Positions 1 through 64,000 of a stretch of 64,000 bases of DNA are shown piece by piece. Position 1 is the stretch's first letter. Each line of letters opens with the position of its first letter. This DNA is from Heterodontus francisci (lineage: Eukaryota): contig NC_090388.1 in NCBI RefSeq assembly GCF_036365525.1, forward strand, positions 65,466,258 to 65,530,257. The letters are read 5' to 3'. Under the pieces are notes generated by a model. It was not told the origin of the DNA and did not search any database. It saw nothing but the letters and a program-made list of their open reading frames with translations. The position numbers and the translations under genes are program-made.

Positions 1-130
1 TTTCCTACATTACAACAGTGACTACATTGCAAAAGTGCTTCATTAAAGTACTTCATTTATTTTGGTAAAGTGCTTGGGCCATTCTGAGGTCATGATCGAT
101 GTTATATAAATGCAAGTTCTTTCTTTTCTT
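1..130 (+). mobile_element. 3' tail of DeuSINE-type SINE (truncated by window edge)
   Basis: TTTCCTACATTACAACAGTGACTACA...TATATAAATGCAAGTTCTTTCTT resembles the 3' tail of the DeuSINE group (AmnSINE1/SacSINE1). The same tail occurs on the minus-strand copy at about 48075. Confidence 0.7.
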
Positions 131-976
131 TGTCAAGCTAAAGGTATGGATGTTTGTAGCATTGCTACCTCAAGTTATTGTGCCGATGTGTCACCAGTGT
201 GGTAGGATCAATGTAAAGGAGGGACCATAAAAGCCACTTCAAACAACACATTTGGCCAGGTCAACATGGTTACTGCACACCAAAGATGGTTTTGTTTTCT
301 GAAAACTCTGCTTTTTTAAGGTCCTGATGGTTTTTGAGGAAAGCCTCCCAGTTTAGGTTTGGACGTCATATCAAGAAAAATCTTTATTCAACTGGTGGAA
401 TATCTTAAACTCTGTTTCCTCTTTACTTTCTAAAGATCAGGGAAGACAGCTCTGAAATCAGGAATTTGACGGCAGCAGCCAGAAGGCTCCAAGACCCAAA
501 GATCTGCTTGGATAGGAGAGAAAACATAACTTAGGGCTCCGGTTTCACTAAGCTGTCGTTCACACCAGGCCTTCCCATTGGAGGGGATTTCCATTGCAAA
601 CCCAATGCCATTTTTGGGAAACCCTTGTATCTGGGTGCCTTATGGCCACAAGTCCAAGGAAAAACATGTCAAGGGAAGTCCCCTCTTCCCACATGTACAT
701 GCCATTGCTGGGCCTGTGCCTTACTGCAGGCACAAACTCAGCTCTATGCCCCAGGGTAACTCAAGGAATTATGTGGCAAGACAAAGGGGGCCAAAAGCAC
801 CTTATTATGGGACATTGTCCCTTATTCCTAACCTTTATGTCATCTCCACTGCTCTCAAGAATTTCAAGGGAAAAAGTTTGGAATCACTGTTTCACAGCTG
901 CATAACAGCTGACAGTTTAAATGGCATGATACCCCCCTCACATAACCCTGACTCCAGACAACATTGACCTATATCA

Positions 977-3900
977 GAATCATGGAATAATACAGCATAG
1001 AAGGTGGCCATTCAGCCCATCATAGCTGTGTCAGGTCTTTCAAAGAGCTTTCCAATTAGTCCCTCTCCTTTCCCCAAAGCCCTGCAAATTATTCTCCTTG
1101 AGTATATATCCAATTTCCTTTTGGATGTTATTATTGAAGCTGCTTCCACTGCCATTTCAGGCAGTGCTTTCCAGATCATAACAACTTGCTTCAGAAAAGA
1201 AATTCTCAGCTGGTCTCTGGTTCTTTTGTCAATTACCTTAAACGGGTGTCCTCTGGTTTCTGACTCACAATATCAAAACCTTTCATGATTTTGAACATCT
1301 CTATCAAATCTTCCCTGCTGTAAAGGAGAACAACCCCAGCTTCTCTGGTCTCACCACATAACTGAAGTCCTGCATCCCTGGCACCATTCTAGTAAATATC
1401 CTCTACATCTCTCAGGCCTTGACATCCTTCCTAAAGTGTGGTGCCCAGAAGGGCACACGATACTTCACCTGGTACCTAAACAGTGATTTATATAGCTTTA
1501 TCATAATTTCCTTACTTATTGTACTCCATGGCTCTATTTATAAAGCTAAGGATCCCTCTCAGCTTGTCCTGCTATCTAAGACTTGTGTTCGTATACCCCC
1601 AGGTTTCTGCTCCTGCACCCCCTTTAAAATTGTACCATTTAGTTCATATTGCCTCTCCTCATTCGTCCTACCAAAATGCATCACTTCATATTTCCCTGTG
1701 TTAACTTGCATCTGCCACGTGCCTCTCCATTTCACCAGTTTATCTATGTCCTCCTGAAGGCTGTTACAATTCTCCCCACTGTTTACTGCATTTCTGAGTT
1801 TTGTGGCATCTGCAAATTTTAAAATTATGCCCTATATACCCAAGTCCAGGTCATCAATTTTTTTTAAGAGTCTTTTACGGCATAGAAGGAGGCCATTCAG
1901 CCCATTGAGTCCATGTTGGCTCTCCACGAAGCTATGCAGTCAGTCCCACTCCCCGACTGGATCCCCACAGCCCTGCAAGCCTATTTCTCTCAGGTGACCA
2001 TCCAACTTTTTCTTGAAGTAATTGATCATCTCCGCTTCCACCTCCCTCATAGGCAGCATGTTCCAGGGCATTAAAACAAGTTAAAAAAGTGCTTCCTCAT
2101 ATTCCCCCTGTATCTTTTGCCCAATACCTTCAATCTGTGTTGTCGAGTCCTTGTATCGTTTGTTAATGGGAACAGCTTTTCCTTGTCTAACTTATCTAAG
2201 CCTATCATAATCTTGTTTCTATTAAATCTCCCCTCAGTCTCCTTTGTTCTAAGGAGAAAATCCCCAGCTTTTTCAATCTAACTTTGTAACTAAAATCCCT
2301 CATCCTTGGAACCATTCTAGTAAATCTCCTCTGTTTCCTCTCAAGGACCCTCACATCCTTCCTAAAGTGTGGTGATCAGAACTGAGCGCAGTATTCCAGA
2401 TAGGGCCTAACCAGAGCTTTATAAAGGTTCAGCATAACGTCCCTGCTTTGTACTTAATGCCTCTATTTATAAAGCCCAAGATCCCACATGCTTTCCTAAC
2501 CACTCTCTCAATATGTTCTGCCACCTTCAAAGATCGATGCACATGCACCCCCAGGTCCCTCTGTTCGTGCACACTCTTTAGAACTATGCCATTAAGTATA
2601 TATTGCCTCTCCCTATTCCTTCTGCCAAAATGCATCACCTCACACTTGTCAGTATTAAATTCCATCTGCCACCTCTCTGCCCATTCTGCTAGCGCATCTA
2701 TGTCCTGTTGCAGGCAATTCATATCATTCTAACTGTTTGCCTCACCTCCAAGTTTGGTATCATCAGCAAATTTTGAGATTCTACTCTGTATTCCAAGATC
2801 CAAGTCATTTGTATATAGCAAAAAAAAAGTGGTCCAAGCACTGACCCTTGGAGAACACAACTGTCTGCCATCCTCTCGTCTGAAAAGCAACTCTTTACTA
2901 CAACTCGCTGTTTTCTGTCCTTAAGCCAATTTTTTATCCAATTGGATACTGACCCTCCTATTCCATGAGCCTCAATTTTGTTAATCAGCCTTTTATGTGG
3001 TACATTATCAAATGCTTTCTTAAAATCCATATCAACAACATCCATCACATTCCCTTCATCAACCTTCTCTGTTACTTCATCAAAAAATTCAATTGGATTA
3101 GTCAAGCATGATCTGCCTTTTACAAATCCATGCTGGCTATCTTTAATTAACTTGAACCTCTCTAAGTGTCTGTTGATATTTTCCCTGATTATTGCTTCTA
3201 AAACCTTATCCACCACTGATGTTAAACTAACTGGCCTGCAATTGCTAGGACTGTCTTTACACTCTTTCTTGAATAAGGGTGTCACATTTGCCACTCTCCA
3301 ATCCTCTGGCACCATCCCCGTATCCAGGGAAGATTGGGAGATTATGGCAAGCCCTTCCTCTATCACCATCCCTACTTCCTTTAGCAAACTGGGATGCAAG
3401 CCATCTGGACCAGGTGACTTATCAATCCTAAGCATAACCAACCTTTTTAGTACCTCCCCCTTCTCAATTTTTATCCTATCCATTGCCTCTACTCTCTCTG
3501 CTTCTACATATATTTAGTCAGTCTCCATTTCCTCAGTAAACATTGATACAAAGTACTCATTAAGAATATTAACACTTGCCCCGCACCTTTAAGCATATAT
3601 TACCCTCTCTGTCCCTAATAGGTACCACTCCTCCTCTTATTACTCGCTTACTATTTACATGCTGGTAGAAGATCTTTGGGTTCCCTTTTATGTTGATTGC
3701 CATTCTATTTTCATATTCTCTCTTTGCCAGTTTTATTTTCTTCTTCACCTCCCCTCTCAACTTGTATATGGCCTGGTTCTCACTTAATGAGTTCACCTGA
3801 CATGCATCATACACCCTCTTTTTTTGTACCATCATCATCGCTATCTCCCTCGCCAACCAAGGAGTCCTGTTCTTGGTTCTCCGACCTTTCACCCTTGTTG

Positions 3901-5505
3901 AAATGTTCCTAGCCTGTACCTGAAGCATTTTTTCCTTAAAGATACCCTCGCTAGATCCCTTTTCATCACATTGAAATTAGCCCTCTTCTAATCTAGCCGT
4001 TCTACCCTACATCGTTCCTTGCTTTTCTGCATTACTAGTCTAAACCTTATGATATGATTATCACTCAAACCAAGTGCTCCCCCACAGGCACTTGGCCCAC
4101 CTCATTTCCCAGCACCAGATCCAGCAATGCCTCTCTTCTAGTTGGGCTGAGAACACACTGATCAAAGAAGTTCTCCTCAGCACATTTGAGGAATTCCTCC
4201 CCCTCCTTACCCTTTATGCTAAAATGATCCCAATCAATATTTGGGTAATTGAAGTCCCCCAATATCACCACTCTATAGTCTTTGCACATCTCTGTGATTT
4301 CCCTGCAGATTTGCTCCTCTAGCTCCCTCTTACTATTTGGAGGCCTATACAACACCCCAGTAGCATGATCATACCCTTTTTGCGCCTCAACTGTAACCAA
4401 AAGGATTCTGTCCTTTTCCCTTCAAGGACATCCTTTCTTTCCAGAACTGCAATGTCTTCCCTAATCAGGGCTGCTACCCCACCTCCCTTTTTTCCTTCTC
4501 GATCTTTTCTGAGCACTTTATGTCCTTGTATATTAAACACCCAGTCCTCGCCATTTTTAAGCCATATTTCCGTTATTGTCACTACATCATAACCCCATGC
4601 CACTATTTCTGCTTGTAGCTCACCAACCTTATACCACACTTTGTGCATTTACACACATGTATTGTAATCCTGTCCTTGCATTCCTTCTCAGTCCATTCCC
4701 ATCTAGTACAGAACTGCTCCCTTCTCTAGTACTGTCTAACACTCTCAATCTGACTCCATCTAATACTTTGGTGTTTCCTACTCTAGTGTTATCTGTCTCT
4801 TCCAATTCTCTCTGCACTTTGGTATTCCTCTGTTGTATGATCTCCTGGTTCCCACACCCCTGCCAAGTTAGTTTAAACCTCCCCAATAGCACTAGCACAT
4901 CGCCCCTCAAGGAAATTTGTCCCAGCTCTGTTCAGACGCAACCCGTTGGCCTGTACAAGTCTCACCTTCTCCAGAACTGGTCTCAGTGCCCCAGGAATCT
5001 AAAGCTCTCCCTCCTACACTATCTTTCTAGCCACGCATTCATCTGCACTATCCTCCTATTTCTATACTCACATGGGCATGGTACTGGGAGTAATCCGGAG
5101 ATCATTACTTTTGAGGTCCTGCTTGCTAATTTCTTACCTGGCTCACTAAACTCCTTCTGCATGACCACATCCCTCTTCCTACCTATGTCGTTGGTACCAA
5201 TGTAGACCATGACTGCTGGCTGTTTACACTCCCCTATCAGAGTGTTCTGCAGCTGACATTCTTGACCCTGGCACCAGGGAGGCAACACACCATCCTGGAT
5301 TCATCTCTATGGCCACAGAAGCACCTGTCTGTTCCTCTGACAAAAATAGTAGTTGTCCTAATACCAACTCCTCAGGAGACACAAATGTATATATCCCTCC
5401 AATGTAAAAAACAACTGTGCACCACTTCCTGCTTTCTATCCCTGAGTTAATTTCATATTCATGCTGCCACTACCCATTGAATCTCAGGTGCTTCAATTTG
5501 CTAAC
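977..5505 (-). mobile_element. Older CR1 LINE 3' fragment (977-1857 and 5341-5505), split by a younger CR1
   Basis: Degenerate CR1 RT C-terminus and 3' UTR. The sequence ending CCAAGTCCAGGTCATCAAT (~1857) resumes as CAAAAATAGTAGTTGTCCTAATACC (~5341). Confidence 0.7.
1860..5340 (-). mobile_element. CR1 LINE, long degenerate copy (ORF1 esterase part, APE endonuclease, RT, 3' UTR)
   Basis: Minus-strand fragments: VMVYIGTNDIG (SGNH esterase ORF1), GGGVAALIRE and VILGDFNYPNIDW (endonuclease), KSPGPDG/PEDWRVANVTPLFKK/SQHGFVKGRSCLTN/DFKKAFD (RT), WQMEFNTDKCEVMHFG. Many frameshifts and stops. Confidence 0.92.
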
Positions 5506-6339
5506 ATTATAAAGTATTAAAGAAGTTAGTTAAGCTGAAGGAGGAAATAGTGCCAGAACCTTATGGGATACATTTGAGAATCTTGACAGCAATGGGGATG
5601 AAATAGGAAAGGCCCTAGAAATTTGATTTCAGAGTCCTATTGAGAGTGGATGTGTGCTTGAATACTGGATAATTTATGAGCTGTTTGCTTTAACATCTAT
5701 GAATGTTAATTTTTGGAATCTTCAGTTAAAGATGAAATCACTAAATGTCTAAAAGGATGAAGAACTTAGAATGTCATTATTTTTAAGACAATTCAGTCCC
5801 TATCCTCCCAATTCACCACTGGCCTGTGTCCTTCCCACCCACCTTGGACCCAACATGTGACTGCCCTACCAGATCCTAACCCATCACCCCACCTCCAACA
5901 TATTCCCACCTCACTTCCATATCACTGCACATGTCTTAGGTCTGTTCTCAGCTCGAAGTCATATTTTTAAAGTGCTAAAATCAGCTGATAACATATTTTC
6001 AAATTTTGTCATGTGCTTGTCATTCAGATACCTGACTTCCTGAGATGAGATCAGATCAGAGTACCGCTGAAGATAAAGCCAACATATCTGTAAGAGATAC
6101 CTAGCCTGCGATATTGACACCCTTTGCGACTCTGCTGGTTGGGTCTCTTCCTTGCAGTCACAGTATTGTTACTGCTCTCATTCCTCTCTGGCTGCTGACT
6201 TACATCAAACCCTGTGGCTCTAAAAGCAGATGCTGTGCTCTTTGACTTCTTGGCAGCCCAGACAAGACATAGCAATATATCACCAGCCTGCAAATTGCTG
6301 GGTGACTGCTCACCAAGTCCCAGAACATTGATTAGTCCA

Positions 6340-6690
6340 CCTGGATTCCTGACTGGCTCACAGCCCTGGGCCACAGGAACCAGACATCACTGGATGCCAG
6401 ACCAGCACACAGCCCCAGGGACCCAGATATCCCTGGACCCCTGACTGGCACACAGCCCTGAGCCACAGGGACCCAGACATCCTTGGGCCCCTGACTGGCA
6501 CAGCCCCTGGCCACAGGGACCCAGTTTTCCCTGGACCCCTGAATGGCACAAAGCCCCAAGCCACAAGCACCCAGATATCCCTGGACCCCAGACTGGCACA
6601 AAGCCCCAGGTCACAGGGGCCCCAGACTAACAGACAGCCTCGTGCCGCAGAGACCCAGATATCCCTGGACTGACACACAGCCCCGCGCCA
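6340..6690. repeat. GC-rich minisatellite, ~50-bp unit, ~6-7 degenerate copies
   Basis: Recurrent unit CCCTGGACCCCTGACTGGCACACAGCCCTGAGCCACAGGGACCCAGATAT, with internal deletions in some copies. Confidence 0.85.
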
Positions 6691-6779
6691 GATATATCTG
6701 GGCCCCGAAGATGTGGACAATCCCAAAGCAGCGATCTTGACCACAAACACCATAGGCTTGAACGAGACACTGGACCATG

Positions 6780-7055
6780 ATTGAGCCCGATCCGAGGGGA
6801 ATGTGACACAGATATGCCCCACGGGGCCGACGGGCAGGCCCAAGGCCTGGGATTTGCTGACCTCTGGCTCCGAGCCCTAGTTCCTACCTGCGGCCGCCGA
6901 CCATGTCCGGAGCTCCCCGCAGCAAAGCTGTTGTCAGCGGCGCCTTGGCAACCGCCGCCGCACTGGTGCGCGTGCGCCAGGACGCTGCGCCTGCGCAGTA
7001 CTGACACGTTCCCCATTGTGAAGCTGAGCACGTTCTGAAACTGCAGTCGTCGTCA
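6780..7055 (-). promoter_or_regulatory. CpG island; probable promoter and first exon of a minus-strand gene (IQUB by synteny)
   Basis: High CpG density. NRF1-like TGCGCCTGCGCA at 6986-6997. RFX X-box-like GGCGCCTTGGCAAC at 6939-6952. Minus-strand donor CAG|GTAGG with exon end at 6888. No IQUB coding sequence was recognised in the window. Confidence 0.55.
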
Positions 7056-7264
7056 GGAATTATACCTTCTCCACAGTGAATTACTCTGATGCCATTCAGC
7101 CCGCCATACCTGTGCCAGCTCTTTGAAAAAAATAACTTACATTTGTAAAGTTTGCAACTTTGAAAGTGGTGTTTAATTTAGTCCGACATCCCATTCCCCA
7201 TAATCTTGCAAATTCATCCTCTGCGAGGAAACGATGCAATGGCAACACGCGGAAAAGCTTTTTT

Positions 7265-10200
7265 ATAGAACATATAGAACATAGAACAGTACAGGCCCTT
7301 CGGCCCACGATGTTGTGCCGAACCTATCCAAGAGTCGCTTAAATGCCCCGAATGTATCTGCTTCTACTACCACTGCTGGCAGTGCATTCCACGCACCCAC
7401 CACTCTCTGTGTAAAGAACCTACCTCTGACATCTCCCCGAAACCTTCCTCCAATCACCTTTAAATTATGCCCCCTGGTGATAGCCCTTTCCACCCTGGGA
7501 AAAAGTCTCTGACTATCCACTCTATCTATGCCTCTCATCATCTTGTACCCCTCTATCAAGTCACCTCTCATCCTTCTTCGCTCCAATGAGAAAAGCCCTA
7601 GCTCCCTCAATCTTTCTTCGTAGGACATGCCCTCCAGTCCAGGCAACATCCTGGTAAATCTCCTCTGCACCCTCTCTAAAGCTTCCACATCCTTCCTATA
7701 ATGAGGCGACCAGAACTGAACACAATATTCCAAGTGTGATCGAACCAGGGCCTTATAGAGCTGCAGCATAACCTCGCGGCTCTTAAACTCAATCCCCCTG
7801 TTAATGAAAGCCAACACACCATATGCCTTCTTAACAACCCTATCAACTTGGGTGGCAACTTTGAGCGATCTATGGACATGGACCCCAAGATCCCTCTGTT
7901 CCTCCACACTACCAAGAATCCTGTCTTTAAGCCTGTATTCCGCATTCAAATTCGACCTTCCAAAATGAATCACTTCACACTTTTCCAGGTTGAACTCCAT
8001 CTGCCACTTCTCAGCCCAGCTCTGCAACCTACAACAGCCTTCCACACTATCCACAACTCCAGCAACCTTCGTGTCATCGACAAACTTGCTAACCCAGCCT
8101 TCCACTTCCTCATCCAAGTCATTTATAAAAATCACAAAGAGCAGAGGTCCCAGAACAGATCTTTGTGGAACACCACTGGTCACCGAGCTCCATGCTGAAT
8201 ACTTTCCATCTACTACCACCCTCTGACTTCTATGGGCCAGCCAATTTTGTATCCAGACAGCCAACTTTCCCTGAATCCCATGCCTCCTTACTTTCCCCTA
8301 CCATGGGGAACCTTATCAAACGCCTTGCTAAAATCCATATACACCACATCCACTGCTCTTCCTTCATCAATGTGTTTTGTCACATCTTCAAAGAATTCAA
8401 TAAGGCTTGTGAGGCATGACCTGCCCCTCACAAAGCCATGCTGACTATCTCTAATCAAACTATGCTTTTCCAAATAATCATAAATCCTGTCTCTCAGAAT
8501 CCTCTCCAATAATTTGCCCACTACTGACGTAAGACTGACTGGTCCATAATTCCCAGGGTTATCCCTATTCCCTGTCTTGAACAAGGGAACAACATTTGCC
8601 ACCCTCCAATCATCCGGTACTACTCCAGTGGACAGTGAAGACGCAAAGATCATCGCCAAAGGCGCAGCAATCTCTTCCCTCGCTTCCCGTAATATCCTTG
8701 GGTATATCCAGTCTGGCCCCGGGGACTTATCTGTCCTCATATCATTCAAAATTTCCAGCACATCCTCCCTCTTAACCCCAACCTGTTCGAGCATATCAGC
8801 CTGTTTCACGCTGTCCTCACAAACGACAAGGTCCCTCTCACTAGTGAATACTGAAGCAAAGTATTCATTTAGGACCTCCCCTACCTCCTCCGACTCCAGG
8901 CACAAGTTCCCTCCACTATCCTTGATCGACCCTACCCTCACTCTGGCCATCCTCTTGTTCCTCACATAAGTGTAGAACGCCTTGGGATTTTCCTTAATCC
9001 TACCCGCCAAGGCTTTTTCATGCCCCCTTCTAGCTCTCCTGAGTCCATTCTTCAGTCCCTTCCTGGCTACCTTGTAACCCTCAAGAGCCCTGTCTGATCC
9101 TTGCTTCCTCAACCTTAAGTAAACTTCCTTCTTCCTCGTGACTAGCTGTCCCACATCTCTTGTCATCCAAGGTTCCTTCACCCTACCATCCCTTCCTTGC
9201 CTCATCGGGACAAACCTATCCAGCAGCAAGTGCTCCCTAAACAACCTCCACATTTCTGTCGTGCGTTTCCGAGAACATCTGTTCCCAATTTATGCTCCTC
9301 AGTTCCTGCCTAATAGCATTGTAATTTCCCCTCCCCCAATTAAATATTTTCCCATCCCGTCTGCTCCTGTCCCTCTCCATGACTACAGTAAAGGTCAGGG
9401 AGTTGTGATCACTATCACTGAAATGCTCTCCCACCGATATATCTGCCACCTGGCCTGGTTCGTTGCCAAGCACCAAGTCCAACATAGTCTCCCCTCTAGT
9501 CGGCCTATCTACATATTGAGTCAGGAAACCTTCCTGGAGACACCTGACAAAAACTGCTCCATCCAAACTATTTGCACTAAGGAAGTTCCAATCAATATTA
9601 GGGAAGTTGAAGTCACCCATAACAACAACCCTGTTACTTCTGCACCTTTCCAAAATCTGCCTCCCAATCTGTTCCTCCATGTCTCTGTTGCTATTGGAGG
9701 GGTCTACAGAAAACTCCCAACAAAGTGACTGCTCCTTTCCTGTTTCTGACTTCCACCTATAATGACTCAGTAGACAAACCCTCCTCGACAACCTCCCTTT
9801 CTGCAGCTGTGATACTATCCCTGATTAGCAATGCCACTCCCCCACCTCTTTTACCTCCCTCCCTATTCCTTTTAAAACATCTAAACCCCGGAACATCCAA
9901 CATCCATTCCTGCCCCTGTGATATCCACGTCTCCGTAATGGCCACATCGTAGCTCCAAGTACTGATCTATGCTCTAAGTTCATCACCCTTATTCCTGACA
10001 CCTCTTGCGTTAAAATAGACACACTTCAACCCATCATACTGGCTGCAACTTTGCCCTGTCAACTGTCTAACCTTCCTCACAGACTCTCTGCACTTGGTAT
10101 CTGCTTGTTCAACAGCTACCCCATCCACTGATCCGTAGCTCCGGTTCCCATCCCCCTGCCAAACTAGTTTAAACCCTCCCGAAGAGCTCTAGCAAACCTC

Positions 10201-10402
10201 CCGCCCAGGATATTGGTGCCCTCCAGTTCAGATGCAACCCTTCCTTCTTGTACAGGTCCCACCTTCCCCAGAAGGTATCCCAATGATCTACATATCTGAA
10301 TCCCTCCCTCCTGCACCAGTTCTGTAGCCACGTGTTCAGCTGCACTCACTCCCTGTTTCTAGCCTCACTAGCACGTGGCACCGGTAACAATCCTGAGAAT
10401 AC
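7265..10402 (-). mobile_element. CR1 LINE, young 5'-truncated copy (end of ORF1, EN, RT, tail)
   Basis: ORFs 9237-9791 (GDFNFPNIDW), 8288-9253 and 7263-8264 (GVPQ.SVLGP, KFVDDTK, HLEYCVQFWSP). 3' tail of TCTATGT-type repeats at about 7265-7288. Confidence 0.95.
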
Positions 10403-10519
10403 TATGCAGCAATTTAGGATCTGGTTGAACAACTTAAAACACTATTGGGTCCTGCTGTGGTCTGCTAAAACTGCTCATAATTCCCGGATCAGCCTGGAAT
10501 GCAAAGATAACCCATAACT

Positions 10520-11480
10520 TCTTTCCTGCAAACCGTCTTATTAAATTCCTCTTCCCTGTCTGCTCCAACAGTAAGTGTGAGGAGCTCATGGACTTTGGTC
10601 ACTAAGATCAAGAACATCCAATCAACTGCTTTTGGCACGTCCTTCCATTACACGAGCCCATCCAGCCAAACTTCCTCCAATGCTCCCTCCTGCCTTAGCC
10701 CTGAACTTGCAACCCTCTCTAAGTTTCTCTCCTATCTCCCCTCATGTATTCTCTGAGCTCATCTTGTCTATGAGACCTACCTCCTGCTCCCTTGATCCAG
10801 TCTATGTGATCATGAAAAAGGTAAATTTTCCCTCCTCGTCCTTCTCAACCTATCTGCAGCCTTTGACACAGTTAACCACACCATACTCCTCCAACACCTC
10901 TCCACTGTCATCCAGCTGGGTGGGACTGCTCTCACCTGGTTCCATTCTTACCTATTTTATCGGAGCTAGAGAATCACTTGCAATAGTGTCTGTTCCTGCT
11001 CCCACATTGTTACCTCTGCTGTCCCCAAAGCATCTTTCCTTGGCCCCCTTATGTCTCAGCTACATGCAGCCTCTTGGTGATATCATACAAAAGCACCGCG
11101 TTACTTTTCACATGTAGGCTGACAACCAGACCTCATCACCACCTCTCTCAACTGTTCCACTGTTGCTGAACTACTGGATGAGCAGGAATTTCCTCCAATT
11201 AAATATTGGGAAGCCTGAAGCCATCGTTTTCAGCCCTGCTCCAAACTCCATTCCCTAGCTACTGACTCCATCCCTCTCTCTGGCAACAGTCTGAGATTAA
11301 GCCAGTTAACATCGAGGGCCGAAGGGCCTGTACTGCGCTGTAATGTTCTATGTTCTGTTCGCAACCTTGGTTTCACATTTAACCCTGACAGAGCTTCCAA
11401 CCACATATTCGCACCATCACTAAGAGCACCCATTTCTACATCCACAACATCGACTGACTGCACCCGTCTCAGCTCATTCA
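10520..11480 (+). mobile_element. L2-clade LINE RT fragment, with a ~50-bp CR1/HE1 3' tip inserted at ~11310-11358
   Basis: Degenerate L2 motifs ([19 protein letters not shown]-like, FHM*ADN). The insert reads GGGCCGAAGGGCCTGTACTGCGCTGTAATGTTCTATGTT. Confidence 0.7.
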
Positions 11481-12969
11481 GGGATCTGTGGACATTCAAT
11501 CCAAGGCTCCTCACTTCTCAGTATTTTCCCATTAATCATGTATTAAATCTTCCATCACAAAGCCCATTTGGTTCTTTCTTCGATGCATGCTCATGCATCT
11601 ATCCTTCTGCAGCCTGTTTAAACTTCCTTGGTATGGAAGATTGAAAATAAGCTTGCTCGATATTCACTTGCATACTTTACACTCTTGAATAATGCTATGA
11701 ACTGTAAAACTTTGTACTGTTGGTAGCTAATTATTATTAATTACTGTGCAGCTTTTCAGGAAATCATTTAAACATGCTAGTCCAGGCTTCCCCATTGCTC
11801 AACCAAAGTATGAGCAATTGAATCACACAGATCAGGAAGTTCCCAAATTTGACCCCTCATCTGTATGCAATTGAATAGCCTCAGGTAGGTGGGTGTTATG
11901 GCTGCTACAATTGGTCTCAAACCAGGGGGAGGGAATACAGAAGCAGTATAAAATGATTAAGGGGGGAGGGGAAGAGAAGGTTCAGTGCAGGCCCCAGTGC
12001 CCAATTTCCTCCACAGGTGCAACAGCTGGAAAATTGACAGCCAGTGACTTCTAAGTGCCTGTGACACATGCCTAAACAGGTGCTATCTCCATAAGTATGT
12101 TAATCAGAGGTCTAGCACCCCAACACCAAACTGGGCGCAGAAGAACAGGTACGTTTTTTGGTTTTCACTTATCTTAATTTGTAGTTAGAGAGATGGACTG
12201 CCCCTCCTGGCTCCACCGCAATTCTTCCCACTTCTGTCACCCCCATTGTACCAGGACATACCCATGGGCCAGCACGACATCCAAGCGGGACAATTTTGGG
12301 GAGGCCCAGAAGAGTGAGCTGCATTTGAAAGTCCAGTGCTGCCCGGAACTCACTGGTTTGATGGAAATGTGGCTCAATTTGGAGTAAGCCATGGACCTCC
12401 ACCTTTAGGTGTGCATCCGCAACATTTCACAAATTTAGGGATGGTTCCCAACAATAACCCAATTTCTCCCCCAGCATCTCTAGGTAAGGGAGAGGAAAAG
12501 GGGGAAGAGGCAGGATTCCTCCCTTACATTATTCGGCGATCCCTCCTTTAAGTGCACCTGGATGTTGAGTGAGGCCAGGATTGGGTTTGTCTGCAATGCC
12601 CTCCATGGTTAACAACAGCAGACACTCACTGTCCAGCTCATTCAATGACAACTTGGTCAAAACACCAGAGGGAAACTGGTATTCACATCTCAGCAAGAGG
12701 TCAATGCCTTGATGTGATGAAGTGAGGAGAGCACAAGGGGAACAAACTGGCAGGAAGAAGGAAAATACTGCTTCACAACAAAGATGATTCTGTTATGTAC
12801 ACAGAAATAAAAAGGTGCATTATAGCTCACATCAGATATTACAGCATGGCAAAGTTTAAAATGGTGCAAAGAATGTTTCAAAGAATCATTTTAATAATAT
12901 CTATACAGCTTGGAATTGACAGGAAAGACAGTATGGTTTGCCAAATAAAGCAGTGCAATTTGCTTAAGT

Positions 12970-13071
12970 TTAAACTGGCCACTTCCATTGGTTGTGAGGG
13001 GCTTCATCTATTAACGGCTCCCAAGGTTTCCACTTGGCCATTTTATACGCCAGAGCAAGTTCACTCTCAGC
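12970..13071 (-). CDS. NDUFA5: NDUFA5 coding exon 5 (last)
   Basis: Acceptor ttacag. Encodes [33 protein letters not shown] followed by TAA. Confidence 0.97.
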
Positions 13072-14433
13072 CTGTAATTGAAATATAAAATCAGTATCTA
13101 AGGGCAGTTTCATATCATTTGCAAACACAACATTTTGGTATTTCTGTTTTTGTTTTTCAACTCCCATCAAAAGAATCAAGACTATCCATGTCCAATCGCT
13201 AATTTCATCTTGGTCTTAAAAATCATAAACCTAGAAAGATATCAGGGATTATGTATAAATCACTTGCCGTCACCCTCCAGCACTACTTCACAACATCTTT
13301 AGCCATTGCAGTATGTCAGATCTAATCAAGATACCACTTTTTGTAAGTATCTTCTCAGAAAAATTTTTGCAAATGACCTGCTCCAGCCTGGCAGTTTTCA
13401 AAAGCTGTTTCGCTAAGATAGAGAGAACTCAACAATCTCAAGAAAAAGAATCACTAGGGTGAACAATGTATCAATTTTTCTTTGCTTCCATAATGTCTTG
13501 CCACTAATAATGAAACTTTGCATTATGCCGCGGTTAAAAAGGGTGCAACTGGACAAATCGGCACAGCAGGACAAATGCATGCAAACCATCAGGAAATAAG
13601 TATTCTGTACTCTCAGCTGCCAACATTACAGCGCAACGGTCTTTTTGGCTGCTCTGAGTGGGAGCGAATTTGTACGTCACATATGGGCCAAGAATTTCCC
13701 TTTCATGAACTACACGTATTAATTAATAAACCTGAAGTAATGCCACCAGTCAACAATTCTGTAACATTACATGCCAAGAATATCTGACCAACACTATCAT
13801 GTAGATACACACACAACTGAAATGGTATGTTTTTTATTCAAATTACGCAATGAGTGATTTGAAGGCTGTGATTTGCACTGTCTTCAGATAGCAGTTATAA
13901 ACTGCTGGAGTTTCACCTGAATATCTCAAGTGAGTAACAGCCTCATCATCACTCTCCATCATAACTCCTAACCTGAAAATCAGCTGTACAGGAAGAAATG
14001 GTCAAAATCAGGAGCTGTTTATTTTACCGTGCATGGCACCATGAATATTCAAACATGCTCACTTTTGTACCATCATTTATGAGCTTCTTCAAATTTTGTT
14101 TGATTATGCTCCAGTGAAGCACCTTGAGATGTCTTACTATTTTAAAAGGAGCTATAATAAATGCAAGTTGTTTTTGTTGTGTCCAATTATAATACAATAA
14201 TTTGCAACAAATTCCCAAAATCCAAATAAAAGTCACGTTGAATGTTTTTTGACAATACCTCTAATAATTGGAGAGAATTAATGCATTTTTATTGCAGTTT
14301 CAGGCATAATTGTGGTACAATCAAAATACAATAAGGTATTAATTAGGCAGAATGAGAAGTGTAAAGAAAAAAGATCGATCATTTCAGACTTCAAGTGCTG
14401 TAACTCCAAGAAGTTTATACCTTCGAAGAAATT

Positions 14434-14768
14434 GGCAGTGGTGCAGTGGTTAGCACCGCCGCCTCACAGCTCCAGCGACTCGGGTTCGATTCTGGGTACT
14501 GCCTGTGCGGAGTTTGCATATTCTCCCTGTGACCGCGTGGGTTTTCGCCGGGTGCTCCGGTTTCCTCCCACAGCCAAAGACTTGCAGGTTGATAGGTAAA
14601 TTGGCCATTATAAATTGCCCCTAGTATAGGTAGGGGAATTGAGGGAAGGTGGAGATGTGGTAGGAATATGGGATTAATGTAGGATTAGTATAAATGGGTG
14701 GTTGATGGTCGGCACAGACTCAGTGGGCCGAAGGGCCTGTTTCAGTGCTGTATCTCTAAATAAATAAA
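14434..14768 (+). mobile_element. tRNA-derived V-SINE (HE1-like), full length
   Basis: tRNA-like head (GGTGCAGTGGTTAGCAC...GGTTCGATT), V-domain (GTGGGTTTTCGCCGGGTGCTCCGGTTTCCTCCCAC), CR1-like tail GGGCCGAAGGGCCTGTT and (TAAA)n end. Confidence 0.9.
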
Positions 14769-15867
14769 TTCTAAAATTTGGGAATACCGCAGTGAACACA
14801 AGCTAGCAGGGCACAAGTGCAATTAATTTGCAATATTAGGTCAGTTTCTACATGTTCACTTGTAATAATATATGTAATAAAAAATTGTTATTCTGTCTGT
14901 AAATCAATTCACATTGTTTATCAATAAATTTCTGAATTGCTCAGGTTTTCTGCTTTCTCTATTTCTATAGACTTCACCTTCGCTCATTCTGTTAGCTCTT
15001 CCCGACAATGGAAAGACTGGGGTATTGATTTACTATCAGCACAATCTGTGCTCTCCTTGAATTCTTCTCCTTCAATTTCTTCCTTCCACTGGATGCAATT
15101 AAGTTTTCCAAATTCAATGTTTTGAATTGCAAGTGTTAATAATCCACACCCGACCACTGCGACATCCTCTAAAAAAAATTGGGCCAGTTAACACAAGAAT
15201 TTGTTTTACTTTAGAAATGTGGTGATGAAATATACACATTAGAAATACTCCAACTAGATGAAAATGTGTAAATGAATACATCACTCCTGACTCCAAGAAG
15301 TGAACTTTCAGTGATTTGAGACAAGTACTCAAAAGTAAAAAAAAAACTCCAGTTCCATGTCTATTTTCTTTTCTCCTCTGCCAAAGTGCCGATTCATGTT
15401 GGGGTATAATTCCACAGGTATTTACAGACAGGATTTCTAGTAAGGGTCACTTAATAACGATGAGCAATGGGAATTCAGACTACCCCTCCTCAACCCAAGG
15501 TAGTTGAGGCCAATTGTATGATACCCCGGCCTAGATCAGCTCATTGACCACAGATGAAGGATTGCACCTGAGATCTAGGTCGTGGCTTCAATTGGAGTTA
15601 TAAGCTGGGTGGACTGCCACCAATATTCCAGAATGTGCAGTTATGTAATCCAAACAGAAGAAAATGCTTTACAAGCAGAATCTGGACCAAATATGTGCAA
15701 AAAACAGGCAACATAAGACACAGGCTAGCAATGATATTGAAGGATAGAGTACTCTACATTTTGAGAGGAAACTCCTGACACAATAATTCCTTCTGTTGCT
15801 GAAAATCTGCAATAAATACATTCTATGGATTTTCGTGTGGAGCCTTAAATACTCCAGCATGACACAC

Positions 15868-15933
15868 CTGTGAAATGACTTCCTCTATTTGGCCACAGTT
15901 GATTTTGTCTTCTAGTTTTTGAACATCATGCTC
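15868..15933 (-). CDS. NDUFA5: NDUFA5 coding exon 4
   Basis: ttgcag|EHDVQKLEDKINCGQIEEVISQ|gtgtgt, 66 nt. Confidence 0.96.
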
Positions 15934-16094
15934 CTGCAATAAACAATACAGGAAAGGTGACTTGAAATGACCACTTGTGTATATGGACTCACTCCTTGTG
16001 AACTTACATTATCAGTTGCACAGCTATCATCTTATATTAGATCTTGGCACACCAATAAAATATTCACAAAGGGAATCAAATCAGATTTTTAAAA

Positions 16095-16805
16095 ATATTT
16101 GTTCATGGGATGTGAGCATCGCTAACTAGGCCAGCATTTGCTGCTCATCCCTAAATGCCCTTAAGAAGGCGATGGTGAGCTGCCTTCCTGAATCACTGTA
16201 ATCCATGTGGTCCATGTGGTCCACATATACCCACAGTGCTATTACAAAGTTCAAGGGTTTTGACCCAGCAATAGTGAAGGAACAGCAATAAAGTTCCAAG
16301 TCAGGATGGTGTGTGGCTTGGAGGGAAACCTGCAGATGATGGCATTCCCATGGTGGAGCAAGTGAATGTTTAAGGTGGTGAATAGGGTACCAATCAAGCG
16401 GGCTGCTTTGTCCTGGATAGCGTCGAGCTTCTTGAGTGTTATTGGAGCTGCACCCATCCAGGCAAGTGGAGAGTATTCCATCACACTCTTGCCTTGTGTC
16501 TTGTAGATGGTGGACAAGCTTTGAGGAGCCAAGAAATGAGTCACTCGGCACAGAATTCGAAGCCTCTGACCTGCTCTTGTAACCACAGTTTTTTTATATA
16601 GCTGGTCCAGTTAAGTTTCTGGGCAATGGTAGCCCCCCTGGATGTTGATAGTGGGGATTTCAGTGATGGCAATGCCATTAAATGTCAAGAGGAGGTGGTT
16701 AGATTCTCTGTGTTGGAGATAGTCACTGCCTGGCACTTGTGTGTCCAATGTTACTTGCCACTTATCAGCCCAAGCCTGAATGTTGTCCAGGTCTTGCTAC
16801 ATGTG
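16095..16805 (-). mobile_element. CR1/L2-group LINE 3' fragment
   Basis: Minus-strand YK....VMEYSPLAWMGAAPITLKKLDAIQDKAARLIG (post-RT region) plus 3' UTR. A related tail lies at 23010-23415. Confidence 0.75.
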
Positions 16806-17307
16806 GGATTGCTGGAGACAAACCAACCAAATCTGCACCTGCCATACAACGTGAAACATGACAAACTAGGTAGAGAAATTCAGAGTGGCTTAACAAATCT
16901 TTCACAATTTAAAATGGAAAGTAAAATACATTTCCAGGAAAGTCAGAATTACTATTATGAAAAGCATTCTTTAAATATCTTTACCGATAGCTTTGGATAT
17001 CACATTATTAACCCTTATCTCTGCAACTGTCTGAAAGGCATGCAACAATCAACGTTTTGTCCCAATAAGCATCGAAAAAATGACCATTTGTTGCACAACT
17101 TTCATTACCCTTATTTCTTTTACTGCCATAAGCTAAGTGATACATCACATTTACTTAAAGTCAATCCTACAAAGGTTAAGCCTTTAAAAAGGAAGTCAAT
17201 TACAGGCCTTGAAATAAGGAAATACTCAAATGAAACATAACAAATAACCTGGCAAACAATAGGTCATCCACTAAAAACATGCAGTCTGCTAAATCAAGCT
17301 AGCTTAC

Positions 17308-17424
17308 CGACTTTGTCAAGTTAAACCTTTCATTGATGATCTGTTCAGTGTACTTCCTATAGGATGCATCCGCAGGGATGGAATTCAGGACGGTAAGGAT
17401 TCTGGAATACAGAATTCTCAACTT
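17308..17424 (-). CDS. NDUFA5: NDUFA5 coding exon 3
   Basis: tttcag|KLRILYSRILTVLNSIPADASYRKYTEQIINERFNLTKS|gtaagc, 117 nt. Confidence 0.97.
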
Positions 17425-18179
17425 CTGAAAGGAAACAATACAAAAGATTTTGAAGCATGAACTTTTTTGTGGCTTTTTTTTTTAGTTTCCCCAAACATTT
17501 TCTGGCAGGAAGGACAGGCTGTAAGGTTGCAGATAAGACCCTGCCAACCCCATCAGATAGCTGTCTGTAGCATTCACAAGTCTCCAGTTTTCTCTTTTGA
17601 CAAGAAACATTCATCTTTTACCTGATGCCTCCCAGTGGCTTTACCAGTTTGAAATTAGACAGCATAGACTTTTGACGTGATATAATTAAGGTTTTAAACA
17701 GATAATGGCAACACATTCTGTAGAGGAGGATAAATTAGATAGGGATGGGAACTAGTGATACAAGAATAAAATATGAAAACCAGGTTCAGTTAAATGTCAG
17801 GAAGTACTCTTTTACAGAGTTATCCATTAACAAAATGGGTGGCAAGTACGCACTCACTGCAGCCGTTCAAAAATGCACAAGTTCCGGACAGTTGAGGATA
17901 TCCCCAGTCATAGAAGGTAAATGGAGATGTAGCTGTAATTATTGATTACTTTGGGAGTGGAAGTGGAATTTCGCCTCTCCCAGGAGTGTGTGAAGAATTG
18001 TGCACACAAATCTGCATCTCACCACACTGACATTGCACAATGCAGCTCTATTGCACTGTACCTCCTATCAACCTCAACCTTTTTCTTAATGCTTTCATGA
18101 AGCTGACACTGCCTTGAATTAAATCCCAAACATTGTATTAAAATACACCAGTTTTTCAATTTGTTTCCTTCAAGCTCCA

Positions 18180-18442
18180 CAGAATGGTTCCAGGGATGAG
18201 GGGCTTCAGTTATGTGGATAGATTGGAGAAGCTAGTGTGGCTCTCCTGAGGGAAAGCAGGCAGGAGATTTGACAGCGATGTTCAAAATCATGGCAGGTCT
18301 AGACAAAGTAAGGAGAGAGAAACTGTTCCCAGTGGCAGATGGGTCGAGAACCAGGACACAGATTCAAAGCGATTGACAAAAGAACCAAAGACGACATGAG
18401 AAAGAACATCTTTTTTATGGAGTGGTTACAATTTGGAATGCA
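18180..18442 (+). mobile_element. CR1 LINE 3' fragment
   Basis: AGAATGGTTCCAGGGATGAGG...GGAGATTTG...TGGAATGCA, similar to the CR1 at 22320-22580. Confidence 0.75.
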
Positions 18443-18612
18443 TATCCTTCATATGACATAACAAGTATCTCAGAGGTCCAGTGCATACACTAACTTATGG
18501 ATATCATACAAATATCAGATTCCGTCATAAACTGGAAAGTGTATCACTAGTTTTCAATAACACAGCTTGAAGAAAATGCATCCCAAATTTTGCAGCAACA
18601 TATAGGCCATCT

Positions 18613-19620
18613 TGTTATGATTCTCCCAAGGCTTGTCTCTTATGGTGCAGCTATATTAAACTAGGTTGGAGACTCAGTGCTTTTTGAAAGTCTCAACTGT
18701 CACAGTCTAGTGTAATTTTTTTTCTCTCCCCTTGGGAAAATTTTGTGCGTCTTTAAGACTGTAAAAGATCAGTGCACCTTTATGAACTCTCTGGAGGTTC
18801 AGTGAGCCAAAGTGCATCTGGTTGCCAAGCAACAGCCACACAGGGAGAGAGAGGACAGGGATTCAGTGTTGCAGTATGACTTTTGAAAACTGTCTGACAA
18901 AAACTGGTTTGAACAGAGACTGTTCCAGCAATTGAAGGGCGGAAAGGCCTCTGAGACAATTTAAACTGAAGGGAAAAGAGCTGTGTTATTTCTCTCTCAA
19001 GAAGATTCTACAAAGTCAAGCTGAATTAATTCCCTAAGTAAGAAAAGCTTTTCTTTCTTAAAGTACCAGCATTGCTGTGTTTATCACTGCCGAACTGAAT
19101 TGCTGAATTCCTATCTTTGGAAGGACCCTTTTTTTAATCGGACCTTGGAAGACTACAAGTGAACTTTGACCGTGTTGCATTAGGAGACCATTCGTCAAGA
19201 AAGTAACTTACAAAGACGTGTTTATTTGCTTTATTTCTGAGAAGAAGCTACTTATAAAATCTACATTCTTTTAAAAACCTGAACTACTGTTAATTTTTAG
19301 TATATGTATGCCAATGCAGGAGTTAGATTTTTAAATAAGTTAGAAGGTCTTTAGATGTTGGTTTGTCTCACTAGTGTTTAAGATTTTAGGTTTTTTTTAA
19401 ATAGTTAATTTGTTGATATTTAAAGATACCTGGTTTGGTTCGCTTCATTCGGGGAGTTAATAGATTGTTCAATTTGGTTGGATTTTTTTCCCAATTTGGA
19501 AAGCTTAAAGAAGTATGATGCGACCTGTGGAGTAACGGGACTGAATTGACAGTGCATTACTCCCACCGCTATCAGAATCATATATTTTGATTGGGGGCTT
19601 TGTCCTGAGCGGTCATAAGA
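18613..19620. mobile_element. Putative solo LTR (~1 kb) in NDUFA5 intron 2
   Basis: Begins TGTTATGA and ends TCATAAGA (7/8 inverted match, TG..CA-type termini with one change). No coding capacity. TSD not convincing. Confidence 0.5.
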
Positions 19621-19941
19621 CAACGTTAATTTATGACAAGTCTTTCCACCGTTTAGTTTTTTCTCCAGGATTATTCCGACCAGTCAGTGCAGTCATTTTC
19701 AATACAACAGGGAGATAGTTTTCTCTCTCTCTCTTTCCTTGGCCAACAGCAAAGAAATGCACTTTTCAAAAGGAAGCTGATGTTTGAATTCCAACCATGT
19801 TTGTCATTCTAACCTGGGCTTTACAGTATGGAATTCAACAATGAAAAGGACTGTATCGAATCACACCCTAGTATATATATTTTACAATTCATGGAATTAT
19901 GCACATTACAGAACTCAAGGCAAAGTGTACGGGAACTATAC

Positions 19942-19986
19942 CTCATGAGGATTCTGGGCCACCGCAAGACCCACCAACCCAGTGGT
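19942..19986 (-). CDS. NDUFA5: NDUFA5 coding exon 2
   Basis: ctgcag|TTGLVGLAVAQNPHE|gtatag, 45 nt. Confidence 0.96.
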
Positions 19987-20059
19987 CTGCAGGAAAGAAA
20001 AGAAGATTAATATGTGTATGCTTCCTTAAGGATATTTCACGCTCCTCCACATGTTTCAA

Positions 20060-20450
20060 TCTCCCCCATCTCTTTCACTCTCCATCCTCCTATACCTTTC
20101 TCACTCCCATATCCATCTCTCATTTATTGTTCTCCTTCTATCTCTCTCCCCTCCATTGTTCTTCCCTCTAGCTTCCCCTTTCTATCTCTCTCCTCTACTG
20201 TTCTTTCCCTCTTTCTCTCTATCCTTCCCGTTTCTATTTCTCCCCTCTATTGTTGTTCCCCTCTTGAGATCACTCCTCGATCCCCCTTTATCTCTTCTCT
20301 TTATAAATTTAACTCTCTTTTGTATCTCTTTTCACAATACTTATCTATCTCTATCTTTTTCCTATCCCTCCCTCTTTTCCCGATATTTCTCCTCTCTGTC
20401 TTTCCTCTCTCTCTCTCTATATATATATATATATTATCTCCCTCTCTCTG
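20060..20450. repeat. CT-rich low-complexity tract with (CT)n(TA)n microsatellite in NDUFA5 intron 1
   Basis: Pyrimidine-rich runs. (CT)n followed by (TA)n at about 20405-20434. Confidence 0.85.
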
Positions 20451-20462
20451 ACCTCCACTCAC

Positions 20463-20483
20463 TTTCTTCAGGACGCCAGCCAT
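20463..20483 (-). CDS. NDUFA5: NDUFA5 coding exon 1
   Basis: ATG GCT GGC GTC CTG AAG AAA|gtgagt encodes MAGVLKK. Confidence 0.96.
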
Positions 20484-20990
20484 TGTTGTCGCGGTGCATT
20501 GTGGGATCGCCTCCAGCCCAATTAAACGAGCGCCGAGCTATCGCGATATCCAGACCCGATCAGAGGTGCTTTGAGACTGAGATAGAGCGTCACCAGTCGG
20601 TGAATCGGTGCTGGGTCCCACTCACTTGGGCAAAGCCAGGATTGACTGCGGCAGGTTGTAAGGAGGGGGAGCAGCTGTTAAGGGGGTGAGGTGGAAGAAG
20701 GAGCGAGAGCATGGGGTTGAGGCAGTGCGACGGGATTACATCAGACTAACATCAACCGCGGGGAGCGGCTGAGTCCGGGGCGCAGAACTCGGTTATCAGT
20801 GGCAGATAGGCGGTCCTTGTGGTGCTTAATTTGGGATCCTCAGAGAGAGTTCGGGCCCGAGGGGGCGGAACCACAGATGGGATGGGGGCGTGGTCTGGGG
20901 AGGGGCGTGGTCTGGAGGGGAGAGGCGGGGCGCTAAAGCAGCTGGCCTGTTCCTCCTCCAATGTCCTGAAACGTCAGCAGCACTGCCTCT
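20470..20990. promoter_or_regulatory. CpG-island promoter of NDUFA5 (possibly bidirectional)
   Basis: CpG-rich. YY1-like CAACAATGGCTG overlaps the ATG on the minus strand. GC boxes GGGGGCGG (20861), GGGGCGTGG (twice, ~20885-20910) and GGCGGGGCG (~20923). CCAAT at ~20958. Confidence 0.75.
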
Positions 20991-21659
20991 GATAGAGAAA
21001 CCCAGCAAAGGGTAGCAATCCCAGTGAATGTTCTGCTTTCCCTCTGATTGACAAATATGTCCAGAGCTTCCCTTGGACGTTATTTTCCCTGAACTGCAAC
21101 ATTGAACAGTCAAGCCTTGGCAAGAATGTGGTTGGTGCAAGAAACCTGCTTACGTTTTATTTGCTTCCCCCCTCTCAAAACATCTCCTGTCTCACTTTCT
21201 CCAGTACTTTGTTAATACACCTTATAGATATGTGAACCATCAACATTTTACAAACCTTACTTTCCCTGCTCTGGCAATGTTTTACTCATCAAAATCAGCA
21301 TATGGGTTTTTAACAGCCTGATTTTTGACTCACTGCACTTTCCTTGCATTAGTGGAGTTTTGCGAATGTCAAAAAATTGTGCACTGGTGCAGAGTTTACA
21401 CCTGTGAATGAAGAAGTAAAGTTGCATGAATCAGCAAAGTTCTGTGCATGGAGAAATGCTGAGAATTTGGGGGCATGCATGGAGTTTGAGAGAACAGTGT
21501 TCTGTTGTGGAATAAAGCATACCTGTATTAACGGATCTATTCACTATTTTACCTTGATACTTGAGAGTCAATAGCAACTTGTAAGCACTATTTTAATATT
21601 AAAATATGTGTAACCTTCCAATATAAACCATTTTTGGCTACAAAAGCTGAATGACAAGT

Positions 21660-22865
21660 AGAGAATTTGCATTTATATAGCCACCTTTCACATCCTTAGG
21701 GTATCTCAAGTGTTTTATAGTCAGTTAAGTACTTTTGAATTTGAGAATAACAATGTCCCACAAACAGCATTGAAATACATTGCAAGATGATTGGGATCAG
21801 TGTTGGGACCCTTGCTTTTTCTGATATATATTAATGACCTAGACCTTGATGTACAGGGCACAATTTAAAAGTTTGCAGATGATACGAAACTTGGAAGCAT
21901 TGTGAGCTGTGAGAAGGATAGTGTAGAACTTCAAAAGGACATAGACAAGTTGGTGGAATGGGCACTCAGGTGGCAGATGAAGTTCAATGCACAGAAATGT
22001 GAAGTGATTCATTTTGGTAGGAAGAACATGGAGAGACAATATAAAATAAAGAGTACAATTCTAAAGGGGGTGCAGGAGCAGAAGGACCTAGATGTATGTG
22101 TGCATAGGTCATTGATGGGGCAGGAAGGTTGAGAGAGCTGTTAATAAAGCATACAGTATCCTGGGCTTTATTGATAGGGGCATAGAGTATAAGAGCAAGA
22201 AAGTTATGTTGAACTTGTATAAGACATGAGTTTGGTCTCAGCTGGGATATTGCGTCCAGTTCTGGGCACCACACTTGAGGAAAGACGCGAGGGCATTGGA
22301 GAGAGTACAGAAAAGATTCACAAGAATGGTTCCAGGGATGAAGAATTTCAGTTATGAAGATAGATTGGAGAAGTAGGGACTGTTTTCTTTGGAGAAGAGA
22401 AGGCTGAGAGGTGATTTGATAGAGGTATTCAAAATCATAAGGGCAAAGTAGAGAGAAACTGTTCCCACTTGTGAAAGGATCAAGAATGAGAGGGCATAGA
22501 TTTAAAGTATTTGGTAAGAGAAGCAAAAGTGACACGAAGAAAAACTTTTTCACACAGCGAATGGTTAAAATTCTGGAATGCGCTGCCTGAGAACGTGGAG
22601 GAGGTAGGTTCAACTGAAGCAGTCAAAAGGGAATTAGACAGTTTTATGAAAAGGAAGAATGTGCAGGGTTATGGGGAGAAGGCAGGAGAATGGAACTGAG
22701 GTATTTACTCTTGCGGAGAGCCAGTGCCAACACAATGGGCTGAATGGCCTTCTGCACTGTAACGATTCTGTGTGAATCTGTGATCATCTGTTTTGCTGAT
22801 GTGGTTGAGGGATAAGAATTGACCAGCGCACCTTGCCCTTTAAACATTGCTGTGGGATCTTTTTC
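21660..22865 (-). mobile_element. DeuSINE remnant (21660-21790 and 22775-22865) interrupted by a CR1
   Basis: Tail (TTGCATTTATATAG) on the left and Deu-domain continuation (GGTTGAGGGATAA...GTGGGATCTTTT) on the right, collinear with the copy at 48075-48510. Confidence 0.55.
21793..22775 (+). mobile_element. CR1 LINE 5'-truncated 3' fragment
   Basis: GSVLGP..., KFADDTK, WQMKFNAQKCEVIHFG, then 3' UTR ending GGGCTGAATGGCCT...GATTCTGTG. Confidence 0.9.
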
Positions 22866-23009
22866 CTTCTCTCTGGTTATTTAAAGAATGACATTAAAGA
22901 ACTTGGGATGTTCACCTAATTGCTTTGAATCAGAGGCTCATTTTTTTTTTAAATATAGAGAAGGATTGCATGTACTAAAACTAAATCCCATCACCACGAT
23001 TTTTAAAAA

Positions 23010-23415
23010 ATTCTTTCATGGGATATGGGCATCACTGTCAAGTCCAGCATCTGTTGTCCAACCCTAACTGCCCTTGACAACTGAATGGTTTGCTCGGCCA
23101 TTTCAGAGAGCAGTTAAGAGTCAACCACGTTGCTGTGGGTCTGGAATTACATGTCAGCCAGACCAAGTAAAGACAGCAGATTTCCTTCCCTAAAGAACAT
23201 ATGTGAGGCAGATGTGTTTTTTCAACAATGATAATTTCATGGCATCATTACTGAAACTAGCTTTCAATTGCAGATTTTTTATTAATTAATTCAATTTATT
23301 AATTCGCTGAAATTAAATTCCACGAACTGTTATGGTGGGATTTGAACCTGTGTCCCTGGGCATTAGTCTGGGCTGCTGGATTACTAGTTCAGTGATATTG
23401 CCACTACGTCACCAT
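23010..23415 (-). mobile_element. SINE sharing its 3' tail with the LINE at 16095
   Basis: TTCATGGGATATGGGCATCACTG...CCAGCATCTGTTGTCCAACCCTAACTGCCCTTG tail. tRNA-like B box (GGGATTTGAACC on the plus strand) at ~23338. Confidence 0.6.
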
Positions 23416-24249
23416 TTCCTTCACATGTTAATCAAATATGTGCATTTACAAGTAGAAACACCATGCCAGAAAAGGAGGAAACCTCACACAAGACATTGTC
23501 CGCATGGACTACCTGCAGTCCACTAAAACTACATCTGCTTAAACATTTGGTCCAGTTGGAACATCACCCATACTTCATTTACAATATTGGTGGTCAGACA
23601 CACTGTTTACTGGATTCTCAATTCAAAACCCAATCTAAAAACTGGACCCGTCTCACAAGTAACTTCCCTTCAGATCTGTTATAGGATATTTAGCTTTGAG
23701 AAAATATTAATAAGCCTGGCTTTCCTAATTAAGAATTAAAGTCCCATAATTGCAATGATGTTAGCAATCCAGAGGAATTGTTATTCATAATGTATGCTTT
23801 AGTAGTGTATTTTGTTTATTGATTATCTGTTGATAAAAAAAAATCTCTTAAGTAAGGTCCTTCATCTTTATTTAATATTTCATCCATTGTCCAAGCCAAA
23901 ACGAGCTTTAAAGAAAAACTACTCAAAATGTGATCGACACAATGGCAATTAACTGTAACAGTTTGAAAGAATGTTTTTATTTTGAGTTTACACTAATGCT
24001 CTGAGGCGATGCAGAATTGCTTCCCTACTCTGGCTATATATCATTAGAATTAAAAGGCTTGTGAGAGTACACCAAAACGATAGTGAGACAAAAACATTAG
24101 ACTTCAAAAGAGCAAACTTTGAAGCTATAAAGTGAGGTTAAAAAGTTTGTTTAAACACAATGGTTGTGAGATTGACAGCAGAAAAATTGAAGTTAAAGAA
24201 ATGTTGGGTGAGGCTACAATTGAAACAAAAGAAAATGGAGATTAATAAT

Positions 24250-24926
24250 GGCCCAGATTTTGCAGTTGTAATGACAGTGAAACTGTCAGCAATTTCTGCA
24301 TCAGCACATGTGCAAATAAACACAGAAATCCAGAAGTTGGTGTCAGTGATTCCTTGCTGCTCTGCAGCGTGCTGTTGAAGTCCCTGTAGACGCCAATCTT
24401 TAGAAATCATTGAACCTACAAGAACGTCCCTTTGATGTAATAATGTTAAAAAAAACTCTCTGAGCATTAAGCCTTGTTAATGAGGCATACTGCATCACAA
24501 TTACTATTGAACAATTTCTCTAGCCCTAGAAAGCTAATTTTATATTTGTGGAATGTCAAATTTCTCCATTATGATAATTCTATAGTTTTTTTTAATAAAG
24601 TAATTTTTAAAAGTTTGTTTATGGTATTTCAGTTTCTAATGTGTGGGTCTCAATCTTTATTTTGCTCTGTAAAATTTATTAAAAGTGAAGGATAGTGCAT
24701 TTGACTTGCTGGTTTGCTGTCCGTGAGAATATCTCAGTGTGATTGGCTTCTTACACTGTTTGGTGAGATTGCTGTTGCTGGATGCCTGAAGTACCCCTTG
24801 ACTTGGCATTAGATTCAAATTAACATTGGGAAAGGTGAAATCCATGCCACAGATATCTTTGTGGGCAGCTTTTTCAAGGTCAGCTTCGAGTACCATTGCT
24901 TCGCCGCTAACTGCAAAATCTGGGCC
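24250..24926. mobile_element. PIF/Harbinger-type MITE, 677 bp
   Basis: Perfect 18-bp TIR GGCCCAGATTTTGCAGTT / AACTGCAAAATCTGGGCC. 3-bp TSD AAT (24247-24249 and 24927-24929). Sits in an old CR1 remnant. Confidence 0.9.
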
Positions 24927-25359
24927 AATGTTTCATAAGGGTGTAAAGAATAATATTAAAAATAAACAAAAAACGTTCCAAAAAAATCAAGGATCCAGTA
25001 GGCAGGAAGATTGAGATTTAAAAAAGCGACCAACGGGAACATTGAATGTAAGAACATCTTCAGTGAGATTAAATTGTTTTTCCCATAGATGTACAGTCAT
25101 GAAAATGTTGGTCCACTTGAAAATGACATTGGGTTGCTGAAATCTAGGTACAATGGAATAGCAAAGATATCAAATAATTACTTCATAATGCTCTCTACCC
25201 AGGAGGAGGAGAAAAAGTCAGAAATCAGATTTCCAGGAAAGGCAGAATGAAGCAAAATGCAGATAGCCTCTTTTCAATTGGTCAAGTGTCTGTACCTATA
25301 CGTTTCTGCTTTCTAACCCACACTCTCATCAAACACACTCTACTAACAAAAATCTTTCA

Positions 25360-26690
25360 ACCACAACTTGCACTTATATAATGTCTTTAATGTATGGGAC
25401 AAAAAATCCCAAATTGCTTCATGGGGCATAAGGAGAAAACTGGATGTCAAGCCTAAGCCGGAGACATTAGGAGGCAAGGCCAAAAGCTTGGTCAAAGAGG
25501 TGGGTTTTAAGTATGGTCCTTAAAGAAGAGAGAGAGGCTGGTGGGGTTTTGGGAGGAAATTGCAGGCCGTGGGGTCAAGGCAGCCAAAAGCACTGGCCCA
25601 ATGATGGGGCAAAGGGAAGGGCCACAGAAGAGGGCAAGTGAAAGGAATGAAGAAATTCCTGAAGATCGGAGATTGGCTTGCTAGGAGAATGGAATAGGTG
25701 GCAAGGCTATGTAGTTTGTGGCAGCCAATGATGATGGGTCTTAATGATGTTTATCTTAAGTTGTGGCTCATCCACGACTGGGTGTTGGACAAGCAGTCTA
25801 AGTACTTAGAAGCAGTGGAGGGATTGAGGCAGGTGGTACAGTGGTAGAGCTAAGTATTGTCAGATACATGTTGAAACTGACCCCAAGTCTGTGGATGATG
25901 TCAGCAAGGGGCAGTCTGGATAAGGAAGAGGAGGGGTCCAAGGATGGAGCCTTTGGGAACTCCAGAAGTAATGTAGGTGTTGGAACAGATGGAGCTGTTC
26001 TGGGTACAATCCAATAGATAAGCATGGAATCAAACAAGGGCAAGTCCCAGTGAGCTGGATAGTACAGGAAAGGTGTTGGAGGAAGATTGTGTGGTTGCCC
26101 ATATTCAAAGGCTACAGAGAGGAGGGATAATGCACCATGATCACAGTCACACTGGATGCAATTTGTGATTTGGTTAGTGCCTTTTCAGTGCTGTGGCAAA
26201 GGCAGAAACCTGGTTGGAAAGATTCAATTGGCAAGTTGTGGAAAAGATGCGCATGGATTTGGGAGATGACAACATGTTCAAGAATTTTGGAGAAATAAGG
26301 GAAACTGGAGATGTGGTAGTTTGCAAGAACAGAAGAGTTTAGGGTGAGTTTTCTGAGGAGGGGGAAATGAAAGCAGTTTTAACGTTGGGGAAAGGGAGCA
26401 ATGCCTGGGTTCAGGAAACCATTTACAATATCAGCTAACGGGCCAGCAGAGAAAATAGGGTCAAGGGAATAGGAGGTGGATCTCAGGGAGTGGGCGTGAG
26501 GTGAAATAGGAAAGCAATTAGAGAAAGATACAGGTTCAGGGCTAGATCAAGCATGAACCTAGGAGAAGGTTTAGTTTTGTGGGAGAACAGGGAAACAGAA
26601 GAGTAGATGAATGGATGGTCTTAAGCTTAGTGACAAAGAAGTCCATTAGCCCCTTGCACTTTTGGAGGGGACTGGGACAGGGGTTTAAAC
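25360..26690 (-). mobile_element. Old L2-clade LINE remnant
   Basis: Degenerate L2 RT region (GVPQG-like reading of CTTTGGGAACTCC on the minus strand) and L2 tail (CAACTTGCACTTATATAATG on the plus strand). Confidence 0.6.
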
Positions 26691-26816
26691 CCCAATGCTT
26701 TATTACTTAATGGCCCTGCTTCAAAAGCCTCCTAAAAATGCAACTCTTTGATCAACTCATTAGTCACCTTCCCAAACTCTACTCCAGTCAATGCTTGTAT
26801 TCCAGTTCTTTCCATT

Positions 26817-26948
26817 TCCGAAGAAGGGTCACTGACCCGAAACGTTAACTCTGCTTCTCTTTCCACAGATGCTGCCAGACCTGCTGAGTGATTCCAGCAT
26901 TTCTTGTTTTTGTTTCAGATTTCCAGCATCCGCAGTATTTTGCTTTTA
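26817..26948 (+). mobile_element. Penelope-derived mini-element (pLTR fragment) with hammerhead-like motif
   Basis: CCGAAGA-AGGGTCACTGACCC-GAAACGTT core. 11-bp TSD CTTTCCATTTC (26808-26818 and 26949-26959). Identical over ~100 nt to the copy at 43419-43584. Confidence 0.8.
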
Positions 26949-27130
26949 CTTTCCATTTCTATGATGTGCTTTGGGACATTTTATTATGTTAAATATACAT
27001 ATTTATTGTTAATGTAAGAAAGGAAGTAAGATAGAATTTTTTAAAACAAACAGATTTTAAATTGAAGCAGACACAAGTTCAAAGAACAATTGGAGGTATT
27101 TCTTGGGAGAGAAATATGGTGAGCAAATGG

Positions 27131-28198
27131 TGTCATGCTCACGAGCAGTGCAGCAATGAAAATACAGAACCAAACTGTAGAATTATAAAAATTGGAGCAA
27201 TTTTAAAGAGTGCTGTCAACAAAATGGAGGACAAGACACATGACCCTTGGCATCTCTTGCACTCAAATCTACATCCATGTCTACTAAAACTGAAAACCAA
27301 TGAAGCCCCGTCTGCATGGAAATGCAACACATAATCACACCTGGATGTGAGCTATACTCCAAAACAATGAGACAAGACCTTTCTCAGACTTCTCATCTCC
27401 GAATAACATCCATTACAATGGACTGTGAATCACCCTCATCTCAAAATCATCAAGGCTATTATACAGCCCAGCTAGGACTGAAACCTGACGTTACAAGGGT
27501 GAAGCCAACCCTTGTAAAATTCACCTTAAAAAGCAATCATTTTGAGGAACACGGGGAGTCTTTTCAGGACAGGACTAGAGATAGTCTGGACTGTCCTCAG
27601 CTCTGACAGTGCAACAAAAGTCATCTTGAATTCCAGCAAGGCTGAGAGAGTGAAATCAGTTCCAGCCAATACAGTTGAACCCTGCTGAGACAAGTGGAAG
27701 CTAGCTAGATCAGAATCAAGAGAGTGCCTTTACAAAAATGACGTTTCTATCATTCAGAATTGACCTAAGACATCGGCACCATCTTCAACCCAAAGCGAAC
27801 TGCCAGGAAACTGCAACAGCCCAATGAATGCCAAACAACCACTAACAGGCCTGCAACTGTAAAACTCCCCATCTGAGGGGATCCCAAGGGTTATTCCTGA
27901 AACAACAGACTTTTACAACCTGAACTCTGAACACTTCTTATCCTATACTGCTCTATCTATCTTCCCTTGAGAGTGTATCCGAGCATGAGTGGTGTAGCAA
28001 ACATTTTCAGGGAAAATGAGTATTGTTTAATAAATATTTAATATGCTGTTTTAAACCTACAAGAAAGCCTGTCACTGTTTGTTTATCTGGCAAATAAAAC
28101 ACAAGGGGTTAAAACACTAGTAACAAAAGCACTGTCTGTGGTCAGTTGGTAGATGAAATGTGGAAACCAGCCATGCCATCACCCACCTGGCCATAACA
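27131..28198 (+). mobile_element. Putative solo LTR (1068 bp) just upstream of the first coding exon of ASB15
   Basis: TGTCATG...CATAACA termini. Flanks ATGG/GTGG (4-bp TSD with one mismatch). AATAAA near the right end (~28009, ~28093). Confidence 0.6.
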
Positions 28199-28429
28199 GT
28201 GGGCTACGTTTATTAAAAATAAAACAGGCTTGTTTGAACCAAATGATCTCTTTTTGTTAAAAACTCTTATTCTAAATGGCCATTTATAACGTCAGAGAAC
28301 TCCTCAATTGAATTCTAGCCTCATAAATAAGTGCCAGGGATCTGTCATTCATACATAAGTTAACCATTACTTTCTTATTTTATCCATTCCCTCTTAGGTC
28401 GGAGTGCAGATTGTCCTACTCCCAAGATA

Positions 28430-28542
28430 ATGGATGCAAACACTGATTCGGTCAATGACCATCTCACTCAATATGCAATCCAGCTGAGTATTGAAGAGAG
28501 TATTGAAGCCAATAATCACTCATCATCTCGGTGTACTGAAAG
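28430..28542 (+). CDS. ASB15: ASB15 coding exon 1 (acceptor at 28397, so 5' UTR exon(s) lie upstream)
   Basis: MDANTDSVNDHLTQYAIQLSIEESIEANNHSSSRCTE+AG|gtaatt. Confidence 0.9.
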
Positions 28543-28611
28543 GTAATTTGATGCGGAACAGCATCTAAATTTGTAACAAAATGATACATCACTCTGATTC
28601 CGTTTAGTTCA

Positions 28612-29550
28612 TAAAAAATAGAAAGCAGAGAGTGGGAGTAAAAGGCAGTTATTCAAATTGGAGGAAGGTCGAAAGCAGTGTTCCAAAAGGGTCAATGCTG
28701 AGATCAGAGTTATTCATAATTTATATTAATGATTTGGATTTAGGAGTAAGTAACTCAATATCAAAATTTTCAGATGATACTGAGCTGGCGGGGGTGGGGG
28801 TGGGGAGGGTATAGCAAACACTGAGGAACAACACAACATAATACAAGAAGACAGTAGAAAACTTGCAGATTGGGAAGTTAACTGGCAAATGAACTTTAAC
28901 ATAGATAAATGTGAGGTGATGCATTTTGGTAGGAAAAACAAATATTACCTACACCTCAGAAAATAAGAAACTGAATGGGGTAGAAGAGCAATGTGATCTA
29001 TGGATACAGGTAAACAAATCATTAGAAGCAGCATTGCAGGTCAGCAAAGCAATTTAAACAGTTAACAAAGCACTGGGATTTATTTATAGGAGCATAGAAT
29101 TAAAAAGTAGTGAAGTTATATTAAACTTGTAGAGGATCCTGGTCAGACTGCACTTAGAGTACTGTGCACAGTTCTGGTCTCCATACTATAAAAAGGACAT
29201 AGAAACACTGGAGAAAGTGCAAAAAAAGTTTTAAAAATGCTACCAGAACTGAGACACTATAGCTCTCTGGAAAGATTGAACAGGTAGGGGCATTTTTCTT
29301 TATAAAAGTGAAGACTTAGTGGAGACATGATGGAGGTCCTAAAAATAGTGAATGGGTTTGACAAAGTAGATATGGAGAAAATGTTTCCACTTGTGGGAAA
29401 ATCCAAAACTAGAAACCATAAATACAAGGTAGTTACTAATAAATCCAATAAGGAAAAAAGGAGAATGGGAGGAGAAGTGTGTGGAGTATCAACAGCAGCA
29501 GAGACTAGTTGGGCCAATGGCACATTTCTCTGTTGTATATTCTATGTAAC
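28612..29550 (+). mobile_element. Old CR1 3' fragment in ASB15 intron
   Basis: [34 protein letters not shown]-like motifs, then 3' UTR. Confidence 0.85.
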
Positions 29551-29606
29551 TATTTTCATTAATCTGGAATAGGGACCTCACTCAACTTGTGCTATTTCTT
29601 TTATAG

Positions 29607-29659
29607 GTTTTTATCACCCAGCCAAGAAAACAGACAAATAGTGGAATCAATCAGGCAAG
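29607..29659 (+). CDS. ASB15: ASB15 coding exon 2
   Basis: ttatag|G FLSPSQENRQIVESIRQ G|gtacag, 53 nt. Confidence 0.9.
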
Positions 29660-29751
29660 GTACAGTATCTGACCTGCATGCAATGTGGTTTGTCGGGTTG
29701 TAGTTCTCAAAAATACTGACAACAAAAGCTTTTTTTTTCATTGTTTTCTAG

Positions 29752-29883
29752 GGGAAGTCTTTGCACTACAACAGTTGATGAAACATAAATTTGCTTTTGA
29801 TGAAGCGGATGAGAGGGGATGGTTTCCACTGCATGAGGCTGCTGTCCAGCCCATTCAACAAGTGCTTGAGATTGTACTGGACT
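29752..29883 (+). CDS. ASB15: ASB15 coding exon 3
   Basis: ttctag|[44 protein letters not shown]|gtaagt, 132 nt. Confidence 0.95.
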
Positions 29884-30868
29884 GTAAGTTCACATTATAT
29901 ACCAAGCCGTAATGTGGTAGAATATTAATAATGTCTTTCTATTAAAACAATGTTTCTCCCCAACCTACTCCCCACTTTCTTCAGGGCATCGAGTGTGATT
30001 CCATGGATCGTGGTCACCCTCCAATACCTCATCCAATTGGCCATTATTGATGTGTGACTCTTGACAGCAAGTGACAATAGGGTTTAATGCTATAGAGGCC
30101 ACTACAGCCGAGCCTAATCCTAACTGCATTGGATGTCCATATACCCTCACTTCGAACAAAGGATTTTGGATAGCAGTGTGGAGTAGAATCTTGCACCAGT
30201 TTTTCCAAGGGTTGCTGAGGTCAATTGCAATACTTAGATTGAGTTTACAGCACGGATACAGACCATTCAGCCCAGCTCGCCTGTGCCAGTGTTTATGCTC
30301 CACATGAACCTCCTCCCAGCCTACTTTATCTAACCCTATCAGCATAACCTCCTATTCCTTTCTCCCTCATGTGCTTATCTAGTTTCCCTTTAAATGCATC
30401 AATGCTATTCACCTCAACCACTCCTTGTGGATTAACAGCTGCCCTGGTTGTGATAAAGTCACTCAGCACAAAATGGATCCAACTTGGGATGCCTCTGGTC
30501 ATATGGCTTAGAAATCATACTGCACCTCTGGGGGAGCAATAGGATTTTGATGAAATGTAACATTTTCCAAGTGATGGGGATAAAATGAGTTTACACGTGT
30601 TAATTACATATTTTTGTAACTATCACCTCATCAATTGGCTGTGGATATAATAAATGCTGTGGTGTATTTTCCAATGGTATCGCAAAGAGGCAAAAGTCAC
30701 TGCCAAACCATGGTAGTTGTGCCTGTTCTGTGAGTACCTTTTGTGGTACACTGGTTCCCACTCTCTCAAGCTGATATGTTCATTATTTTTAGTAGGAATT
30801 ATGATTGGATAAAAAGGTAGATCAGTATATAAAAGTATCCTTTTATTTTTCTAAATTGTTAATTGTAG

Positions 30869-31027
30869 CATCCTATAAAACAATTTGGCAACAGAGGACT
30901 GAAGATGGAGATACCCCACTTACTTTGGCTGCTACAGGTGGAATGTTGGGGAATGTGCAGGCTCTTTTGGAGAAGCGGATCTGTCCCAATGTCACTAACA
31001 ACAGGGGAGAAACACCGCTATTGATTG
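30869..31027 (+). CDS. ASB15: ASB15 coding exon 4
   Basis: ttgtag|SYKTIWQQRTEDGDTPLTLAATGGMLGNVQALLEKRICPNVTNNRGETPLLI|gtaaat, 159 nt. Confidence 0.95.
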
Positions 31028-31835
31028 GTAAATAGATGTTTTTCCTTGTGATATTAGTTTGCTTTTCCTCCTCCCTTTTTTCCTGACTTCTGGTGGGGTA
31101 CAAATTAACTGCTAAGAGAGGGGCACTTCAATGTCAAACTTGACTTTGTTCCTCTCCTATGCACTTGCAGCACAGGTTTCCCTATTGAGTTAGCCAGCCA
31201 GGACACCCACTGGAAATGGGTGGGGCCTCATTAGTATATGCAAATTGGGGGCCAAAGGACACAGGCTCAGTCTTTGGCAGAAGACTGATGGAAACTCCAT
31301 AGAAAAAGTGCAATAGACATTTATATCATTTCATCAGGGTTTCTGTTGATGTTCCATCGAAATTCAATCAGGAGAAGCCCCATGGAAATTACAGATGTAA
31401 GTGGGAAGCTAACATTCCCTGAACATTTCAAATAAGGCTAAGTGGGTTTACAAAGTGCCAGGGGATCCAATGCACCATGGACTTTGTGAGCACTTTATAA
31501 AGCAAGTTTGACATTATGTGATTTATACTCCATGTGATATCAAGCCATAATGAGTTGAAACTACCCTTTTCTGGGGTTGGGCTCCGGCGCTTGAATTACA
31601 CTGCCAGTTTAACATCGGTATGGACCTGAAATCATTTCACACAAGTGCTAATCATGCAATGAAAACACTCTTATGTCAGAAATTTATTTCTAATGTTAAG
31701 GCCAACCTTTTAACCAAAAAATCATTACATTTAACAACCCCTGTCAGTACAGTTGATGACTGCTATCAAGACATTCTGCATCTTAAGATGTGCGATAACG
31801 TTCACACAAGACTAAGAAATATGTAGTATCAACAT

Positions 31836-34800
31836 CACCACACGTGTTGCCACTGCATAGTAGCAGCATGAAACAGCTAGCTTCACCTGTTGCTCAAATG
31901 TTTGGGATACATTACCCTTTCAGGGTAATCTGAGCTAGACTGGGCACTTTTCAAGGCCAAAACCGATGGCCTGAGGCCCGTTACTAAGTTTGCACAATAT
32001 ACAGCAAGAAATGATTTGATCAGGGTAACCATTGTCACACAGGATGCCTTTGATTCGCCCTATTTCAGCATCAAGCATCTTTTCTTTTGGGCCTCCTTAT
32101 CTCGAGAGACAATGGATACGCGCCTGGAGGTGGTCAGTGGTTTGTGAAGCAGTGCCTGGAGTGGCTATAAAGGCCAATTCTAGAGTGACAGGCTCTTCCA
32201 CAGGTGCTGCAGAGAAATTTGTTTGTCGGGGCTGTTGCACAGTTGGCTCTCCCCTTGCGCCTCTGTCTTTTTTCCTGCCAACTACTAAGTCTCTTCGACT
32301 CGCCACATTTTAGCCCCGTCTTTATGGCTGCCCGCCAGCTCTGGCGAACGCTGGCAACTGACTCCCACGACTTGTGATCAATGTCATAGGATTTCATGTC
32401 GCGTTTGCAGACGTCTTTAAAGCGGAGACATGGACGGCCGGTGGGTCTGATACCAGTGGCGAGCTCGCTGTACAATGTGTCTTTGGGGATCCTGCCATCT
32501 TCCATGCGGCTCACATGGCCAAGCCATCTCAAGCGCCGCTGACTCAGTAGTGTGTACAAGCTGGGGATGTTGGCCGCCTTGAGGACTTCTGTGTTGGAGA
32601 TACGGTCCTGCCACCTGATGCCAAGGATTCTCTGGAGGCAGCGAAGATGGAATGAATTGAGACGTCGCTCTTGGCTGACATACGTTGTCCAGGCCTCGCT
32701 GCCATAGAGCAAGGTTCTGAGGACACAGGCCTGATACACCCGGACTTTTGTGTTCCGTGTCAGTGCGCCATTTTCCCACACTCTCTTGGCCAGTCTGGAC
32801 ATAGCAGTGGAAGCCTTTCCCATGCGCTTGTTGATTTCTGCATCTAGAGACAGGTTACTGGTGATAGTTGAGCCTAGGTAGGTGAACTCTTGAACCACTT
32901 CCAGAGCGTGGTCGCCAATATTGATGGATGGAGCATTTCTGACGTCCTGCCCCATGATCGTTTTCTTAAGGCTGATGGTTAGGCCAAATTCATTGCAGGC
33001 AGCCGCAAACCTGTCGATGAGACTCTGCAGGCACTCTTCAGTGTGACATGTTAAAGCAGCATCGTCAGCAAAGAGGAGTTCCCTGATGAGGACTTTCCGT
33101 ACTTTGGACTTCGCTCTTAGACGGACAAGGTTGAACAACCTCCCCCCTGATCTTGTGTGGAGGAAAATTCCTTCTTCAGAGGACTTGAACGCATGTGAAA
33201 GCAGCAGACAGAAGAAAATCCCAAAAATTGTGGGTGCGAGAACACAGCCCTGTTTCACGCCACTCAGGATAGGAAAGGGCTCTGATGAGGAGCCACCATG
33301 TTGAATTGTGCCTTTCATATTGTCATGGAATGAGGTGATGATACTTAGTAGCTTTGGCGGGCATCCAATCTTTTCTAGTAGTCTGAAGAGACCACGTCTG
33401 CTGACGAGGTCAAAGGCTTTGGTGAGATCAATGAAAACAATGTAGAGGGGCATCTCTCTGTCATATTGGAACCTGTCATAGCCGCTAAACGCATTGCACT
33501 GCTGAACTACAAGAAAGCCCCCAGCGATTTAACATCCGCAGCACTTAAAGCAGCCAGAAGCACTGCACAAAGAACAGCCAGGCGCTGCGCAAACGACTAC
33601 TGGCAACACCTATGCAGTCATATTCAGCTGGCCTCAGACACCGGAAACATCAGAGGAATGCATGATGGCATGAAGAGAGCTCTTGGGCCAACCATCAAGA
33701 AGATCGCCCCCCTCAAATCTAAATCAGGGGACATAATCACTGACCAACACAAACAAATGGACGGCTGGGTTGAGCACTACCTAGAACTGTACTCCAGGGA
33801 GAATGCTGTCACTGAGACTGCCCTCAATGCAGCCCAGCCTCTACCAGTCATGGATGAGCTGGACATACAGCCAACCAAATCGGAACTCAGTGATGCCATT
33901 GATTCTCTAGCCAGCGGAAAAGCCCCTGGGAAGGACAGCATTACCCCTGAAATAATCAAGAGTGCCAAGCCTGCTATACTCTCAGCACTACATGAACTGC
34001 TATGCCTGTGCTGGGACGAGGGAGCAGTACCCCAGGACATGCGCGATGCCAATATCATCACCCTCTATAAAAACGAAGGTGACCGCGGTGACTGCAACAA
34101 CTACCGTGGAATCTCCCTGCTCAGCATAGTGGGGAAAGTCTTTGCTCGAGTCGCTCTGAACAGGCTCCAGAAGCTGGCCGAGCGCGTCTACCCTGAGGCA
34201 CAGTGTGGCTTTTGTGCAGAGAGATCGACTGTTGACATGCTGTTCTCCCTTCGTCAGATACAAGAGAAATGTCGCGAACAACAGATGCCCCTCCACATTG
34301 CTTTCATCAAGCATGCATGGTGAGCAAATGGCTCAGGCCTTATTTACAAGGTTGATGATAAGGCCAATCTTATAGCATGTGGAACTGTAAGAATCCCAAC
34401 GCTTATATTGAGCAGTGAAGGTAGGCTTACGGTAGACCATGGTAGAGAACCCCTTAACAGACTTCTCAACTAGTACGTCAAGGAAAGGGAGCTCATTTGA
34501 CTGCTCTGTTTCAAAGGTGAATGTGAGTGCAGGATAGAGCCCATTAAGACGTGTAAGGAAATTATTACATGGAGCTGCAGATTGAAATATAGCAAACGTA
34601 CCATCAACATATCAGAAATATGCAAGAGGTAGGAGGTTAGGTGTGATTCGCTGGGAGACCTGTTTCTCACGGAACCCAACAAAGATTATTGCGAGAGCTG
34701 GGCTTAGAGGGGATCCCATGGCAACATCATCTATTTGGGCATACATAGTGTCATTAAAACTGAACTCAACTGCACGAGTTGCCGAGTTCATAAGTTCAAT

Positions 34801-35400
34801 GAATACTGATTCATGCAATGGTGGCAGGTCTAGATCACCATGATATAGTGCTGCAACGTAAATATCTATGGCTTCCTTAAGTGGTACATTGGTGAATAGG
34901 CTAGCAATGTCAAATGAACACATGGACACGGCATTGCTATCGATATGCAAGTCCTGTATGGTCTTTGCAAATGTGAAGGAATCCTTCACCTTGTATGTGG
35001 AGAACTTGCTTAAAACTGGTTGTAACAATTCACCCAACCATTTGGCCAATTCATGTTGTGCAGAACCAGTCATAGATAAGATAGGGCGTACAGGAACATC
35101 ACTTTTTTTGCAAAAATTTGAGCAGCAGCTGAAATTAGCTGTTTCACACTGCTGCTAAGCAGTTGCAACACGTGTGGTGTTCGCCACTAACAGGATGCTG
35201 CTGTCAAGCCAAAAAGACATTCTGCCTATCACACAAATGAGTAATGTGATATATGAATTTCAATGCCAGTGTGATGCTAGGTATATAGGCCGTACTTTCC
35301 AAAGACTGGCGGATCGTATCAACAACATGCCCCTTCCGTTGTTCACAACGAGCAAGGTACAGGCCATACCCAACCAGCCCCTGCTTGCAAAACTGAAAAC
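31836..35400. mobile_element. Penelope-like element: RT on minus (35100 to 31836, split by the RTE), GIY-YIG part on plus (35111-35400)
   Basis: SFDIASLFTNVP, AMGSPLSP, YVDGTF, YRKPT and NGYP on the minus strand. SNVIYEFQCQCDARYIGRT..RLADRI on the plus strand. Confidence 0.88.
32079..34304 (-). mobile_element. RTE-clade LINE, young, with inverted 5' segment
   Basis: A 439-aa minus ORF (FIDLTKAFD, GVKQGCVLAP, LFADD, C-terminal C2H2-like CSTC..H) and a 285-aa plus ORF encoding the upstream part. 10-bp TSD CATCAAGCAT at 32069-32078 and 34305-34314. Confidence 0.95.
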
Positions 35401-37654
35401 GAGACGAAAAAGCTTTGACAAAATGTCTCTGTTTTCGGCAAAACTCAAGTTCAGTACTACCAAATGCAACATCATTATCATGGGTTTATCCAGAAATAAT
35501 TTGCAGTTGATTTCAATGCAGTTCTCTGTCCCATACATATATACACTAAAATAATATTAAAAAGCAATTGATCTCCCTGAGATTTGTTCCATCTGCTGTG
35601 CCATTTGAAGTCCCATGGGATTAAAATGCAGCTGGTGCTCTTTGAATAGAAACCCCGTTCTAAAGATGCACAGTATTGCGTTATTGCACCTGTCCACATC
35701 AGAACGTGATATTGAACAACATTGGCTGAGGGATTGTACAACTATTAATATATTATGAATACAGTCTGGAATATGACAACTGTAAAACATTTACCAACTG
35801 TGAACAATAACAGCAATGTAAAAGACAGGATTAATTCTCCAGCCTTATTCTGAAGTCTGTCACAATTATGACAAAATGCAGTTAAAATGCTCACCTTACT
35901 GGGGAGTTTTCAGCCTCGTTTGGATTCTGGGACACCCTTGTTCTGAAGACGTAAGTCCTGAACTTTTGGGAAAGGAATAAATTGCAATGCAAATTTGCAA
36001 AGGCTGCATAGAACATTACTTAAATTTTTGCATTAGGTTTTGTTTTAAAACAAATTTAATCCACATGGTCAGATAGTATCGTGACAGAAAACACCATTTC
36101 TTGCTTCTCTGTGTACAAATAGTTCTGTGGAATATTTCAGCTGACAACCATGTGTCATTAAATGGTTGTTGTGCTGCTGTGTGCTTCTTCATTTTCCTTT
36201 TAGGGAAAGTGCTCCTGATACCATGGAGGATAATGGAAAGCTGTTTTAGTGGACCACAAAACATTAAACTCAGTGAGGGGTTGAGGTGACATCATTCAAT
36301 GTAAATGTGAAGCTCAAACATGATTGAAAATGGGATTGCATCAGAAATTGCGCATCTAACCATCCACTAATTCATTATATGGCATCCACTGTCTCAACCA
36401 ATCCCTTGAAATCTCCTTTTCTTTCCAATGCACTTGTCTTTTCCTTGCTGCAGGAAATATTCAGGTGCTGTGTTCCTGAGGCTAAGGGATGACTTTACTC
36501 TTTGACCCTGCACCCGAAGCCTTGCTCAGTGTCTGAACAGGAGTGTCCTACTGCATTACCAGCCTTTCTCCCCAACAGGTTCTAGCAGAATGAATTGTTA
36601 GTCATAGGATGTATATTTTTGAGACCTCTATATTTAAAAAATGAACCATAACTTATAGATTTATTCTTCATGTAATTATTGATTGGAACAGAAGTTTCTG
36701 CAGAGTGTACCAGGAATTAGGAAACCTCTTCTTTCAGGATGAATCTCCTACCTGGTGGAGTCAAGCCTTGAGTGAAAAAAATCATTCCTTTTGTTCAGCT
36801 ATTCTAACCCATAACTCTTCAATCCATGTTCTCTCACTTACTTATAATCATTTCTAAAGCCTTGTATTTACACTGCAAGCACCATGGTAAGTGGTAGAGA
36901 TTACTAACAGTAAATTTATAAATCACCCAATAGAGGGCGGTCCATTACTATGTTTCCTGTGTTTCAATCCCAGGCCTTTGTTTATGGATACCACAGCTCC
37001 GTATAAATTAAAGCACTCATAGCTATGTAAGGAATAGAGCTATCCAATTTTCTCATAAGGTACATCATTGGCAATCCCTTGATAAGCGAGTAAGATTGTT
37101 TCTCAGTATAACATTGGAGTTTTAAGATTGGCCGCATCTTTGAACATTTAGATTGTTTTGTAAGCCAATCCTAGAGCGACAGACTTTACCACAAAGCTGA
37201 CACATGAAAAACAAATTGATGGTACTCCAACTTCTCCCCAGTCAATAACCATCAATGGAATGATTCTAGAGAATATAGACTACTTTGCACACCGATGTCA
37301 TAAAGTACAATATTCAAATGTTGCACTGGAATGCATCGAGTGTAGTATAGCATATCATACTGGAACTCAGGGCCTGGGATATTTGGCTGTCTTCAGACTT
37401 GTACTAAAAGCTTCTGGGATATATAAAATTATTCCATTTCACATTTAAAATCCATGTCAAAGGGGACATTAAGGCACAGTTAAGTGCTGTTGCCACACAA
37501 AGTAGAATATTTGGGATTGGGATGGGCATTCACTGGTCCCTTTAAAGACTGTATGGTCATGGGGAGTGTGCTTTTCAAGTCTCAATGCAAATTTATTAAA
37601 GGGAGACTATACATTACAAGATTAAAAAATAAACAATGGCCCTGATCTTGACTG

Positions 37655-38300
37655 GGGCAGGTTTTGTGAGTGAGGTGGGGGGAGGGGTTTTGGTTGGGAT
37701 GCACATTCTGCAGTTTTAACATCACAGCGTGTGTCTTCTTTTTCCAGCATGTTCCCCACCCGGAAGCCAGCCTGATTTACAGGCTTGGCTCCCTGTTGGA
37801 TGGGGAATATCTTGAGGAGACTGCAGCCCGGGAGGAGGTAGGGAACCTGCAGCTGAGTTAGTGGTAGCATGATGGAAGGACAGGGTCCGGATCTTGGGTG
37901 TGGTCAGTGATCCCAGGGCAGGGGGTGGGGTGCTCTCATCATGGGGATGTCAGTGGTCATGGGTGCGGTGTCTGATGGTGAACAATGAATCTGATATGCT
38001 TGGTGGGCTGGGAGCAAGCACGCCTACTCCTCCTGGCCCCCACCAACAAGTTCTACACTCCCTTCAGTGCCTGGTTTCCAAATGCCCAGGAAACCCGGCC
38101 AGCTAGAGTTAAACCTGGAAGATAGGTTAAATCAGAGACATGCAACTTAATTATAATATTTGAATGACCAACCAGTCTTGTGAGGGCAGGTTGGTTTCCC
38201 TCCCTGCCTCCATTAAAATCCGGAAGTGGGCGGGTTGGAGGAAGTTGAGATTTTTTTCTAAATTTTCACATCTCACCCGACCCAAGCCAACCCATTCTAG
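37655..38300. mobile_element. GC-rich non-autonomous DNA-transposon (MITE-like) remnant
   Basis: GC-rich block in an AT-rich intron with loosely complementary ends (GGTTGGG.../...CCCGACCC..AACCC). TIRs are not clean. Confidence 0.35.
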
Positions 38301-38481
38301 TTTTGAGGCTTTGCTGTTACTGTTTCTGATATCATCAATACCCTTGAAGTGTGATGTAACCTTCTATCCTGCATTCATCCAGTTGGAATCCTCGACATAT
38401 TTATTCAGTTTCATTTTGTATTTCGAAGTTACTTGTTCAAATTTCTTCTTCTTGTGTTTCTGTGTATTGTACATTTCTAAG

Positions 38482-38727
38482 CTGTGAAGAAGAATTCCCT
38501 TGAGATGGTATCAGTGCTGCTACAACATGGGGCGCTTATAAACCGGCCCTGTGTTAGACGGTGGACAGCAATGCATGAAGCAGCCAAACAAGGGCATGAC
38601 AACATGGTAGCATTGCTACTGAGGAACAATGGGAGCGTTAATCAGAAGGATGGGTATGGAGTAACTCCTGTTGCCACCGCTGCTGCATTTGGACACTGCA
38701 GTGTGCTGGAGCATCTCATTCATAAAG
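38482..38727 (+). CDS. ASB15: ASB15 coding exon 5
   Basis: tctaag|[38 protein letters not shown]...[12 protein letters not shown]|gtacta, 246 nt. Confidence 0.95.
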
Positions 38728-38765
38728 GTACTATAAGAAAATGTCACTTGCATTAATATGGCATA

Positions 38766-39220
38766 CAGAAGAACATAAGGAGCAGGAGTAGACCATACAG
38801 CACCTTGAGCCTGCTCCACCATTCAATAAGATCATGGCTCGTCTTCTACCTCAACTCCACTTTCCCGCTCTATCCCCATATCCCTTGATTGCCTTAATGC
38901 CTAAAAATTTATCAATCTCCTCTTAAATATGCTCAACAACTGAACATCCACAGCCCTCCAGGGTAGAGAAAACCAAAATTTCACAACCCTCTGAATGAAG
39001 AAATTTGCCCTCACCTCAGTCCCAAATGGCTGACTCCTTATCCCAAAACTGTGACCGCTAGGTTAAGACTTTCCAGCCAGAGGGAAACGGTCTATCAGCA
39101 GTTACCCTATCAAGCTCTCTAAAAATTTTATACATTTCAATGAGATCATTTCTCATTCTTCGAAACTCCAGAAAATATAGGCCCCTCGCTCCTCATATCC
39201 CAGGAATCAATCTAATGAAC
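38766..39220 (-). mobile_element. CR1 3' end fragment
   Basis: AGAAGAACATAAGGAGCAGGAGTAGACCAT...CCATTCAATAAGATCATGGCT, the reverse complement of a CR1 3' UTR. Confidence 0.8.
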
Positions 39221-39286
39221 CTATAGGAAGTGTGACCTTTATGCAGGTTACTTATTTCATCATGGAATGCCTTGGTTTGTCTACAG

Positions 39287-39458
39287 GAGGTGATGTTCAT
39301 GCTCAAGCGGATGATGGTGCCTCAGTGCTTTTTGAAGCAGCAGAAGGCGGGAATCCAGATTGTATCACTGTACTGCTGGAGTATGGAGCCAATCCCAATG
39401 AACCGGACAACTCAGGCCTGCTTCCGATCCACAGAGCAGCACAGGAGGGACATTACTT
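39287..39458 (+). CDS. ASB15: ASB15 coding exon 6
   Basis: ctacag|[57 protein letters not shown]+TT|gtgagt, 172 nt. Confidence 0.96.
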
Positions 39459-39724
39459 GTGAGTCATAGAATAACTCATTAAAGCACCATGCATTGGAAC
39501 CAGTACCCTGCTTTGGCTTAGTTGGTTATCAGTTGTTAAACATACATGATTGGTCAGTCCTCTGATTGCTCAATGAGTTCATTCAGTGAGTAGCTAAGAC
39601 ATACAGATCAAGAAGGTTCCAGGTTTGGTCTGTGCTGGGTTAACCGAGCTGAGTAGGGACCCTATATTTGGCCTCTGTTCCTCTGGGCTAAGAAGCTGTA
39701 ATTTAGCATGGTTTTCCACTCTTT

Positions 39725-40397
39725 GGGCCAAAATTTTGTGAGGCCCCCTGAGGCGGAATCAGTGGTGGGAGTGGGCACAAAGTATCACAACAGATGGCTG
39801 GAGGACGTGACAGGGCAAAGGGCCTATCATCCAGAGATCTTCCTGGGAGTGGGATAGGCTGACGACAGCCTTCCCGCCCAGAGGCCAATTGAGGCCCTTA
39901 AGTGGCCAATTAACAGTCAATTACGGGCCTCTTCCCGCTACCACTGGGCTCTTACCAGTGTTGCGGGGGTGGGGGCTCCGCCACACTGGGAGGACGCCTT
40001 GTAAAATGAGGCACCCTCCCTGCGGGCTTGGGGGCAGGGTCCCTCATTCATGGGCAATTTGTGGGCCACAGAGGACCCCTACCTGGAACCAATACACCCC
40101 CCCCCCGGATCCTCCTCCCCCTGGATTGCATGACCAACCCACTCGCCGGGGCCAGTTCGGAAAGCCACAGTGACCCTGCCTCACCTACCTCTGTTCCAGG
40201 GTTCCACCGCTGATTCCAACACCTTTAAAGGGATGGGGTTCCCACCTCCTTAAATGGTGATTCAAAAAGACCGGAGGATTGCTCCGGGGGGGCGGGGCGG
40301 GTGCAGGCGGGTGAGGGCACAAAAAGGCAGAGGTGGGGTTCCCCCTGCTTTTTCAGCCTGGTGCCAGGAGCCTCCCCTCCAGCATAATATACAGCCC
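39725..40397. mobile_element. Harbinger-type MITE, diverged
   Basis: GC-rich block bounded by GGGCCAAAATTTT and AATATACAGCCC (imperfect TIR). Confidence 0.5.
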
Positions 40398-40875
40398 TTG
40401 GTCACTAGGAACATGTGTAGGCCATTCAGCCCATCAAGCCTGCCTCACCATTCAATACGATCATGGCTGATCATCCACTTCAATGCCTTTTTCCCATATT
40501 ATCCTCATATCCCTTTATATCATTGGTATTTAGAAATCTGTCAATCTCTGCTTTAAACATACAACACATTAAACAGCCAACTAGCCAGTGACTCCTGCTG
40601 CCAATGTGTTTGTCAGGTGGTCAGCACTCAGCTAGACTTGAAGCCCTATTATCAAGTAGCTTATTAAAATTCATCCTCAAAGCTCACACTTGATGACTGG
40701 TCACTGGCGGAGGTGTGATAGGAGGGGCACAAAACCATACTGCAGCCAGGTGAAACCACCCAGGAGAACAGAGAGAGGAAAAACTGACAAGAGGGGCAAA
40801 ATGCATATATTTCTGAGCAAAGTGAACAAGAGTCTTAGCCACATGACTGATGTATAACTATCAGTGACGAATAAA

Positions 40876-41624
40876 GGGCTGAAATTTGTTCTGGGGTTGG
40901 GACCCTGACATCGGGTGCATTTCCACGTCACAATCCCACGTCACGTTGTGTTGCCACCTAACGCGATTTTTAGCGAGCAGGCCAATTAGTGGCCAAGGTG
41001 CAAGCTCACCATCCAATTAAGGATGGTGGGTGGGCTTCCAAGGCTGGAGAGCCAATAGGAGGCCCACCAGCACCCAGAGAGCGGCAACCCCAGCGAGGTG
41101 GGAGCTGCCGATTTAGGGAACAGAGAGAGAGAGAGAGAGAGGGCATCACAAGATGAAGCGCCCTCTGAAGACTTTTTAAAAACCTAAAACTTAAAAGGCC
41201 ACAGCTGCCATGTTGTCATCATGGAGGGGAGACACTTCCGTATGGTGGCCTGTGGCCACAACTGCAGCCATCTCACAATCGCAGCCATGGAATGGTGGGA
41301 AGTTAAAAATGCTAGATGGACCACTGCTGCCCGGTCTGCCGCTGGGAGAGTGCCTCCATTCATTGGCTGGGATTCGGCCTCAGTGGGGTGCCAAGCTGCT
41401 GATTGGAAAATAACAGTTGGCATCTGCACAGTGGCCTTAATAAAACTTTTGAGAGGCATAATTTGCTACCAACCGCTTGCAGCTGTCACCCCGCTGAACC
41501 AGGATGTTCAAAAATGACCCAGAGACAGGAACCTGCTGGCAAACTAGCACACCAGGCGGTGGCAGGCTATTGCGTGCCTGTCCACCTTCAGCCCTGCCTC
41601 TGTGGTTGTTTAAAATTTCAGCCC
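40876..41624. mobile_element. Harbinger-type MITE, 749 bp
   Basis: Perfect 12-bp TIR GGGCTGAAATTT / AAATTTCAGCCC. Flanks AAA/AAG. Confidence 0.8.
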
Positions 41625-42040
41625 AAGGTATTCATTGTTTCTATTGAACAACTGATCTCAATTTTACATTAGGCAGAAGGAAATGTATTACCAATTCCTT
41701 GAATCAGATCATTTTGCTTCTTGCTCCATTAATGTTTGGTGAAACTGCTTTCGATTTTTGATCTAAAAATGAGCCAGAGTTGTCGTGCACCATTTTTGAT
41801 GCAATAATGTTATGTAACACTAATTCATTTCAGTGCATTTCTCTCATTGTGTCATGTCAAACCAGGATAAAAAGTTTACCAAAATCTTTTTTATAAAAAT
41901 AGCACCCATTAAATTTGTTTGGATGTTGGTTCACTTATCCTTAATGAGTACCTTTTAAGAAGATATTTTATTAATTTGATCACCATCTCATATCTGAGAC
42001 TGTGAATCCTTTAGCAGGAGGCTGCTGAACAGGCCAGGTG

Positions 42041-42085
42041 CTTACCTGGCAGGGGAGAAGTCTTGATACTGCTCCCAGGGCCGAG
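42041..42085 (+). other. U1 snRNA-like segment in the Tx1 5' UTR (not an intact U1 gene)
   Basis: CTTACCTGGCAGGGGAGA (18 nt) equals vertebrate U1 nt 4-21, followed by TCCCAGGGC(C)GAG as in U1. No Sm site or 3' half of U1. Confidence 0.6.
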
Positions 42086-42749
42086 TGTAAGTTCCGAGTT
42101 GCGAGTGTGACGATCTTGGACGACAGTGGCGGATTGAGGGCAGCGGCAGTGATGCCAATACTGTAACAACTCAACGTTTTGAGCTATGGCTGCTGCAAGT
42201 GCCCGAGCTCCAGGCCAAAGAGTGTACAATATTGTCAGGGTGACAGTGAAGACTTTGGATGAAGGTTTGCCCGTGGACCGCACCATTTCTGTGAAGTGGG
42301 TCCTCTTTGAGTGCTGTGGTTTTGAAACTGCGGACATCTTCTGCCTGCAGGATTTCCCCAGCAGCGGATACTTCGATGTGACGTTTAAAAACGTCACGGG
42401 ATGCATAAAACTCCTGAACGTCTTCAAAGAGAGACGAAGCCAGGCACCGCTGTCGATCCTCATCGCGGAGCCTTTGTGTACTCTGCCAATGCAACGGAAC
42501 CAGGTAGCGACCATTCACATGTACAAACCCAAATCGCTGTGGTGGATGTGCTCACCTTCTTCGGCAGATACACTGAGTTGGATGGAAACAGCATGGAGGT
42601 CAAGGACCCATTTGGGATCAAGACAAGCAAACGGCAGGTCAGGGTGATCTTGAAGGTGGATGCCAATGGAGCCATCCTCCACCATCCTTCCAGCTTTACC
42701 ATTGGAGGAAGTCGAGGTTATTTAGTGTACGCAGGGCAGCCCAAAGTGT

Positions 42750-44617
42750 ATACGAGAGTATACTTCTGACTGGTAGCATGTCAGAATCCATGAGGAAAGG
42801 CATCATCACCCTCATCTACAAGATCTACAATCCCAGGCAGAAGAGGCACTCAGGTTAAAACCTCCCTGTACATGGACGACGTCGCCGTCTTCTGCTCGGA
42901 TCCGCTGTCCGTTTGCAGACTGATGAGCATCTGTGACCAGGTTCGAACTGGTCTCGGGAGCCAAAGTTAACCAAGGCAAGCGCGAGGCCATGTTCTTTTG
43001 GAACTGGGCTGACCAATCCTTTGTCCCCTTTGCCGTCAGATCAGACTTCCTGAAGGTGTTGGGGATATGGTATGGAAGGGCCGATGTGTGCACCAAAACC
43101 TGGAAAGAGCCAGTAGCTAGGGTACACCATAAGCTGAGCATGTGGGAGCAGCGATCTCTCTCCATTGTGGATAAGAACCTGGTCATCAGATGCGAGACGC
43201 TCACGTTGTTGCTGTACGTGGCGCAGGTCTGGCCCATACCCCACTCCTGCGCTGTGGCGGTCACCCGAGCCATTTTCTGCTTCATCTGGGGATCCAAAAT
43301 GAACTGGGTCTGGAGGGACACGATGTTCAAACCTCTGGTTAAGGGTGTAAAAAATGTACCCAACATCGCCCTCATCCTGATGACCACCTTCGTGTGCGGC
43401 TGCATCAAGCTGTGCGTACACAAACAAAAACAAGAAATGCTGGAATCACTCAGCAGGTCTGGCAGCATCTGTGGAAAGAGAAGCAGAGTTAACGTTTCGG
43501 GTCAGTGACCCTTCTTCGGAACTGACAAATATTAGAAAAGTCACAGATTATAAACAAGTGAGGTGGGGGTTGGGCAAGAGATAACTGTGCGTAGATCCCC
43601 AATACGCAAAAACCAAGTGTCACTACGTGCTGAGGTTCTATCTGTCCCAGGTGTTGTGAAGGATGGCCTGGTCACATTGCCGCGGAACGCTTCATCCAGC
43701 TGGACCGTGCCTATCCTTTGTGGAAAGGTTTCTGCGGAAAAACACCTTTGACCACCAATCCATCAGGCAGTGGTCTGCACGGAATGTCCTCAAAGCCCTA
43801 CGGGAAAAGGAGATGGTGGATCCTGTCGGATGGTTCCCCGAGCAGACTGCCAAAGTCATTTAGCCTCATCACCAGAACTCTGAAACTCGCACCAAGATGT
43901 AGCTTGAGTTGTGGTGAGAAGAGCCCTCCCTGTCAGATCCTTCCTGCACGCTTGGAGTCTCACATCCTCCATACAATGCCCTCGAGGTGGCTGTGGTGGG
44001 GAAGAGACAGTTGCCCACCTCTTTCTGGAAAGTGTCTTTGCAAAACAGGTGTGGAAAGAGATGCAGTGGTTTTTGTTGAGGTTCAACCCAAGCAGCTCTG
44101 TAACACAGGAGTCTGTGCTCTACGGGCTGTTCCCGGGGATGCACACTGAGATAAACATCAACTGCTGCTGGAGGACTATCAATTCGGTGAAAGACGCCCT
44201 TTGGTCTGCCCGAAACCTGCTGGTCTTCCAGTGCAAAGAGTTGTCCACAACCGAGTGTTGCAGACTGGCACATTCCAAGGTCCAGGACTACGTGCTGAGG
44301 GACGCACTAAAGCTTGGGGCAGCCACAGCAAAGGCTCAATGGAGAAAGACCACAGTGTAAGGTCCCCCCACCAAGCTGAACTGAGGGGCTGGATCCATGG
44401 GAAACCCCTCGAACTGTATCCAGAAAATATTTGTTTACTGTAAACTGTACATGGCATGTAAAACGAAATGGAAGGGTTGTGAGGCAACTCACTCCTGTAT
44501 TGAAGGAAACTGATCTCCTTTGCACTTTTTGTATTGTTTGACTTGGTGCTTTTTGGAACTGTTTTGTAATGTATTTTTTACAGATTTTCATGAATAAAGT
44601 ATATTTTGGGAAAAAAA
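42750..44617 (+). mobile_element. Tx1 LINE inner copy: ORF2 3' part, 3' UTR, poly(A)
   Basis: RKGIITLIYK joined to SLYMDDV, SGAKVN and CPRGGCGGEETVAHLF. AATAAA at ~44593 and A8 tail. TSD AGCCCAAAGTGT at 42738-42749 and 44618-44629. Confidence 0.9.
43419..43584 (-). mobile_element. Penelope-derived mini-element with complete minimal hammerhead-like motif
   Basis: Minus strand reads AGTT-CCGAAGA-AGGGTCACTGACCC-GAAA-CGTT-AACT. 9-bp TSD CTGTGCGTA at 43410-43418 and 43585-43593. Confidence 0.8.
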
Positions 44618-46509
44618 AGCCCAAAGTGTGTCGCACCTGCAGCAAAACTGGTGATTTGGCCGTCAACTGCAGTGCAACCTTCTGCCAGAGCTCCAAGCAG
44701 GAAGGACATTTGACAAAGGACTGCAAAAAGAGCAAGTGCTGCAACCTGTGTGGGGAGGGTGGCCAGCTTTACAAGGCCTTCCCAAAACACTGTGCTATCT
44801 ATGTGCAGGCCATATAAGCAGGAGCATCAATCAGGGCTGCTGCAAAGGAAATTTGCACCCGACCCTCCACAAAGATCCTGAGTGCACAAGATAATGGGAA
44901 AGAGGGCATGGCATGCTAACAAAACGTAAAGGAGTTCAAAAATTGGCCAAACCCCTCCAGGGAAAGCAGAGTCGATGGAAGAGGAGGCAGCACCAAACAA
45001 GGAGAGTGGCAAATTGTGAAAAGTAAAAATACAAAGAAGAGAACAGAAAAGAAGGGGAGAGCTGCCCTGCAAACTAGCAGCAAGAAGCGGCTGATGTCCC
45101 AGACAGAGACCAGTGGCTGCTCCTTCTCGGGTGAGGAAGGGCACGAAAGCTATCACCAATAAAAAAAGCGGTAAAACACCAAGAAAGTGGAGGAGACAAA
45201 TGGCCCTCAGCTGAGAAACACTGGAATCAGCAAAGGGGAAAGGGAACATCTGCTTCGGGACGCCAGGAGCAGTGATGCGACCAGCGCCCCCCCCCCCACC
45301 CCCTCTCCCCAGCTCCAGGAATGTGGGAGCAGCAATGCAACCAGTGGCCCCCAGCTCCGGGATATCGTGAGCAGCAACGGCTTCGACGAGAAGCAGTGTG
45401 GAACAACAACATCATCTGAGCACAAGGCAACCCTTCCCGAGTGCACGACCCCCTTGACCTCACCCAGACTGAACAATGCTCCTGTGGCAGAGCAGGACTG
45501 GTTTCTCAGCCCTGCAAAAGTGCAACAGTTTGCAACCACAGGTATGCAGGGGCATACCCAAGGAGGTGGAACTTGCATAGACTTTCGGACTGGTAATCTA
45601 AAATCTTTAAAATGGTTTTAAAAATTGCCTCTATTAACCTGCATAGCGTTAAAGCCACTATGCAATGTGTTTCGACCTTGGGTTACCTGGACAAAATCAA
45701 AGCTGACCTGCTATTTCTGCAGGAGTGTGCGATCCCGCACCTCAGCACTTACAGACAATGGTCAAGGTGGTGGTCCCATGGGCTATCGATTTGGTCAGGG
45801 GGAAATGATTCCCATTCCTCTGGCCTGGGTATTCTGTTGCAGGGAGGCAACTTCACCATCTCCGAAGTTAAGGAGGTGGTGGTTGATCACCTCCTCGTAG
45901 CAGATGTAATGTACAACAATGCTCTGCTCTGGTTAAACGACGTGTACGACCCGGCTCAACACAGCGAGCAGCTGACCATCTTCCAGCAGCTCTCACTGCT
46001 GTTGGCGACATCCAGGCTGGTCATTCTAGGCAGTGACTTCAACTGCATCATCAATGCAGCTCGATGATCCGGCAGGAACATCAGCAAATTGGACGCCATG
46101 TCCAGACTCCTTTTACTGAAGCATCACACAGGGAAAAAAACTTGAGACAGAGACAAGCACTGTTGGCACAATAACCTTTAATCACAGCACATCAATATCA
46201 GTCATGGAGACACCCATAATACCAAGTCACTTTTTTATGCAATGTGCATATTGCAAAGAGAAGAAAATAGGGCAACAGAAGCCTCAACCCTTTGATATAA
46301 ATAAGAATAGAGAAGGCAGTAATCTCATCAAGAGGTGTCAGATTATATAGTTTGAGTCTTTATATGTCACCTGATCTCTGCGTTGAGATTATAATCTTCA
46401 TATTACATTAAAGTATCCTATTTTTTAAAAATCTATTGTCCCCTTTGACAGAGGTTTTATTTGTTTTTGAGTTAATTTCCACACTAACAGTGAGTGTTGG
46501 AGGGGCAAT

Positions 46510-47210
46510 GGGCTGTTTGTGAAATGCGTGTTATTGGTGAGCAATAATGTTTACATGAAAAGTTTGATGCAACATTGCAGGCCAGCAAAACAATTAAAAA
46601 TGCTAATAAAGCACTGGGATTTATTTCTAGGGGTAGAGAATTTGAAAGTAATGAAGTTATATTAACTTGTATAGTACCACACTGGAGTACAATATACAGT
46701 TCTGGTCTGCATAGTATTAAAAAAAGGGCATAGAAGCATTGGAGAAAGTACAAAAGAAATTTACAAGGATGGTACCAGAACTTGGAGATTACAGCTATCG
46801 AGAAAGATTGAACAGGTTGTTTTTTTTTCTATAGAGGAGACATGAAATCTTAAAATCTCTGAATGGGTTGGGCAGGGTAGATGTGGAGAAAATGTTTGTG
46901 CTTGTGGGAGAATCCAAACTAGGGGTTATAAATGCAAGATAGTTAAGAATAAATCCAATAAGGAAACATTTCTTCACTCAGAGAGTGGTTAGAATGTGGA
47001 ACACACCAGTACAGGAAATGGTTGATGTAAATAGCTTAGATACTTTCAAAAAGAAACTAGACGAGTCCATGAGAAAAAAGGGAATAGAAAAATATGTTGA
47101 AAGGCTGAGATGATGTAGATGAAACAGGAGAAGACACGTGTAGAGTACAGAACCACACACACTGGTTGGGCTGAATGGCCTGTATCTGTGTGTATATTGT
47201 ATGTAATTTA
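46510..47210 (+). mobile_element. Old CR1 3' fragment
   Basis: CCACACTGGAGTAC..CAGTTCTGGTC, CTTCACTCAGAGAGTGGTTAGAATGTGGAA and GGGCTGAATGGCCTGT tail. Confidence 0.8.
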
Positions 47211-47351
47211 TATATCGTTGAGACATCATTTGCAATCGGTTATCAGGGAATTCCATTGATAATGGAATGGTCAATTCCTGAATTCTTTCTGCAAAGATCA
47301 AATTCTAATTCATCTGTAATCTTGTGCTTGATGCTATATTTTCATTTGCAG

Positions 47352-47889
47352 GGCCCTGAAACTTCTCATTCTGGTTACTTGGAAATCTGCAATAAAGAGA
47401 AGTGGGATAAATCCAATCCATTCTGCTGCTGAAGGTGGCAGTGCCCAGTGCCTCGAATTACTGATTGAAAGTGGATTTGACGTTAATGCACTTTTAGATG
47501 AAGAGATCGCCAAAAGCTATGATGACAAACGGAGAACCGCTCTGTTTATTGCCGTGTCTAATAATGATATTGCATGCACCGAACTCCTGCTGAAAGGGGG
47601 CGCATTACCAAACAGAGATCCACTGTCCTGCCTCCTTGTAGCAGTAAGAGCGGGGAATCATGAACTGGTGCGTTTGCTTCTACGTTATGGTGCCAATGTC
47701 AACAGCTACTTCATGCTGATTAATGACACTCACTTTCCCACTGCTATCCAGTATGCTGTAAATGATGAAATGATGCTGAGGCTCTTGCTCAATAACGGCT
47801 ACAATGTGCCGATGTGTTTTGACTGCATACACTCTGATGGCAGGTTTCTTCCCTGGCCTATGATTGAACCAAAGTCCTATATCACCTCA
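47352..47889 (+). CDS. ASB15: ASB15 coding exon 7
   Basis: ttgcag|[45 protein letters not shown]...[17 protein letters not shown]...[25 protein letters not shown]|gtaagt, 538 nt. Confidence 0.95.
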
Positions 47890-48074
47890 GTAAGTAACCC
47901 ACTCCTAGTTCGTATTGCATAGTAAGGGATTTGAAAAAAGAATTGTAGCAACCCTTTTAGAATGAATTGGTTTTCCAATGCAATCATATAAAGTGACCAC
48001 AGTCACTGGAATTCAAAGTAATTCAGTGCATGTGAAGTGTTTGAGAAGTTTCTAAGAGATGTGATAAGGTAAAA

Positions 48075-48510
48075 GAAAAAAAAAACTTGCATTTTTATAA
48101 CAACTTTCATGACCTCAGACTATTCTAAAGTACAGCCAATGAAGTCCTTTGAAGCATATTGTAATATAGGAAAATACAACAGCCGATTTGCCATTTCCTA
48201 CAAACAACAATGAGATAAATATCAATTAAAATATTTTGGTGGTGTTGGTTCAGGATTAAAAGCTGCTTAAGTCGCCATGAAAAATCCCCAGCTTTTCCTT
48301 TAATAATGCTGTTGGATCTTTTACATCCACCTGAGAGGGCAGATGGATCCCTCATCCGAAAGACGACACCCCCGACGGTGTAGCACTCCTTCAGTACTGC
48401 ACTGGAGTGCCAGTCTGGAATATGTACTCAGGTTTCCAGAGTGGGAGCTTGAACTCACAACCCACTGACTCAGAGGCGAGAGTATGAGCACCAAGCCAAT
48501 GCTGACAACC
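48075..48510 (-). mobile_element. DeuSINE (SacSINE1-like), near full length
   Basis: tRNA-like head (CTCGCCTCTGAGTCAG..GAGTTCAAG), Deu domain (CCAGTGCAGTACTGAAGGAGTGCT...GTCTTTCGGATGAG...CTGCCCTCTCAGGTGGATGTAAAAGATCC) and L2/CR1-type tail. Confidence 0.8.
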
Positions 48511-49684
48511 AATGAATTTGCTTGATCAGGCAATAATGCACTGCAGAAATAATGCACTGCAGATTAACTAATGTTACTAATGTCCCCTGGTGGCTTGGAA
48601 TGAACTTGAAACAGAAAAGTTCAGGATTGTGCGGACCGAGACTGCTGCTGGCCAAGGTTGGCTCCAGGTTGGCTTCCCTGGTGAAGGCAGATTTCCTCAG
48701 ACATTTTTAAGTAGATGTGCCTCGGCTTGTAGTTACAGCTGCATAGGTAAGGATGGGTGTTGTCAGTTTGCATCTGGTACATTTAACTTGCCTCATTTCC
48801 CCTATCATATTCATCCTCTTCTGTTATGAAATGAGGCATGGTTGATAGATAATTTTATAGTAAAGGATCCTCTGGGGGAGAGTGATCATAATATATTAGA
48901 ATTTCATATTACATTTGAGAGTGGTATGGTTAATCTCAAAACTAGAGTCTTAAATTTAAATAAACAATGGCAAAGATTTAAATAAATAATTCATAATTCT
49001 CAATGAATATACATTCCCTTGAGGAATGGAAATGTGGTATATCCATGGCGAAGTAGAAACGATAAGGATATTACTGGATGTAAAGAAATTTACAATGTTG
49101 CTAGTGGTTTGGGAGTAGTAAGCTTGTAATTTGGTAGGGTTTTAAAAGTCAGCAAAGAATGACCAAGAAATTGATAAAGAGAGAGAATCTAGAATATGAA
49201 AATAAACTAGCAAGAAATATAAAAGAACTTTTACAAGTATGCAAAAAGGAAGAGATTGTGAAAATAAACATGGGTCCCTCAGGCAGAGACAAGAGAACCT
49301 ATAATGAGGGATAACAAAATGGCTGAGGTGTTAAACAAATAGATTTTGTCTGACTTCATAGTAGAAGCCACAAAAGCCACAAAATTCGATAGGGCCTAAA
49401 AACAGTACAGGGATTGTAATGTGCTATTAATCTGCTTCTGTTCCTTCCAATACAGAGAGCTTGCAAACTTCATGCTGCCTGCTCATTTACCGGATTATAG
49501 TGTATAGCTAGCACTAATTGCATGGTTGAGTGGCTGCACCCCTGAGCGGGCGATGCTAACAAGTTCAAGCTAGCCTTCACTGTTTAAAGCCAGTGTGTAT
49601 CTCTCAAATGGGAGCTGCATTTTATCTGGAGCAGGTGCTGGGAGAGGCTGGGGGAAAGTGTCTGGCCCGCAAGAAGAGTAACTA

Positions 49685-51420
49685 ATGGTGCAACAAGAGG
49701 GAGAGCAGACTCCGCAGTTCTCCAACGCAGCACTGGAGGCCTACAGTAGGTGGACGGGAGAGGAGAGGTCCTCTATCCACAGAGGACCAGGATGCCCTTC
49801 AGGCAGACACTGTGAAGGCAGTGAGAGCTGATAACTGTCACGGTCAATGTCCCAAGGACCTGGATGTAGTGCCGCAAGAAGTTAAATAAGCTCACACAAG
49901 TGGTCAAGGTCAGTGAATGCATCTTCAAATCCCATATCTCACCAACTGCACTATTAACCCCACATTCTGCTCATGCACCACACCCCATCACTCACCTACC
50001 AATAATCTCATTAATCATGACTCATCCCTCACATTCATAGCTTCACCTCACCCTCACACACTTAACACTGTTGCAAGCCTCACTCTTACATCTTACAGCT
50101 TGCACACACTGCCAGCTATTCAAGCATGACAGCCATATCATCCAAACACATTACACCACACTCACTGACACACTTCTTTCCCTCTTGCAGGACAAGGTGT
50201 CACATAACCGGAGGAAGGAGGGGCTAACTGACAGGGAACAGACGCGCCTGCATGTCCTCACTGTCATTGGAGCAGCCAACACTGAGGACATGACCAGCAG
50301 TGGGACTGAAAGCATCGAAGCTGATGGTCTGTTCATACCTAATCCTCCTCCTCACATCTCACTTCCCCCTCACCCCACAATGTCTTCTACGCAAGCTGCA
50401 GATGGCGTAAGTATGCACCTCTTGGTTTTCTTCCCCTCCCCACACTGCAACCCTACCCTTGTGCTTTTCTCTTTTCAGATACCTAAGAACTGCCATCTGG
50501 CCAGGCAGTGGTGGAACAGCAGGAAGACAGTGATGAAGATGAAACTCCACCATTCGCTCTTGACACACGCAGCCAGCAGTACAGATACTGACACTTTAGA
50601 GGCTAGTTTAGAGGCGGGATCTGCACATCATGAGACACCAGGCACAAGTGGCTTGCAACCAGGGCAGGGGCAAGGATAGCATAGGTGCCAGCTTGATAGA
50701 GGGAGAGGTCACACACAAGTTCTATTCAAGAGGACTCAGATAATGAATTTGATGGGGCGGCCTATGGAAAAAGGCTGATGGGTATGCAAACAGAAATGCT
50801 TGGTGCATTGGCAGGCCTGCCAGAAAGCCTGTGATCACTGTCAAGGAGCATGGAGGGGTCCAGCACCAACCATTTCCATTGCAGCGCAAGCAGTAGCCAG
50901 CCAATGTCTGAGTGCTGTAGTGAAAGCTCAGACTGCTGTCATGCAATGTCAGCCTCCTGCCACGGACGCTAAGAATGCTGCCATTGTGGTCGCAGATACC
51001 AGTCTTCAAAGGGGCTTGCAGGGTCTCACAGCGGTCCAACAATCTGTTCTCCAACACATTGCTAGGATTGCTAAGGTGCTGCCTAGGGGGAGTGACAGTG
51101 GCTCCGTGAAACATGACCCTGCTATCCTCTCTCAGGATGATAGCATTCGTCCTCCCACTACTGTCACTTCACCAGTGCTCTTGCTGTTGCTCATCAGCCA
51201 GCCAACTCAGACTGCTGCTGCCCATGCCAAGGTGGTCCAGTCCGAAGCTTGGCCTTCTGGGGCTGGAGTTGCATGTAGCCATTCTGCAAAACCATCTGCA
51301 GTCTCCCCCACTGAAAGTCAGCAGCCTTCCACCAGCCACTGGAGTAGCACAGTGTAGGAACACTAGGACAGGCAAAGGCACACACAAGACAGGCACTAAG
51401 GTATTGATCAAGGGTGATTA
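49685..51420 (+). pseudogene. Harbinger Myb/SANT-like DNA-binding protein gene (spliced, disrupted)
   Basis: PQFSNAALEA...EVLYP...PRTWM*CRKKLNKLTQVVK|gtcagt (donor 49908). Acceptors at 50190 and 50478. Stops and frameshifts present. Confidence 0.7.
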
Positions 51421-51693
51421 GTTGACTTTTGTATAGAATATTAGATGGTTTTATTGATTTAGTTGGTTTGGAATGTTTGTTTTGTGGTGACTTTTATTTC
51501 AGCATTGTGGCCAAGAAGACTCTGTGATATACAGTAACAGAGGGAAGGGAAGGTGGGGGACTGTTGCTGAATGGGAAATTGGGCTTGGTTGCATTCACTG
51601 GTACTGCAGTCAGATACGCCAACCACCAACAGCCTGGCAGAAAAGGGATGTAGTGGTTGCCTCCTCGCTTCCTCCAACTCCGCCTCTTCCTCC

Positions 51694-52599
51694 TCAGCTG
51701 TTTGCCCTATAGCTGGTGGCAAGGGCTGTTGCCCACAGGATTAGGAGGTTGTGCAGGATGCAGCAGATCACAGTGAGTTGTGACACATAATCTAGCGAGT
51801 ACTGCCGGGCTCCTCCAGAGTGGTCCAGGCAGCGGAAGCATTGCTTAAGCACCCCAGTGGTCTGCTCGCTATTTCGTGTGGCAGCATGGCTCACATTATA
51901 CGCATACTGTCCATGTGTGAGTGGGTTGCACACTGGACTCATGAGCCAGGTGGTCAGTGGATAGCCCTTGTCACTCAGTAGGCATCTTCTGGTTTCTGTT
52001 GGTGGCTCAAATGCTGTTGGTACAGAAGACTGGTGCAGAATAAAGGCATCATGACTGCTGCCAGGATAGGGGGCATTGACCTGCCTGTTCTGAGTATGAT
52101 CACACACCAGCTGGACAGTGAGGGAGTGGATCCCTTTGACATTGCGGTACATCCCTGAATTTATGTATGGTGTTCGCAAAGCGGCATATGCAGTCAGTGG
52201 CACCCTGCACCATGGGAAAGTACACTATCCTGACAAAGTTGTGTGTTCACTCCATTACTTCTATCTGGAAAGAGAGAATGCCAATGTATTACTCTCTCTT
52301 TGTGTATAAAACATCAATGACAGTGGATGGCAAACTGTGAGCTGTTGGAGATGTCGCCTGCTGCAGCCTGGAAGGATGCCAGTGCTAAGAAGCTCAAGGC
52401 CACAGTCACCTTTACAGCCCCTGGCAGTGCTGTCCTCGCCCTGCTCCGAGGCTGAATGGCTGCCTTCAACAGGTGGCTTAGTGAAATGGAGATGTCGCAC
52501 GCACTGTTCCTCGCTGAGGTTGAGATAGGAGAATTCCTCCCTGAGGACCTTGGGTGGATATGGCCTCCTACTGAGAGCCCTTCTCCACCGCCTCCTCAT
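51694..52599 (-). pseudogene. Harbinger (HARBI1-like) DDE transposase, disrupted
   Basis: NVKGIHSLTVQLVCD, YPGSSHDAFIL, SDKGYPL, GVLKQCFRCLD and CCILHN. The N-terminal LSEEQCVRHLHF lies in a separate ORF. Confidence 0.9.
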
Positions 52600-55160
52600 C
52601 CTCCTCCAAACTCTATTACTAACTCAACAACAGCAAGTAGAAGTCAATCAGCAACTAACCTGAAAGTAGTTAATGATGACATTAAATATCACTTCTGGGG
52701 AGTCATTCCGACTGCAGAATGCATGTTCAGCTGTGTGAGATTAAGAGAGGGCATTATCCAGAGCATTGAGGTCGAAATTGGCACCGCAAGAGTCAAATCA
52801 GCATCACATGCTGACTGATGTCACGGTCTACCTACTCTGAATACTTCTGGTGCATGCTCCCAGTGCCCACACTAACAACTTCACCAAAATGATGTCCAGC
52901 ACAGCCAGCATCAGAAATGTATGCATGCAGCAGAGATGCATTTTAATCCAAAATGGCACCCATAAAGCTGAAAATATGTGTGCTACGCAATTGAATTTTG
53001 CAGTCAAAGAACATACCAGAAATTGAGAGGAAGGGTCTGATGAAAGTGAGGAACTTAATGTAATATTAGTAAAAGCAAAAGGTACTGGAGAAATTAATGG
53101 TGCTAAAAGCCAACAAATCCCTGGACCTGATGGTCTTCACCCTAGCATTTTAGAACAGGTGTTGGAGAGATAGTGATTGTTTTGGTTTTGGTCTTCCAAA
53201 TTGCCTAGATTCTAGAATGGTCCCTATGGATTGGAGAGTAGCAAATATAACTCTGCTGTTCAAGGAGGGAGAGAGAAAACTGGAAACTATAGGCCAGTTA
53301 GCCTGACATCAGTAGTAAGGAGAATGCTAAAATATATTATCTATCAAGGACATGGTAACAGAGCACTAGGAAAATCATGATATGATTAGGTAGTGTCAAC
53401 AGGTTTTATGAAAGGGAAATGGTGTTTGACATATCTAATAGAGTTTTTTGAGGGTGCAACTAGCAAGGTAGGTAAGGGGGAAACAGTGGACATAGTATAT
53501 TAAAATTTTCAGAAGGCATTTGTTAAGGTGCCACAGGAAAGGTTGTTACAGAGATAAGGGATCATGGCATTGTTGGTAATTTATTAGCATGGGTTGAGGA
53601 TTGGTTACCGGATAGAAACAGAAAGTAGGAATAAACTATCTTTTTTAGGATGGCAAGGAATAGCTTTTGAAGTACCACAAGGATCAGTGCTTGGGTCTCA
53701 GCTGTTGAAAAGCTATATCAGTGTCTTAGATGAGGGGATCGAATGTAATGTATCCAAGTTTGCTGATGATTCAAAGCTAGATAGGAAAGTAAGCTGTGAG
53801 GAGGAAGAAAATAGGCTGCAAAGGGTTAAGGGCAGGTTAAATCTTTGGACAAGAAGGTGGCAGATGGAGTATAATCACAGAATCATAGAATCGTTACCGT
53901 GCAGAAAGAGGCCATTTGGCCCATTGTGTCCGTACTGGCTCCCCGAAAGAGCAATTCCCTCAGTTCCATTCCCCTGTCTTCTCCCCATAACCCTGCACAT
54001 TCTTCCTTTTCATATAATTGTCTAATTCCTTTTGAACGCTTCAATTGAACCTGCCTCCACCACGTTCTCAGGCAGCGCATTCCAGACTTTAACCACTCAC
54101 TGCTTGAAAAGGTTTTTCCTCAAATGTGGGGATGTGTGAAATTATCCACTCTGACGGCAGGAATAGAAAAGTAGGATATCTTTTAAAAGGTAAGAGACTG
54201 GTAAATGTTGGGATTCAGAGGGATTTGGGATCCTTGTACACGAATCACAGAAAGTTAACACACAGGTACAGCAAGCAAGAATAGAAAAGCAAATGGTATG
54301 CTAGCCTTTATTGCAATGGGATTTTCGTATCAGAGTAAGGAAGTCTTGCTGCAATTATCTATGGCTTTGATGAGAACACACCTGGAGTACTGTGGACAGT
54401 TTTAGTCTCCTTACTTAAGGAAGGATGTACTTGCCTTAGAAGGAGGGTGCAATGAATGAATGTTCACTAGATTAATTCACGAATGGGCTGTCCTATGAGG
54501 ACAGACTGAATAGAATGGCCTGTTTTCTTTGGAGTTCAGAAGAATGTGAGGTGATCTCATTGAAATGTATAAAATTCTTCAAGGGCTTGACAGGGTGGAT
54601 ACTGAGAGGCTGTTCTCCCCAACTGTAGCGTCTCTAACTAGGGGTCATAATCTCAGGATGAGGCATTGGCCATTTAGAACTAAGATGAAGAGAAATTTCT
54701 TCACTCAGAGGGTTGTGAATCCTTGAAGTTCTCTATTCCTGAGGGCTGTGGCTGCTCAGCCGATGAGTATATTCAAGACTGTGATCTCTAGGATTTGGGG
54801 CATGAGGAAATTGAGGAAAATGAAGATAAGATGGGAAAGTGGAACTGATGTAGAAATTCAGCCATGATCTTATTGAAAGGGGCTATATGGACTATTAATG
54901 CTCCTCTTTCTTATGTTCTTCCTCCTCCAAATAATAGTGGAATTCCAACTGGAATTTGGATGTCCAAAATTTAGATTGTAGCAATGATAAATCTGCCTGG
55001 CAAAGCCCTGAGTTAGAACACCCTATGACAACCAAACTGCAGAAAACAAACATTGAAAATTCAGTTGTCACAAACTAATGTATGTTCTAAGTATGCCCCT
55101 TTAAACAAACACTTGCTCTCTTCAGGAGATGCCTGATCCTGACTACACATGTGCTAATTT

Positions 55161-55470
55161 CATAGAGTCAAAGAGAGATACAGGACTGAAAGAGGCCCTT
55201 CAGCCCATTGAGTCTGTGCCAACCATCAACCACCCATTTATACTAATCCTACATTCCCTACCACCTACCTACACTAGGGGCAATTTACAATGGCCAATTT
55301 ACCTATCAACCTGCAAGTCTTTGGCTGTGGGAGGAAACCAGAGCACCTGGTGGAAACCCACACGGTCACAGGGAGAACTTGCAACCTCTGCACAGGCAGT
55401 ACCCAGAACTGAACCTGGGTTGCTGGAGCTGTGAGGCTGCGGTGCTAACCACTGCGCCACTGTGCTGCCC
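55161..55470 (-). mobile_element. V-SINE (HE1-like)
   Basis: Reverse-complement similarity to 14434-14768. Confidence 0.88.
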
Positions 55471-55529
55471 TATTTTCAATATGATTTGTATTATTTTTTT
55501 CATATTGATGTTATGTTGTTGCCTGTTTT

Positions 55530-56260
55530 TGAAGAAAGTACCATAACCTGGACTGAAGCCATTGTCTTCGTCTGCGTGACACACCTTTTTCCCTTGCTGT
55601 CAGTTTCATCCCCCTCCACTCTCTCAGGCTGAGCCAAACTGTTTGCAACCTCGGCATTCTGAGCTGAGCTTCCTACCCATATCCTCTCCATCTCAAAGAC
55701 TTCTACCTCCATAGCATCACCTGCCTCCACCTCTGCATCAGCTTATCTGCTGCTGAAACCTCATCTATGCTTTTGTTACCTCCAGATTTGGCTATTCCAA
55801 TGCTCTCCTGGCCGGCCTCCATCTTGCACCCTTCATAAACTTGAGCTCATCAACAATCCTGCTGCCCATATCCTAACCTGCACCAAGTTCTGCTCACTGA
55901 ACTACCTCTGCTCCCAATGCCTCAATTTTAAGATTATCTTCCTTGTATTCAAATCCCTCCATGGCCTTGTCCCTCCCTGTCTCTGTAATCTCCTCCAGCC
56001 CTACAATCCTCCAAGAACACAGCATTCCTCTAATTCTGGCCTCTTATGCATCTCCTATTCTCTTTGTCCCAACCATTGGTGGCCATGTCTTCAGCTGTTT
56101 GGGCCCTAAGCTCTGGAAGTCCATCCATAAACCTCCTGGTCTCTCTACCTCTCTCTCCACCTTTAAGACACACCTGAAAATTTACCTCTTTGACCAAACG
56201 TTTAGTCACCTGTCCTAATATCTGTTTCTTTGGCTCAGTGGCAATTTTTGTCTGATTTAT
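55530..56260 (+). mobile_element. L2 LINE 3' fragment
   Basis: AFVTSRFGYSNALLAG-like reading, IGGHVFSCLGPKLWKS and FKTHLKIYLFDQTF. Confidence 0.75.
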
Positions 56261-56308
56261 GTGCTAACATGTTCTTGATGTGATCCTGTTCTTTGATTTT
56301 GTTTGCAG

Positions 56309-56462
56309 TTCTGCGAGTTCATCACTGTTTCCTGGCTGAGTCACTTAGTCGGAAAGGTCGTACGTGTGCTGATAGATTATGTGGATTACGTTTCCTTCTG
56401 TGTGAAATTAAAACCTGTTCTTGAGAAGCAAAAGGAGTGGCCTGAGATCTGTGACATCATGG
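56309..56462 (+). CDS. ASB15: ASB15 coding exon 8
   Basis: ttgcag|[51 protein letters not shown]+G|gtaaat, 154 nt. Confidence 0.96.
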
Positions 56463-56909
56463 GTAAATCTGCCTTCATTCTCTTTCCTCGCTAGGAAACT
56501 GCAGTACCTCGATGTTGAAAACCAGAAGAAACACAATATGCGAAAGAACACAAACGGGTTACTGTTCTGAGTGAGGCATTCTTCAGACCTGATTTTATTT
56601 TAGGAAAGATCCCCACCTGAAAGTAATTTACCATATCTCTTTTGAAAGCTGTCTGAGTTACTCTGTTTTCCTGCATTATCTGGTTTGAATTTATGCTTTA
56701 AGTATTTGTACTTCCCCCTTTTTATTTAAGACTCTATTGCTCAGATTTGCTGTATTGCAGTACTATTAAACCTTTGACAACTTTGGAGTTTTTTTTACTG
56801 TAAGAATAAAGAGTAGACCAAGGCCACAGGCTTTAATCTGAGTTTAGCAAGAGAAAATAAGCCCTGTTTTACTGGTCTGTATAGTTCCTTGATCCTGCTT
56901 CATACTACA

Positions 56910-57455
56910 CAAGCATTAGGTTGGACCATACCTGGAGTTCTGTGTGAACAGTTCTGGACACCACACCTTAGGAAGGACATATTGGCCTTGGAGGGAGTGC
57001 AGCGTAGATTTACCAGAATGATACCTGAACTCCAAGAGTTAGCATACTAGGACAGAATACGCAAACAATGGTTGTATTCACTGGAATTTAGAAGGTTAAA
57101 GGATGATTTTGAAATGTTAAAGGGAACAGAGAGATAAATAGACAGAAACTATTTCCGATGGTGGGGGAATCTAGGACGAGGGTGTACAATCTTCAAAAAT
57201 AGAGGTAGACTTTTCAGGAGTGAAATTAAGAAGCACTTCTACGCACAAAGGGTGGTAGAAGTTTGGAACTCTCTTCTGCAAATGGCAATTGACGCTAGAT
57301 CAATTATTAATTTTAAATCTGAGGTTGATAGATTTTTGTAAACCAAAGGTATCAAGGGATATGGGCAAAGGTGGGTATATGGAGTTAGGTTGCAGATCAG
57401 ATCATTGAGTGGCAGAACAGGCTTGAGGGGCTAAATGGCCTGCTCCTGTTTCTCC
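56910..57455 (+). mobile_element. CR1 3' fragment
   Basis: CCATACCTGGAG..CAGTTCTGGACACCACACC, then 3' UTR GAGGGGCTAAATGGCCTGCTCCTGTT. Confidence 0.85.
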
Positions 57456-57457
57456 TG

Positions 57458-59232
57458 CTAGCTAGAAATATGAAAAAAAATAGTAAGAGTTTCGATAGAC
57501 ATTTAAAAAAGAAAAGTTAACAAAGTGAGTGTTGGTCCTATAGAAAGTGAGTCTGGGGAATTAATAATAGAAAATAAGGAGATGGCAGATGAATGCAACA
57601 GGTATTTTGCATCGGTCTTCACTATAGAGGATTCAAGTAACATCCCAGAAATAGCTGTAAATCAGGAAATGGAAGAGTGGGAAGAACTGAAGAAAATAAC
57701 AATCACCAGGGAAGTGGTACTTAGCAAATTGTTGTAGCTGCAAGCTGACAAGTCCCCAGGTCCTGATGGACTTCATCCTAGGGGTTTAAATGAAGTGGCT
57801 AGTGAGATAGTTGATGTGTTGGTTTCAATTTTCCAAAATTCCCTAGATTCGGGGAAGGTTCCATTAGATTGGAAAGTAGCGAATGTAACTCCTTTTATTC
57901 AAAAAGGGAGGGAGACAGAAAGCAGGAAACTGCAGGCCAGTTAGCTTAATGTCTGCCTTAAGGAAAATGTTAGAAGCTATTATGAAAGATGTTATAGCAG
58001 GGCACTTCAAAAAATTCAAGGTAATCAGGCAGAGTCAATATGGTTTTGTGAAAGGGAAATCATGTTTAACCAATTTATTGGAGTTCTTTGAAGAAATAAC
58101 ATGTGCTGTGGATAAAGGGGAACCGGTAGATGTACTGTACTTAGATTTCCAGAAGGCATTTGATAAGGTACCCCATCAAAGGTTATTGCGGAAAATAAAA
58201 GCTCATGGTGTAGGGGGTAATATATTGGCATGGATAGAAGATTGACTAGCAAACAGGAAACAGAGTAGGCATAAATGGGTAATTTTCTGGTTGGCAAGAT
58301 GTAACAAGTGGTGTGCCACAGGAATCAGTGCTAGGACCTCAACTTTTTACAATTTATATAAATGACTTGGATAAAGGGACCAAAGGTATGGTTGCTAAAT
58401 TTGCTGATGATACAAAGGTAGGTAGGAAAGTAAGCTGTGAAGAGGACATAAGGAGGTTACAATGGGTTATGGATAGGTTAAGTGAGTGGTCAAAGATCTG
58501 GCAAATGGAGTATAATGTGGGAAAGTGGGAAATTGTCCACTTTGGCAGGAAGAATAAAAAAGAAGCATATTATCTAAATAGCGAGAGATTGCAGAGCTTG
58601 AGATGCAGAGGGATCTGGGTGTCGTAGTGCATGAATCGCAAAAGGTTGCTATGCAGGTTCAGCAAGTAATTAGGAAAACTAATAGAATGTTATTGCTTAT
58701 TGCGAAGGGAATTAAATACAAAAGTAGAGAGGTTATGCTTCAGTTTTACAGGGCATTGGTGAGACCACATCTGGAGTACTGTGTACAGTATTGGTCTCCT
58801 TATATGGGAAGGATGTAAATGTGTTGGAAGCAGTTAAGGGAAAGTTTACTAGACTAATACCTGGAATGAGCGGATTGTCTTATGACAAAAGGTTGGACAG
58901 GCTAGGTTGGTATCCCCTGGAGTTGAAACATATAAGATCCTGAGGGGTCTTGACAGGGTGGATGTGGAAAGGATGTTTCCTCTTGTGGGAGAATCTAGAA
59001 CTAGGGGTCACCCTTTAAAAATAAGGGTCGCCTATTTAAGACAGAGATGAGGAAAAATGTTTTCTCTCAGAGGGTCGTGAGACTTTGGAACTCTCTTCCT
59101 CAAAAGGCGGTGGAAGCAAAGTCTTTGAATACTTTTAAGTCAGAGGTAGATAGACTCTTGATAAGCAAGGGGATGAAAGGTTATCAGGGGTAGGTGGGAA
59201 TGTGGAGTTGAGGTTATAATCAGATCAGCTAT
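57458..59232 (+). mobile_element. CR1 LINE RT fragment
   Basis: YFASVFT, GFVKGKSCLTNLLEFFE, LDFQKAFDKVPH, KFADDTK and HLEYCVQYWSP. Confidence 0.92.
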
Positions 59233-59411
59233 GCAAAGAACGTTGTTCTACTTTACAATGCAATGCTGCAAAATAGCTAGCTCAGATTCTGGTTGGTGTT
59301 TTTGAAGCCTCAGTGACACTTTTTCTCCATTAAGTATTCAAACTAATGGAGGTCTGGTTAAAGTCCACTCATTGGAAAAATAAATTGAAAATAACTTTGA
59401 TTTTCTTGCAG

Positions 59412-59587
59412 AAAACCCTCGTCGTTTGAAGCACTTGTGCCGACTGAAAATACGTAAACACGTGGGGCAAAGACGACTGCAAAACCTTGCTTGTTTAGCA
59501 TTGCTTCCTCTCCCTCCAGTACTGGTAGACTACATCTTGTTTAAGGAATATGACCTATATGGAAGAGGTCTTGACTCACAGTATTAG
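59412..59587 (+). CDS. ASB15: ASB15 coding exon 9 (SOCS box, stop)
   Basis: ttgcag|ENPRRLKHLCRLKIRKHVGQRRLQNLACLALLPLPPVLVDYILFKEYDLYGRGLDSQY* (TAG at 59585-59587). Confidence 0.96.
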
Positions 59588-59729
59588 TAATATGAGCTGT
59601 AATCATTTGTGTGTTGATGTTGCTATTGTACAGTGCTGAGGTTCATATTCATTGGTAAATTTAGGAAAACATTTGTCATAAAACCAATGGTGTACCAACA
59701 GCAGTAATGTATGAATGATCATCTTGCCG

Positions 59730-59735
59730 AATAAA
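59730..59735 (+). terminator. Candidate polyadenylation signal of ASB15
   Basis: First AATAAA after the stop codon. Others lie further downstream. Confidence 0.4.
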
Positions 59736-61869
59736 GTAGCACAGTGCATCAAATTGCACCTCCACAGCTTTAAGTGTTGGAGGACTTGTGGTTGAACTAC
59801 TTTGCAATTACAGTATTTGGAAATCGCACAAGATTAAAAATACAGGGCTTTCCAAATGCAAAATTGACCACACCAAAAGCTTTTTTTAAATAGTAACTCA
59901 TGCCTGTCCAACAGAAAATAAACTACACCAGATTTTTGCATCACTAAATGTTGACCAGATATCATGGCTTAAACTTGAAGTTGCATAAAAACATTACTCT
60001 ATCGTACACAATCCCATTCAGTTGGCGAAAGGTTTTGGTACATGTTTTTTATTTTGTTACAATTTTTAAAAGTTAACTTTGTGTGCGACAACTCAAGTAC
60101 AGAAATGGTATCTTCTAGAGTAACTGGCCCCTCCATTCCTATTCCACTTCCTGTTTTCTCCCTTTTTTTGCAGAAGGCAGTACAACTAGCACTGTAATGC
60201 GATTCTGTAGGTATCTGTTGCTGTTTGATACCTTGTCTAAGTGTGTGAGCTCTGCTAGGGACTATCAGCAGAGGATACAGAGGGCATCTTCACCAGATAT
60301 CTACACAAAATAACTTTTTACGCCAGGATAATGTCAAAAGTCAAAGTGATGAGGGTCAGTTTGCATTCACATGAAACTGGCTAACGAGTGACATGGAGTG
60401 TGAAATGCAACCTGGGTCTGCAAGACGCCAATGTCACTCTATGCTGGTATAGATGTGGGAGTGATACCAACAGTGCTGACTGCACTTCAGGAGTACTTCA
60501 TTGACTGCAAGGTGCTTTAGGATGTCCTGTGGTCATGAAAGGCACTATATAAATGTGTCTTTTTTAATCGTAGAAATAACAAGGCCTTAATATCAGTTTC
60601 TGATATTGATGAATTGGGTGTCAATAAATTTCCCAAGCTTGAAAGCATTTTCCTACTGGTTGATGTAGAAAAACAAGGTTGGACCCTTTTCTTGCCAAGA
60701 ATAGCTGAGCCTCAACCAATGTTCAGATAAAAATTCAAGCTGGTAGAGAAGCCAAGTGCTCAACCAGTGCTGTCACTGGGATGCCATGTGGTAACTTTAT
60801 CTTGTGGTTCATTTAGTTCCTTCATTCAACAGGTCCTCTAATAGCAGTATGGTCCCAACAAATCACTCTTCACTTTGCCATTTGTGTCATGCTGAGATAC
60901 TAATAGTCTACAGGAACAATTAGTCTTTTTTTATATACTAGACATCCACACTGTTTGATGAAAATGTTTAGAAAGACAAGACTTGGCCTTTTAAACACTG
61001 CAGACATTTTTTTTCTTAAAAGTTATTTTAATTTATTCAAAGAATAGCATAAGTTACAATCTTGGTCCATAATTTTGTATAATTTTCTCATTATTACTGA
61101 TTCTAGACAAGTAGTATATGTAGAAAATCTCTTGAAAATAAATCATTTATTTTGTGCTAAAAGACCTTTATTTTTTTATTTCTGAATTTTTGCAAGTCAC
61201 TAATTGTTTTTCTAGATTGTTAGTTCTAACAGCAATTGAGCTGATGTGTTGATTTGCCTGTGTTACTGTGCCCATTTCCCTACGAAAACAGGAAATTTAA
61301 ATCAATAACAAACTTGCTAGCTCCCTTTATGCCTGGATCAGGATTTCTACAGATTGGAAGTAAAAGCAGGTTACAAGTAAGCCCATTAAAAAATTCTCTA
61401 GCAAATCTATCTAAATATAACAGAAGATAATCAATTAAGTATTTTCCCTAAAAGTGCCTTGACTTTGAAAGAATGCTGTGCCTTTCAGGTGAAATTTGAG
61501 GGTGTATTGCTGACATTGAGCAGTAAAGAACAAATACTGTTTTTGGGGGCGGGGAAGTGCATTGTAGCGCATAATTTCTTGCACTCAGTGAATATCATTG
61601 TGCCACCATGCATGAACAATACAATCGCAGTCTCAAAGTGGGATCTGTGTTCGATATAATTGTTGTTTTAAGAAATATATCTTATTGTTCAGGTGTTTTC
61701 CTGACACTGCTAAGTTCACAATTTTGAAACCAGGGTTCTATGCGAATTAGCCTATCCTATTATACATTTGGCACAGTATCAGAATGAGTGAATTTCCTCT
61801 GGATTTCTCTCACTCCACTCCCGTAACTGATGGAAATTTGGCAGAAATGCCATTCTTCTGTGTATGAGC

Positions 61870-61929
61870 ATATATGTTCATATATATACATATACACACA
61901 CACTATATATATATATATATATATATATA
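61870..61929. repeat. (TA)n/(CA)n microsatellite
   Basis: Direct reading of the sequence. Confidence 0.9.
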
Positions 61930-62139
61930 GCTTCCTTTTGCATTTGGATAGTTCTGAAGGTATTCCAACTTTCTTCTGTGTTGGTTATGTCCCTGTTTAG
62001 TAGCACTGTCCAATCTACTTGTTCAACATATACCCCATCTTTGCAAATCTAGCCCTCTTTTAGTCTGGTACTAGCATTAAATTTTCAACAGCTTTGGTTG
62101 AATCCAATAATATTGTTCTCACTGTTACCCAAATGTTCG

Positions 62140-62474
62140 TTTATTTATTTAGAGATACAGCACTGAAACAGGCCCTTCGGCCCACCAAGTCTGTGCTGAC
62201 CATCAACCACCCATTTATACTAATCCTACATTAATCCCATATTCCCTACCATATCCCCACCTTCCGTCAATTCCCCTACCATCTATTAGGGGCAATTTAT
62301 AATGGCCAATTTACCTATCAACCTGCAAGTCTTTGGCTGTGGGAGGAAACTGGAGTACCCGGCGAAAACCCACACGGTCACAGGGAGAACTTGCAAACTC
62401 CGCACAGGCAGTCCCCAGAATCGAACCCGGGTCGCTGGAGCTGTGAGGCTGCGGTGCTAACCACTGTGCCGCCC
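62140..62474 (-). mobile_element. V-SINE (HE1-like), full length
   Basis: Close reverse complement of 14434-14768, including the (TAAA)n tail. Confidence 0.92.
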
Positions 62475-63635
62475 ACATGAAGAGCCAACACTGCATCAGT
62501 ATCACTATCACACGTTAAATCTTTCCTCACTAACATGTTTTAGGAAACAATCATTTATTACATCTTCAAATCTTTCAATTGTCCTGTCATGATAGAAATT
62601 ACTTACATTTTGAATGCCCTTAATGCTTGTTCCACTTACCTTGCTTGGTGGATTATTTAAAACATATTATTTTCTGACTATGGAAACTGCTAAGGCTGTT
62701 CCAAAGTTGTTTCTATATTTTCATACCTTCCCTGTGAGGTGAAGAAGTAAGCACAGTGTCATGCAATAGACAGCAATAAAATATTTCAAATCTATTATAC
62801 AGATTGGCTTTAATTTTTTCTGTTGCAACTCTGTTACTGACAGCAGTGTTACAAGGTCCTGCAAGTCCATGTTTAAAATGACAGGATATGCTTGTTTTGC
62901 CTTTACAGCTCTTGTTGACAGGTGAGGAACACCGGGACTCATTGTAACTGCCCAGGACATTGGCACACACTCACGACAATAACACATGTCTTTTCCTTCT
63001 CTGATTTAATCTCTACTGGGTTTTGTTCTGGTAGTGGGAGGAGGGGAAGTTGAGAAACAAACCTGAGTTTGAGAAGTGAGTCATTCAAGAGATTATTTCT
63101 AGCATACAGTATGATCCAATGACTTTCAAAAAAGATAACAGGATGAATATAACATGATGTTTCACTACATAGGTTTTTTTTATGAGACTATTGGCGAAAA
63201 ATTTCCAAGGATGAAAATCATCTTAACATAGAAGGATTACAAATGGATATATATGTTACGTTTTGCAAGATTTACAATGCATTCGCATTACAACTGAAGT
63301 GTCTGTTAAAAGTGGTTTTGTTTCGCAGTGATGCTGCAGATAAGTGTAAATGCAGCCTGAATCCGGAATCAGGATCCAGTCTGACACCAGAGCGAAATGG
63401 AGTGAGATCCAGAATCAGTTTGAATCTTTCCACATGATTTCCACCCCAGGAATTTAGCTCAAACCGCCCCGCACCAATACTCAACCTGTTGTGTAAATGT
63501 ACCCCTAAGCTTTGGAACATAGCACAAATAAGATTCTCTGAATATGAAGAGATACTAAAAATAATCTTAGTAGCCTTTTTATGCAATGTACCTGTTTATT
63601 AATAGAGTTGCCAAGGGATGTAAGAAGATGAAATG

Positions 63636-63836
63636 AAAACAGAAAATGCTGGAAATACTCAGCAGGTCAGGCAGCATCTGTGGAGAGAAAAGTGGAGTTA
63701 ATGTTTCAAATCAATGACTTTTTGTCAGAAAGCTCTGTTTTCTCCCTCCAGAGATGTTGCTGGACCTGCTAAGTACACCCAGCATTTTCTGTTTTCATTT
63801 CAGATTTCTAGCAACTGCAGTATTTTGCTTGTGTAT
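63636..63836. mobile_element. Penelope pLTR remnants in inverted arrangement
   Basis: 63636-63730 is a minus copy and 63732-63836 a plus copy of the sequence seen at 26817, both more diverged. Confidence 0.7.
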
Positions 63837-64000
63837 TCTTGTTTAATTCACTGTCATTTATGTTTCAAGAATGCCCACCTTGAAGAAGTTTTTCCCTTCA
63901 TCCCCTTACACCCCCTCAATGAATTTCAAGCTCTCCTTCTGTCGCCTTTGCCTTCATATCCTCTTGTTTGGTCAGAAGTCTTGCCTCCACACTGCGGACC

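What the first reader, a model, noticed from the sequence alone, without database searches (positions are those of the whole stretch)
42013..42190. U1 snRNA-like, structured leader in the 5' UTR of a shark Tx1 LINE
Seen: about 145 nt upstream of the ORF1 ATG is CTTACCTGGCAGGGGAGA (42041-42058), followed by TCCCAGGGC(C)GAG (42073-42085). Known: vertebrate U1 begins AUACUUACCUGGCAGGGGAGAUACC... and has UCCCAGGGCGAG after stem-loop I, so both blocks match in order. Seen: the spacer is shorter than in U1 but still folds (GGGAG-A-AGT...ACT-G-CTCCC). The splice-site-recognising 5' end can be locked in a perfect 7-bp hairpin with the upstream sequence (GCCAGGT-GCTT-ACCTGGC). Known: some Tx1 families target snRNA genes (Keno in U2), and U1/U2-headed SINEs (SINEU) occur in crocodilians. 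Inference: this is an autonomous-type LINE that captured a U1 head as a fixed, structured leader, or it descends from a U1-targeting lineage co-transcribed with U1. I do not know of this being described in sharks.
Basis: partly seen in the sequence, partly recalled or inferred. Interest (0 to 1): 0.78.

Follow-up and report, generated by a model that had tools for sequence, protein, structure and literature searches.

The report
Jumping gene swapping U1/U2 RNA heads
A broken jumping gene begins with the front end of the splicing RNA U1 joined to a scrap of U2 RNA; young relatives sit inside real U1 and U2 genes right behind their start sites, so the family likely gains these heads, and its transcription, by landing in those genes.

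Summary
The U1-like block is real and is the 5' terminus of a decayed Tx1 LINE: U1 nt 4-56, shortened, joined to a U2-derived remnant. The upstream hairpin arm is flank (1 of 75 copies). 57 of 60 sampled U1 5' ends lead into this ORF1. The lineage is Keno-like: 384 3' junctions at U2 nt ~38, 7 at U1 nt 38-40, of about 14,900 3' ends. Two of 36 promoter-linked U1 genes are split there with 16-17 bp duplications ending at nt 54-55, about where this head ends. Fifteen full-length young copies lie behind U2 promoters. An ORF1 tree gives U2-to-U1 in this lineage and U1-to-U2 in the sister lineage. Best reading (0.7): heads come from insertion into snRNA genes and co-transcription from their promoters; transcription was not shown. 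U1-headed Tx1 is published for crocodilians; I found no paper on U1-gene insertion by a LINE. This scan noted the same system earlier on other DNA of this and other genomes. New variant of a known kind.

The parts
42033..42039 (+).
   Evidence: Alignments to other copies stop at about 42041; arm present in 1 of 75 copies
42041..42085 (+). U1-derived head, U1 nt 4-56, 8 nt shorter net; 5' terminus of the element; descends from a longer variant-U1 head
42053..42076 (+). Shortened stem-loop I: lower stem kept, most of the 10-nt loop region lost
   Evidence: Predicted fold; comparison with long-form heads and host U1
42084..42098 (+). Remnant of an older U2-derived head; shares 2 nt (AG) with the end of the U1 head; holds GTAAGT (42087-42092), predicted to pair with the U1 5' end
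   Evidence: Same sequence follows U2 nt ~5-34 in U2-headed copies L139-L142; fold. On its own the window remnant aligns only weakly to U2 (score 13)
42099..42185 (+). Rest of the 5' UTR, shared with subfamily A and D copies
42186..42749 (+). ORF1, 5' part (ZCCHC3-type RNA-binding domain), frameshifted near 42515
   Evidence: PF23057 E 8e-14
42750..44618 (+). Nested, younger, 5'-truncated and internally deleted copy of the same lineage (ORF2 pieces, 3' UTR, A tail)
   Evidence: 86-92% to the young intact copy against 74-79% for the host pieces; zf-RVT E 6e-08
44619..44629 (+). Second copy of the 11-bp target-site duplication of the nested insertion (first copy 42739-42749)
   Evidence: Read from the sequence
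44630..45612 (+). ORF1, 3' part, decayed
45613..46111 (+). Start of ORF2 (endonuclease region), broken off; no 3' end or outer duplication found in the window
   Evidence: 79% to the intact copy L161; no Pfam match of its own at E 0.001

Best explanation
This is the 5' end of a decayed Tx1 LINE whose U1 head was likely gained when a U2-headed ancestor inserted into a U1 gene at about nt 38-56 and was then likely transcribed from that gene's promoter. Shown: the head lies inside the target-site duplications of dispersed copies; the lineage inserts at U2 nt ~38 (main target) and at U1 nt 38-40 (rare); full-length young copies lie directly behind U1 or U2 upstream sequence plus the first 53-54 nt of the snRNA; dispersed copies reach back to snRNA nt 1 and no further; some dispersed copies carry downstream U2-array DNA and a new A tail. 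Inferred: the LINE has no promoter of its own and the copies inside snRNA genes are the sources; the transcript starts at snRNA nt 1, so the snRNA 5' piece is copied with the element; landing in the other snRNA gene puts a new head in front of the old one, which then decays, so the 5' UTR is a layered record of U2/U1 switches. Inferred and weaker: when head and target are the same snRNA, the cDNA end anneals to the upstream target, as described for R2 (recalled), which would re-attach the promoter and keep only the first ~21 nt under constraint; the head here came from a now-lost U1 variant; the U1 5' end is masked in cis by the downstream GTAAGT.
For: Split U1 genes: 36 promoter-linked U1 starts; 34 coincide with full-length U1 hits (matched by eye) and both others are interrupted by this Tx1 with duplications of U1 nt 38-54 and 40-55. 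L161 is U1 upstream sequence + U1 1-54 + U2 4-52 + intact ORF1 (520 aa) and ORF2 (1136 aa, APE + RT): the same U1-then-U2 order as the window. The window-type head ends at U1 nt 56 and double-headed copies at about nt 51-52. 7 junctions in 6 loci at the U1 site against 0.002-0.012 expected for 50-300 such sites and 14,904 3' ends. 384 junctions at the U2 site. 15 full-length young copies directly behind U2 upstream sequence + U2 1-53, each with one head only, in 160 kb of C41 picked from the hit list. Dispersed copies: 37 of 75 U1 heads match to nt 1, best identity of the 30 nt upstream to the U1 gene's is 12 of 30; 28 of 30 young copies have a U2 head, 8 reach nt 1, best upstream identity 14 of 30. 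Target-site duplications of about 12-17 bp abut the head in about 14 of 24 other copies with a 3' end (read by eye, several with mismatches). 7 of 20 U2-junction loci outside C41 run on into young U2-array sequence, 3 ending in a clean new A tail. Tree of 90 ORF1 rows: U2-headed D basal to U1-headed A (100/99); U2-headed young E nested in U1-headed B (100/94) and still holding a decayed U1 3-32 layer.
Against: No transcript start was observed. No copy of the window's subfamily, or of B or C, remains behind a U1 promoter (0 of 36); the pattern needs the present-day promoter, so old sources could be missed. B and C heads end at U1 nt 32 and L099 at nt 48, not at nt 52-56. The shortened head is shared along a ladder of A sub-branches, so a changed head was passed on many times, which needs the untested annealing step or another promoter. 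Most insertions are off target (391 of about 14,900 3' ends match the two sites). RNA-level joining to U1 does occur in this genome: 6 of 8 lower-scoring U1 hits and L082 are U1 fused to a short repeat. The tree root is the midpoint, the bootstrap had not settled, and D has only 3 rows. The lock is weak in subfamily A: duplex energy beats shuffles in 1 of 23 (with the window row mislocated), GTAAG is kept in 14 of 23.
Confidence: 0.7

Rival explanations
1. The U1 head was added at the RNA level: the reverse transcriptase switched template from Tx1 RNA to U1 snRNA (or the RNAs were ligated), perhaps helped by U1 pairing to the 5'-splice-site-like GTAAGT, and one such chimera became a source copy. 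This is the route proposed for SINEU.
For: Proposed in PMC4494074. 2-nt microhomology at the U1/U2 joint. Splice-donor-like motifs follow the head in A (14 of 23), B (30 of 34) and C (13 of 18). Heads ending at nt 32 and 48. U1 fused to a short repeat in 7 loci.
Against: Does not explain U1 genes split with duplications ending at nt 54-55, next to the end of this head, nor how a promoterless chimera is transcribed from nt 1. The U1-short-repeat fusions join at nt ~158 or 71, not at 52-56.
Confidence: 0.2
2. The head is a selected, self-sufficient leader: dispersed copies start transcription at the head from an internal promoter, and the element keeps stem-loop I and masks the U1 5' end for its own benefit.
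For: Long-form heads L007, L291, L068 keep 10-11 of 11 stem-loop I pairs, with changes on both sides against host U1 at pair 26-39 (all three) and 23-42 (two). U1 nt 4-11 are predicted paired more than in shuffled controls: B 0.74 against 0.44 (34 of 34), A 0.68 against 0.51 (18 of 23); window copy 0.93. Changed heads persisted over several sub-branches.
Against: Old full-length U1 pseudogenes L294 and L298 also show changed stems, and the same variant head sits on two separate ORF1 clades, so a variant U1 gene is the simpler source. Four other long heads score 7 of 11 in the gapless count. The loop is lost in most A copies. C shows no clear masking (0.52 against 0.49). Young sources lie in arrays. 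The U1 layer decays once buried under U2.
Confidence: 0.08
3. A chance U1 fragment next to a LINE.
For: No Rfam match.
Against: 313 exact matches of a 16-nt U1 5' piece against 6 for the control; 57 of 60 sampled are followed by this ORF1.
Confidence: 0.01

Closest known systems
Crocodilian Tx1-Mar families with snRNA heads: Tx1-2_Crp, Tx1-2B_Crp, Tx1-4_AMi (U1) and Tx1-11_Crp (U2) (PMC4494074; parts 1-4 of 5 read, figures and supplements not seen)
   Same: Tx1 LINEs with U1- or U2-derived 5' ends; that group clusters with Keno.
   Different: They prefer a Mariner transposon or LTR elements as target and are old (85-87% to consensus). Here the lineage has young, intact copies inside U2 and U1 genes, which supplies a DNA-level source for the heads.
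Keno (Tx1 clade, APE, U2-specific; Kojima and Fujiwara 2004, not seen; known through passages of PMC4640811 and PMC4494074)
   Same: APE-type endonuclease + RT; 3' junction at U2 nt ~38-39, as stated for Keno and Utopia; tandem insertions.
   Different: Leaky: about 2.6% of counted 3' ends are at the U2 site; also inserts at the matching position of U1; dispersed copies carry U1 or U2 heads. Keno is listed from frogs, fish, lancelet and hydra. No Keno sequence was compared.
SINEU-1, -2, -3 of crocodilians (PMC4494074)
   Same: Repeated 5' addition of U1 and U2 pieces; no internal promoter known; transcription left as an open question.
   Different: SINEU is short and non-coding, and head addition was ascribed to template switching. 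Here the layers are on a coding LINE; L162 (U1 gene + Tx1 3' UTR) and L075 (dispersed U1 head + 3' UTR) look like SINEU precursors.
R2 (28S rDNA) co-transcription; Dada-U1 DNA transposons
   Same: R2 depends on the target's transcription (cited in PMC4494074); Dada-U1 inserts in U1 genes.
   Different: R2 has a restriction-like endonuclease and trims the co-transcript with a ribozyme; here the snRNA piece is kept. Dada is a DNA transposon.

Membership tests
Tx1-clade LINE | ORF1 with CCHC knuckles, ORF2 with APE endonuclease and RT, A tail, target-site duplication | tested here: met
   Intact relative L161; window pieces; duplications
Tx1-clade LINE | Placement in the Tx1 clade on an RT tree with reference elements | not tested
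Keno | Insertion with U2 resuming at nt ~39 | tested here: met
   384 junctions; array maps show U2 resuming mostly at nt 38, some 33-35; site from PMC4640811. Met by the young subfamily E, not by the window copy
Keno | Strict specificity for U2 genes | tested here: not met
   384 of about 14,900 3' ends; U1 site also used. The 3'-end motif may count more than one subfamily
Keno | Common descent with the described Keno elements | not tested
   No Keno sequence in hand
U1-headed Tx1 (Tx1-Mar type) | U1-derived sequence at the 5' terminus of many copies | tested here: met
U1-headed Tx1 (Tx1-Mar type) | Preference for Mariner-N4-like targets | not tested
   Flanks of dispersed copies looked unrelated to each other but were not compared with a repeat library
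SINEU | Short (<500 bp), non-coding retroposon with snRNA head | tested here: not met
   The window element codes for ORF1 and ORF2 pieces
U1 snRNA gene or full pseudogene | Full-length match to RF00003 and upstream promoter | tested here: not met
   No Rfam match; flank unlike U1 upstream sequence
Co-transcribed site-specific LINE (R2-like) | Transcript starts at the host gene's start site | not testable with these tools
   Only assembled contigs were on offer; indirect DNA evidence

The most novel reading that the evidence does not exclude
A promoterless LINE lineage lives by alternating between U2 and U1 genes as hosts, making 5-kb coding RNA from snRNA promoters, re-attaching a promoter at each insertion through homology of its head, and masking a captured U1 5' end with an in-cis splice-site-like complement; its 5' UTR preserves extinct U1 variants, and truncated insertions in U1/U2 genes are how SINEU-type elements are born and transcribed.
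Probability: 0.35. Interest if true: 0.75.

Novelty: new variant of a known kind. Interest (0 to 1): 0.55.

Why it matters
How snRNA-headed retroelements gain their heads and are transcribed without an internal promoter is an open question in the paper that described them (PMC4494074). This genome holds the intermediates side by side: intact elements behind U2 and U1 promoters, dispersed copies that begin at snRNA nt 1, and layered heads that can be ordered on a tree. That makes the promoter-borrowing model testable by 5' RACE or a reporter. [quoted passage not shown] 3 legend also names U5) and imply that snRNA promoters can yield long polyadenylated coding RNA.

Tried and rejected
Rfam scan of 40000-50000: no match. 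Upstream 7-bp lock: rejected, 1 of 75; the versions of this test were faulty (window row mislocated; wrong register) and were replaced. Search for a surviving variant U1 gene with the long head's sequence: 2 matches at up to 3 mismatches, both Tx1 heads; none among the 8 lower-scoring U1 hits. Origin of the second half of B and C heads: for three B rows an inverted copy of the U1 5' end scored better (1, 4 and 44 of 1000 shuffles as high) than a U2 remnant (51-355); three C rows gave no consistent answer; left open. Outer target-site duplication and 3' end of the window's host copy: not found in the window. Sequencing runs: only contigs, RNA status mostly a guess; the young ORF1 is covered in organisms coded A and B, and the window's head had no cover, which proves nothing since human-like contigs are dropped. 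Protein atlas: ZCCHC3/CCHC clusters only, no help on lineage. 21 of 133 loci with under 400 nt of ORF1 were left out of the tree, and only 11 of 33 young rows were used. Supplements of PMC4494074 could not be read; its Fig. 1B and S1-S6 may show crocodilian junctions that bear on the nt 52-56 argument. Repbase was not available, so the family may be catalogued.

Full report
Observation. Against U1 genes taken from the same genome, 42041-42058 equals U1 nt 4-21 and 42073-42085 matches nt 45-56; the alignment scores 47.5 against at most 39.0 in 2000 shuffles. Rfam finds nothing at E <= 1, as only a shortened third of U1 is present. The copy itself is dead: ORF1 is frameshifted and split by a younger nested copy (42750-44618, 11-bp duplication), and ORF2 ends at about 46111.

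The block is the element's 5' end. Of 29 other loci from the search with the window's 5' region, 22 align back to 42038-42046 and no further, with unrelated flanks. The proposed upstream hairpin arm is therefore flank; it occurs in 1 of 75 U1-headed copies. A 16-nt piece of the U1 5' end occurs 313 times against 6 for the control. I fetched 60 of the first 100 listed places (C1-C7, leaving out three already held and merging two neighbours); 57 lead into this ORF1. In copies with both ends, duplications of about 12-17 bp abut the head in about 14 of 24 (read by eye), so the head travels inside the retrotransposed unit.

Layers. Four copies carry a U2 5' piece where the window carries U1, followed by the same UTR. 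The window's 42084-42098 is the tail of that U2-derived head, joined to U1 nt 56 over 2 shared nt. I grouped the heads as A (window type, long and short), D (U2, same UTR as A), C and B (U1 1-32), double U1 heads, and the young E (707 pattern matches), which reads U2 1-53, then a decayed U1 3-32, then a B-type remnant. On a tree of 90 ORF1 rows (midpoint root, bootstrap not fully settled) D is basal to A (100/99) and E is nested in B (100/94): U2 to U1 in one lineage, U1 to U2 in the other.

Targets. 3' ends are followed by U2 from nt ~38 in 384 places and by U1 from nt 38-40 in 7 places at 6 loci, out of 14,904 matches of the 3'-end motif; chance would give 0.002-0.012 at the U1 site. These patterns fix the position, so the unbiased evidence is smaller: of 36 U1 starts with the promoter-proximal motif, 34 are full-length genes and both others are split at this site, with duplications of U1 nt 38-54 (L161, two tandem copies, the first with intact ORFs) and nt 40-55 (L162, 3' UTR only). 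L161 reads U1 upstream sequence, U1 1-54, U2 4-52, Tx1: a present-day case of the order seen in the window. In 160 kb of the U2 arrays, chosen from the hit list, 15 full-length copies lie directly behind U2 upstream sequence and a single U2 1-53.

Sources. Dispersed copies reach snRNA nt 1 (37 of 75 U1 heads, a count that includes chance matches of 1-3 nt; 8 of 30 young copies) and none resembles the promoter upstream (best 12 and 14 of 30 nt). Of 20 U2-junction loci outside C41, 7 run on into young U2-array sequence and 3 of them end in a clean new A tail, which fits read-through from array copies. Older loci keep U1 nt 40-54/55 as a spacer between tandem pieces (L184-L186) or U1 40-164 plus A tail with no U1 5' part upstream (L183); they may have moved from U1 genes in one piece or been built in place, which I cannot tell apart.

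Mechanism. Most likely (0.7) the LINE has no promoter, inserts about 38 nt into U2 (usually) or U1 (rarely) with a duplication ending near nt 53-56, is transcribed from the snRNA start, and so copies the snRNA 5' piece into its progeny. Landing in the other snRNA gene adds a new head over the old one. Insertion sites, layers and end points are shown; transcription is inferred. Three points do not fit simply: B and C heads end at nt 32 and L099 at nt 48; no A, B or C copy remains behind a promoter; and the shortened A head persisted over several sub-branches, which needs a homology-guided 5' junction (suggested by the single head in 15 of 15 array copies, untested) or another promoter. Template switching to U1 RNA (0.2) remains open, and U1 fused to a short repeat in 7 loci shows that such joining occurs here.

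Structure. Long A-type heads L007, L291 and L068 keep 10-11 of 11 stem-loop I pairs with changes on both sides against host U1; L024 keeps 9 and four others 7 in a gapless count. Two old U1 pseudogenes also have changed stems, and the variant head sits on two ORF1 clades, so a lost U1 variant is the simpler source; no such gene survives at up to 3 mismatches. Folded without flank, the window's U1 nt 4-11 pair with the downstream GCCGAGTGTAAG (probability 0.93). Across copies the masking exceeds shuffled controls clearly in B (0.74 against 0.44, 34 of 34), modestly in A (0.68 against 0.51, 18 of 23) and hardly in C; by duplex energy only 1 of 23 A rows beats shuffles. It is a lead, not a result.

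What is known. PMC4494074 (parts 1-4 of 5 read; figures and supplements not seen) reports crocodilian Tx1 families with U1 or U2 heads, recurrent head addition in SINEU, template switching as the proposed route, and transcription as an open question. PMC4640811 (passages and section 6) gives the U2 site shared by Keno and Utopia and lists the snRNA-targeting elements known in 2015. PMC8869645 (passages) adds nothing on LINEs in U1. Kojima and Fujiwara 2004 was not seen. Six searches listed no paper on a non-LTR element inserting in U1 genes or on these heads in sharks; subscription papers and Repbase are outside that library. This scan's earlier notes describe the same system on other DNA of this genome and in other genomes; they are unchecked notes, read after my reading was formed.

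Verdict. Real; a new variant of a known kind. The head as such is known, the lock hairpin as proposed is not a family feature, and the value lies in the intermediates that make promoter borrowing and U1/U2 switching testable. Interest 0.55.

Noticed in passing
window 42739-42749 / 44619-44629; L150, L153, L159: 4 of 41 long copies examined carry a nested insertion of the same lineage whose 3' junction falls within about 6 nt of one ORF1 site just before the zinc knuckles: a possible self-insertion hotspot.
   Followed up: partly
L292, L293, L295, L296, L297, L298, L082: U1 cut at about nt 158 (nt 71 in L082) and joined with varying junctions to the 5' end of one short repeat that looks like a tRNA-derived SINE (recalled, not tested): repeated independent U1-SINE chimeras.
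   Followed up: partly
L075:297-610 and L162: A dispersed unit of U1 3-47 + Tx1 3' UTR + A tail, and a U1 gene holding only a Tx1 3' UTR: both look like SINEU-type precursors.
   Followed up: partly
L294, L298: Full-length old U1 pseudogenes with a different stem-loop I; some B heads (L088, L115, L127) share the L294-type letters, hinting that heads were refreshed from U1 variants of their time.
   Followed up: partly
G000:C41:6268001-6368000: U2 tandem array (about 579-bp unit) heavily filled with young Tx1 copies, including repeated 5'-inverted insertions that seem to have been amplified with the array.
   Followed up: no
L007, L009, L015, L055, L086, L115, L213, L214, L222, L225: Full-length copies often sit right behind the A tail of another copy with a short spacer: head-to-tail stacks away from snRNA genes.
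   Followed up: no
window 47332-47922 (+): Large ankyrin-repeat exon of a host gene 1.2 kb downstream, on the same strand as the LINE.
   Followed up: no
window 50041-52224: Open frames that look like a decayed Harbinger-type transposon (nuclease-like frame at 51694-52224, minus strand; judged by eye).
   Followed up: no
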